A stretch of 61,053 nucleotides of DNA, filler included, from Basidioascus undulatus (lineage: Eukaryota), in assembly GCA_000826855.1 (NCBI GenBank). It is 14 parts of 14 records of this genome, joined end to end, with 100 filler letters (N's around TTAATTAATTAA, not from the genome) between each part and the next. Parts side by side here need not be neighbours in the genome. Positions count along the whole stretch, not along the records: positions 56,965 to 61,053 come from JTLS01002244.1; 13 more parts are not named here. The stretch is one strand, 5' to 3'. Below, in pieces: positions 1 through 61,053 of this stretch. The notes beneath the pieces were generated by a model. The model did no database searches, was not told where the DNA came from, and saw only the letters and a list, made by a program, of their open reading frames with translations. Positions within the stretch are counted from its first letter, which is position 1, and each line of letters starts with the position of its first letter. Position numbers and translations under genes: made by a program.

Positions 1-1
1 C

Positions 2-469
2 GCGCCCTCGCAGAGCCACTCCTCCGCGTCCGGCAGCGACGCGGGCGCGCCATCCGCCACTGCCATCAGCAAGTTCCGCGAGGCGGGCCTGGGTCCCATC
101 ACGGAGAATGGGCGCTTTCCCCACGGCGGCGGGGGGTACGCCACGCCCATGCCCGGCCCGTCACACTCGTACTACGGCGGCGGCGGCGGCGGCGCGGGTG
201 CGGCGGGGTACCCGCGCGCGAGCTCGCCCGAGTCGAACCGGCGCGTGAGCGCCGGCGGGCTCGCGATCGCCAACCCGGACGGAACTCCCCCTGCGAGCCC
301 CGTGGTGCACACCGACGGCGGACGGTACGTTCCCGAGCCCCAGCACGGGGAGGAGCTCGCCGAGGAGCTGCCCCCGACCTATGCGTCTATTCCGGAGGAG
401 GGAAGGGGCGAGCGGGAGAGCGCGAGCCCGTCGGCCGAGGGCGGGCGACACTCGGTCGATAGGCTGTAG
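2..469 (+). CDS. 3' end of a gene; cytoplasmic tail typical of fungal single-pass membrane proteins (HxDGG...ELPPxY)
   Basis: The frame is open from base 2 to the TAG at 467-469. The C-terminus VVHTDGGRY...EELPPTY carries a PPxY motif. 5'-truncated. Confidence 0.55.
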   Translation, partial: APSQSHSSASGSDAGAPSATAISKFREAGLGPITENGRFPHGGGGYATPMPGPSHSYYGGGGGGAGAAGYPRASSPESNRRVSAGGLAIANPDGTPPASPVVHTDGGRYVPEPQHGEELAEELPPTYASIPEEGRGERESASPSAEGGRHSVDRL

Positions 470-1097
470 TCGCCTCGTCTTCCGTCTCCTCTCGTGTTTC
501 CTCGGACCCTTCACCATTCACCGCACATCCTATTTGTCTTTCGCCCCCATCCTACCTCTCCTCCCCTTCGGATGCCCCCTAGCTCATGTCCCTCGGAAGT
601 CTCTTCGGAATCGTACTCGCCCCTTCACCCTCCCCGCCTCGTCTTCTATAGACTTTGCTGCCTTCTCTCCCTTCTCGCACTCGAGGCCGTATGGAACAGT
701 GCTTTGCACCTTGTTTCTTCGTTCATGACGCATCACTCATTGCATACACGTTTAATCACGATTGAAATTTCACAAGAGATGGGGTTTTCCGAGGGCGCTT
801 GCCACTAGCTGCGCTATTGCTCCCCATTTTCCTTCTTCGTAGGTCGCGTTGTGCAAGCGCACTCGGAGCAAAGGTCGGGTTCGAGCTGTCGCGCTGGCAG
901 CAGTACGAATCATCAGAGACTCCATGCGCATGCAGCACAGTGCCCGCTCCAGCTGGCCGTGGCTCAAAATCGACTACGGCGGCTGTGTAAGGGGAGCGAG
1001 CGCATACCCATGATCCCCCTGCAGGGAAGACATGGGAGGAAGAGGGGATTGCTGTGCCGTCTGCGCTCCTACTCACGCGTACCAGAGCCGCCTCTAG

Positions 1098-2029
1098 TCA
1101 CCTCTTATCCAGAGTGCGCTGACAGGTTGGGATTGAACTCCTTCGCTTCCGAGGGGAGGATGATGGTGGTACGGAGCCAGGCCGCGCGCAGGCGGTGGAC
1201 GAGCTGAATGGAAAGGACCTCTCATTGTGAGTTAAGAACTGGAGAAGCGCGTCCGCTGAGCATTCCGAGCATTCGAACACGAGTTCGTCGAGAGAGGCGA
1301 AGTGGGACCGGGCAAGGAAAAGGAAAATTTCGCCATAGTCGGATTCGTCTCTCGCGCGGAATTCGAGCCTGCGCAGGTCGGGCAAGTCGAGCGGGGCGAT
1401 GCTCGCGAGGGCGGCGAGGGCCCGATCGTGTCGTGCATCGAGTTCGAGCACAGATGGCGGAGCTTGACGAGGCTACGCAGAGCATCGAAGCTCGTTGCCA
1501 GCACATTCCTGAGGCCGATCGAGAGATATATGAGCGTGAGGCGGTTGCCCGAAGCGAGGGCACGGAGGGTCTGGGGGCCGCCCCAGCCGTGGAAGGTGGC
1601 CGCATCAACGGTACGAGCGTAGCCGAGAACTTGCAGAAGAGCGGTGCGATCGAAATCATTGATCAGGTAGAGGAACAGAGAGTTGACTGCGAGCTCTTGG
1701 GTGTGACGGAAGGGTTGTTGCCCAGCGAGATTGAGCGAGACGAGCAGGCAAGCGAAGATGCGGAGGTCGTCGTCGCTCTTGACGTAAACGTAGTGATAGC
1801 GGTAGGGCTCTGAGAGTGCAATAAGGGTCCCACAACATCTGAGTTCACACCATCGTGCGGAATAGAGCATGGGTGTCAGACTCACATTCCAAGATCGACA
1901 GACAAGCGCAAGGGTGACACCGTCGCGGTCGGCAGTACCATCATAGATCGTACCATCATTGATCGTGTCGCCGACAACCGGCTCAAAGATGCGGGACCAT
2001 ATTCCAGGAGGGAGGGAAGAGTGCGGCAT
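1098..2029 (-). pseudogene. F-box-like/LRR-type protein, frameshifted
   Basis: ATG at 2029 gives MPHSSLPPGIWSRIF...LALVCRSW (F-box-like). The LRR-like text LRSLVKLRHL continues as LELDARH...LPDLRRLEF only after a 1-nt shift near 1450, with no intron signal there. The 3' part is also broken. Confidence 0.55.
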
Positions 2030-2904
2030 GGCAGGCAGCTCGAAAGGCGATGTGAGGGGGACAAAAGGTGAGTGTGAGCGTAGCGAGCGGAAGGGAAGAG
2101 GAAGCGCCAGCGCTGAGCGGCCCCTGTTCAGCCACGACATTACAACGTCTTTTGCCCCAAGTCTAATGTTGATAAACAAATGATATGTTTCCAGATACGA
2201 GTACAATCTTTCTGATTTCATTTCATGATGATTGGCATCGCTGGTGGTCAGAAAAATCTTAACCTGCGCGAGCTGAACTGGTGCACGAGCTGCTTCGTTA
2301 GTCCGCGCTCTGACAACAAACTGCTGGAGTTCCCTCGCCAGATTCCCAGTGTCTTATGCGGTCTGCAATCTGACTTTCGGTCGCAAGTTTGCAACGCGCA
2401 ATATCAGGCTTAATCAAAGATACCAAAGCTCTCCACTCTTCCACCATCCATAAGCTCACACTGTCTCCACTAAGTCCCAACTGGCTTGTACACTCCTGCT
2501 GTGTATTTCTGATGGATTTAGCAGGTCCAGCTGGGATTACCTTGGTTTACCATTGAGCGAGTCAAGGGGCCGAGGGGAGAGTCCGGCGTCGAGTCAAAGC
2601 AGCGCCGCAAATGACGGCGCGTCGCTGGCTCGCCTTTCTACTCTCCTCTTGTCCACGTTCACCGCCGCCTTTATTGTTTGTACAACACGCTTGTACTCCC
2701 TAGCCCACACTCTCCCTCCTCTCTTCCTGCCACCACCACCAGCACCTTCCAATGATCCCCCAAATATACCGGCTGTGCTGAATCTCCTTTCGATCCCCTT
2801 CTCGGCTAAACAGCAACACCCCTCGGCGGCCGCCACCACCACCCTCGCATTCTCCGCTTCAAAACAACACCACCCACTGCCACCCTCCAACACCCACCGC
2901 TGAG

Positions 2905-4132
2905 ATGTTCGGAGAAGACTTCTCCGAGTCGCCTAGGCTCCCGTCGCCCTGGGCAGCGGTCGACTCGCCGCTCATCGAGCCCTCCACTCCCGCCGGAGCA
3001 GACCTCGATCTCTTGTCCATCTCCCTCGCGTCCTCCTGCTCGTTTGAAGAGGCGAAGGAGGACATGGTCGGAGGAGGATTGGTGCCTGAGAGCGATGCAT
3101 GTGGGAACGTCGAGTACAAGGTGCGAGCCAATCTTGGAGGCAGCGAGGGTTGGGTCCTCAGGAGGAGCGAGGCCGGGACTGATAGGCGTATGCGCGGGGT
3201 GGATAGCTCAAGCTCGCCCGGCCCGCGCCGGAGCGGTTCGCGAGGCTCGTGACGCAGCTGCAGTGGCGATTATTCGAGGGTGGGGGCGAGGCGATATATG
3301 AGATCGGGGTGCTGGGTGTGTGATCCCTTCCTTCCCTCCATACCACGCGTAGAGCAGCGGGGCTTACAGTCCTTTTCCTTCACACCCGGGCAGACGACGG
3401 GACGCTCGTCGGCCTTTGCCAATCCGACCTGGACGAGTCGCTCGCGGTCCTGGACCGGATGGCGGCCGAGCTCGGGGCGACGGTGATCCTGAACCGGCAA
3501 GTGCCCGTCGACCTCTCGTCCACTAAGCGCACTCTTCCCGCCGTCCCGCCCGGGCGGCGCGCGCGCGGGCGTCTGGCGCGCCTCGTCCACGGCGAGTGCG
3601 AGCGAGGAGGCGAGGCGGACACGCCGGACCTGAGGGAGGGCGGGAGCTCGGACGTCTCGCCCTCGTCGGTCGGGACGCCGCCTTCCACCGCCGGTGCCGG
3701 GGCGGGCAAGCGTCTCAGCAAGCGAAGAAGAGCACACATCAACGCGGGCATCTTGCCGTCCACGCCGCTCCCCTCCGAGCAGACCATCGCGCACGCCGAC
3801 CTCGCCGCACTTGCCACCGCGGCACTCGCCGCGCCCGTGCCCGCGCGCAGCGCAGCGCCCGCCCCCCCGTACGCACGCCCGCGGCAGCCATCAATATCGG
3901 TTGCGGCGCCCGCAGCGGACGGGGAGGACGAGGACGACGCGCTCTTCGGGTTCGGGGACCTCTCCTCTGCTCCTCCGCCCGCTCCGACGCCCCAAACAAA
4001 ATGGATCACCACCCTGCCCCCGTCCGCCTCCGCCTCCTCGCGCAAGAAGGCCGCGGCAGCGGGCACGACCAGCGGCGGGGGCGTAAAGCCCCCGAATGGA
4101 CTGGCGGACGACGAGCGCCTCCGGCGCGCGAT
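2905..4132 (+). CDS. GTPBP1/GTPBP2-like translational GTPase, N-terminal part
   Basis: Exons 2905-3120, 3207-3315 and 3394 to the contig end. They splice to LVPESDACGNVEYK-LKLARPAPERFARLVTQLQWRLFEGGGEAIYEIGVL-DDGTLVGLCQSDLDESLAVLDRMAAELGA, the family N-terminal signature. The G-domain lies beyond the contig end. Confidence 0.8.
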
Positions 4133-4232
4133 NNNNNNNNNNNNNNNNNNNNNNNNNNNNNNNNNNNNNNNNNNNNTTAATTAATTAANNNNNNNNNNNN
4201 NNNNNNNNNNNNNNNNNNNNNNNNNNNNNNNN
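4133..4232. other. Artificial contig linker (44N-TTAATTAATTAA-44N), first of 13
   Basis: Identical linkers at 4133-4232, 8365-8464, 14847-14946, 19072-19171, 23285-23384, 27495-27594, 31699-31798, 35897-35996, 40093-40192, 44287-44386, 48481-48580, 52674-52773 and 56865-56964. The 12-mer gives stops in all six frames. Confidence 0.99.
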
Positions 4233-4233
4233 C

Positions 4234-5043
4234 CTCATCCTAACGCACTACTACCTCCGCGCGCGCAGCACCTCGCGCCTCACGCCTCTCCTGGTCTCGC
4301 ACTCCTTCCACGCGCTCTCCCAACCCCTGCTCTTCCTCTCCCCCCTCATCCGGGCCGCCTCGGCACCCGCCTTTCTACGCGCGCTCCGCCGATCGTCCTC
4401 CCTCATGCAAAGGACGCACGGGCTGGAGGTCATATGGCAGAGCGAGGTCTCCCCCGAGTTCTATGAGGTGTTCGAAGCGCGCTCGTGCGCCGGGCGCGAA
4501 GCGCACGAGATGGCCGAGCTCGTCCTCCGCCTCACGCACCTGCCCAGGGAGGTGGACCTCCCTCGCCTTGCCCGGGCCCTCGCGCGCTGCGCCCTGCCCA
4601 GAAGCGCGACGCTCGAGATCCTCCACCCGGGGATACCGGGCATGCTGCGCGGGCTTCTCGGGTCCGCAGACGCCCCCGGGCCCTGGGCAAGCAGCCTCGT
4701 CCACCTCGCCCTACCCGCATGGGACCGATCCGCCCTCCCAGCGCTCCTCCGTCTCCTCCGCGCTGTTCCGCACATCCGCCTGCGTCTCGGTCGTGCAGAC
4801 CCGGACGACCTGAGGCACCTCGCGAGCGCGCTATACGCGCTCGCTGCGGAGGCGGAGGATGAGCACGAGGAGTTCGATGGCGATGGATTACGGCCTGTAG
4901 AACTGGAGATGGCCCCGCGCAGGTGGGGTGCGTGGGTCGAGGAGCGCAGGAGGGGAGTGCTGAGTGAGGAGGAACACATGCACCGCGCGGTGCTGAGGGG
5001 ACGGTTTGTGGTGCTTTGTGGGGGGGAGACGTCTGAGGGATAA
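4234..5043 (+). CDS. F-box-like hypothetical protein, 5'-truncated
   Basis: The frame is open from the contig start: LILTHYY...TPLLVSHSFHALSQPLLF, resembling the end of an F-box-like motif. Leu-rich repeats follow. Stop at 5041-5043. Confidence 0.5.
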   Translation, partial: LILTHYYLRARSTSRLTPLLVSHSFHALSQPLLFLSPLIRAASAPAFLRALRRSSSLMQRTHGLEVIWQSEVSPEFYEVFEARSCAGREAHEMAELVLRLTHLPREVDLPRLARALARCALPRSATLEILHPGIPGMLRGLLGSADAPGPWASSLVHLALPAWDRSALPALLRLLRAVPHIRLRLGRADPDDLRHLASALYALAAEAEDEHEEFDGDGLRPVELEMAPRRWGAWVEERRRGVLSEEEHMHRAVLRGRFVVLCGGETSEG

Positions 5044-5736
5044 AATAGAGTTCATAGCGGAGGCGGATGAATGGTTTCCTGAATGCGGGAAGGACCAGTC
5101 AGAACGGAATGGTCTTTGATTGCAGTGGGCATGCGTTATGCTACACGTAGGGGCGGAGTACCGTGTTGCCTTACACGCAGCCCATCGGTCGCGTCCCCTT
5201 TGTATCATTATGTTGCAGTGATTTTTAATTCACGTACTGCCTGTCTTCGACGGAGTCGAGGGAGTTTCCCAAACTGAGGCGAAGGCAGAAAAGCGCGGAG
5301 ACGCAGTATGCTCCCCATCGAGCGTACTGTGTCCTGCCTACTGCCGATCGCCAACCCTCTGCTTTACTTCGATGGTCGATTTCGCAACATGCGACATCAC
5401 TTAAAAATCTTTTGCATCAGGGCAAGGCTGTGAATCGTCCAATCTGCCTGAGGGGTTCGCAACCGTGTGTGCCAGGTGGCGTCGACAAAGGAGGTTGAGG
5501 AATCTGCGGAGTACATGTCGTCAAGTCCGATATTGTTGGCAATCTAGTAACCTGGAAAGGTGAGTTGTCATGGAGGATACGTATCCTTACCCTGCGGTTG
5601 AGCGTCAGCAAGCGGACTGTCAGTGTGCATTTCGGGCCTTCCGAGCCCAACTTCTGAGGAGCGTTTGACTTCGCGTCAGTTGCCAATGGACGCTCAAAAC
5701 GTAATCAACAAACCAGACCGGGGCAATAATGCAGGT

Positions 5737-6426
5737 TTATGAACGTGATGCTATGCAGGAAAAGGGAAATCCGCGGTCCGAACTTCTACAACAGGTTTGC
5801 TTTGCACCGCTGCAGGAAGCGGACGTCAGAGACAGCCGGCGGACACGGTAAGGATGGCATGGGCGACGTACGCCCGTATGGTTCCCCCAGTCCTCCCGCT
5901 GGTGCTCCGCGGAGCAGTACCGCGCGCCCTTGCATCGCGCACAGACCTCGCAGTAGGAGATCGGCTGCTCATCAGCGTAGTCGACGTAGTCCCAGAGTGT
6001 CTGAATCTGAGCGGGTATGGGCCTGTTAGGGGCCACCCACGCGATGGTCTGCTCGAGCGCCTCCGCGGGGCCTTTCGAGCACGTCGCGCAAGAAGCGTCG
6101 AGGGATCGGATCGACCGGGGGCGGCGCGACGTGCGTGTCGATCCGGTACTGCATTCGAAGTGCGAGCAGGATGGAGCTGACCTGATAGGGTAGGTCGAAG
6201 AGCGCGTACGCCTGCGATGGGACTGCGCGGGCGTCCGGCGCGAAGAGGACGCCGGAGAACTGAGCGGGGATGACCGCTGTGGTGGCGGTGCCGGTGCGAG
6301 CGTCGAGCCACATCGCGCGGGCGGGGAGCTCGTACACGGACAGGCACTGGGTGATGTGCAGGCTGTTGAGTATCTTGGTCCAAGTAACGGACGTCGGTCG
6401 TCCAGATCCTCAACCTCTGTATACAA
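5737..6426 (-). pseudogene. MYND-type zinc finger protein, degenerate
   Basis: YCEVCARCKGARYCSAEHQREDWGNH at about 5878-5956. Coding-like text switches frame near 6073 (RFLRDVLE / GPAEALEQTIAW) and probably again near 6337. Confidence 0.55.
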
Positions 6427-7144
6427 GAACTTGCCGTGTCACTGGAACAAATAAACGGAATTCGATGAATACATCCAATGGGTCAGAGCTAATGGTATAG
6501 TGCGTTCAAGCAACAGAGAGTTACCGAGCCTGTTGTTGGAAAGGCCGCACGGGATCCACATTCGGAACGCGAACTAGGCGTCCTGTGGGGTTGCAACGCA
6601 AATCAGACATCTTAAACCAAAAGTAAATAACTTTGTTTTCTAACCTCCTGTGCCAGTCAGCAGACTTGATGGGCAGCTTTGACGCCTCATCGCTGAACTC
6701 GTCGACCGGCAGTCCACACTCCTTTCGTTGGTTTTCCTCTTTGAGGATGCCGATCCCCCAAGCCGCGAAGATACATCTCTACAACTATCCGCTCCACCGA
6801 TATCTCATAGCACAGGCTGCTTTTCCGCTGGCGTAGGGGGATCAGGCAGCCCACACTAACACTTTTGTACCTTTCTTCTCATGTTTCTGTGCTCTGATGC
6901 GTCTGAGTGAAAGAGGGCTACGAATCAGAACGAGAAATTTTCTTTGGTTACGCCGCTTGGGAGAATCACCATCGGGAATGAGGGCATCAAGCAACTAGCC
7001 GCGTCGCGGAGCTCGCTCGCGGCCAGTCCCCCTCGAGCCACCCGACCACCATCATCACCCGAACGACAGAACAACCACGCCTCCTCCCATCCACAGAGCC
7101 ATCGACCCAAACCCCTCGTTCTTTACCTCGAATCCCTCTTCGAA

Positions 7145-8100
7145 ATTACCGTCCCAGAGCTCCCTCTCGACGTTATCGAGCTCATCATTGACGAAGTCGC
7201 CGCGCCGCTTCACTCTCGCGCCTACGCGCGGGACTGGGCGACGCTGGCATCGCTCTGTCTCGTGTCGCACACCTTCAGGTACATGGCAGATCCCAGGCTT
7301 TACTCCTCGCTGGACTTTCACTCTCTCTCGCCTCATCACGGCCGTCCCGACTTCACGGTCATGACATACTTTACGCGCACGGTGCAGGGAAACCCGCAGC
7401 TTCTCCGTCACACCTGCTCTATAGTCTTGCCCGACACGGCCGATCTGACGTATAGGGTTACCTACGCCGACGTCGCGGCTTTCAACCGCACTTTGCGTGA
7501 CATCCTGATGCTTTTGAAGTCGCATGCATCGAGCCTTGAGCGACTGGCCATGACTATGTTCCAGAAAAACAAGCTCGAGAAACTTTTGAGGGGCCTCGTA
7601 AGCTCACCGTCCAGAATTGAAGGAACTTCATTCGGACATACTTAGTCCTGCGTTGTTCGGTTTCCTCAGCAGCTCAGCAGCTCTCACGCACTTGTCTGTT
7701 GACGAGCGCGTCCTACTTGTCCCCGCAATTGTTGACGCTTTGGTATCTATGCCTCGTCTCTCAAGCATTAGCTGTCAGGGTCTTCTTTGACTGGTACTTT
7801 ACCGGTCGTCTGTACGACGGCATCCACCGCCTCGCTCGAAAGCTTCCAGCCCTGAAGCAGATTACCTTTGTCATTACGGAGGACGCGGACCACAACAGCA
7901 AATTCACGTAAGCCAGCATGTTGAGGCAATTCTTCCCTGAGCCTCGCTGCACAAGGCTGATCGCAATGAAGGCACCTTCGCATCAGAAGAGTGTTGCAGA
8001 TGACACAGTGTGGGAGGGCGAGAGTGACTGGTGGGTGTTCTGTCGGGAGGATGGGGACTCAATTTTGCTTCTTAATGAGAATTGCGTTTCACGTTCGTAA
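7145..8100 (+). pseudogene. F-box-like protein, degenerate
   Basis: PELPLDVIELIIDEV...LASLCLVSHTFRYMADPRLY. ATT stands at 7145 where an ATG would fit. An intron starts at 7598. There is an extra T near 7761 (SMPRL / QALAVRVFF) and an in-frame TAA at 7909-7911. Confidence 0.6.
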
Positions 8101-8637
8101 AAGCTTCGTTTCAAAGCTTTCCGGCCGTAGTGTTGCCTCAGGGGGTGGGTGTGCTTCGACCGAATGCCGGCCATCCCAAATCACACCTCGACTGCTGGTC
8201 GGACTCTTCGTGCCACAACGGACAACTTGCTATATCCTCTGATTGTGTGCCCTAGAGCATGGGCCAAACAGAAGAGAAGTTTCCTGGATACTTATGGTCG
8301 CTTTTCAAAGTGCTGGGCACGATCTCGGCAGGTGTAAAGCTACTTCCGCTCCGCCGAAGTTGCTNNNNNNNNNNNNNNNNNNNNNNNNNNNNNNNNNNNN
8401 NNNNNNNNTTAATTAATTAANNNNNNNNNNNNNNNNNNNNNNNNNNNNNNNNNNNNNNNNNNNNGGAGGTGGGGAGGGGAGAAGTGGGAGGGAACGCACG
8501 GAGCTGGTTTTGGTATGCGAGAAGGAGGTGGATGGGAAACGGTGGGGTGGGAGAGGGTAAAGACTGACGTTGGGGAAGGGAGGGCAGATTGCGCGGGCGG
8601 ACGATGAGGCGAGGGCTTGATACCCACTCTTGGTGTA

Positions 8638-11125
8638 GGTCTTGCCTGGAGAACTGGGGACATCGGGCGTGGATCTTTGATTCATCTTACTCACGCGCGA
8701 GGCAAAGACTTCAATTGAGCCACAACCCAGAACGACCCGCCTTTTTTCGAAACCCGAACCTCCCCCTCGTTCGTCGTGAGGCTTTGCCTCAACTCACCGT
8801 GTCGATCGTGCCTGCACCGCGCACTCTTCTCAAGTTCGCACTTCCGGGTCGGCGCTTTTCCGCGGGTGCCCAACCTCCTCGACCACACATATTCGTTCGG
8901 ACTTCGGACTCTCGTTTCGCACTTCGCTCTCCTCGACATGCTCAAAGCCACCTTGGCTGACTTTGCTCGCGCCCGTAATTCATGCTCAACACATGCGCGT
9001 CGGCGTTAGTTTTTCAGAACGGTATCGATAGGGAGCAATTCGTGCAGGCGGACTTGGCCGGGGCGGGAGCAGGAAGGGGTGTGGGAAGGAGGAACAAGGG
9101 AAAGGAGGGGGCTGCTAGACGATTGGGTGAGTCTCTAGGAAAGGTGGGGCTGAAAGAGGATGAGGATTGACGAAGGGAGCGGATGGGCAGGTTGCGCGGG
9201 CGGGCGAGGAATACAGCCTGAGCTAGCCTCCCAGGGAAGCGGCACCGGCGGATCGCTGCGCCTAGTTTCACCGAGAAGAACAACACGCTTGTATGGCAAG
9301 AGGTGAGTGCTTCTGCTTCTTAACAGCAGCACATGACATCGGCTTATTCAGTGGGTGGTTTTGGCACCAGACGGGACATATCCTCGACACGCTCTTCTCT
9401 TCCTGGGGCATTCAAGGTCGTGTGGAGAACATCACGGGCTCACGATGGAGGTATGTCAAATTTTGCCTTTCTGCTCTTCCACCTCCCATCTCACACGTGT
9501 GTCACAGATTACCCTCAAAGTCATCGCCGCCGCCGGGTTCGGGCGCTCCCCCTCGACAGACGAGGCTGCCCTCTTTCACGGGCATCGCATGACCTTCGGT
9601 CAAGCTCTTTACAGAGCGTTCGACTCAGTCGTATTTAAAGTTCTCTTTCCCTGCGTGTGTCCACACCCCCTCGCTACACTGTATTCTTTTCCCCCGACTC
9701 ACCTTACACTAGAACCGACAGTGGGCGCTCTCCACGCTCCCCCTCTCCCGCGTCCGCGCAGCCCGGAACGCCTACGCCGAGCTGGAGCTGTACATGGCGG
9801 AGATTCGAAGTGCGCGGCTCGACGCGCAGAAAGAGGGGGAGGACGTTCCGGCGGATCTGTTTAACGCGCTTGTGCAGAGTGAGGCCGGGGAGGAGGCGCT
9901 CTCGCCCGTGGAACTGGCCGGGAATGTTTTCGTGTGTTTACTGGCTGGACATGGTGCGTTTCTGAGTTTGATGAAGAGGATGTGGCGAGGATGCTGAATA
10001 TGGGGAGTTGAGGCAGAGACTACCGCACACACCCTCGCGTTTGGGTGGATCCTCTTGGCGCTATACCCGTCGTGGCAAGACTGGGTGCGGGAGGAGGTGG
10101 AGCGGGTGCTGGGAGATCGCGCAGAATTGGTGAGCCTATTCTTACACCGTTCCAGTTTCTATTCGTTGAGTGGTTCTACCTACAGTCGTACGGGGACTTT
10201 GCGAAGCTTCGACGTCTCATGGCAGTCTTCAACGAGACGCTTCGGACGTTCCCGGTACATCCACATGCGTCCACCCCTTTCAGATTTCTTGCATATAAAA
10301 GACTGATGACTAGCATTGTGAGTTTCAGCCGGTGCCGTTCATCCCGAAAGTTGCAGCGCAGGACACGACGATCCCCTTGCAACTGGACACTGGCGAGAAA
10401 GCGAGAATCGAGCAAGGTCCTTACCTCTCCTTGTCTTCCATTCTCTCCCTGTTTAACACCACTATGTCCCCCTTCAGCATTTCTACCCGCCAGCGCACCG
10501 ATAATAATCTACGCCATAGCTCTGCACTACAACCGTGCGCCCCCCTTCCCTCCTCTTTCCCTTCTGCATGATCCCATAACTCATTTCCCTCGGAAAGCCA
10601 AGCACTGGGGCCCTGACGCAGTCGAGTTCTTGCCGAACCGGTTCTTGGACGTCGATGATAGCGGACAGCCCCAGCGTTACGACCGGGACGCGTTCGTCGC
10701 TTTCAGCGTTTCTCGTTCTCGGGCGCTGGTGCATCTTGCTCATGAGGATCTTTCGAGCAGCCGGGCCGCGTAGCTGTCTGGGTTTGAAGTCCGCCCAGGT
10801 ATATTTTCAACCTCAAAATCTGACTGAAGGATAGAGTGAATTGAGAAGAGACGGGGTGCCAAGGTCGAAGCAGTCTACATCCTCGCGCGCACCCTGTGGG
10901 AGTACGCATTCCGGCTCGCCCCCGGAGGACGCAGCGTCAGCAGAGACATTCGAGCAGCGGAAAGAGCGGTTTTTGACGTGAGTGTTGTCTAGTTGGGTCC
11001 TGCCGGATGAGGAATGGGGTTGATGCTGATTTAAGGCGACGGACGGAACAGACCTCAGTCCTGGATCAGCTTGGGTCCGGAAGAACAAGGTCCCGCTTGT
11101 TTTCCAACGTAGGATCGAGGCTTAA
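8638..11125 (+). pseudogene. Cytochrome P450, multi-exon, probably disabled
   Basis: WKRHRRIAAPSFTEKNN, I-helix LLAGH/ETTAHTL, ETLR (10234-10245), PNRF (10633), heme motif GPRSCLG (Cys 10775-10777) and C-terminal VPLVFQRR. One base is missing near 9435 and there is a frame slip near 10921. The splice sites around the heme exon do not give a clean frame. The 5' start is outside the contig or unclear. Confidence 0.8.
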
Positions 11126-12931
11126 AAACCCTGATCGAAAAGAAAAAGACACATTGTATAGACGTGCTCTGATGTGCAGGTTCGTGTGCTGTACATTGCC
11201 TCGATGCTGAGGCACGCACGGTTCTGCAGTCGTGGTTGTCTCGCAAGCTTGTGCGCTCTATATGGCTTTTGACGGACTTAAAAATGGCTCTTTGAGAGGA
11301 GCCCCCTTCTCAAACATCTGTTGATTTTGTTCTACATAGAGACATGCAGTCGCTTTCCTGAACTTCACAGAGCAGCATGGTATGAGAGCTGAATGAAGTG
11401 CAGACCAGGCACCAGTTTTGCTGGGAGTTATGCCCGCTGAGCCTGAAGATGGGAAACACAATTGATTTACTGTGCTGTTATTTTTTTACCAATATCAGTT
11501 TGCTTGTGAAACAAACGCCGCAACCAATGTAAAAAGACGCAGCAGCGCAAGGTCTACGCTTCCTCCTCAAAAATTAATCAACCTTTCACCTCTTTACTCT
11601 TCACATCTCTACTAAGACTTCCCGAACGGCCGATGTCGCGACTTGCGCACAGGCAAGAATACGCAGTAAATGACGTGTGTGGCAAGCCATTTTACCATGA
11701 TGGCAAAGATCCCGGGCGCAGCCGCAGCGGGCCCACGATGAGCGAAAGCAGAACTCTTTCTGTGTGGAGAATTTTTGGAGCCCTTCAGCTAGCCTGGGAC
11801 AAGGGCAGGGCAGGGAGTTGTCGAAGCAGGTGGAAGGAAGGAGGAAGGAAGGAGGCGTGTTTTGATAGCGCGGTGGAGGTCGGGAGGGCTTGAGGCTATC
11901 TCGTGGGATGAAGCATGTCAGAGGCATGGCGGACGCGTGTTGAGGCTGAGGCTGAGGCTGCGCACATGTCCAGTCCAGATCGCCGAGGACACGACGAAGT
12001 TGAGTGTTTCTCATTTCTCCCTTCATTCTGTGCACGCGAGCGCTGCTGGGATCTCTGCTCTTGACCCGCTACCATCGCCACCACCGCCGTCACTATCACT
12101 CACCCCCACCAGACAATAGACGCGTCTTACCGCGGCATCAGCTCAGCATTGCAGTAGCGCGATTCAGACTCTGACCGACGGCTCAACGACCGTGCACCCT
12201 CGCCCCTGGCCCCCCTTTGCGTCAGGACGCAGGACTCGCGGCCAGTTTCGAGGCATACTCTCTTTATTTCGCTCTACCGACGACCGACGCTCCTTCCCAC
12301 CACGCCCGCATGGCTCCGCCTGCTCCGTCCGCATCCTCCTCCAACGACCGCCGCGAGCACGAACGCAGGCAGCAGTCCGTCGCTCTCCTTCCTCAGTGCG
12401 TCCCCCTCTCCCCGGCTGCTTAGTTCTCGCTGGAAATAATAGACGTGGATCAATCGAGCAAGGACCGCAGCTGACCTCGAATCGTTCCTGTTTCATCTGA
12501 ATTGCAGCGACGACGGACAAGGAGCTTACTCGCCGTGTATGCCCCCACACCCATCAATCTTCTCATCCTTGTCCCCCCCCCCCCCCCCCCCCNAGACGCA
12601 CCACCCCCCCCTAACATTCGTCTCCTTCAGTCGATATCGACTTTGACCGCCCCCGCGAGGAGCGCGACCAGCAGACTATCCGACCTGGTGAGTCTCAAGA
12701 GCTTTTGGGGACCTCGTCCATGTAGTCTGGGCCTCCAGACGGGTGCGGTGGGACCGCCTCGGACCGGCGTGTCAATTCTCGTGTACCTCAATAACCGCTC
12801 ACCTCTTCTGGAGCAATCTGTGATCTCTCTCAACTCTCTCAACCTCTCATCGCTCGAGGCGGTGCATCCCTTTCGTGCTCGCTTCCATATGCTGCTGCTG
12901 CTCGTCCGGCAGCCCTCGATCATTGCCCCTC

Positions 12932-14846
12932 ATGGCTCCTTCGTCCTCCTATCATTCAAAGCCCAGTAGCGCTCACCAGCGGATCTCCTCCCCATTGCTC
13001 TCCCTCTCCTCCGAATCCTCCACCGCCTGCCCAACCGCCACGCTCTCGCCCGCAGTGTATCCTTCCGGGCAGTACGACGCAGGACCGTACGACGACCCCC
13101 ACTCGCACGACCAGCACGCTCCGCCCCTCCCACAACAGGGCACCGCGCTTTACGAACGGCCCTACGCGTCCCCACTCGCGTCATCGCACATGGACTCCCT
13201 GCAGACCGCGCGCGCGCAGCCCGCGCGCACGCCCTCGCCTGCACCGGCGGGCGGTGCGCGCCCCTCAGGCGAGTACGACGGGTTCAGCAACGCAGGGGGC
13301 GCGCCCTCCGCCTCGCGCCACGGCCATTCCGACGACGAGCACACGACGCTGAACAACTCGCCGAACCACCCGTACGACGGGCAGGGGAACCCCGCCGTCA
13401 GCGCCTGGCAGTCGACGCACCCGACCCTCGCGGCGCACGACGGGGCGTCGATCCACTCGCGCTCGCCGCTGCACACGCCGGCAGACGCGTCCCCGCGCAA
13501 GCACGTCCAGATCGGATCCACGCCCGTCCCGACGCCGCGAGCCGGGCAGGATCCGACGCAGCAGTTCGGGTACCCGCCCGACTACGGCACACCCATGAGT
13601 AGCTTCTCCGCGACGACCGATGGGGAGGGGACAATCCCGCGCGGGCGCAAAGGCAAGAAGGGCGATGAGAGACCGAAGAATAAGAGGAACTCGAGCTGGG
13701 ATGTCCTCCGCGGGGACTGGGACAACTACAACTCCGCGAACGCGAGCGTGCGCACGCTCCAGTTTGCCGAGGGAGACGTGCCGAAGTCGAGGGTGAGTTA
13801 TGCGCTTCCGAGGAAGGGGCTTCGCTTGTTCGGGATGAGCGTGGGGAAGATACTCACGCTGCGTTGTCACCTTCAATCCGCAGCTGGCGAAGTTTTACTT
13901 CTACCTCCTCAACATGTCCATCGTCACCCGCTGGGCTCGTAAGTGTCCACTGTTAGCTTCCCCGTCCGGTCGGCCGCTCACTCAGTCTCCCTCGCAGTTT
14001 ACATCATCCCTGTGGCCGGCATTCGTGCGCCTTCATCTTTACTCACCCGCACCCCGCCGCATCATCGCTGACTTCCACCCCTCCTCTCCCAGTCTGGATT
14101 CCCGGTATCGTCGGCGTGACTGCCGCGCCGAACGCGAACGTCTGGGTGCGTGCTTTTGCCGGCCTCGCAGCGCGGAGCCCAAGGAGAGGACTTCGCTCGC
14201 TAACAGCATGTCTTCCACACCATCAGGGCGTCAAACTCCTCTGGTGGTCGGTCTGGCTGTCCGTCGTCTGGGTCGGCTGGTGGACGGCGTGGGCGTTCGC
14301 CAAGATTATGCCGTTCTTCGGTGCGCGCGCCCGACTTTGCGAAGCGAACGCTTTGCTGATTGTGTTCTTTCTTTGGTGGGGTGGGTTGGGATGGCAGTCC
14401 GCAACACCGTGGGCGTCATCATCCCGAACGCGAAGCACTACATCGCCTACGTGGTCGCGCTCGAGAAGTACATCGCACTTGTCGGCTGGGCGGTCGCGAG
14501 CTGGGCAGTTTGTACGTCCCGCGCGCGTGCCCACGCTAGCCCATCACACTTGCTCATTGCCTATGATTCGCTCTGCTCAGACAATGCGGTCATGTGCGTG
14601 CTTCCTCTCCTTCCCCCGCTTGGCTGGCGAAGGAAGAGAAGGGTGGCTGACCTCGGAGCGGAGGGAGGGAACAGTCAGCCCAAGAGAGGCGGCGACGTCA
14701 GCGGCACGACTAGGGGAACGCTCACCACCATCGGCCAGGTCCTTTTTGGCATCGTCATCTGCTCCGCGATCCTCGTCGGCGAAAAGTTCCTCATCCAGCT
14801 CATGTGCGTCTCCTCTACTCTCCCCCCTCTCCTCCCCTCTCCTCCC
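12932..14846 (+). CDS. MscS-like mechanosensitive channel (Msy1/Msy2 type), N-terminal half
   Basis: Spliced text: SSWDVLRG...FAEGDVPKSR-LAKFYFYLLNMSIVTRWA-LYIIPVAGI-LWIPGIVG...GVKLLWWSVWLSVVWVGWW...ICSAILVGEKFLIQL. This matches the basidiomycete MscS-like N-terminal TM region. 3'-truncated. Confidence 0.8.
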
Positions 14847-14946
14847 NNNNNNNNNNNNNNNNNNNNNNNNNNNNNNNNNNNNNNNNNNNNTTAATTAATT
14901 AANNNNNNNNNNNNNNNNNNNNNNNNNNNNNNNNNNNNNNNNNNNN

Positions 14947-17655
14947 GCCCGTCCCGCCCGTCCCGCCCGTGCCTGGGCGGCCCGCGCCCGGCGGAAGGCC
15001 CGCGTGCGTCTGCTGCCGCCGCATGGTCGAGCGCCGCGAAATGATGGACGCGCGGCGGGCGCGGTAGATAGATCCGACGACGCCGAGGCCTCCGCGCATG
15101 GCGTCGATACTACCCCATGCCACAGCAAAGCCGCCGACATCAGTCCCACGGTCAGTGTCCAAACAAAGCCGGAGCGTCCCACGCACCCAGGCTCCTCGGC
15201 GGCCATGACCTGCTCTTTCTCGGACGAGTTCTCGTCAGCGCCCGCGGTCTGCCGGGCTGCCTGCAGGAGGAGCGTCGACTTGCGGTCGAGCTTGCCGAGC
15301 GAGTTGGGGTCGACTTTGGACAGCTGCAGGACGACCACGCCGATGCCTGTGTTTGATCTCGGTCAGAATTGGGGATGGCGAAAACCAGATGATAGGGGAC
15401 ACGCACAGATGACGAAAAAGCCCATCACGATCCTTAGCTCCCCATGTGCGTCAGGAACACACACTCAATCCATTGAAGATACAAGCACCACATACGTGAT
15501 GATCTCGATCGCGCTCGCTTTCAGGCCCTGGTAGAGCACCATCGAAGTGACGAGCGTCGCGGACGTAAAGCTGCCATTTCGTCGCCCGCTAGCATCAGCA
15601 ACCGCCCCACAGTGTCGGTGAAGAGCGAAAGACGCACATTACGTAGTATGTTCTGTCGTCGCAGCTCACATTGTCAGCTTCTCCCCTGCAAGTTCCTCAG
15701 GATTGTCACTCCACGCAGCTGACGCACGGGGTAACTGTACGCGCCCGGTACCCGAAAGTCAGCAACCTCTCCCTCTCACACCACCAGACATCCCCCACGC
15801 ACCCATAGCGGCATTGAAAAGCTCCAGCGCCTTGTTCAAGTAACTGCATCCCCACGGACCCGGCATCAGCTCCCCGCTCTCCCCCCAACCCGGTGCGAGG
15901 GATGAAGAACACTGACTTGAGCTCCGTCAATAACGTAACTACCACAAACGCGATCAAGATGTAGATGAACCAGTTTTTGAACCTGTCCCCGGCGTCAGTC
16001 CCATCCCGCTTGCCCACATGCGATATCAAACGCACTGGTTATCTCCACGTATAGAGGTCAAGATGGAGGACTGTGTCACATCCCCATTCACCCGAGTCAG
16101 CTTTCTTTGAGTGCGGGTTTTGGTGGAAGAGAAGCAGGGAACGCACCCCGAGTCCTTGCAAGCTCGACACGCTCAGCCCGCCAATGAGCGAGCAGATAAG
16201 GATGTAAACGAGCATGTGCGTTTTGCCGTACCTGTCCCATCCATCCCAAACCCCCTCGCATTCAGCGCCGTGTTCCTTCTCCCATACTCCCCTTCCCGGC
16301 GTGGGGGAGACGCACCGCGCCCCGAAATAGAAGATGAGCACGAGCGAAGCGACGATCCTGCGGCGGTATCAGCGCGGTACTCAGAAATCCATAGGAGGAC
16401 GGATGGCACACAGGACGCCGGCATACGCCAGAAACCCGGGCGCGAGGAACAGCTTCTTGAATTCGGCGATAGTGGAGGCGCTGTACGATGTGGCAGCCGG
16501 GGGGGGCAGTGTCAAGGCTCGTGCGAAGACGGGAAGATGGGAAGAGGGGAAGAGGGAGGAAGGTAGACGCACGCCGTCTCTTCCGGCGAATTGATAGCGA
16601 TGATGACAGAGCCGATGATGCAGAGCGCTGTCGCCGCCAGGCGTTCAGTCGTCGGGGATAGGTGGGGGAGGAGGATAAGAAGGCGATGGACGGACCGCAC
16701 CCGAGCCAGCCGAAGAGCGTGAGAGTCTCTGCGAGGAAGAACTGTGATCCGTTTTTCAGCACCATACGAAAGCGATCGTGGCGGGAGATTCAGGGGAAGG
16801 GCGCACTTTGGAAAGACTGTCCGAGTGTGTTGGGGAGGGAGGTAAGTTGTGGAGGGCGCAGGGGAAGGGCAGGAAGACGCACATGGCGCAGATCACTACT
16901 GATAATGCGCCCATGGGCGTGACCTGCGAAGCGCGGCGGAGGCGTAAGCTTGTAGTGGGCAAGGGGCAAGGTTGGTGGGGACAGGTAGCGAGGGACGCAC
17001 AATCATGGCGCTCGTAAAGGCGTCTGCTCAGCCGCCTCGCCCACCGCGGCATCAGCATCAGGAAACATTATGCGCGGAGAAGAGAAAACCCACAAGCTAC
17101 GAAATTGCAGATCTTCATCATTGCCCTCCCAAATTTCAGCGCCCGAGAAGCTCCAGCTCAGAAAGTGATGGAAGACGGACCTCCCCGACTATCATCATGA
17201 TCTGCGCAGAGCGTCAGCAGGACACCCGGGGTAGCGTGTTTCGCTCAAGCAAAAAGAGACCACACACCATCCCCAGCCACCAAACAAAGCTCCTCAAATA
17301 GGCATGGTTCTCGCCTACCACGCCCCCGGCTGTCCTCCCCCCCAACCCCAACTCATCTCAGCCTTCTCCCCCTCCCTCGCTTCCCTCCCAAGACGCACAC
17401 TTCGCCGTAGCGCGTATCAACCCCTTCTTCTTAACCACGAAGGACGCGCCGATGAAGAGACCTGACAGGACGGCGAGCACAACGCCGACCACTTGGTCCT
17501 GCCCCGCCCGCGCAGTGAGGATCAGCCTACTGCGGGGTTGAGATCCGCCTGCTGACAGACTGACGAACCGTCGCTGCGTTCCCCGTGCCTGATACGGCAG
17601 CGGCGGACGAGCTGGCCGAGGCCGAGGCGGCGGGGGTCGCACTGGCGCTCGACAT
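14947..17655 (-). CDS. NIPA-family (DUF803) magnesium transporter
   Basis: ATG at 17655. Exons encode GVVLAVLSGLFIGASFVVKKKGL, VTPMGALSVVIC, ETLTLFGWLGC, YILICSLIGGLSVS, YLNKALELFN and GVVVLQLSKVDP. Many short introns. 3'-truncated. Confidence 0.9.
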
Positions 17656-18392
17656 CCTCGCTCCGGTATTCAGGGGCTAAGGTGTCGGAGAGACGAAGGC
17701 GATCGGTCGGTCGGTCGTAGCGGTTGGAGGAGAGGTTTGTTATGGTGGGAAGGCGGAATGGTGCAAAGTGGACAGTGGATGGGCGGCCCAACAGGGGAGA
17801 ATCTCGTCGGCGCCCGATCCGGATCGATCAGGCGGCCACGGCGAAGAAGACGAGTCGAGGCGATTTGAATGGCGACGCGCGAGGACGACGCGCGCGTGAG
17901 GGGTTTCACGTGTTAGTCCGAAACGCTCGACGAGTTTTGGGAAGGGCGAGCGCTGAGACGATGAGATGGTAAAGAGAAGGTGGAGAAGATGAGGAAGGTG
18001 AGGTGGATGAGATGAGATGAAAGGAAGGCACAGAACCGGTGGACCGCGCGGACAACCCCGCGACGTCAGCCTCCGCTTTCCCTTTCCGCAAGCCGCAGTC
18101 GCAGGTCGCATTCTCCGCAAAGGTCTCGACAGCACAGCCTTCAGCGTGCCTCGTTCCTCCTTCCTTTCATTGCATCCTCTAACGAGCTTCACGCCCAAGC
18201 CAGACCTGAGACTCCACAATTCCTGCACCCCGACCAGGGAACACCAGCCAGACGTTCCGTGAAAGCAAGCGAGCGTACGCGTCCACCAACCCTAATAAAA
18301 GCGAGCGTCGTTCTTGCTCCTCCTCTATGAACCCCCTCGCATCCCCACCCCCATTCGTAGCAGCACCGCTAATCCTCTGCCGCGAGTAGCGC

Positions 18393-18991
18393 TCAGCCGA
18401 GCGTCCGCATCGCAAGTTCGAACACGAGGAAGGTCGTCCCGTTCGCGATTGGCGAACTGCGATTGGAAGGCGGTTGAGTAAAGAGCCGGAAATGGCGAAC
18501 GAGAGAGAAAAAGGAAAGAGAAGAGGAAGGAGAGGTGGAAGAGGGAGACGGAGCGCAAGTGGAAGTGAAAGAAGACGCACCGAATCAGCGTCGGGATCAG
18601 CCCCCGCACAAACCCGCCCCAGCCAGCAGTCCGGACAATCTCCTGCGCGACCCCCACAACGCCGACCTTGGGCGCCGTGAAAGATGCCGTTTGCTGTTCA
18701 CCCCCACGCCCACACCCATCCACCCTCGTCTCAGAATCACCCTACCCAAAGCGCAGGAAACAGGAAGGAGGAGGGAGCGGGGAGGAGGAAAGAACGCACG
18801 ATCCGGCTTTTAATAACGTCCACCGGGTAGATCGCGCCCCACAGCGCGTACCCGGCGCCGGCGCCGAAGAGGCACGCATACGTCGCGGGGATCTCGGTGC
18901 GGGAGGCGAGGCCGTCGCGCTTCATCTTCCACTGGATGAGCGCTTCGTACGCGGCGAAATAGGCGCCGTAGCCGTGGCCGTCGCGGATCAT
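18393..18991 (-). CDS. Mitochondrial carrier (SLC25; YMC1/carnitine-carrier-like), 3' part
   Basis: IRDGHGYGAYFAAYE...AGYALWGAIYPVDVIKSRI-QT contains the Px[DE]xx[KR] signature. It continues GFVRGLIPTLIR-SPIANGTTFLVFELAMRTLG*. 5'-truncated. Confidence 0.88.
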
Positions 18992-19171
18992 CTGGAGCGC
19001 GGCCGGCGGTGTCAGTTCACAGGCGAGTCCTCAGGCGAGGGTCGGTGGGGAGCGGGAGGGAGCGGGGAGTCNNNNNNNNNNNNNNNNNNNNNNNNNNNNN
19101 NNNNNNNNNNNNNNNTTAATTAATTAANNNNNNNNNNNNNNNNNNNNNNNNNNNNNNNNNNNNNNNNNNNN

Positions 19172-19250
19172 TCTGGCCGGGAATTGAACCCGGGTCGCCC
19201 GCGCCATTGTAAATGACAAGCGGATATACTAGCCACTATACTACCAAAGA
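19172..19250 (-). tRNA. tRNA-Asp(GTC) with 10-nt intron
   Basis: Minus strand reads TCTTTGGTAGTATAGTGGCTAGTATATCCGCTTGTCA[TTTACAATGG]CGCGGGCGACCCGGGTTCAATTCCCGGCCAGA. Anticodon at 19215-19217, intron at 19204-19213 after position 37. The last few 3' bases are cut by the contig end. Confidence 0.93.
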
Positions 19251-20278
19251 CATACAAGTAGCCTTCAAATGTACCACTCAAATTTGAAATAGTAAAGCCC
19301 CTTCCGACCGTCCCACAGAAGTGCCTCATCACCTACCTTTAGAAGACAGTTGTAACAAGCTAGAACTATGGGTGTCATCCCTCTATGCTTACCTGAACAG
19401 GTCCATGCATGCAGACTGCTCAACCACGCGCACTCCAACCGAAAATACAACGAAACCGAACATACGCCGTTTCGGATCAGGAAGACTCCACCCTATTCCC
19501 AGCTGGTCCGCCGCGTCACAATGGAACAGGGAGCCTGCCAAAGTTGTACCAATTTTTGCACGTTTGAAACAGGTTGAGGCTTTTTGACCGTCCTTTGGCG
19601 TTGCGAAAACGGTCAAGAACTCTGGCGAGTCCGACTGTGCTCCGGTGAACCTGCCCGTGAGCTTTCTCGACGTTCCGAATGAGTCTATCGAAGTCTCTCT
19701 GGGCAAGTACAGCTCATGTAGCCGCGTTGAGCAATTGGTCAAGAAACGAAACGGCTGCGAAAGAACAAGCGAAGTATACAGCCTACTTGACTTTCCCGCT
19801 ACTGGTCAAGTTGGCGTAAGACGAAGTGACCGCAGCACCCTCGCCCGACGCATTTGCACTGCCCGCCAATCGGAGGGGATCCGCAAGGCTGCGCTTCTAT
19901 TCGTGTACTCACATGTACGCCAAAATATAAGATTGCCAGGCGGTATGTAGCGGTAGTCTGCGGTAGGTAGGACCAGGGTGCGCACCCTCGTAGTTGGCTT
20001 GCGGCGTTTATGGCACGACTAGCAGACTGATAGTCCACCTTGCGATTCTATGCGGTCCATAGCCTGGTTCCTCCCTTATAGTGTTCCGATAGACTCCTCT
20101 TTCTTCCTCACTCCCATCTTCGAACTTCACCAGCTCGTTTCGCTGCTCCTTGCGATCCGCTTTCCGCCGCGTTGCCTCACCTGCTATACCGCCCTACGGC
20201 TTCACCACGGCTGGCTACTCCATTGACCCCGCCTGAACACCCACGCTCTTTCACTTTAATACATTCACACTACACATA

Positions 20279-22057
20279 ATGGTTGCCGCTCTTTTCACCG
20301 CCGCCGCTGCTGCACTTGGTTTCGCGGCATCGGCGTCTGCCCAAGTCACCGCCACCGGTAGTGCGTCCTATCTCACTTCACGCCGGTGGACTGGACCGTC
20401 TAACGTGACGAAAACTAAAACCTAAGCTATGGGTTCGAACAACCCGCCTGAGCCAACGATGGGCACGAAGATCAACCAGACGTCGATGTCGCGCCTGGTG
20501 ACTGTAAACAGCATCGACGTGCGTTTTAACGCTCCCCCTCCTCCCAGCCCACAACCCCCACCCCCTACCTACCTCGTGCACCAGGGCCAGAAGTTCTCGC
20601 ATATTTGATGTGTATACCCTTGCAATCCTTACAAGAATTCTATCAGGACTTCTGCATCTTCGGTCCTCCGGAGCCTGGCAAGACCATTGGCGAGACTGGC
20701 ACGTCCTAGTTCCGTACAACCTTTCATACCCATCGGTCTGACATTCCTTTCCTTGTCTGTTCTTAGAGGGAATTCAGGTAGCATGGTGCACGCAGCCTCG
20801 TAACAACGCCCGTGTCATCCCCGACGGCACCCTCACCGCGGTGCACTTCGTCAAGACCGACTTCTATGTTCAGGTTATGGCTCTGGGTGACTTCACGAAG
20901 ATTGTACGTGTTCATGGGCTATATCGATGTTTCAACCGGAACTAAATGAGGTTTGGGGGATAGGGTCTTGGTGCGGATGACTACGGTGGTGAGCTTGACC
21001 CGCACGGTGCGACCGGCGAGGGCAACCCTGTGAGTGCATCTTGTCCATGCAGCCTCGTTTGCACTTCTAAAGTCCCTCATGCTTGCTTCTGCAGGTTGGT
21101 GGCAACGTCACCTCCAACGTGACTGGCCAGGAGGTCCACTACCAGGAGTGGATGGAGTTCCTGTCGTACTCCCAGGTCTGCATTCGTATCTGCACTGGCG
21201 AGAACTCCACCGTGAGTTTTTTCATCTGTACCTATCTGGCGGTCAGAGCTCATCAAAGTGTTGAGCAGTACCCCGCTGCGACGATGTGCGAGCATAAGGT
21301 TCGTTTTCTTTTGTCGAATGTCCCAACCATTTGCGCTGACTTTCACGATTTCAACCACAGCTCGACGAGATGGGGTTAGTTTGTGCTTTGACGACTTTTT
21401 CCTCTTACGAGTGACGTTGCTGACTGTTACTGCGTTCAGCTGCAACTTTGTGATGCCGGGTACAGCTTAGCTGAAACTATGTCCGCGAGTCAAACGATGC
21501 TGACCGACGACGAAATCAGGCGACTACTCTGACAAGGTATTCGACACTTGCGAGGGCGAGGTCGCCTACCCGCCTGGTGCGTCTCTGAGAACTCTTTCAT
21601 TTCTTCTTTGCGGCTTCTCACTCTTTCTCTCATCAGGCGTGTACCCTGTCGGCGAGTCCTCCTATTCGTCCTTCGCGCAGCGCTTCACCGGTACCTACAC
21701 CGACAACGGCACGCCTGGTGCGTTGTACTGCGAAGCCTTTCTCAAATTCTTTCTCCTGAATTTTTTTCATTCCAATTAGTCGCCTACACTGTCGGTGACA
21801 CCGCCACGCCCTCCTCGGTGGCCATGACGCCTGCCACCTCCAACTGCGTTAAGCAGACGAGCATTATGGCCAACAACGTCGCGTCCGGCTCGAAGTCAGG
21901 CGACTCTGGACCGGACGCCAAGGCCACCAACGAGGCTGCTCATGCTCAAGCCGGCAATGGTGGTAACAACGGTGCGGTCGGAAGCCCCGCGCCCGCCTTC
22001 GCACTCGCTGTCACTGCCGGTGTCGTTGTGCTCTCCGCAGCAGCCATTCTGTTGTAA
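20279..22057 (+). CDS. MP88-like secreted/GPI-anchored mannoprotein
   Basis: Signal peptide MVAALFTAAAAALGFAASASA, then NQTSMSRLVTVNSID-DFCIFGPP, VAWCTQPRNNARVIPDGT and GGELDPHGATGEGNP-VGGNVTSN...YQEWM. Hydrophobic GPI-like tail. About 11 introns, frame intact. Confidence 0.85.
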
Positions 22058-22947
22058 GGAAAGTGAACGACGGGCGCTCGCAGGGCGTAGCCTCTAAATT
22101 AGAATTGTGGTCATACGGACTCTCATCTCACTGCTCGGTGCATGAAAAGGACTGAGTTTGCCGCGTTATAGGCGTCGCCTGCTCGCTTGCTCTGAAGTTG
22201 CTTGTCCCCTGCTTTCATCGGCCAATCGGTACTGAAGTGCCGTACGTCTACCAAATCCGTGTACATGTCGGTAAGGGGTCGCTTTGCTACTGTACAAGGA
22301 CTTGGGACAATTAGCGAGCCAGACTCGTTCAGAGGCTGAAGGCATACTGGTGCGCAGGGCATTCGTTGCAGTCGAAGCGTCCTGCGCATGCATCGCAACT
22401 TGGAATATGGTGTGCCCAGTGCATCTTTGACTACATCAGCGAACCTAAAACATACGTTCTTGCACTCAATCCCCAGTATATACGGATCTTAGGTAGAGTT
22501 AGAAACAAGGTCCCCTGCCGATGGTCCCTCCCGGATTGCCGAAGTCGTAATCTCTAGAAAATATTTGCCAACGTCATTCCGTTTTATATCATTGAGGTGA
22601 ATCCTCCAAAAAGGTAGCGGTAGTCCACTTACCTCGTCCTATAGGGCACTTGAGGGTGAACTCGTCGCCTGGGGATGTGTAGGCCCGCATGAGCAGCCGA
22701 CACTCGTTGGAAGGTGTGAGCTCGAAGGCGACGCAGCCCAGTCCGGTGCTGCTCAATCAGAACAGGCGGAGGGCATGAGTAAAGTCTGTATTCAGTCCAA
22801 GCTGGAGAACAGTGACTTACAAACACGAGCAAGTGCTCGGCGCTTCGGCAGGAACCCAGTAGTCTAATCAGCCCCGCTCCGACCCTTCGTACAAGACCGG
22901 GTTTTGGCCTGCAATTAATTCCAGATACGTGAGCATGCACCAGGTAC

Positions 22948-23163
22948 CTAGGGATAGCAATGGAATTTCCGCATCTTACAGATGGTGTCGATGTCAGAGC
23001 TTAAGAAGAGACAGCTGCCGTCAAGGCCCCCCTCGTAGGGTGCACACTTCCTTCCACATGTCCCGCAATTGGTAGCGTCGCCGACGGTGTCGGCGCAGTA
23101 CGAATTGTAGTCGGGAAAGGTACCAACTTGGAAGTGTGTCGGCATAGAACGACGCATGCTCAA
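22948..23163 (-). CDS. Exon or fragment of a Cys-rich secreted-type protein (Stig1/PriA-like motif)
   Basis: YCADTVGDATNCGTCGRKC fits C-x-D-x3-D-x2-NCG-x-CG-x2-C. The rest of the gene model is unresolved. Confidence 0.4.
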   Translation of the reverse strand: MSMRRSMPTHFQVGTFPDYNSYCADTVGDATNCGTCGRKCAPYEGGLDGSCLFLSSDIDTICKMRKFHCYP

Positions 23164-23384
23164 TGAGTCACGGCTTACAGCTATTCCATACTGTGGGTGT
23201 GCAAAAGACGTTCAGTTCAGTTTCGGTTTTCAGTGCTATTGAGATTCGAAGCTCACTGTTCGCAAGGGCAGCGTGCCGAAGGATNNNNNNNNNNNNNNNN
23301 NNNNNNNNNNNNNNNNNNNNNNNNNNNNTTAATTAATTAANNNNNNNNNNNNNNNNNNNNNNNNNNNNNNNNNNNNNNNNNNNN

Positions 23385-26300
23385 GAAGAAGGCTCTCGAG
23401 GAGATGGACGAGGAGCTGCGGCAGGCCCGAGGGGAGGTCGATCGCCTCTCCGCCGCCGCCGAGCGTCCACCCCGCGCTTCCACACCCTCCACGTCCCTCG
23501 ACGCTCCGACCGCCGCGGAACTCTCCGAGCTCCACCAACTACACGAAGCGGACGCCCATCTCCAAGCCAAGGTCGAGGAGCTCGAGGTCCAGCTGCAGTC
23601 CCTGCAGTCGGAGATCGCGACCAAAGACGCCGAGATCAACGCCCTTCGCTCGGCCAAGCCAGTCATGAGCGAGGAGGACCGCGACCGCCTCGCGCGCGCC
23701 GCGCACCTCGAGGAGAGCCTCCAGGACACGCGGGACGCTCTGGAGCGGGCGCAGGGGGAGAAGGCGGACGCCGTGCGGCGGAAGGAGGACGTGAAGGGCA
23801 AGCTGAAAGAGGCGCTGCAGGAGGTCGAGGACGAGAAGCGGAGGACGAAGAAGCTCCTAGAAGAGCTCGAGGCCCTTGAGAAGGTGCGGGAGGAATCGGA
23901 GGTACGTTGGGCGCGGCTTCGAGCTTTCTTTTCTCGTTACAGTGTAGCTGACTGGATCTCGTCCACAGTCCATCGCTCAGCGTCACGCCGAGTTGGAGAA
24001 GGACATGCAGAGCAAGTCGGAGGAGATCGCCCGCCTCTCGGTCGCACTGGACGACGCGCGCTCTTGCTCGCTTTCTTCCATCGAGGCTCTCCGTGCCGAG
24101 CTCGCAGCCGCCACCCGCGCGAACGAGTCGGCGCAGGAGGCTTCCGACGCCGCCGAAACGAGCGAGGAGCTCGACACGCTGCGCGAGTTTCAGACCGCGG
24201 AGGACAGGAACAAGTTGGTTCAGCGCGCTGAGGCCGAGCAGAAGAAGAGGGAGGAGTTGGAGGAGCTCTTGGAGACGATGCAAGCCGACAACTCGTACGT
24301 CATGCACGTCGATGAATGTTTCCGTGACTCAACACTGACGAAACGCGTTGCGTTCGCTACAGCCGAATCCAGCAGGAGCTCAACACCTCGCAACGCTCCC
24401 TAGCGGAGGTCCGCACGCAGCTCACCGATGCCGAAGCCTCGCTTTCCGCCATGTTCGCGCTCTCCGTCGACTTCGCTGCTGCCCAGGAGCGGATCGCGGA
24501 CCTTCAGGTCCAGTTGCGCGAGAAGTCGGTCGACAACCTCTCGGCGAGCGTCAGCGCCAGCGCCAAGCACGAGAAGGATCTTGCGTCCGCGTCCTCGCGC
24601 TCGGACGAGCTCCGCGACGAGGTCGAGACTCTTCGCGTCCAGCTCGACGACGCGGAGGCGACGCGGAAGCAGGTGGTCGAGTCGCTCAAGGGCAGGGTTG
24701 CAGAGCTGGAGCAGGACCTCCGCGGGATGCGGGAGAGCGTCAGCGCTCTAACGCGGAGCGTCGCCCTCACCATGCAGGATGCCGAGCCGCCCCGCGGAGC
24801 TGCTGAGGACGGCCAGCCCTCTCCGCCCGTATCCCCCAAGTCTTCCACCCCCTCCGAGGCCGAAGCCAACGTCTCCGGCACCATGTCCCTCTCCGAGCTC
24901 ATGCCCGTCACCGACCGCTCCACGCCCGTCCCCGCCCATAGCGACCAACCCCCTTCCACCCGACCCCCTCCCCTGCCCTACTCGGCCGACGATCAGCTCC
25001 AGAAGGAGATCGGCCGCCTCCTCGACGCCATCGCTCGCTTGCGTTCCGAACGCGACCACCTCCTCGGCCGAATCTCCTTCATCGAAGTCGAGAACCGAAT
25101 CCGCGAGTCAGCACGCGAGAGCGAGCTCGAGGACGTGCGCGACGACCTCGAAACCGCGCAAGCGGACCTCGAAACCACGCGAGCGGATCTCGACGGCGCG
25201 TTGAAGGAGAAGGCGCGGCTCGCGAAGGACGTGCAGGCCGCGGGCGAGGAGCTCGCCATGCTCCAGATGCAGCGCGCCAAGGACGTCAAGATGCTCGAGG
25301 GCAAGCTCTTCGATGTTCAGTGCGAGGTCGACGCCGCCAGGGCCAAGGCGGACGAGCTGCAGCAGTCGCTCGACCAGCTTCAGGAGGAGCACGACACCCA
25401 GCAAGAGCGCCTGGACGAAGCCGAAGCCGCCCGTGCCGAGCTCGAGGAAGCGCGCAGGGTCGTCAATGCCGAAGTGGACGAGCGCATCGCCCACCTCGAG
25501 GCCGAGCTCGCCGGCGCAAAGGCGCTCGAGACGCAGCTCGCCGATGTCGGAAAGGAGCTCGACGCGAAACGTACCGAGGCGGAACTGCTTCAGCAATCGC
25601 TCGACCAGCTTCGGGCGGAGCGCGACGCTCTGCAGAAGAGCTTCGACGCCGCCGAACAAGCTCACGCCGAGCTCGAGAAAGCTCGCAAGGCCGCTAGCAC
25701 GGACGCGGACGAGCGCGTCGCCCGCCTCCAGAGCGAGCTTTCCGAGGCCAAGGCGTTCGAGACGCAGCTCGCGGACGCCCGGACGGCACTCGAGGCGAGG
25801 CGCACCGACGCGGAGGAGCTCCAGAAGTCGCTCGACCAGCTTCGTGTCGTGCGCGATGCCCAGCAAGAACGCCTCGACACCGCCGAGAAGGCGCTCGCCG
25901 AGCGGAAGGAGCGTCTGGCAGCGGCCGAGACCGCTCGGGAGGCAGCCGACGCGGACAGGACCGAACACACTACCGATCTGGAAGCCCAGCTTGCTGATGC
26001 TCGGAAGGAGCTCGAGGAGGTCCGGTCGGCGACTGACAAGCTCACGACGGAACGCGATGCTCAGAGAGTGCTCCTCGCCGCCGCCCAAACCGCCCACGTC
26101 ACCCTCGAGGCCGCTCGCGAGGCCGCACTCAAGGACGCGAACGACCGGCTCGCCGCGCTCTCAGCCGCCGAGTCCGCGACCGTGGCTCTGGAGGCGCGCG
26201 TCGCCGAGCTCGAGCCGGCTCTGGCCAACGCCCGAGCGAAGGCGAGCGAGACCGAAGGCGACGCCGAGCGGGCGCAGGCCGACCTCCGTGAGGCCCACGG

Positions 26301-27494
26301 CGAGCTGAGCAAGGCGCGTGACGCTCTGCGGGAGACCGAGGAGACGCTCGCCGGCGCCGTCGCCGAGGTTGACAAGCACGAGGAGCGGATCAACGTACTT
26401 CAAGACGAGGTCGCCGCGCTGCAGAAGGAGCTCGAGGACGCGCACAGCGAACTGGCGACGGAGCAGGAACGTCACCCGAAGACGCGCTTTAGAGCTGCGC
26501 CGGTCGATCCGCCCCTTACGAGGTCAACGAGGGCTGCGTCCAAGGCGGAGCACGAGCGTGAGCTAGTGGAGGCACAGCTGGACAGTCTCAACGGTGCGTT
26601 GTGTGCCTCGGATCGGCCGCATGCAGGGCTGACTTGACTGACTTTCTGTTTCACAGAGCAACTCGCGCAGCAGGAAGACGAGCTCGAGCGCGTCCAAGCG
26701 GACCTCGTTCGTGCCGGTGAACGCATCGCGGAGCTCGAGGCCGAACTCTCCGCCGAGGCTCCGGAGGAAGAAGGTGGAGAGGTCGCTGACCTGCGCGCCA
26801 AGATCGTCGAACTGGAGACGTCCGTACAGATTCAAGACGACCTGAACCGTTAGTATCTTCTGTCAAATCTAAGGGATGACGCCTAATTTATTCATACTTC
26901 ATTTCAACAGAGCAAGTCTTTCAGCAACGAGCAGAGCTGGATCGCGTCAAGGCGGATCTCTATCGAGCGCAAGATCGCGTTGCAGAACTCGAGGCCGAGC
27001 TCGGTACGTCTGCTGTCCAAAACTGGAATATAGCTGGGGCTTATTGATCATTTCGTTTCACAGAGCAAGTCGCAGAGCAGCAGGCAGAGCTGGAGCGCGT
27101 CAAGCTCGACCTCCCTCGCACAGAAGAACGCGTCGCCGAGCTTGAGACCGAGCTTTCCTCCGCGCGAGCCCCGCTCGAAGATCGTTCATCGGAGCTCGCT
27201 GAGGTGCGCGCGGAGATCGTCGAGCTCGAGGCGTCGATCAAGTCACAGCAGGCCGCGCATGACGAAGCTCTCGCTCGACTGGAGGGCGCGCACGAGGCCA
27301 CAGTGCAGGAGCTCAAGGACGACTACGCTTCGCGCGAGCGGGCCATCGCGGAGCAGCATGACGAGCTCCAGGCCGGGAGGGACGTCGAGTTCGTCGAGCT
27401 CATTTTCGCTTCTCGTGCCGCCCACCGCGCTGCCGAAACGGCGGCTGCGTCCGCCAGGACCGACGCCGACGCTGCGCGCGCCGCTGCACACACC
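23385..27494 (+). CDS. Very large coiled-coil protein, internal portion
   Basis: E/L/A/R-rich heptad text across the whole contig, including the 728-aa ORF. Introns at about 23902-23968, about 24295-24362, 26594-26656, 26849-26910 and 27004-27063. Truncated at both ends. Confidence 0.85.
25360..26050 (+). repeat. Three intragenic 231-bp (77-aa) repeats
   Basis: The anchor CAG(C/A)A(G/A)TCGCTCGACCAGCTT (Q-Q/K-SLDQL) starts at 25360, 25591 and 25822. Confidence 0.85.
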
Positions 27495-27594
27495 NNNNNN
27501 NNNNNNNNNNNNNNNNNNNNNNNNNNNNNNNNNNNNNNTTAATTAATTAANNNNNNNNNNNNNNNNNNNNNNNNNNNNNNNNNNNNNNNNNNNN

Positions 27595-27754
27595 GGGCCG
27601 CCTTGCCCTTGCCCTTGCTCTTGCCGTCAGCCTGCTGGGCCTTGTGCTTGGGAGCGGCTGGCTTGCGCACGGGGTCGAAGCGCGCCTTTTTGCTGGCCGA
27701 TGCAGCGGTCGGGGCAGATGCCGAAACGGGCGGTCGCTTGGGCGCTTTGGGCAT
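27595..27754 (-). CDS. N-terminus of a basic, NLS-like protein
   Basis: ATG at 27754 gives MPKAPKRPP...KKARF...KSKGKGKA, with host-like codon use, running off the contig. Confidence 0.5.
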
Positions 27755-28696
27755 CGCGAGGCGGGCGGAGGTGAGGGCGGGTGGTCAAGGTCAAGGCAGA
27801 AGGCAGCCAAGGGGAATTTTGGAAGAGTGCCTCGACGCGTGAGAATCGTACCGGCCGCGGTCAGCCCTCGGTTGTTAGCAAAAGAATGCACGAAGCCAAA
27901 CGAAGCTTGCAGACTAGCACATGGAACACCATGCTGCAATGGAACAAACAGCACCTTTTCCTCACAATATGGGAAAAAGAGAGAGGGATCTATCTTGCGA
28001 CTTCGCGGCGACGACATTGTCCCCCACCAGATCTTCCACCAGCCCACGCAGCCAGCCTCCCATTTCAGTGCGTCTGCCCTGCTCCTATCATGATGTTTTC
28101 CCAATCTAACGAGCTTTATACCATAGGCAGTCGGTTCTATACCATCAGCACCACACAGGTTGTTGAAAACCAGCGCCGACCGTTCTTCTCAAAAACAGCC
28201 CGCGCTATAGCTTCACGGAGCACGCCGCGTTCGGTTGCTGAGACGAAAGGAAATGTTAAAGCATCCTACGGAGAAATAACATAGGTTGGCCGATAAGCAA
28301 CAATCGGGAGCAAGTCGAACGTGACGGCTTGCAAGACTGAACGCGATCTGCAAACAAGGGCGCTGTGTGCGACGTCGACGCAGCGGCGCATCGTTGCGGC
28401 CGACAAGGTCGACCTAAAGATCCTGTCTTTATTGAAACTTCTTGTATGTCTATCATTTTCTGCTTTCCACGCTCTTTCTCTACTTGAAGGACCAAGCGTT
28501 ACAAGTGGGTGCCCCCTTTCCTCGGCGGTTGTTCGACTCGCCGTCAAATGCGCTCAAGTATCCACCGGCCTCACGAGGGGTGAAGCCTAAATCAGAACAG
28601 GGGCAAGTCCGGAGGACAAATTTCAGGAAACGCACACAATCAGTAGCTTTCATTTGAGGCAGACCAGCTGTCCGATGGGCCCTTCTCGGACACACC

Positions 28697-29495
28697 CTAC
28701 GCGCCCAGCGGCGTCGCCACCTGCAGTCCTGCACTGTTCTTGTCCATCTGAGCATTCTTGCCAAATTTAGTACTGCACATCGTTCCACAGAGCAGCCGTG
28801 AGCATCAGTCTCGAGTGGGACAGGTAGGTTGCCACGCACTTCTCCGCAAGTGTCGTCGCCTCGAACTCGAATGCGTCTTGACCAGCAGCAGTGGCCTTGG
28901 CGGCCATGATGCGAACGACTTCGATTGGGCCCTAAACTTTATATCCTGAGTTTGAGCACTCGTCTCGAGAGGAGAGAGTGGAGATGCAGGAAGGAAGCGC
29001 ACCAGGTTCTTCAGCACTTTGTTGGCAATCTTGCCTGCCTACAGCGCGGCGCCTTGCTCAGTATCTCCGCCACCAGCTGCTTGGATCTGTATTATCCCCT
29101 TCTTATTGAGTTACTTTACGGGATAGAGTTGGAAAGGAGATTAGGCACAGCAGCGTTAAACTGTTCCTCGAACTCGCTTGCCTCGCCCCGCGTCTGTCAC
29201 CGCCAGAATGAGCAACCAGCTTCGTACACGACAGTCACCCGAGGAAGGCCCCCACAGAGTTGAGGTGCAGGTCCAACGTCGCTCACGCTCGCGAGGTCCG
29301 CGATGCCCCCGAGAGGGGCGCAAATACAGCCTCAGCGGCGGCCTGCGGGCTGCCAGCTGTGCCGCTCGAGATTTGGAATTCGGAGTAAGGCCGTAGGGGA
29401 AAGAGCTCGGTCGTGTCTTGGCGGGCGTGTAGGCAGAGCGAAAGAGCCCAAGGCAGAGCGGTGAGGAGGACGAGGACATCCATGAGGCTGCGCAT
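28697..29495 (-). pseudogene. Small secreted protein (GKIANKVLK family), disabled
   Basis: Signal peptide MRSLMDVLVLLTALPWALS, then YSEFQISSGTAG. IQAAGGGDTEQGAAL*AGKIANKVLKNL has a TAG at 29039-29041. There is a frame slip in a G-run near 29308. The last exon reads KNAQMDKNSAG...*. Confidence 0.65.
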
Positions 29496-31160
29496 CTTGA
29501 GTGTCGCGGGTAGAAGGGTGGCAAATCTGACCAACGTCTGCTTAATGGATTTTGAGTGCACATAAACGTGATATTGCTTGTTTCTTGAGCTGTATGTGGC
29601 ACCCTTTTCCGTTGTCAAGGCAGGAGAAAGGAGGGACGACATGGCGTCGGGATCGACGCAAAGCACCTTCGAGAAATCATCAACTAACCCCCACAAAGCA
29701 TGGTGAGAAAATCAAGTATAAACAGGACACTTTAAGGAAATCTAACAGCGTCTTGATGGGCTTGAGGTGAATAGACGGTTAGTCTTTGTTGCGATGAGGA
29801 GCATTGACTGGAAACGCGGGACACCCTCAATCGCTCTCAGGAAAAACCCATATGAATCGTAGAACCACGTGCAAAAGTCGCATGTATTGTCACAGCTTGA
29901 ATCACACTGTCTCATTGAAAGTCGAGGAAATGCATAATATATCAAGGCTAGAGGGTGCCGCGAAGCATCAAGTGGCATAGTACGGTTACTGTCGTCAGCG
30001 GAACTGCTCGTGTACCCAAATACCATGTCGCGTTTAGGCTGGTTGGAACAATAAATAACATTTTGGGGCAAGCAAATGGTTCAGAAAATATCACTTGGAA
30101 GGAAATAGTATCAGAAGTGAGTGTGGGTAAAGAATGAAAAGCGGGGTAAGAAATCGTCGAAGGCGCTGAGAGCCGGCCCTGAAACGGGTAAAAAATTTTG
30201 GAGGAGGGAACATCAGTGCAGAATTAGACAAGCACACTACTGGTGAAAGATGAAAGTGAGAAGGCAAGTTGCGACAGGAACTTGAACGAGGAATGCGAGC
30301 GCTGCCGACGAGTGTACGGGCCGGCCGTTGAGCGTCTTTTAAATTTCTGTTCTTACTCTGTTCTTTTTTCCTAATAGCCAGGCTATCCATGCAGACCAGT
30401 AAACTTGTAGCACAAATTCAAGCCGGCTAAGTAGCAGTCTGTTGGGGTGACACTGCGATAAATGAAGGCTTGGGAACGGGATACACGGGCCATCTGACCA
30501 TCGCTCTATCTTCTACGGCATAGGAGGATTAACTTTGCTCCACAATAGTTACTCTCAGTGCATTATTGAAAGTGGTTTGAGATGCGCGTCTGGGTAGAGC
30601 GTGGTAGAGAAAGAAGAGAAGGAGACGTGACAACAGCGGCACTGCGATCTAGTGAAGTCGCGCGGGGCCGGCCCTTAAGTCTGAACGGCAAGAGTTTGGA
30701 AATTCGCCTCACGAAGAAGTTGTGCCCAAACCGTCAAGGTACATCCACACCTCGCATTTTACTCGTACGACGCCTGTATCGACATATCCGAGCCCGACGC
30801 CGCCACGTCGACCCGCCGCGCGCTTTTTCCGCCGATCGCGCGGCTTCCTGGGAGCTCGAGCGGGCGCGGGAGGGGCTGCTTGTGCTGGGGCAGCTCCGGC
30901 ATGGCGGAGGATCTCAATGGGCAGCCAGGGGCTGAGGATAAGGACGGGAAATGTTCAGGAAGGGAATTGGGTCGGGCAGGTGGAGGATGGCGGAGGGGAC
31001 ATTTCCGTTGAGTGCTCGAAGAATTGCGCGCTGACGCCCCTTGCCCGTCTTCCTTTCCTCCTCCCGCCGTTCTTCTCCCTGCACAGGTGAGCACGCCTCG
31101 TAATTCTCTTGCTTTTTGCAATCCATTCTTAAACCTATTCTCAATCCACAGACAGTCGCC

Positions 31161-31634
31161 ATGGTCCGCATCCCCATCTGCTCCGCTCAACTCCCGAGCC
31201 ACGCCTGCTGACCCCGCCCACTCCTGCAGGCCGAGACCACCGCGCCCTCGAACCCGATGAAGGAGCTTCGCATCGAGAAGCTCGTCATCAGTGCGTTCGC
31301 TTGTCCGCTTGCAGCATCCGGCGCTTGACCCGCTCACTCCCAAAACCTCCAACAGACATCTCGGTCGGCGAGTCGGGTGACCGTCTCACCCGTGCGGCCA
31401 AGGTGCTCGAGCAGCTCACCGGCCAGTCGCCCGTCACCTCCAAGGCGCGCTACACGGTCCGCACGTTCGGTATCCGCCGTAACGAGAAGATCGCTGTGCA
31501 CGTCACCGTCCGCGGCCCCAAGGCGGAGGAGATCCTCGAGCGCGGCCTTAAGGTCAAGGAGTACGAGCTCCGCAAGCGCAACTTCTCCGACACCGGCAAC
31601 TTCGGCTTCGGTATCCAGGAGCACATCGACCTCG
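31161..31634 (+). CDS. RPL11: 60S ribosomal protein L11 (uL5), 3'-truncated
   Basis: ATG-only coding exon at 31161-31163, then exons 31230-31290 and 31356-31634. They read [34 protein letters not shown]...[14 protein letters not shown] 5'-UTR intron follows a pyrimidine tract. Confidence 0.97.
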
Positions 31635-31798
31635 GTGAGTCCCTTCGATCTGCCGAGGGATACTGGGCACGCTCGAGAGCAGAGCGGGGGGGGGGGGGNN
31701 NNNNNNNNNNNNNNNNNNNNNNNNNNNNNNNNNNNNNNNNNNTTAATTAATTAANNNNNNNNNNNNNNNNNNNNNNNNNNNNNNNNNNNNNNNNNNNN

Positions 31799-32759
31799 AG
31801 ATACGCACGAGTCTTCTGCCCTTTGTACCGCCCGCGCGCGAGCTTGATGGGCTCGGGGAAAGCGGCGGGGCAGTAGGAGGAAGAGTCGGGGTCCGCAGAA
31901 AGGTCGGGGGAGTAGAGCGAGCGGAAGGCAGAGAGCGTGGAGGCGATGTAGGTTGAGCTGAGAGGTGGGGTTGGGGTGGACGAGGAGGGTGGGTAGAGCG
32001 CAGTCAGGCGGGTGCGGGCTGCTTCGAGAGCTCTGCATTCTCCCCAACGTCAGCCTAGGCTATGAAAGTGTTTAATACAGAAAGAGAAGTGCGAAAGACG
32101 CACCGAGCCGGCACACCCCCTAGCTCTCCCGCCCTGAGCACGCTGACCCAATTCATGGGTGTCAAGCGGCCGAGCATGCTCGGCCCCGCCTTCGGCCTCA
32201 GCAGTGCAAGAGACGCGAGGGTCTTATCGAGCGTGTTGAGCCCGCCGGCGACGGCGGAGTCTGTGAACGCGGAGGGGAGGTCCTCGGCGGGGACGGCGGC
32301 GGTGGAGGAGAGGAGAGAGAGGAGCTCGTCGGGGAGGGGGAAGTCCGGGAGGGGCGTGGAGGGAGGGAGGAGCGGCCAGCGCGCCCATATTTGCTTCTGC
32401 TGCTGGTTTGAGAGCGTCGTAGCCGTCGCGGTCGTGGTCGATTCGAGCTCGTCGTCGTCGTGCTCATCCCCCTTATCTTTGTCCTCATCCACGATCTCCC
32501 TCGCCCGCTCCTTCCCCTTCCCTTTTCTCTTCGCCTGTGACTTCGCAGGTATGCCAAAGCCAGCCCACGACGACGACGCGCCAATGAGGTTCTGGCTGAA
32601 GCTGTCGAAGTGCTGAGATGCCCCGAGCGAGTGGATGAGGTCCGCGTACTGCGAGAACTCGGACTGGCGCAGGCGCCGTAGCGGGGAGGCGGAGCCGCGT
32701 GAGGGAGAGGGGGAGAGCGATGATGATGATGATGATGATGAGGATTTGTCGGACGACAT
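31799..32759 (-). CDS. Hypothetical protein, possibly Rrn9-like
   Basis: ATG at 32759. WARWPL...PDFPLPDE and MNWVSVL...GVP, then an intron and ALEAARTRLTALY. The Rrn9 resemblance rests on the WxxWPL motif only. 3'-truncated. Confidence 0.5.
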
Positions 32760-33163
32760 GGGGGTCAAGGATGAGCGGGGGAAGGAAGACGCGACGGCCA
32801 CGCGAAGCAGTTTCGAGTTTCTTGCGAAAGCCTGCGAGTCGCTTATGTAACGCTTCAAGAGTAAAGCACACGAGCCATGAATGCGAGGTACATTCTTGTT
32901 GAAGAATGACTTAAGGAAGTCAAGTAAGATAGGATTGCAAAGATGTCAGTCTTACGACGGACTGCTGCCAGGCAGGTCCACCCACTGTCGACAGAACAGT
33001 GTGGCCAACTTATGCACAAGGCAGAATATCCAGTCGTCATTCTCGTCATTTCTATAAACATTGGCGCTCGATGCCTGAAACCCAGCAAGAAAAAAAAAAC
33101 AAGAGTAGTCAACCGAACAAGGGACCCCCCGCTTCCCATCCCATCCGCGCTCCTGTACGCCCA

Positions 33164-35353
33164 TCACTTCCTCGCCGGCAAGCCCTTCCACGTCTCCCAC
33201 CCGCCTTCCTCGATGCGCTCAATCTTCTCGTGCACCTCGTCCTCGAGCCCGGCGAGGTAGCGCTCCATCTCGCCCACGAGGCGCGGGATCCCCGCGGAGA
33301 GGACGCGCACGGCCAGGAGACCCGCGTTCATCCCGCCGTTGATCGCGACGGTGGCGACGGGGATGCCGCGCTGTGTGTTTGTGGGGGATGTGAGCCGGGT
33401 GGGGGAAGGTGAAGGAAAAGGAGAGCAGGAAGGTAAGGAGGAGAATACGCACAGGCATCTGGACGATGGAATGCAGCGAGTCGACGCCGTCCAAGCTGGA
33501 ACCCTTGACGGGCACGCCAATCACGGGCAGGGGCGTCATGGCGGCGACCATGCCTGGCAAGTGAGCCGCGCCGCCCGCGCCCGCGACAATAACGCGGACG
33601 CCGCGCGCGGCGGCGCTCTTAGCGAAGCGGACCATGCGGTCAGGCGTGCGGTGCGCGGAGACGATGCTGAGTTCGTAGGGGATGTTGAAGCGCGCGAGGA
33701 TGTGGCTCGCGGGGAGCATGACGGCGAGGTCCGAGTCGGAACCCATGACGATGCTGACCAGCGGCATCGGGTCCGAATGCGGCCGCGCGGGCGTCCCGCT
33801 CGTGGGGTGCAGGGCCGAGATGTGCGCGAGCGCGCTCAGCGGCGCGCGCGCCTCGGAGGACGGCAGGTGGTGCAGGAGCGACTGGATTTTGTGCCGCACG
33901 GCTGCGGACGACTCGCCCACGACCGTGATGTGCCCCATCTTGCGGCCCTTGCGCGAGCCGGCCTTCCCGTACAGGTGCACGTGCGCGCCCTCGATCGAGA
34001 GCGCCGCGCGCGCGAGCGACAGGACGCCAGGCTCCGGGTCATCGGACCGCCCGAGCAGATTCAGCATTCCGGAAGCGGGGACGACGAGGGAGGTGGCACC
34101 GAGCGGGAGGGAGAGGATCGCGCGGAGGTGGTTCGCGTATTGCGACGTCGCGCACGCTTCGATCGTGTAGTGCCCCGAGTTGTGCGGGCGGGGCGCAATC
34201 TCGTTCAGGAGGAGCGTACCTGGTGTTGAAAGCGTGGAGTGAGAAAGACGCCTAGGAAGAAAGAGCGGGGGAGGAGGAGGAGGAGGAAGACACACCATCC
34301 GCCATCAAGAACATCTCCACGCCAAACACGCCCGCGCCCCACAGCGCCGCAACCGCCTTCTCCGCGACCTCCCGCGCGCGGCTCTGGACCGTCTCGTCCG
34401 CGCAGAGGAGCGGGGCCCAGACGATGCTGCAGATGCTGTCCTCGTGGACGGTCTCGACGGCGGGGTAACTGCGCACTTCGCCGTCATGGCCGCGGACGAC
34501 CATGACCGCGATCTCGGCGACAAACGGCGCAAGCGCCTCGGCGTACAGCCCGCCGCCTTTGCTCGCCTTGCTGAGGGCCTCGAGCGCGGCCGGCCCGTCC
34601 TCCGACGACCGGAGGAGGTAGTTCCCCTTCCCGTCGTACGCCTGCGTCCGGGCCTTCAGCATGAGCGGGTACCCGCCCAGCTGCTCCGCGACGGCCTCCA
34701 GCGCGTTCGGTGTCGCCTCCTCTAGCGCCGCATAGTCCGCGACGGGGATACCCGCCGAGGAGAGGTGCTCCTTCTGTGCGAACTTGTCCTGGATGACGCG
34801 GATGGTTCGCGAAGAGGGCGCGACGACCACGCGCCCCTCGCGCTCGATCTCCTCCAGCACACCCGCGTCCACGTGCTCGATCTCGACCGTCAGGACGTCG
34901 ACCTTGGACGCGAGCTCGCGGATCGCAGAGGGGGAGGAGAACGAGCCAGAGACGTGCTCGGCGTTGAGCGAGGACAGCTGCTTCGCGGGCGTGGAGGGGC
35001 CGTCGTCGAGGATGAGGACTTTGAGGCCGAGCAGGTGCGCCTCGGAGAGCAGCATCCGGCCCAGCTGGCCGCCGCCTGGAGGGAGGGGGGAAGGGGGTGT
35101 CAGCATGGACAACGGATGCGAGGGATGGTGCGTGCCTGCTTGGGAGCCTCAGGCGCTGTGAAAGGTGTCTGAACCACGATCCTGCTACCTCCAGCTCTAC
35201 AGCTCCCCTTCATATGTACGTCCCGTCGACATCCCTCCAGGCTCCTTGCAGATACACCGCACCCATTCCGAGCCCAACCTCCCCCACGCTCACCACGCCT
35301 CTAGGGACCCGCCACTCACCCAGGAGACCAATCGTCCTGTTGTCCAAGCTCAT
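33164..35353 (-). CDS. ADE2: Phosphoribosylaminoimidazole carboxylase (PurK-PurE fusion)
   Basis: [67 protein letters not shown] and [12 protein letters not shown]. Stop at 33164. Complete, three introns. Confidence 0.97.
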
Positions 35354-37028
35354 GACCAGCAGAGACGAGGGGGTGACGTGTGAATGTGTGTAAGGAGCTC
35401 AAAGTGAGAAGTGAGCGAGTCGATGGCTTCTCGCTTCGGAAGTTCGCAGGGTCGCAGTTTGACAGGCACGTTAGGGTTACCCGTAGTGACACCCATCTAT
35501 CACGCTTCACCTTCACTTTCGTCAATTGTGGAAAGGATAGCTGGACATCATAAATACGCTGGATTTGCGCCGTTCCACGTGAGTTCTTCTCGAAGCGGAG
35601 GAGGTCGGAAAGCAAAGCGATTTAGGGAGTCCAGTGCGCTGCGTTCTGCAGCGAGTGTCAGATGTCGTCGCCGCGAGCCGGGCCGATTTGCCGCGACTGA
35701 CTGACAGGCGATCACGGGTGCAATTCGTTCCCTTGCTCTTTAAGCATACTCCATCTCGCCTTACCCTTTCGCTTTCTCCCTCATCGACTACACTCATTTA
35801 CGCAATCACAAGAATAATACCCCGATAGTCCCCCCTACACCCAACGATGGATTCTCACGCGCACAGGCGGCCCTCACTCCCCTCTCTCCCGCGCGCNNNN
35901 NNNNNNNNNNNNNNNNNNNNNNNNNNNNNNNNNNNNNNNNTTAATTAATTAANNNNNNNNNNNNNNNNNNNNNNNNNNNNNNNNNNNNNNNNNNNNCGCA
36001 TCACTTCACGGTCTTGCTCGTTGTTGCTGTATACCTGCTCTCTTTCTCCTTCTCTTTTCATCAAGCGACACGACTCCGAGCTCCGACACCGACGACGACG
36101 AGAGACGCGCCACACTTTATTGGGCCCAGATCCACACCGAGCTGACTTGCATCGACGCTGCGTCATCCCATCTCGCACGCTCGCTCCGTCCCACGCTTTC
36201 TCGCTCGGCCACACCCGAGGGATCAGCGCGACGATCAGGCATCGTTCGCGTCCCGCAAACACAGCAGCTGCAACTTATCTATTCACGCCCGCTCTCGGTC
36301 TGTGAGTGATATTTCCTTCTGAAGTTTGTGTACGCAGTGGATGTGGGCGGAGTGGGAGGGCGAACTATGAACGGGGGGACGGTGCCCGTCGACGGGCCGT
36401 GTGGAGATGGGAGATGAGCAGCGCGGAGGTCGCGGTTGTTGATGTTTGGATCGCCCGCCGCCCTCACGCGCCAGACGGGCCGCTATGCCTTGCGGCAGAT
36501 GCCCTGCGCTGCGCTGGCGTATTGACACGGAGGGAGCGGTGGATGGATTGATGGCATGAGCATTCACGGCGATTCCTTTGCTCTTGCGATCCACCGAGAT
36601 GCAGCGACATTGAGCGAGTAACTAGTCCACACAGTAGCACAACGACGCTGACCCAGTATCCCTTCCCCCTGCCCTGCCCTCTTCAATCCCTTTCCGCTGC
36701 CCCTCGTGCCTGTTTGTCGCTCTCCATCCGTCCTCCATCCGCCTCACGCTGGTCAAAATACTAACGTCGTCGATCCCATCCTCACCCTCACACTCGTTTG
36801 CTCCACACGCCCACACGGCACACTACTCTCCACGACCACAGACGACCCTCTCCCCCTCGCCATCCAATCCAGAGTCGGTCCTCCCCCCGCCCTATCCACA
36901 ACGACGTCGACGATTCCCCCAACGACGCCGACGACGACCGCACCAACGACGACGACCCATCGATCGATCCCGTAGCAGTCCACTCCACCCTCGCGCAGCG
37001 ACATCCATCCTCCTAGCCTCTGTTCACC

Positions 37029-39398
37029 ATGGCCGCCTTCCTCCCGCGCCAGCCCTTCCACGCGCCCTCGTCCTCCCCGACCGACGCCCACTTCCCCACA
37101 TCCGCCTTCAGCCCGCCTTCCTCCCCGCCGCGCGAGCACGACCGCGAGCACGACGGCGGGTCCGACTCGGACGATGCGCTCGCAGACGTGTCCTTCACGT
37201 CCTCGGTCTCACTCACAAACTCGTCCCCCTCGCCCGCAAAGCCCCTCGTCCTCACCCTCCCCAACCGCCGCGTCGCGCCCGCTCCCCGTTCCTTCGGCCG
37301 CGCACTCCCCCTCAACGCACTCTCCCTTGACGACGGCGGCAGCTTCCGCGGCTCCCGTCCCCCCCGGCCTCCCATCGTCGTTGACCAGCGCGGCCGGAAA
37401 CGCGTCGGGCTCCCGGGCTTGTGGACCGCGACGAAGGAGGGGCTCACCCCACCCGCGGAGGAGATGGACGAGCTGGTGTTGCCCGCAAAGAGCAAGCGGA
37501 ATGCGGTCCTGTTCGAGAAGTCCGAGGTGCGCCTGCTCATTGTGCTCTTCTTTCCAACATCGTCCTTCTCTGCTGACACCCAACTCTTTCTGGCCACGCA
37601 GAACATCTTCCCTGCCTCCCCACCGCTCACCGCCCGGCCCAACCTCGACGTGCCGATTCCTTCATCCACCGACAGCGGCGGCGGGATGGACATCGACGTG
37701 CCCTCCCCGCAACCGTGCGCTCCCCCGCCTACGGCTCCCGCCGAGTTTGCGTCCTTCTTCCCTCCCCTGCCCCCGCTCGCCTACCGCACGCGCGCGCCCT
37801 CCGAGCCCCCCAAGCCCGACCTGTCCTCCTTCTTCTTCGACTCGACCTCCCCGCGGGACATGAAGAAGCCTCGCCTCGCCTCGGTCGAGGAGAGTCCCCT
37901 GCCGCCCACCTCCCACGCCGGCCCCTCCTCTTCATCAAGCAGCATCGGCCCCATGCGCCCCTTCCGCTCCCTCGGCCGCGGGCACAGCGCCTCGGGCGCC
38001 GCGCTCTTCGGCGAGCGCGGCAACAACGCAAAGTCCGCGCCCTCGCGGGACCGGCCCAACTCGCGCGGCGGGGCGTCCTCGAAGCGCGCCTCGCGCCCGC
38101 AGCTCCCCTCGTTCGAACAAGGGCTCGAGTCGTCCTTCCCCGTCATCGACTCGCCCGTCCAGCCGCCCACCGTGCCGACCTCGCCCGACTCCCCGCCCCG
38201 CGCGCCTACACAGCCCTCCTTCCGCCGCGCGTTCTCCCTTGCCGCCCCCATCCCCGTCCCCGGCCTCGAGAGCCCCGGCCTCGACTCCAGCCCGTGCGCG
38301 GACGCCTCGCCCTGCTACCGGCCCCTTAGCCAGCCGCCCCTGCGCCTCGCACCGCCTGAGCAGCCGCCTGCGGCAGGCATCAGCCCGCGCGGGCTGCAGA
38401 TGCCCGGCTTCGGCCACACGGAGAAGGAGGGGAAGTTGCTTGACTGCTTCAGCGTCAAGGACGATGGCCTGATGCGCATCAGTCCCGATACGGTTCGTCC
38501 TCGTTCACTTCCTTCTTTTCCTCTTGTTCACCCGTTAAATCCACTCCGCGCCCCACAGCTCCACAACCTCATCACCTCGCCCCTGCCCTCCTCCATCTCC
38601 CGCCTGCACCTCATCGACTGCCGCTTCCCGTACGAGTACGCGGGCGGGCACCTCCCCGGCGCGGTCAACCTGGGCACACTCGAGGCCGTCGAGAAGCACT
38701 TCCTCATCCCGAAAAAGGGCGTCAACGCGCTCCGCTTGGAAAGGGAGATGCCCCAGCCCGCGACGAGCAAGGAGTACCCCCAGGACGCGAAGCGCGAGGT
38801 CATCGTCTTCCACTGCGAATTTTCGCACATGCGCGCGCCGACGCTGTGAGCCCATCATTCCCACCCTCTCTTCCTCCGTCCACCTCGCTGACGCAAAGGC
38901 ATGGTGCGTGAGTACAGTGCTAAGCATCTCCGCTCGCTGGACCGCAACCGCAACGAATACCCTAAGGTGTTCTACCCGGAGGTGTACATCCTGCACGGCG
39001 GATACGCGGGCTTCTACAAGAAGTTCAAGGTGTGTTCTCTCCCCGCCCTCCCTGTCCAGCTAGCTTGCTCATCCCTTCCTCCTTCTACGCAGTCCGACGC
39101 CCTCCCCCTGACTTACACGCCGATGAACGCGACGTCGCACATCTCGGCATGCGAGGCGCACCTGACGTCGTTCGAGCGCTCCAAGCGGCCCGCAACGTTC
39201 GGCACGGGCGCAACGGGGCGCGCGCGCTCGTTCACGTTCACCGCGCGCCGCCCCGTGCTCGCGGGCGTCGGCGAGGAGCCGACCGACAGCGACGCGAGCT
39301 ACAGCAGCGGCGTGGACGCGAGCCCGTGCGCGGCGGGCGCATTCGGGCGCACGCGCAGCTACGGGCGCATCATGGGCCTCGGGATGGGGATGTGCTAG
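37029..39398 (+). CDS. MIH1: M-phase inducer phosphatase (Cdc25/Mih1, rhodanese fold)
   Basis: An SP/TP-rich N-terminus precedes DGLMRISPDT, IDCRFPYEYAGGH, the active site HCEFSHMRAP (CX5R) and YPEVYILHGGY. Four introns, stop at 39396-39398. Confidence 0.93.
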
Positions 39399-42019
39399 TG
39401 CTAGTGCTCGTCACCGGCAACGGCCTCACTCCTCCCTTGCCACCTCCTTCACGACCCCCCTCCTTCCCTCCGTCCTTACGCCCTCATTACGTCGCTTCGC
39501 CCCCGCTACCGCTACCGATCGATCCCCTCACGCCTACACCACGCCCAGCCCCTGACCGGCAATCCGCTCGCTCTATGTTCAACCCCCGAACGCACACACA
39601 CGCACGCCCGCTACGCACACACAGCTCGCCAAGCGACACACGCTCTTTTATGCCCTGCCCACACCTCCTCTCCGTACCACCACGCTCCATATGGACACTC
39701 GCTCTCCTCCATCCCTTCCTCTCTTGCTAGCTAGTCTTGGAACCTTCTTCGCATATCGAACACTTTTCTCGACTTCACTTTGTTTTTATCCTCCCAGGTT
39801 TTCCCGCTTTCCATACGGACCTTCCCATTCTCTTCGTGCACATCCAACATTGTCGTTCGCCTCGCATCTCGTTCCGTTTTGCATTCATACACACATATCA
39901 TTTCATTTTCCATCACACACGTAGCATAGCATATCATCCCCATCCTCAATTCGAAATGTTCTCGTTTCTCGCTCTTGTCCCATTTGTTCCGAACTGTTTG
40001 TTACCCTCTTCATTTTCTCTCTCACCCTCGACCAACTCTGGCTCTTCTTTCTTCTTCGTTCCCACACTCGCCCACGACGACGACCTCACATGNNNNNNNN
40101 NNNNNNNNNNNNNNNNNNNNNNNNNNNNNNNNNNNNTTAATTAATTAANNNNNNNNNNNNNNNNNNNNNNNNNNNNNNNNNNNNNNNNNNNNAAGGCCTC
40201 ACCGTCATGCCCCCCAACGACGCTGCGGTATTCATCCGCCTGCTCAAGAAGGGGGCGCTGGGGGCGGTGGGAGGAAACGGAAAAAGAACGGCCCCGGCGC
40301 GGGGGGGGGGCCGAGCAACAAGAAGAAGGACACGCGTGCAGAAAAACCGTGCAGGTTCTGGAACGGCTCGCCTGGATCGTAAGACCATCTCGTCTTCCGT
40401 CTGCGGGAAGCTCACAGACGCCGCCGTCCTTCTCACGGGCGTTGATGAAGGGTCCGGAAGCCCCCATAGCGGACCCTGAGGCGCAGGGCGGCGGCGGCGG
40501 CGAGTTTCCCGCGGTGCCACATGGTTGAAGAACCGAGAACTGATTGTATTGGTGGCTTCCGCAATCCTGCATCGCCTTACGTAACAGATGTTACAATGGA
40601 AGGTTCGTTTTAATCCTTGTCCTACTCTATAGCGTCAATAATGTAACTGACTCGACAACCACGGACAGCAACTGTCCATGGCGGCATGTCTGAATGTCTT
40701 CGCCGTGGAGTCCCAGCCATCTGCACTTTTTTCGTCTTTTTCGGGCTTCGTTTTTCCTAGCATAGCATCATCCTCCATATTTTCTCAGCCATTCCTGCGT
40801 TCCCTTTACTAGTTCAGCTAGCTACCCTCGCCTTCCGTTCGTCTCCCGCGCATTCCCTCCCTCGCATAGATAGCAGCATCCCCCCCCCACACACGCACAC
40901 ACGCACAGCATCGAAGCATCGCATCGTCGCATCATGTCGTTGGACGCGTCCGCCTGCCAGATGCAAACACGAGAACGCGAGATGAAACTCCGAACTGGCT
41001 AGATAGCGGGACGCCGTGCGCGGGACAAAGGGGGTGTTGCATCTTTTCTTTTGTGTGCATGCGACGATCCGGTCGCTGTCCTGAGCTGCGCCGCGGTGTC
41101 ACGGAAAATTTGCCCGCTGGACGGGAAAGGGATGGGGTGGACGGAAATCTAGGCTACGAGTCTGCCTGTCGGTAGCAGTATGCCTAGAGATTCCTGATTG
41201 TTCATAAGAGAGTGCCGTGTGGTTGCGGCTGGACTGACTTCGTCAGATGACGAGACTGTGACCGTGACTGCAGGCTCTTGGCAATTCTCTTGTTGGCGTC
41301 GGGGCAGCTGCATTGAACTGACACCAGCGTGGCTGTGGGGCCCATTTAACCGGATAACGGAATACAACAAATTGGCCTTTGGATACTCACCAGTATGCGC
41401 TACACTGAACCAGAGGAGGCCCGTTAGATCGGCCGGGAAACCGTAGCATTTCCCAGTCCGTGAAGCTGGTATTCATAGCATGGGAACGGAGATGTCTTCC
41501 CCAAGATTTCAAGAATTGTTTGTAATTTGTAACTATACATGAGGCTATGCACTCAGACTGATGTCGGGTGGGTGCGGGCTGTGACTGCCGGTGGATCTGG
41601 TGGTCCTGTTGTCGGCGGGGCCAGCTGTCCCGACGACAGACTGGTCAGGTGGATCTCAAACGCATAAAGAGGATGAAGATAGCTGCTTTTTGTGTGGGTA
41701 TTTTTCATCAGGAGCTATGTCGAAGGGGAGGATATCCGGTTTCGGGAAGTAGCGAGCAGCATTTCGCATTGCGTCATTAAGGTGCGCATGGGGTCGTAGC
41801 CTGCGATTGCGACGTCTCTCGAGCCAAGCTTTCAGAAAGTTGCATATTTAACCAAATACCTTAACAAAGAGTAAAGATTGCGCAATCAGCCTAGTGTGCG
41901 GCGAAGATGGGGTACTTGAGCAGTAAGTACAGGCGTCAATTATCACGAACTTCGGGTGGGGTATTGAAATGGGATTAACAGCTTTTAAAGCTTTTTAACA
42001 TATTCCATCCGAAGGGGGG

Positions 42020-43200
42020 TTTGAAATGATTGTGGAAAGGGGGTCTTGCTTTTCAATCGCCATTGGAAACCTATTGAAATTCCATTGCAATGTCATTCCA
42101 AATGGTTTTCCTCTTGATTGGAAATCCGCACAATCCTTTCAATAAAGAATGCCAGGAAAGAGGGAAATTTTGATGCTTCGGTTGTTCCTCCTTTGGGCTT
42201 CTTGCTCTCCCCAGCTGATGTTCCCAGCCATTTTGCTTTGTTTGTTGGAGCTGCTGTTCAAGGCCATAAATTTAAGAAACTTACTTATGATTCAATCTAT
42301 CAACCTTTGTACCAAGTTCAGTCTGGATATTTATCATTGCTCTAACCGCGCCTCTAAGACGGGCAGTTTCTGAGGCGATCTTATCAGCACATTTGGGCAA
42401 GGCTCCCTGCAGCAAGTCTATTACTGCATGAACTTGAGCATCCAAGCACCATATGTTATGCTTAATAAATAAACTCTAGTTCTATGGCGGTACCCGTCAC
42501 TATTTCCACTCTGTTATTAGAACTTTACGCAGCCTCAAGATTCTTGGATCAGAGTGCCCAAGCATCTGAAAGTCTTCCTCCTGTAACAAAGCCTAGGGAG
42601 TCTTTTAGTGACTATATTCCAAACACTTTCAAAGTCAGATGCAAAGGATCTGCAGTATGTGAGACATGAAGGAACACACCTCAGGCCCAATCTCCGCGGA
42701 TGATGGATGTCCTATAAGCTAGTCTTCAAAGCCACTTAGGTGTACACTATATTCAGTGTTAATAAAATGTGTAAGTATTTGGAAATTCGAATAGATCGAT
42801 ACCATCAGTCGCTTACAGAAGAGACACATGTTTCTGCTCCCAGAGTGCGCAACAAGGCCACGCTTGCATGATCCTGTCGAGTCGCCATGTATGGACAGCT
42901 GGGCACTATGCTGTTCACACCTGAAAATTTTGAGATATTGAATTTGGTTACGACATAGAGATCATTTTGGCTGTGTATGCTAGATTCACATTGAATTTCC
43001 TACGCGTACACAATGTAATCAATGGTCGAAGGTATCATTTCTGATGGGTTCACGATACATTCAATAGGAACTCAATAAACAGGGAGGTTAGCAACACATT
43101 TCCATGAGAACTGCCATTTCTACATCGATTTTCCATCAAGGGGGTTTCCCCCAAGTTTCCCACAGCTTGAGGGGTTTTCAACCACTACAACCATTTCAAA
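42020..43200. mobile_element. Possible decayed TIR transposon relic
   Basis: AT-rich block with no long ORF, bounded by a 14/16 inverted match: TTTGAAATGATTGTGG (42020-42035) vs CTACAACCATTTCAAA (43185-43200). Related TTGAAAT words lie near the left end. Confidence 0.3.
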
Positions 43201-43730
43201 GCATCGGCCAACTTCCGGACTAAAGTACTCTCCTCACTGCGTTGTCATACCTCGCACGCCGCATTGGGTCTCCCTTGACCTATGAAGCTGAAATACAAAC
43301 ATAATCGTTTATATAGACTTCCACGGCCTGGCAAAACACTAACTGAAAATGTTGACCGTCCCTCAGCTTACATCGACCAAAGTCAAAGTTCAAACGCACT
43401 GCAAGGCAACGCGCCGGGGAGCAGGTAGCGAGGTGCAGGTTCTGACTCTTCTGTCACTGAATGCCTTTTCATTCATACCTGCATGTTTTCCTTGGGTCCC
43501 CGAATGTATAAGGGCGTGGCAAGCAGGACGGATGGGAAACGAGCCTTCGTGGTGAAAGGGAATCGACTGGCGCTGCCAGCAACTGCCCGCGTCCCTATTG
43601 GTTCTTACTGTGTTCTTACCTTGTCCGGTCCTTGAGCCGCATGCTCGGAAAGCACTCTGTACACTTTTGAGGATTTAAATCTATATACGCCGACCGCTGA
43701 GTGAGCAGATGGACTGGAACTAGTCTGGAG

Positions 43731-43737
43731 TATATAG
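43731..43737 (+). promoter_or_regulatory. Candidate TATA box
   Basis: TATATAG sits at the AT-to-GC transition, about 310 nt upstream of the ATG at 44043. Confidence 0.35.
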
Positions 43738-44042
43738 GGTTCGAGGCCGCCAGCTGTCGAGGTCGCGCGACACTCTTGACAGCCCTCGGCTTATGGACGC
43801 GCTGCTGCGTCGCTCTCGCTCTTGTTCGTTCGTTCGTTCGCCTCGTCGTTGGGGCTTGCTTGCTCGCCGTTGTACACGTCGTCAACGCTGTACGTCGGCA
43901 CACGTCCGGCCAACCACCTACGGCGGCCCTTTCATCTTCCCCGACGCTGCTCCTGCCCCCGCCCCCCGACGCCTGACGCGTGCTCGGCGCGCCCCGACCC
44001 CCGACTCGACCGACGCCGACGACGAGGACACGTACGCGCTGA

Positions 44043-44286
44043 ATGAGCCAGCTGGGCCCACAGGCGGACACTCACCCTCAGCAGCAGCAGCCATACGGAT
44101 ACGCCGCCCCCCAGCCGCCGCCGTCCCCGCGCACGGCAGCTGCGGTCCTCCAGTCCAGACGCTCAGCCGCGATGCAGGCGCAGCAGCAGACGCCCCAGCA
44201 GACGCCCCAGCAGCAGCCCCCACACGGCCCCCCTCCACTACAACAGCAACCACCACAATCACAGCAACATCCCCCGCCTCCCCCGC
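44043..44286 (+). CDS. N-terminus of a Gln/Pro-rich protein
   Basis: MSQLGPQADTHPQQQQPYGY... runs off the contig. Confidence 0.5.
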
Positions 44287-44949
44287 NNNNNNNNNNNNNN
44301 NNNNNNNNNNNNNNNNNNNNNNNNNNNNNNTTAATTAATTAANNNNNNNNNNNNNNNNNNNNNNNNNNNNNNNNNNNNNNNNNNNNGTTGATACAGATCA
44401 GAAGAGGGCCGGGAGAAATGAGGGTCAGAGTGAGGGAAGTGCGAGGACTTTAGGCCGGACTTTAGGCTTTGGCCTTTTTTCGTGCTGGGTTGATGCATGA
44501 TAGTTTCGAATGTTGCTGCAAGTTGTAAGCGCCATACTCCCGCAGTCTTGAACACTGTACATTGAAAGGTTCCAAAGCGAGTAACACACAACTATCCCCA
44601 GTTTATGCTCGGCTGGGCCGGTGGCGTGCGCAAAGTTGTGTCGGTGTACCGCAGTTGACGCAGAGTACGGCTGGTCCACGATGACTTGACAAAACAAGAG
44701 TACATACTACTGTACCTTGTCAAGGTTAGTAAGGGTAAGAAAAACTGAGATACCAATTGGCAAGAGTTCCAAAGTCCATCGTTGAAGAGCTGCGCAGATA
44801 ACATCAAGTCTGTCGGACAGTATACGCTAAGATTACAGCGGAGGAGCTGCAACGTTGAACTTGACCCTTCACGCCTCAGCTGCCACCATTACAAACTACA
44901 GAACGGCGGAGCATCCCATCCTGCAATGCGCAGGCGCGAAACGGTCCTG

Positions 44950-47292
44950 TACGCTCTCTGAAAGTCCGGATCGATTGAAACGGCGCGACGTGGATACAGG
45001 GTTGATGAGGATCAGAATGGGTATCTAAACGAGCACATTTACTGGTCCGTCTTGTTCATGAACTCGATGTTCTTCACCTCCCGCTCACGCTCCAGGCCCT
45101 TCGCAACAAGCGCTGCATTGCGTTGTTTGTTCCACAGAGCATGCAGGAGCCAGATGCCGGCGAGTGAGGCAGCGTACGCCGAAGCTGACAAGGACTGTCG
45201 TAAATAAGAGTGAGTATATAAGGCCTTTCTGACTTCAAGAAGGAAAACAGACTCTAGGACAACGCGATCACGCACTTGGCCGGCGTATAAGCGGGCGCAT
45301 CTTCCGCGGAAGACGGACGGTAGCTCAGGCATCAGCGAAGTTTCCATATGGACTCAAGAAATTTAACCTACCTGAGTTCCCACCACGTTACAAACAGGGT
45401 AGAACACCTGGTAGACGACGTAAAAGACGATGCGCTGCATGTAGCCAGCGCTCATTGCCGCCATCTGGACCTCTCAGCCATCAGCACGGTCACCGCTGCT
45501 CCAAACAGCAACGCAACGGCTCACCCATGAGAGTACGTAGACAACAGCCACTGTCCACCAGAAAATTAAACAATACCCGGCAAAGCGAACGTTGCGCTCG
45601 CTGTAAGGCGGGGCAATTATCATGGTCGCGCCCACGGTGGCAATGGCGAGGACGGCGAGGGCGGGCGCGATGCGGGTATTGGTCTGCCGTGAAATGAACC
45701 AGCCGCAGAACACTGCCACCAGCTCGGATGCGCCGGTATACACGCCCAGAAGAAGTGTAGTCAGGTTGTCGTAACCGAAGCCTGCGGGACGCCCAAATGT
45801 CAGATAACGCCAGCGAGAGGAGACGCCGATGGCACGCTGAAGCGAAACGCGCGCAAAAAATTGAGAATCGAAGGGCTTTCCTCACCCTGGATAATGATGG
45901 CTCCGAAAGCGGAAACTCCACCTGGACCGTAAGAGGCACTCCAATGATAGCATTCACGACATATCTAGAAGCAACGCACCGTTTGGAATGCCTGCGCAGA
46001 TAATCGCAAGGGCAACGAGGTAGAGCTGAGGGTTCCGCAGAGCCTCCCACACTTGATACCTTTCGAAATTAAAAGCGACAGTGCCCGTCTTGTTGGCTCG
46101 TATCCGCTTTAGCGCGATCACACGCTCCGTAGGCGAACAAGAACCAAGCATCGGCAGGCGAGTCGGGGAGTAGCAGCACGGAGAGCCGAAGGCCACGGTG
46201 ATTAATCCCATTATGAGGAAGAATATCTACCCAATCCACAAGTCAGGACCAAGTCTGTTGATAAGCAAACTGCGCATTCGTAGCTGCCACTGTGCGAGCA
46301 CATCACTATGGACGTTCTTCATAATGCCGTACGCCATCGCGCCTCCCAGAATCTGTGAACCAGAATTATGGAAAGTAATTCGATGAGTTTATTTTGCAGA
46401 GAGAAGTGAGGGTGGTCTTCAGTTACGCACCTACGCAACGCCGACCGAGCCGAACCAGATGGAGACCTGGGCCGTCTTTTCCTCTGGACGGTACCACATC
46501 CCCGTAATGGCTGTAAATGCGGGAACCATAACAGACGCGCTTATGCCGAGGAGGGGTCGGAGAGCGACGAGCCCGCATAGTTGTGGGCGGGGGCGTGACA
46601 AGCGAGCACGGCGCCCCAGAGGACGAGCGCGACGCCGACGTGCAAGCGCAAACAGGCGCTGAAGAAGGTACCTCGTCGGAATTTGCCAGCCGAGGTAGTC
46701 CTGAGATGGGGTCAGTAGTCGGCGTCTAGAATGGAGGCGGACATCACGTACAAGTAGAAAACGGAACCTGCAAAAGGGTTGGCGTAAAAACTGGCGTTTG
46801 CCTCGGACAGAGTGGAGAACGATACCGTACCGGGCCACGCAGACTGCTGTCCTTTCAGATTGGCATCTTCTTGAATGCCCATCGCTGTGTAGTCCGGTCT
46901 AAGGATTGAGATACAACTGGATGCAGTTGACAAGGCACGTACAGTTTTCATACGACAGCGTCGTCTTGTCGAGGTACTGGAGCACGTTTGCGCTGGCCAG
47001 GGATCCTGCTCGTCCAAAAACCAGCAGTAAGCAAGACCCGATGACCGTCAAGTTGCTCAAGGGGTGGATGAACGTACGGCATGAGCAGCATGTCAATCTT
47101 TAGCACCCGCCGTTCGGCTTCGGGATCGATTGCCTCAGCTGTGAAGGCCTCGTGCTCAAGCAATTCAAAGAGCCCGGTCGGCTTTCCCCAAGGTATGACC
47201 TCGGCTACGGAAGAGTGGAGAATGTCTTCAGCTTCAGTCTCAACGGAGCGTGGCATAACTTTTAGATGCTCACACAGTCGCGTTCGAGACAT
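44950..47292 (-). pseudogene. MFS transporter, allantoate permease (Dal5/ACS) family, disabled
   Basis: LQYLDKTTLSY, AMGIQEDANLKGQQ, ITGMWYRPEE, IRANKTG...QVWEALRNPQ, AGIPNG, GFGYDNLTTLLL and EFMNKTD. In-frame TAG at 46227-46229 and paired frameshifts at about 46138-46190. The 3' end is approximate. Confidence 0.8.
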
Positions 47293-47999
47293 GGCCTTTC
47301 TCGAAGTTCAAGTCTGGTTCACTCTTGGACGACGTTATTTGGTATGATATGGGGGCAGGATTAAGAGTTCAGGGATGAGCTTGAGGCGGAGAGGGGCGGG
47401 AGATATATACGACACAAAGGGTTTTAGGGCCACGCATGAAGAAGTTGTACGTCTTTGGTGAGTTCCCATGACTGCCCAGGAAGTCGGAAAGATAGGCGGA
47501 CAACTGTACAGGAACAACTTGAGCCGGAGCGACGGTCTCCGTCGGCTCCGCTGCAGCTCCTCTCATCAATCGTCCTCTCGAGTCTCGCTGACAAGAGAAC
47601 TGATAAGCCAGAGCAGGGCACGGCCGCCTGACAGTGGGAGAACGTCGCAGCTGCATTGCCTATGAAATTGAGTATATACAATATCTCAAGGCTATCTGGT
47701 TTGTTCTGGTCGCTGAGTTATGTTGAACCTGGCCGCAGGCTTGCGCCGGCTCCGGCGCAACGAAGCAGCATGTGCGGTTTCGCTTCCCGAAGCCTTGCTG
47801 GGTCCATGTCGCATTTGAGTCCTCTTCCGGTGCGTTCTTCACTTGGAACTTCACTGTATCTCAACTCTCTGCAAAGCGCTTCATACCAACGCGTCTCCCA
47901 GCATACCGACAGCGCTGCTTAGTCCGCCGTCTCGACCATCCGCTCTGATATTACCACGAGCATTACCGCTTCCGTCGCCTCCACTATTCACCCTACCAC

Positions 48000-48480
48000 C
48001 TCAACCGATGCTGTATCCTCTCCGCCGAGTGCCACGGTCCTCTCACGGGCGTTGATGACGTGCTCTCCACCGCGGAGGGAGGGCCGGTCAAGACTTCCGT
48101 CGACCTTGCGCCGCTCGGCAAGCTCCATGTCTGGCGCAACCCAGACGGGACGACTCAGTTCTTCAGGGTACCGTATGCAGATTACTCGGCACGTTTCCAT
48201 AACTCGACGGAGGTCACCTCGTGGCCGAACGGGGAGTAGGATGCGATTCGCCTTGGGTTCGTCTGACTTCGAGCACGCCAGCTTGCGCATGCTACATATG
48301 CTGATGACTGATAATGAGCAACATATGCACAGAACTAACTCGGCTCAACCTAAGCGTCCGTTCTATCCCTTTCAGATGCCGGAGCGCCCGCATCTCGCTG
48401 TTCAATCATTTCCAGCGTTGGTCTGAATCACACGCTTAAAGTTGAACCGGAACCGAAGACTCTTGTACTCCTCCGAGCTC
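48000..48480 (+). pseudogene. Type-B carboxylesterase-like N-terminus with premature stop
   Basis: The frame from 48000, absent from the ORF track, reads TSVDLAPLGKLHVWRNPDGTTQFFRVPYADYSARF...GE*DAIRL with TAG at 48237-48239. A corrupted EDCLYL-like word lies near 48455. Confidence 0.45.
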
Positions 48481-48580
48481 NNNNNNNNNNNNNNNNNNNN
48501 NNNNNNNNNNNNNNNNNNNNNNNNTTAATTAATTAANNNNNNNNNNNNNNNNNNNNNNNNNNNNNNNNNNNNNNNNNNNN

Positions 48581-48709
48581 CGGGGCGGGGGGGCAGATGT
48601 CGGAGGAGGAGGACCAGGTGTATTGCCCTTCGGGCGCGACGCAGGTATCTGTTGCTGGCGCGGGGGATGCCGCTAGAGCCGCTGCTGCGTTTGCTATTTG
48701 GGTAGCCAT
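48581..48709 (-). CDS. N-terminus of a CreC-like WD40 protein
   Basis: ATG at 48709. DTCVAPEGQYT resembles the VAPEGxY motif that opens basidiomycete CreC homologues. Only 43 codons are visible. Confidence 0.45.
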
Positions 48710-48997
48710 CGGATTTGAGGAGGAGGAGGAGACGGAGGTGTTGAGGCTGAGAGCATGCGATCGCCGGGCCGGGCCGTGTTGCCGAGCGTCTTCTATCGGC
48801 GAGGCATATCGGTGGGCGAGAATACAAATGAGTTGAATAGCAACTCGCAATGCACGTCATGGCTCGAGACGGAAATGGACACGAGTCGTTCTCAACTCGC
48901 ATCTCGATAATCTTACACTCTTAATTGCGTTCACATTCACATTCACATCCACATCCTGCTCTAATTGCCCGCTCAGTCGGGGTTTTCAACGTTCAAT

Positions 48998-49900
48998 CTG
49001 GCAGCCGCAAACGTCGCGCCCGCGGTGCGTCCCTGCCCTCCTTGCCCCTCCCTATCCGCTTCCCTGCCCGGACTGCCTACTAACGCCCTCTCTGTAAACC
49101 CTTAGTGGCGCTCATTCACACTCTTCGACCTCTCCGTCGTGCGCTCCGCCTCCGACCCGTCCTCCTCACCCGCCCACCTCTCCCGGCCCAATGAGATCGC
49201 ATGCATCGCTACGGGGGGCGGCGCAGTCTACGTCGCGGACGCGCAGGGGGCGATCGCCCAGCTCGGGCAGGACTTTGAGGAGGTCCGCAGCTGGCAGGCG
49301 TTCTTGGAGGGTCGGGTCACGCATATGGCGTGGCGGGAGGGGGTGCTGGTCGCGCTGGGGGTGAGTACTGCGTATGGGGAGGCAGGGGGAAGAGCGCTGA
49401 TCACGGTGTGGATGGGAGGACAGGAGGAAGAGACGAGCAGATTCCCGGTGATCAAGATCTGGGATGTCCGCCATCCAGATAAAAAGACAGGGCTGCCTAC
49501 TCTCCTCCGCAAAGGCGTAATCCAGCACGGGAACCAGCCGCACCCTGTCCGTCTTTCTTCCCTCTGCTCGCCCACCCCATCCTCACCCCCGTCCTAACCC
49601 CCAGGTCTCCACCCTTGCCGTCTCCCCCGACCTCTCGCACCTCTCCATAGGCCTCGGGGACGGGACGGTCCTCCTCCTGCGTCGTCTCTCCGACTCGCTC
49701 TCCTCTGCCCCGAGCGCACTCTCCGACCTCCCCAAAGCGCGCGTCATCCACGCCTCGCCCGAGCCCGTCACGGGCCTGGGGTTCCGCGCGAGCCGGACGC
49801 TCTACATCGTCACCACCGCGCGCGTCCTCGCGTGCACGATCGGCAAGGGCGGGCGGGAGCCGGTGGTGATGGACGAGCTGGGCGCGGGGCTCGGGTGCGC
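48998..49900 (+). CDS. VPS11: Vacuolar protein sorting 11 (HOPS/CORVET), N-terminal beta-propeller only
   Basis: WRSFTLFD...RSWQAF...GVLVALG-EE...PVIKIWD...QHGNQPHP-VSTLAVSPDLSHLSIGLGDGTVLL...EPVTGLGF...VMDELGAGLGCA. It stops abruptly against ZWF1. The apparent start is CTG at 48998. Confidence 0.88.
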
Positions 49901-49941
49901 GTGCGTGGTTAGCGGCTTGGGGGAAGGGGAGGGCGGCGTAC

Positions 49942-50624
49942 GTAGAAAATGCTGTGGAGAGGGAACCGGTGTGCCTTGTCAGACGCGTTTCCCAACCGCC
50001 AGCTGGAACCCAAACGCAAGGACGCACCGGTGCGCCGTCTTCCCGCCGTCCTTGTACTTGCTCTCGATCTCCTTGAGGTGCTTGTCCAGCGCCTGGAAGC
50101 TCGCGTCCTCGTCGTACTGGCCAGAGACGTATGTCGACACCTTGAGGAACTCGTCGAGCTTCATCTTGGCCTCCTTGGCCTTGGCCTCGTCCTCCTCGGA
50201 GGAGGGCAGCTTGATGTACTGCGCCGCGCGCTTGTGGAAGTCCTCCTCGCTCATCTTGGTCCTCGCGTACCCGACTATGTGCACGCCCTCGGGGAGGAGA
50301 CCCATCCGGTACAGCCCGAAGAGGGCGGGGAACGTCTGCGGGAGGGAGTGTGGACGCCAGGGATGGGCGCGGGTGACTCACCTTCTTCTTCGCCAGATCA
50401 CCCGACGCGCCGAGGACTGTACCCCACCAACACCATCATCCAGAGCGTGCCAGGTACAAGGCAGGGCAGGTCGGACAGGCAAGCAGGGCGAAGGGGGAAG
50501 CATGGAAAATGCGCGAACGTCAGCAGCCCCAACGCCTCTCACTCCGTCTTCTCTCGCCGGGCACAGAAGACGCACCGACGATAACGGTGTTGTCCTTGAG
50601 CTGGGCAACCTGGTTGTCGGCCAT
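49942..50624 (-). CDS. ZWF1: Glucose-6-phosphate dehydrogenase, N-terminal part only
   Basis: [38 protein letters not shown]...IVGYART...YVSGQYD...HR-IFY, the last from a 10-nt exon at 49942-49951. The gene ends inside the next intron. Confidence 0.95.
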
Positions 50625-50638
50625 TTTGGGTTTGCTGC

Positions 50639-50660
50639 GTGTGTGTGTGTGTGTGTGTGT
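50639..50660. repeat. (GT)11 microsatellite just upstream of the ZWF1 ATG
   Basis: Read directly from the sequence. Confidence 0.9.
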
Positions 50661-52443
50661 ATGTATGGAGGCGGAGTAGGTGACAGAGGAGGGGAGGGAG
50701 AGTAGTGGAAGGTGGAAGCAGCGGCGGGAGGTGGTGGAGTCTGCCTGTATGCGCTGGGGTTTGACATCAGATGCTGATCTCGATAATCTGCCGCCGCGCC
50801 GCGCCTCTCGCGCTGCAGCTCGCTGGCTCGCTGCCCACCTGCAACTTCTCGTGATTGATTTACTGACTTACGCTTCTGGATAGGAAAGGTAAAGGAGGTG
50901 GTGGTGATGGTTCGTGGGGACGGAGACGATGGAGAGGGAGACAGAAATGATGAAAGCAGGAGGTCTGCAGCGCTGACGAGCACGGTGGAGGGCCGCCCAG
51001 AGTCATAACAGGGCTGCCTCATTCTCAGCCTTTGCCCTGCCAAAAAAGCAATCGGTCCGGCTGCCCGAAGGTGGGCAGGGCGGACCGCTGCAGTGTCCAC
51101 CGCTGCACATCGAGAGCAACTTCGCAGGTGTACGGGATGCACATCGGGTGCATTGGGCATATAAGTTACAGCCTGAACAAGTATGTAGAATTGTTCAGGA
51201 AGTAGAGTTGTAGACCCGGTCAGAGGAGTAGCCGATGAGGACGACGAGATCACCGTTAACGTTGACGTCGGTCGAGTGCCCCGACGCAGTGAGTGAGCGG
51301 CAACCCCGCCTCATCGATACACGGGCGCAGAAATACACCGTCGCGATAGGAAACGCTTTCCCAGTGGCGGCGCTTGGGGCGGCGCGACGCGTTTGAAACG
51401 CGTCTGGGTCTACACCGGCTTGGACTCTCCTTGTCGCATGAATCGTGGCTTTCAAGCAGCAGCCCCCCGTCTCTATCACATGTGCCTTGAAAGTGTAATA
51501 AGAAATGACTAGTGAGGGATGCTAATAATGACGAAATGTCCCGTGCGTCGCAGAACCGCAGCTAGCCCTGCTGCCTGCCCTTGCCAGCACGCACGACTGA
51601 CGAGCATCGCCTCCCTTGTCCTCGTCCCCATCTGCCTTGACTACGGTCGTCCAACCGCTTGACAATCGCTACGACGACTGCATCCGAACCCAAACCCAAA
51701 CACAAACACAATCAAACCCAAACACAATCAAACCGCGACTGCTCAAGTTTCCTCCCCGTAACACCGCCTCGTCATCGATCCCTTCACGACCACACACGAC
51801 CCGCACGCCGCACGCCCGCTAGCCAACGCCCACGCCCACCCTTCGTCTCGCCCGACACCCGCACACAGCCCAACAAGGCACACATCGACACGAACCACAC
51901 CACCCACACACACAGAGAGCGTCTACTGCGACAACATCGTTGGTAGAGCCACCACGTAACACACCCGATCTTTCGGTCTTGCAGCGCAGAGAGGTCCGTG
52001 TGCACCAGCACTCTGCATCCGCAGCGCAGAGACTGGACGCTGACTGGCTTCTTGTTGGGATTCAACAGCCGCGAACAGAGTGAGTGGTTCGTTCCTTCGG
52101 TCTTATGTCGATGTGCAAGATGGGCGGGACGGAGTTCCTGTGGGGTCCGGTTGGGTCCCGATCCGGACTGGAGAGCTGCTCGCGGAGGTGACGGGCGCTG
52201 ATGGCCTAGTTGTGCTTGACCCTCTGCTTCGTGCCCTCCCATTCACTCTCACGATCCACACTATCACTCTCACCACCACCGCATCCCGAGACTGGCCTGA
52301 CACTCCGCTCGCTCGTAGGCCATCCAGGCACCGCAGGTCGCTCGACCTCCTCCGCTCGTTCCCACGACACACGTCCGATCGACACCCACACGCACCACAC
52401 CCACGCCCCAATCCACCTCTCCCTACTCCCCTAATCCACAACC

Positions 52444-52673
52444 ATGTCCGAGCCCACTCCGACGGATTCCAACCCCCCCTCCTCCACGACCAACACCACC
52501 GGCCGCCCCAACTCGCGCAACAACAACCGCCGCCAGAACTCCGGCGGGAGCGGCGGCGGTGGGGCGAATGTCAACCGCTCCCACTCGGGGCGCGGCGGCG
52601 GGCGCGCAGGTCGCGGAGGCAGCCGCAGCGGCTCTGCTGATGCGCGCGCCGCCGCCAAGGAGGGCGGCGGCCA
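52444..52673 (+). CDS. N-terminus of an Asn/Gly/RGG-rich protein
   Basis: ACCATGT start context. MSEPTPT...SGRGGGRAGRGGSR runs off the contig. Confidence 0.55.
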
Positions 52674-53102
52674 NNNNNNNNNNNNNNNNNNNNNNNNNNN
52701 NNNNNNNNNNNNNNNNNTTAATTAATTAANNNNNNNNNNNNNNNNNNNNNNNNNNNNNNNNNNNNNNNNNNNNCTAAAGAGCGTAATGGTTGTTTTTTGC
52801 ATGATGACTGGGGGACATGGCCCGAGAAAGTAATTTCCAGCCTGCGACGTCCGGTCACCTGTTCTGATGTCCTTGCTCCTCCATTCCAAGCAAGAGCAAA
52901 CCGATACCTCCCAAGAACCATTTCAGTGCAAAGGGAATCCTTGCAGTCTGCACAATTAGAGCTCGGATGAGGACCGCTTTAACGCGCTCAGCGCTTACCC
53001 GCCCGCTCTGACGCTGCTTCTCCCCGCTTCCGATCGACTGAGAAGTTCCGCTGTGCTTCCGCCCCTGCAGCCCCATCTTACGGGCCATTCCTCTTCACCC
53101 AG

Positions 53103-54813
53103 ATGCCATCATCTACTGCCCTCCAAATCCAAGCCATCGAAATGTCGCGCGAGAACACCCCCCTGCTCTTTCGCGACCGCCGGGACGGCGGGCCTGCCCA
53201 GGAGAGAGAACACACCCACGAGAACGGGTCTGCGATGGATCGGTTCAAGTTGGATCTGAAGGCGGGGTTCTGCGAGGTGCGTTTCGGAGAATGGTGCTGA
53301 AGGGTGGGAGAGCTGATGCCCGCTTGCTTGCTTGCGTGCTTGCAGTTTCTGGGGACATGCATGTTCGTGAGTCTCCAGTCCCAAAACCAATATACAATAC
53401 TCGCATCGGCTGACCCAAAGCTCTTGCGACCCGCTCTTTCAGCTCTTCCTCGGCCTCGGCGGCATCCAAGCCGCGTCCGTGACATCCCTCAACGAATACA
53501 AGAAGCACCGCCACGACGAGACCAGCAGCGGGGCGATGTCGCCCGATCAGCTCATGCTGATCGCCACCAGCATGGGGCTCTCGCTCGTCGTGCGTTGCAG
53601 GCTTTTATTCTGAGGGTGGGAGGACTAGGTTTGTGCTGAAAAGCCTTGACGCGCAAGGTATCCGCTTGGTCCTTCTTCCGCGTCACTGGGTCGATTTTCA
53701 ATCCTCAGGTCGGGCTGGTACGTTAGTGTCCGAACCGACCAAATTTTCGATTGTGTGTGAGGCACTGAGGCTGAAGGCCTGTATGCAGGCGCTCCTGCTC
53801 TGCGGCGTCATCTCCCCCATGCGGTTTGTTTTCACCTGCGTCGCACAGGTCAGGGCCTTCCTATCCTCCATACCCAAACCTCACCTCAATTTAAGTCAAT
53901 TCCCAACAGCTTGCAGGCGCGGTCGTCGCCTCGGGCCTAGTACACCTCCTCTTGGGCGGACCGATCGAGTTCGCCACGTCGATCTCGCCCGGCACATCCA
54001 CCGCTCAAGTGGGTGGTTTTTCAAATTCTTCATTATATATCGTGGGAGGAGATTGAGGGATGTTGGACAGGCCGTCTGGCTCGAGGCGCTCATGACCGCC
54101 ACGCTCGTCCTCTCCGTGCTCATGCTCGCAGCGGAGAAGCACCGCGCGAGCTACCTCGCGCCTGTGGGGTTCGGGTTGACGCTGTTTGTTACGCAGCTCT
54201 GTGAGTCCCGACCGGGTTGAGAACTTTTTTCTTGTATAGGCGTGCCTTATGTTGACAACATGATTGTGATTTCAGTTGGCGGACCATACACCGGCGCAGC
54301 CGTCAACTCTGCGAGGGCTTTCGGACCGGCTGTCATCCATGGTCAGTTATATGGGACGAGACGCCGAGCAGTGCAGGGAAATCTCAACGGTGTTCCTGTT
54401 GTACAGGCTTTGAGTCCCGCCACTGGGCCTACTGGGTCGGCCCGTCCCTCGGGAGCCTGATCGGCACGGCAGTCTACTTCATGTTGACCGTGATGGCTTA
54501 CTGGTACGCTCCACCTCTCCTTGCCTTAACACATCCCCTCATACAGCCGCCTCCTCACCATTCCTTATCTGCTTGGAACAGGAACATCAACCCCCTCCAA
54601 GACACGGACGCCTTCCACGCCTCGCCGCGCAGCCCGCTCGGCATTCCGTCCATCGGCCGCGCCCTCTTTGGGGAGACGTGGGCCGCTGCGTCTCGGACTG
54701 ACGGGCATGGGTATGTGGCTGATGAGGAGGCCGGTGAAGGTGGGCGCGCGATGGGGAGGAACAAGGATCGCGTAAGGTCGAGCGAGGAGGGGGAGGGAGC
54801 GGAGAGGGCGTAG
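53103..54813 (+). CDS. Aquaporin (MIP family) with NPQ/NSA motifs
   Basis: E-FLGTCMF-LFLGLGGIQAA, FFRVTGSIFNPQVGL, LMLAAEKH...APVGFGLTLF, YTGAAVNSARAFGPAVI and HWAYWVGP. Start at 53103 or 53142. Confidence 0.93.
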
Positions 54814-55920
54814 GGGAAGCGGGTGGTGGGCATGGGAGTGTTGCTTGAAATAAACAAAGGACATTTTGGGGGGTCGAAAATATTTTGGGTAGTGTGCTGT
54901 ATGGAAGATACGAGGGTTGGCTGATGCAGTGCAAGCTCTGCATGTGGTCGTCCGCCGGTTGAAGGGTAGTGTTCTTCTCCAAAGCCATCAAGCCGTACTC
55001 GCAAAACCATTTGGGAAAGAGTAACAATTGTTCACTACCAAACTGAATATCAAGCTAAATATCTGGGCCCGCTCAATCTGAGCACATCTGAGCTGCGAAG
55101 GGTTGCGAAGCGTCTCCCGCCCTCAGATACCGACGACGCGCTATCGCCACCCACAGGCGGTCTTGCTTCTTCTATCCGGATTTCCATCTTGAGAATCTAC
55201 TAGGCTTGCTTTCAAAAGTGTAGCCCCGAATGGCCACATTGACAGGATAACTTCCGACCACGGATTCGGTGAGGCGCCAAATAAAAGCTCGACTTAATAT
55301 ACCGGCCGCCTTCCAACCCCAGTGAGAGCATCAGCATGTGTACATCTTCCTATTGCGTATATTGTGGTCGGCTTAAGCTAGTCCGCGACGGTAAAGTACC
55401 TATTTCGCTGTGGCACAGAGATCGTCGAGGATTGTTTGCCATCGGCGTGACATCCCGGGAGCGGAGTCGTCGCAGCTGCGTCGGTCGAAAAGTCGGTCTA
55501 CACCGGCCCTGCGCTTGCCTTTTTTCGTGATGTGCCCTCTTTATTTCTCTGCTGGATATGCGAATCCTACAGGCTATTTATTGCGAAAGAGGAAATGTAG
55601 AAGTTGGCGCAGGCTGAGCGAGTGTGGAGAGTCGCAGGCCATTATTTCATCACGCGGAACTGGAAGACCGGGCGGGCCTGGCTGCATTTTGCAGCGGCGA
55701 GGGCTTCCCCTCTTGACCGCCGTCGTCGTCTTCTCAAGACGCCTCTTTCCTCGGCTGCCCTTCCCCGCCGCCGACTCCCCTTATCCTCCGGTCCCACAGC
55801 ACCGCTGAGGATCCCTTTTTCTTTTATTCTCCAGTACGCCAGGCCGGGTACACCGCCAGGCCCCAGGACGCCAGTCTCCCCCTTTCCTCTCCCCGCCACC
55901 GACACTCTCAGTCGCAGGCG

Positions 55921-56392
55921 ACCCCCAGTGACCCCTGCTCATCCCGACCTGCCCCAAACCCACCCAATGTCCAGCTCGAAGGAGAACACCTCGAGGTTGA
56001 CCGCATCATCAGCACACGGATGTACAGGTGTCAGAAGCAATACCTCACCCAGTGGAAGCACTGCCCACCTGAGGATGCAATGTGGCTCACGGCGCAAGAC
56101 CTTGACAACCTGGAGTACTTCCACTATGACAACCACGATGCACAATGAGGGCATTGTGTCTACAGAGGGGGAGAGTGTGAGCGGACTCCCCTGCATCACA
56201 CCCAAGGTCCCTCCCAGCCACACCCCTGTTGCCACCCTTCCAGAACTTTCCATCTCTTTCTATCTCTTTCCACACTTTCCCAGCTCTTTGTAACACTTCC
56301 CATGAAGCCCCCCAACTGTATATAAGAGGACCAGCACCCTTTGGATAGCCCTTGGGTACACCTTTGCCCACACCAAGGGGTGTATCCTCACA
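55921..56392 (+). mobile_element. 3' relic of a Ty3/Gypsy chromovirus: chromodomain, PPT and 3' LTR
   Basis: The frame from 55921 reads RPAPNPPNVQLEGEHLEVDRIISTRMYRCQKQYLTQWKHCPPEDAMWLTAQDLDN. PPT AGAGGGGGAGAG at 56164-56175 directly precedes the LTR. Confidence 0.85.
56176..56392 (+). repeat. LTR, 217 bp
   Basis: Starts TGTGAG and ends CTCACA (6-bp inverted termini). Internal TATATAA at 56319-56325. Almost free of CpG. Confidence 0.8.
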
Positions 56393-57394
56393 CACATGGC
56401 CCTTTCACCCAAGTTTTTCTTTCTCTCCTGCACACAACTTCCTATACACTCCTCCACATTGTTTTTCTTCAAGCCATGATAAAAAGGGCCACTTCATCAT
56501 CTCTACTTTCCTCTTCATGAAGATACACTTGCTCCTGGCTCATTGGCTGAGTGCTTTTCACTTTCGATATTCAAGGCCGGTTCTGTATGGTTAGAAAGGA
56601 GGTTAACCTGGATATAAAGATGAACTTTAGGTGGCCTTGATCAACCGTAGAAGGTATTTGATTTTACTTCCGTTCGAATGTAGGTTGATAGGAAGGAGAA
56701 AGTTGCCAGTATTGAAGATTATAGTGGGATATGTCACTTCCTTGCTTCGCCATCGATGTAAGCTGAGTGAACCGTGCAGGGGAGTGACTTCAATATAGAT
56801 GCAGCAGTGCCAGCTCCCACCGTTTTATACACGAGAGTATGAAAGGGAATATTCGAGTGAAAGGNNNNNNNNNNNNNNNNNNNNNNNNNNNNNNNNNNNN
56901 NNNNNNNNTTAATTAATTAANNNNNNNNNNNNNNNNNNNNNNNNNNNNNNNNNNNNNNNNNNNNAGGGTGAGAGCGTAAAATGAGGTGGCAAGGTTTGAC
57001 AGTTGTCGAGGATTGAATGTTTGTTAAGACGTTCATGACACCCAGGTTCCCACGAGGAAGCAACCGCGTCGGCGCCGCGTCCTCTCCCTCTCCCTCCCTT
57101 TCCCTCCTCTCCTTCCGGCACTCATCTCCCCATCTTCCCATCTCCCTCGACCCTCACGCCTCCTCATCCAACCTTGGTAGCCGACGACCCCTCTTCCTCG
57201 CTCTCCAGCATCTTCCCCTCCCCTCCCGCTCACAACAGCGCATACGCGCCTCCCTGCGCGCGCTCCTCCCGCACCTGCCTTCGACACTGCCCCCCGGCCT
57301 CGCAGCGCAAAACGACTTCCTGAGAGTTGGCAGGTACTTAAGGGACGCAGACGAGGACGTACCTTTTGACCTGCGCGCAGGGTTGGAGCCCCCG

Positions 57395-58206
57395 AGGGTG
57401 GATTGGATTGAGGAGGAGGGGGGGTACAATGTCTCAAGTGTTGATGTGGCCCCTGCACCAAAGCAACCATACCTGCAGAGGGAAGAGACCACACATTGCA
57501 CATAGCTCACTAGGCTTTATTGCAAACTGCATCATCTTGTGGAAGAAGCAAAGGCAAATGATGATCTGTGCAACCACCTTGCCTTCCTTTGCCACTGCAC
57601 AAGCAATGACACCAAATGACTTTGAAACCAGTGGTAGACAACAAGGACATACTGGACTTGCAGAGCTGCTTGCATGAGAGGTGTCCCTCTCCTCCACAAA
57701 CACCTGCTGTAGGTGGGCTTTGAAAGAGTGTACCTTGCCATGAGCAGAAACAGGACTCCAGGGTCTCATGGGGGATTGTGTGTGCTGTCAATGTTCACAT
57801 GGAGATCAAGCATGTGTGACTGGACATGCAACATGTCTTTGTGCAGAGGAAGAGTGTGCACATATACCACCATGATCAAGGAGCCATGGGGCTTGTAGTA
57901 ACAGAAGAGCAGGTCATTCAGTGCAAACATCCCTTTGTCCCTGCTTGCAATAAGCTGCTGGAGCATGCATGCCTTGCTTGGGCACATGGGCTTGTGCATA
58001 GGCCAATCTGGCTTTTGACAGGCAATGGAGCAGTAGGATGCTGAGAAGGTTGCAGGTTGTCAGTTGCAACAGGGGAAGGAATACACACAAAGCTGCTTTA
58101 CATGCAGCATGCACCTGGAGCTTGACCATGTCCAAGGCCTTGATGGAGCACCACCTGCATTGCTTCTGCATGGTCATCCATGTGACCACCATAGATGAGG
58201 TGGCTG
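57395..58206. other. CpG-free island, probably a hypermutated repeat or gene relic
   Basis: By-eye scan found no CG between those at 57393-57394 and 58207-58208. TG and CA are abundant. Confidence 0.8.
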
Positions 58207-59355
58207 CGAGGCAAAGTAGTGAAAGGCGAAATGATTGAGCACAAACAGGGATGAGGGACAAGGAGAAGGTGACAAGGAGAAGATGAGAAGGTGTTGAGTG
58301 AAGGGCTGCAGGCAAACTCAGTATCTGGGCAGGAGAGGAATCAAAAAATAAATAACAAATGTCATACAATTAGCTCGACGATTGAAGCATCAGATTTTTC
58401 CTAAAAAGTAGTAGGACCAAATAAAATCAAATTCTAAGCCTAGTTTGTTGAATGGTATCAACCATACACATAGGCGGAACAGTGCCACTGTGTGCTACAC
58501 TTGTAGTGCCTTTCTCAGCATTCATGCACTGATGCCATGCATATAAACTGAAATGGATATATATTTGCGAAAAACAAGGGGTTGACCAATTAAGAAGCAC
58601 TTAGTACACCCTGACAAAACAGCAAACTGTGGACTGGTAGTTACAACAACTGGCAGCCACATTGAGACTGAAAGTGCTTGAATATGTATTTGGATGCCTT
58701 GGACACAGCCTGAAATTTCTTCAAGCTTCTCTGACACTCCCGGCTGGTGTTGCTGGGTCAAGACCTCACTTGGTGGTGTCATCAGTGTCCCAGCCTTGTT
58801 GTGACCTGTCCTTTACCATCTTGACTCTCTAATTCACAACTTTTACAATGAACACTGAACACCCTATATGCCATGACTGTACCCTGTCTCCCTGCTGTCA
58901 TCAGATCAAAGTTCATGCATATCTCTGTGCTGCACAAATTTTCGGGACAATAATGAGGGCTTAGTGGCGCGAACTATTCAAATCTGCGGGAGTGGTGGGC
59001 CCTTTCCTGATCTGTTACTTAAGAGTTTGTCCCCATTGCCAAAGACTTGATTTCTCAGCTGGCTTACTTTGTGTGCAGAACATCTGATCTATGAGACTAG
59101 GAGGCTGCACAAGAGGGTGATGAGCCAAGACATTGCCTGGGAATCTCAGCAAGTCCTACGCTTCGTAATGAGCAGTGCAGGAGGAGTGTTGTTTGACACA
59201 ACCAAAAAAAAAAGACAAAAAGACAAACCAGGACGCGCGCGAGCCAGTGTTATACTTGCAATTCTCAGCAAGGTTCCTTGAAGTTCCAGCAAAAACACAT
59301 GCCCAAGATCCGCGCTCAAACGTAGCATCCATGTCCGCCCCGCGCCTCTACCCAT

Positions 59356-60104
59356 CTACCGCCGCCTCCTGCCCCTCGCCGCCGCCTCTATCTTCTCATT
59401 CCGCTTCTTCAGCTTCGCCTGGCGCTTGCTGAGCGCGTCATCGGCGCCCGCGGGGGTCCCGCTGGGCGCGGCAGACGCTGAGGAGGAGAGGGAAGGCAGC
59501 CTGAGCCCGAAGAAGGGCAGGGCGATGCTGAGGAGCTTATAGAGTGCGAAGAGGGGGACCTGCAGGCGGTGGAGAAAGTGGGTTGGGATGTGGATTTGAG
59601 AGGAGAAAAGAGGGGCACGCACGACGAGGTATAGGTACCACAGCTTGTCCCCGAAGAGGCCGGTCAGGACGAGGCATCCCCAGCTCACGTAGACTGTTGG
59701 CCCCCAGCACCTGAGCGCTCGCACATCGAAGAGAGCAAAGCGCCACTCACCGACATCCCAACCCCACTCAATCAGTCCACCCTCCCTCCCCAGGTCCTCC
59801 CCCTCGTTCACCAGCTCCCCCCTCGCGCCGTATTTAGGCGTGCCCCATCGGCCAAACAAGACAGCGATCCACGCTGCTGGCGCGGTGAGGCCGCCGGTGA
59901 GGAGCGCGGAGCGCGTGGAGGGGTACCCACTGAGGAGGAGTCGGAAAGAGAGGTGGAGGAAGAGCGCGATCGCGAAGCCGAGGCGAAGGACGCGGATGGA
60001 AGCTGCGTTGGAGGATGCCACGCGCTTGGCGGAGGCGTTGGCCTGATCGGGGGGAAAGGGTGAGAACGATTTAAGAGTGACTTTGAGAGTAGGCAGCGTA
60101 CCAT
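59356..60104 (-). CDS. SND2: SRP-independent targeting protein 2 (TMEM208 family)
   Basis: ATG-only exon at 60102-60104. MANASAKRVASSN...GELVNEGEDL...GLIEWGWDV-VYVSW...LWYLYLV-VPLFALYKL...SKRQAKLKKR. Complete. Confidence 0.9.
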
Positions 60105-60339
60105 CGTGAAAGTCTCTGGCAGTCGATGGACTTGGAAGCGAGAAGGCAGCCAGCGTGTGCGCGGCTTGGCAATTCGCGATTCACGACATCAAGGATCAGG
60201 GCGGACCGAGAGCCCGGTCCCTCTTGACCCAGTCCTTTCCTCCCCGCGCGGAAGCTTGAGCGCCAAACCACCTCGCCCTTGCTCGACAATCGCCAACTAG
60301 CATCTCCCTCGCAGTTTCCGCATCCAGCGCTCGCACACC

Positions 60340-61053
60340 ATGTCCGAGCCACCAGCGATAACATTCTCCACGACCGTGCCCGCAGCCGATGCGCCCTCAG
60401 CCGAGTCCATCGACGCGTCCACCTACGACTTCCTCTCCTCCCTCTTTACCACCGCCGCGCCCGCCCTGTCCGCCCCGCCGCCGCCCCAGCACCCCGCGTC
60501 CGTGACGACGTTCAACGACTTTGACTTTGACTTCTCGAGCCTCCAGCAGGCCGCCCAGGCCCAGGCGCAGAGGGAGCAGCAGCATGCCCAGCAGCAGACC
60601 CAGCAGCAGCAACAGCAGCAGCAGCAGCAGCGCGGCGCGTCGGGCGAGAACGGCTCGCAGCAGCACCAGGTCGACCCGCTCTTGTTCCAGGATGGGGGAA
60701 TCCTCGGCGGCGCGCTTGCCGGGATTGTAGCCCAGAATGGAGCGGCCGCGGCCGCGGCTGTGGCGGCGGCGGCGGCGGCAGGTGAGCCTTGCAGGCGCGC
60801 GGAAATGCTTCTGAATCAGTGCAGGGCTGACGCGTCAGATGGGATGGATAGCTCAACAACAGCAGCAGGCGCGTGATGCCGGGGAGGGAACGAGCTCGCA
60901 AGCCGGTCAGACGCAGCAGGCAGCTTCCCAGCAGTCGGGTGCGTCCTTCCATTGCGGCACCTTTCGAACACTATACTGACACCCTTCTCGTTGCCCCCCC
61001 AGCCGCACGTTGCCCCTCTCCCCGCCCCGCTGCGGGGAGTTTCGCAGAAGCAG
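60340..61053 (+). CDS. N-terminus of a polyQ/polyA protein, possibly a transcription regulator
   Basis: MSEPPAITFS...FNDFDFDF...polyQ...VDPLLF, with an intron donor at about 60782. Divergent from SND2. No DNA-binding domain is visible. Confidence 0.55.

Follow-up and report, generated by a model that had tools for sequence, protein, structure and literature searches.

A CpG-free stretch in Basidioascus undulatus coincides with a putative minus-strand MYND zinc-finger gene and may reflect rapid methylation-linked CpG conversion

The window, that is, the whole stretch of 61,053 bases that was analysed, is a chain of contigs of about 4.1 kb joined by artificial linkers. The contig considered here begins with a short high-copy element (56965–57040), which reaches a depth of about 70 times (run X1) and 55 times (run X2) that of the single-copy flank and has many different continuations, and of which no other copy was found in the window. 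Rfam identified no RNA family in this contig (the only match in the window was a tRNA at 19169–19250, outside the contig), so the element is not a known RNA. It is followed by a flank of normal CpG content (57041–57393), CT-rich on the plus strand and containing most of an unsupported plus-strand ORF (57017–57505); the interval 56965–57394 holds 35 CpGs (O/E 0.93). Next come a CpG-free core (57394–58206), with no CpG and with TG and CA each about 1.9-fold above expectation, and a partly CpG-depleted zone (58207–59160), and the CpG-poor domain thus extends over 1.8 kb, from 57395 to about 59160. A native, CpG-rich gene of the TMEM208/SND2 family adjoins this domain on the minus strand (59356–60103). 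It has introns of about 41–63 nt, and its 63-nt intron (59558–59620) is spliced out in run X3, which is probably cDNA, since it holds the spliced form of this gene. Run X3 has no contig over 57523–59371 and carries no information on expression there.

The original prediction that CpG is absent from about 810 bp was confirmed, with no CpG between 57393 (the last) and 58207 (the next), a gap of 814 bp in which about 50 would be expected, and the largest in the 61,053 bases of the window. The second-largest gap (383 bp, 56182–56565) lies within a separate CpG-poor patch, those of 202, 173 and 172 bp are all located in the zone to the right of the core, and no gap in the rest of the window exceeds 168 bp. 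The 812 bases from 57395 to 58206 have a GC content of 0.50 and contain 98 TG (O/E 1.88) and 92 CA (O/E 1.89); TA is not raised (O/E 0.38). Base composition predicts 50 CpGs (Poisson P ~1e-22), and their complete absence would be improbable even at the O/E of 0.26 of the adjoining zone (~13 expected, P ~2e-6, by hand calculation); the value for the whole window is 1.05. On both strands, the missing CpGs are matched by additional TpG and CpA. The surplus of TG and CA over their native frequency is about 0.113 per bp (some 92 sites), close to the native coding CpG density in the window (0.128 per bp), and the core would therefore have had about 90 ancestral CpGs, the ancestral state of each site being taken from composition only, with no homologue found. 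Non-CpG cytosines are intact, ruling out a bisulfite-like artefact.

The two edges of the core differ. The left edge is sharp, with six CpGs in the 50 bp to the left of 57395, whereas the right edge is gradual: the zone 58207–59160 contains 12 CpGs (O/E 0.26; TG O/E 1.58, CA O/E 1.33, GC 0.44), and normal density returns only past about 59230. This zone, upstream of the proposed MYND gene, has no coding signal and extends to the 3' end of the next gene. No direct or inverted terminal repeats were found framing 57395–59160, so there is no transposon-insertion signature. Other CpG-poor patches are present in the window at 55990–56864, beginning inside a chromodomain ORF, and at 42000–43000.

The CpG-free stretch appears to be the body of a small minus-strand MYND zinc-finger gene with three exons and two short introns. 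The gene model runs from an ATG at 58192 down to a stop at 57434 and would encode about 206–211 aa; relative to this predicted CDS, the CpG-free core extends from 39 nt past the stop codon to 14 nt before the ATG. Exon 1 (58087–58192, minus strand; ATG 58192–58190) carries the putative N-terminal half of the finger (Cys-x2-Cys, His-x2-Cys), and the codon model gives its frame, f1, a weakly positive score. Intron 1 (58041–58086, 46 nt) starts with GTGTAT, has CTGAC 19 nt before its end and ends in CAG; its donor is weak (+5 is not G), and its excision places the two finger halves in one frame. Exon 2 (57734–58040) holds the C-terminal MYND half (58044–57982) and the strongest coding signal of the stretch. 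It ends at 57799 in model A and at 57734 in model B, in the latter case with an in-frame TGA at 57768–57766. The intron 2 region (57657–57798) accordingly contains two alternative introns, 57798–57707 in model A (92 nt, GTGAAC..CAG) and 57733–57657 in model B (77 nt, GTACAC..AAG), and the donors of both proposed introns lack G at +5. Exon 3 (57434–57706) starts at 57706 (A) or 57656 (B) and ends with the TGA at 57436–57434. Depending on the choice of intron 2, there is either no internal stop or a single TGA; the gene model is free of frameshifts and of TAA and TAG stops, and it still allows GT..AG introns. Model A constitutes an intact 206-codon ORF, but about half of native genes (0.51–0.59) would be expected to keep an open frame after full CpG conversion, and the open frame is thus uninformative on function. 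A six-frame scan of 57395–59200 yielded no Pfam family beyond the weak MYND match, those to DUF4423_like (E 0.046) and NYD-SP28 (E 0.33) being at chance level.

The coding strand was assessed with a codon model allowing for CpG decay, which ranked the true frame first in seven of eight leave-one-out controls. Within the CpG-free stretch, every plus frame scored negative and the minus frames scored positive, with exon 2 reaching about +20 per 80 codons. The spliced gene model obtained +25.5 (A) or +28.0 (B), versus 28.6 ± 28.4 for native genes after simulated decay and −6 to −75 for the unspliced frames of the stretch; the scores of true genes are broad (sd 28), and that of the gene model alone is only moderately discriminating.

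These scores bear on the sharp boundary inside one reading frame that had been proposed in the original prediction, according to which a plus-strand gene, consisting of ORF 57017–57505 and its continuation, would cross the edge of the domain and have its downstream part erased. The ORF itself exists, its CpG-rich part scores +10 to +24 per 80 codons, and a 391-nt contig of the probable cDNA run X3 covers 57132–57522 without differences, crossing the CpG edge. However, the frame scores −2 to −30 inside the CpG-free stretch, where it meets five TAG, one TAA and four TGA rather than the single unexplained TAG first reported, and neither the TAG codons nor the TAA can be removed by CpG reversal. 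Furthermore, it matches no Pfam family, and its positive score sits in CT-rich low-complexity sequence. The 'plausible helix' obtained by restoring CpGs is the antisense of the minus-strand coding region (exon 3), and almost any peptide of this kind takes on a helical look once its Cys and His are exchanged for Arg. Caution is needed here, because reverting TG/CA to CG yields plausible Arg-rich peptides on either strand, and reversion alone cannot therefore identify a coding frame. An erased plus-strand gene is thus very unlikely; the core corresponds instead to the minus-strand CDS, and its right edge is graded.

The amino-acid make-up of the minus-strand gene matches that of native genes in which complete CpG decay was simulated. 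Arg accounts for 1.9% of its residues, Cys for 8.3%, His for 5.3%, Met for 6.8% and Trp for 2.4%, against 8.5, 1.7, 2.7, 1.4 and 0.7% in native genes and 1.7, 4.2, 5.1, 3.6 and 1.6% in the same genes after simulated decay. GC contents at the three codon positions are 0.49/0.40/0.60 for the gene and 0.56/0.44/0.64 for decayed native genes.

A foreign or chimeric origin of the tract (an assembly join, a contaminant, horizontal transfer or a synthetic CpG-free construct) might be suspected from the way in which the window is built of short contigs and linkers, and from the beginning of this contig in a high-copy element. However, a 32.6-kb contig of run X1 crosses the 57395 edge with one difference, a 1310-bp contig from a second study (run X2) crosses it with none, and the contigs of the two studies bridge both sides of the CpG-free stretch. 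The junction is a continuous locus and not an assembly join, in agreement with the original prediction, against which foreign DNA joined at this point would have counted. Codon-position GC and codon usage also fit decayed native genes, and the intron sizes agree with those of the neighbouring gene of the host. We know of no donor that lacks CpG altogether at 50% GC, and horizontal transfer would therefore merely relocate the problem. Foreign or chimeric DNA is thus extremely improbable. A synthetic CpG-free gene was rejected separately, since its design would keep Arg through AGA/AGG, whereas Arg is depleted here.

The assignment to the MYND family is suggested by a Pfam match to zf-MYND (PF01753; 20.6 bits, E 4.7e-4, below the gathering cut-off of 22.7), which was obtained with exon 2 alone and covers positions 19–39 of the 39 in the profile, that is, half of the domain. 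In the spliced exons 1 and 2, residues 12–55 display the predicted ligand series Cys-x2-Cys-x12-His-x2-Cys-x7-Cys-x3-Cys-x7-His-x3-Cys, and the N-terminal half occurred in register in only 29 of 200,000 shuffles of the exon 1 peptide. The usual MYND pattern has eight ligands with Cys as the third; in the proposed finger, the third ligand is His. An Atlas feature search gave 20 zf-MYND clusters among 30 matches (best score 0.90, 181 of 256 features shared), and these neighbours are zf-MYND proteins of 112–221 aa that are most frequent in Basidiomycota. The putative product would resemble the short MYND proteins of Basidiomycota in its half-domain match, its predicted full ligand pattern after splicing and its Atlas neighbours, but it differs from them in its sub-cut-off Pfam score, in its third ligand and in having no sequence homologue in three protein searches. 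These searches, in which single-frame, unaltered translations were used as queries, consisted of a protein homologue search with the frame-0 read-through, another with exon 2 among longer proteins, and an exhaustive HMMER search with the frame-1 read-through (no protein at E ≤ 0.001 among 1.84 billion); none returned a homologue. A metagenome scan with exon 2 gave 14 pattern matches and no relative. The same scan with the TMEM208 neighbour recovered two loci (35–36% identity), near which tblastn found no MYND gene, these loci being too distant for synteny.

All four NCG contexts are absent from the core, which is saturated and hence uninformative on context preference. In the three partly depleted zones, the O/E of NCG is 0.19–0.44, versus 0.79–1.08 in native low-GC sequence, and the values for surviving CpGs (TCG 0.43, ACG 0.19, CCG 0.38 and GCG 0.44) show no preferential loss of TpCpG. 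The loss of CpG is independent of the base 5' to the CpG. The originally predicted erasure in all flanking contexts is supported, the stretch having the appearance of native GC-rich sequence whose CpGs were all replaced by TpG or CpA on both strands, whereas the link drawn to the TCG-biased RIP-like process of Pucciniomycotina is not supported by the surviving CpGs of the three zones. TG and CA showed no strand-coherent runs in the core (99 runs, versus 96 ± 6.8 expected), although this runs test is weak, with about half of the TG and CA being native.

These data argue against, but are not wholly at odds with, a duplication-triggered RIP-like hypermutation of the kind reported for Pucciniomycotina repeats, under which the gene would once have been duplicated and the tract would mark how far the duplicated segment reached. 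The core has one sharp edge, is saturated over a gene-sized unit and shows damage of one mutational type only. Basidiomycetes carry several MYND genes, and the window contains another, unrelated one at 5740–6438. Patterns of this type have been reported for all four Pucciniomycotina examined by Horns et al. 2012 (PMC3318451). ADE2 homologues are 55–66% identical across all three basidiomycete subphyla, and a quick tree grouped the ADE2 protein of the window with Microbotryomycetes as their sister (SH-aLRT support 94), its own branch being long (1.62); this tentative placement weakly indicates that the organism may belong in or near Pucciniomycotina. However, the surviving CpGs do not show the preference for TpCpG that defines this process, TG and CA sites are intermixed along the core, and CpG density recovers only gradually on the right. 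Moreover, blastn and tblastx searches with 57300–59300 gave only chance matches in the 61-kb window and no second copy, and the locus lies in the continuous 32.6-kb contig of run X1. This explanation consequently appears quite improbable.

The reading that we favour, at somewhat better than even confidence, is a fast methylation-linked CpG-to-TpG conversion of a silenced minus-strand MYND gene. Under this scenario, all of the approximately 90 ancestral CpGs of the gene would have become TpG or CpA through a CpG-specific cytosine-to-thymine process that spared neither strand and no flanking context, which is the signature of 5-methylcytosine deamination. The CpG-poor domain would cover the gene and its upstream region and would be bounded by the adjacent active genes. 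In all likelihood the MYND gene has lost its function or is losing it, since about a quarter of its codons would carry the replacements expected from CpG decay (Arg to Cys, His or Gln; Thr to Met; Ala to Val), and a TGA is in frame in one model. The conversion would have far outpaced ordinary mutation, because there are no frameshifts, TAA or TAG and the introns can still be drawn, although this argument about tempo makes use of CpG versus non-CpG rate ratios taken from mammals rather than from this organism. Such speed would favour hypermutation of a unit that was methylated and silenced, for example through methyltransferase-driven deamination, over slow passive decay.

Under slow passive decay, a long-methylated domain would have lost its CpGs by spontaneous deamination, and continued function and selection would have kept the gene open. 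The intact ORF of model A and its GT..AG introns are consistent with this scenario, the O/E of the upstream zone resembles an equilibrium value, and deamination is the accepted explanation of CpG depletion in other basidiomycetes. Nevertheless, the complete lack of CpG across 812 bp falls well short of what an equilibrium O/E of 0.2–0.26 would leave (P ~2e-6 to 5e-5, by hand calculation). Selection should also have kept CpGs at constrained Arg codons, yet Arg is as scarce as stated above, and Cys, His and Met are raised as in unselected simulated decay. If there were no selection, the time required to lose some 90 of 90 CpGs should have brought frameshifts and TAA or TAG codons, judging by the mammalian rate ratios mentioned above, and there are none. 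We consider passive decay unlikely.

A bolder possibility, which we regard as rather unlikely, is that this basidiomycete can direct a saturating, context-free CpG hypermutation at one unit the size of a gene. CpGs would then have been converted from about the start codon to just past the stop codon, with neighbours 40 nt away being spared, and this would represent a RIP-like gene inactivation that does not depend on TpCpG and may not require repeats either. Two other CpG-poor patches, 55990–56864 and 42000–43000, would be further, less complete targets.

Classical RIP, in Neurospora and other Pezizomycotina, is characterized by a CpA-to-TpA bias, TpA enrichment and a strong AT shift. The tract described here resembles its products in the saturating C-to-T change with at least one sharp edge, and in that a gene can be inactivated without indels. 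However, the target is CpG rather than CpA, TpA is depleted, and GC is lowered only to 0.50.

CpG methylation by DNMT5 and DNMT1-class enzymes has been described for Basidiomycota (PMC13297926), and CpG depletion via 5mC deamination for the rust fungus Austropuccinia psidii (10.1101/2025.05.29.656941). The locus is similar to such depletion in being CpG-specific, directed to TpG/CpA, strand-symmetric and context-independent, and in forming a delimited domain, presumably silent here, beside unaffected CpG-rich genes. It differs from the depletion of methylated repeats in that the target is a single-copy-looking gene-sized unit and not a transposon family, and in that none of the roughly 90 CpGs is left although the sequence is otherwise almost undamaged. 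With the RIP-like mutation reported by Horns et al. 2012 (PMC3318451) it shares the change of C to T before G, the localised heavy mutation and a basidiomycete host, possibly of the same subphylum, but it lacks both the TpCpG preference and repeat copies in the 61-kb window. In Rhizoctonia solani AG8, a CpG-biased hypermutation of genes and repeats has been reported (Hane et al. 2014, PMC4014442). Both cases share CpG-to-TpG change within coding sequence, the nonsense codon produced being mainly TGA; the mutations in R. solani are diffuse heterozygous SNPs between nuclei, genome-wide and with a CpG bias of only about 40%, whereas we found one saturated tract, fixed and with no variant letters in runs X1 and X2.

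The locus offers a clean single case of total, context-independent CpG erasure in one otherwise undamaged gene, with a core edge located to within a few tens of bases, against a genomic CpG O/E of about 1. Methylation-driven CpG loss is well known for fungal transposons, and RIP-like mutation in basidiomycetes is known, to our knowledge, only as a statistical bias in repeat alignments. Should such tracts prove to be methylated and gene-sized, they would provide a simple readout of how methylation domains are delimited in a basidiomycete and a measure of the speed at which methylated CpGs mutate; otherwise, the locus stays a well-described pseudogene. Three 151-bp pieces from a soil metagenome (run X4) fall within 58169–58862, with 0, 3 and 5 differences, too few for a mutation spectrum or a habitat assignment; among the four differences listed, one (58760) is CA here and CG in the metagenome.

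The original observation of a CpG-free stretch of about 810 bp was confirmed: the CpGs at positions 57393 and 58207 are 814 bp apart with none between them, the widest such gap of the whole window. The second-longest gap (383 bp) lies within another CpG-poor patch, and gaps outside the depleted patches did not exceed about 160 bp. In this core (57395–58206; GC 0.50), 50 CpGs were expected from base composition and none was observed (P ~1e-22), TG (98; observed/expected, O/E, 1.88) and CA (92; O/E 1.89) were near-doubled and near-equal, and TA was scarce (O/E 0.38). Together, TG and CA exceeded their native frequency by about 0.113 per bp, which corresponds to roughly 92 sites; the CpG density of native coding sequence of the window is 0.128 per bp. 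Restoring the roughly 92 sites to CpG would bring the GC content of the core to about 0.61, near the 0.62–0.64 of the flanks. Given the zero CpG count, the TG/CA excess and the restored GC content, the core thus resembles ordinary genome sequence in which all CpGs have been turned into TpG or CpA.

As the saturated core cannot show a context preference, surviving CpGs were analysed in three partly depleted zones (58207–59160, 55990–56864 and 42000–43000). The O/E values were 0.19 for ACG, 0.38 for CCG, 0.44 for GCG and 0.43 for TCG, against 0.99, 0.79, 1.05 and 1.08, respectively, in native low-GC sequence. The proposal of saturating erasure in all flanking contexts therefore stands, with zero CpG in the core and all four contexts depleted in these zones. 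No preferential loss of TCG was seen there (0.43), and the suggested link to a TCG-biased RIP-like process should be dropped. TG and CA formed no strand-coherent runs across the island, although this test is weak. The transition pattern is CpG-specific, strand-symmetric and context-independent, and is limited to a domain comprising a gene and the region upstream of it, beside unaffected CpG-rich neighbours. Transitions of this kind are the footprint of 5-methylcytosine deamination. In Basidiomycota, CpG methylation is described in a review as being kept up by DNMT5 and DNMT1-class enzymes (PMC13297926), and methylated transposons of a rust fungus are reported to be CpG-depleted through deamination (10.1101/2025.05.29.656941).

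The coding strand of the island was assessed with a decay-aware codon model, for which Pfam-validated ORFs of the window were fully converted in silico (CG to TG/CA) and the codon frequencies of the coding frame were then set against those of the other five frames. In a leave-one-out control, the true frame was top-ranked for seven of eight ORFs. All three plus-strand frames were negative throughout the island, and minus-strand frames were positive, with a score comparable to that of real genes (about +20 per 80 codons) at 57700–58119 and weaker values on either side. The plus-strand ORF 57017–57505 had been thought to continue into the island with a single unexplained TAG and to encode a helix after CpG reversal. 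Within the island, that frame scored −2 to −30 per 80 codons and contains five TAG and one TAA that CpG reversal does not explain, and both frame and helix should be abandoned. Because TA is rare in the island, few TAA or TAG stops occur in any frame, and the number of "explainable" stops cannot be used to choose between frames.

Inspection of the three minus-strand frames yielded a proposed three-exon gene, with an ATG at 58192, exon 1 ending at 58087, a 46-nt intron 1 (58086–58041; GTGTAT at its start, CTGAC 19 nt before its end and a terminal CAG) and exon 2 starting at 58040. Two models differ in intron 2. Model A (57798–57707, 92 nt, GTGAAC..CAG) gives 206 codons with no internal stops and a codon-model score of 25.5; model B (57733–57657, 77 nt, GTACAC..AAG), which fits the fine-scale coding profile slightly better, gives 211 codons with one internal TGA (57768–57766) and a score of 28.0. 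Both end at the TGA at 57436–57434. For reference, native genes after simulated decay scored 28.6 ± 28.4 and unspliced island frames −6 to −75. Both proposed donors lack a G at +5, and the exact splice sites are therefore uncertain. The introns of the neighbouring CpG-rich TMEM208 gene (59356–60103, minus strand) measure about 41–63 nt, and the 63-nt intron is spliced out (GT..AG on the minus strand) in a public sequencing run (X3), which therefore probably holds cDNA. A 391-nt contig from this run falls exactly on 57132–57522, crossing the CpG edge and covering the last 29 codons of the proposed gene.

A segment of exon 2 matched the Pfam MYND finger in its C-terminal half with E 4.7e-4, the score of 20.6 bits falling short of the 22.7 cut-off. 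Removal of intron 1 joins a Cys-x2-Cys, His-x2-Cys segment to this half-finger, producing a complete eight-ligand pattern (residues 12–55) when read against the usual MYND ligand spacing, with His rather than Cys as the third ligand. Shuffling of the exon-1 peptide placed the N-terminal half of the finger in register in 29 of 200,000 cases, and one other pattern of the same kind occurred by chance in the six frames of 57395–59160. In an Atlas protein feature search with exon 2, 20 of 30 matches were zf-MYND clusters (112–221 aa; best score 0.90), commonest in Basidiomycota. Three protein searches and one metagenome scan returned no homologue of the MYND gene, so ancestral states were inferred from composition rather than from alignment; synteny through the TMEM208 neighbour retrieved two distant loci only. 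A second MYND-finger ORF (5740–6438, minus strand; Pfam E 1.1e-7) is CpG-rich and apparently undamaged, and resembles the MYND gene in the finger motif only.

The island protein bears the scars expected of CpG decay: Arg is reduced to 1.9% (8.5% in native proteins, 1.7% in native proteins after simulated decay), and Cys (8.3%; 1.7% and 4.2%, respectively), His (5.3%; 2.7% and 5.1%), Met (6.8%; 1.4% and 3.6%) and Trp (2.4%; 0.7% and 1.6%) are raised. GC at the three codon positions was 0.49/0.40/0.60 in the island, 0.56/0.44/0.64 in decayed native genes and 0.67/0.54/0.81 in native genes. With CGA a rare codon in the window (19 of 2952), a native stretch of 206 codons has about an even chance of staying open once every CpG is converted (0.51 by calculation, 0.585 by simulation), and the open frame of the MYND gene is therefore no evidence of function.

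The loss of about 90 of 90 CpGs would require at least 3.4–4.5 mean CpG lifetimes. If methylated CpGs mutate 10–50 times faster than other sites (a range from mammals), non-CpG sites would take 0.07–0.4 changes each over that time, enough to produce frameshifts and TAA/TAG stops in a 620-nt coding sequence free of selection. No frameshift, TAA or TAG was seen in the 620 nt of MYND coding sequence, and zero CpG lies far below an equilibrium O/E of 0.2–0.26; slow passive decay of CpGs, which should have left such lesions, is less favoured on both counts. Decay while selection still maintained the gene is also less favoured, since Arg codons were not spared. Because of the missing lesions and the sub-equilibrium CpG count, we favour, as an inference on tempo, a rapid saturating conversion, for example through deamination driven by a methyltransferase at a silenced unit, with an effect that would be RIP-like.

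To the left of 57395, CpG density is back to normal over a few tens of bases. To the right, 58207–59160 holds 12 CpGs (O/E 0.26; TG O/E 1.58, CA O/E 1.33; native low-GC windows elsewhere have CpG O/E of about 0.8–1.1), and density returns to normal only near 59230. The sharp left edge and depleted right side thus define two tiers, a saturated 0.8-kb core nested within a roughly 1.8-kb depleted domain. The core extends from 39 nt past the stop codon of the MYND gene to 14 nt before its ATG, and the partly depleted 950 bp form its upstream region, up to the 3' end of the TMEM208 gene. Of the sharp boundary originally placed inside one reading frame, the left edge holds, but the right side is graded, and 57395 fits the 3' boundary of a gene unit on the minus strand better than an edge inside a plus-strand ORF.

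An assembly join or foreign insert was rejected, since contigs of two public sequencing runs pass through the edge and no direct or inverted repeats framing the CpG-poor domain were found. One contig (X1; 32,660 bp) spans 57013–61003 with a single difference. Run X2, which belongs to another study (2014), has a 1310-bp contig free of differences over 57013–58294 and a second contig over 58319–60995; X2 is the independent witness, as X1 may be the source sample. The window contained no second copy of the island, and the locus is continuous in the 32.6-kb X1 contig. The X2 contig end at 58294 carries 28 letters differing from the window, and the break (58294–58319), perhaps caused by a variant in length or a branch in the assembly, falls within a GGAGAAG-rich, repeat-like stretch upstream of the MYND gene.

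Two further CpG-poor regions were observed. The tract at 55990–56864 (O/E 0.36, including a 383-bp CpG-free gap at 56182–56565) begins inside a chromodomain ORF (55717–56145, plus strand; Pfam Chromo E 1.6e-7) and extends to the contig end; no other transposon domains were found in that contig. The patch at 42000–43000 (O/E 0.40–0.49, GC 0.43) has mildly raised TG and CA and no Pfam domain in any frame.

The island behaves like the methylation-linked CpG decay of fungal repeats. It resembles RIP in outcome, but lacks the tested features of classical RIP, the CpA target and TpA gain. Horns et al. (2012) report a TpCpG signature in all four Pucciniomycotina examined (PMC3318451), whereas the depleted zones here have no TCG preference. 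The CpG-biased SNPs described for Rhizoctonia solani AG8 are diffuse and heterozygous (PMC4014442), in contrast to this single, saturated, fixed tract. Our literature searches, not narrowly aimed at this question, found no fungal gene described as carrying a saturated CpG-free tract of gene size. The island is a clean, well-delimited example, and would be valuable if joined by methylation data and a full genome.

The ADE2 protein (55–66% identity to members of all three basidiomycete subphyla) identifies the organism as a basidiomycete by sequence similarity, and a quick, unfinished ADE2 tree tentatively places it, on a long branch, as sister to Microbotryomycetes. The ADE2 gene (33222–35148, minus strand; ATP-grasp, PurK_C and AIRC) is split over overlapping ORFs (34255–35148 and 33222–34304), a split suggestive of an intron or of a frameshift in the draft. 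At 54263–54346 (plus strand), a stop-interrupted frame has a short match to the major intrinsic protein (aquaporin) family (E 8.4e-8), which probably represents a single exon of a gene rich in introns.

The window is a pseudo-molecule in which artificial linkers (44 N + TTAATTAATTAA + 44 N) chain contigs of about 4.1 kb; 14 linkers were found (4133–56964). Linker-crossing features are artefacts, and adjoining contigs are not genome neighbours. The island locus sits in the last contig (56965–61053), which starts with a short element (56965–57040) whose depth relative to the single-copy flank is about 70-fold in X1 and about 55-fold in X2. This element has many different continuations on both sides and also occurs in X3 and a soil metagenome run; it had no Rfam match and no other copy within the window. 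A tRNA gene (19169–19250, minus strand; Rfam 38.7 bits) begins in the last linker bases, at the very start of its contig.
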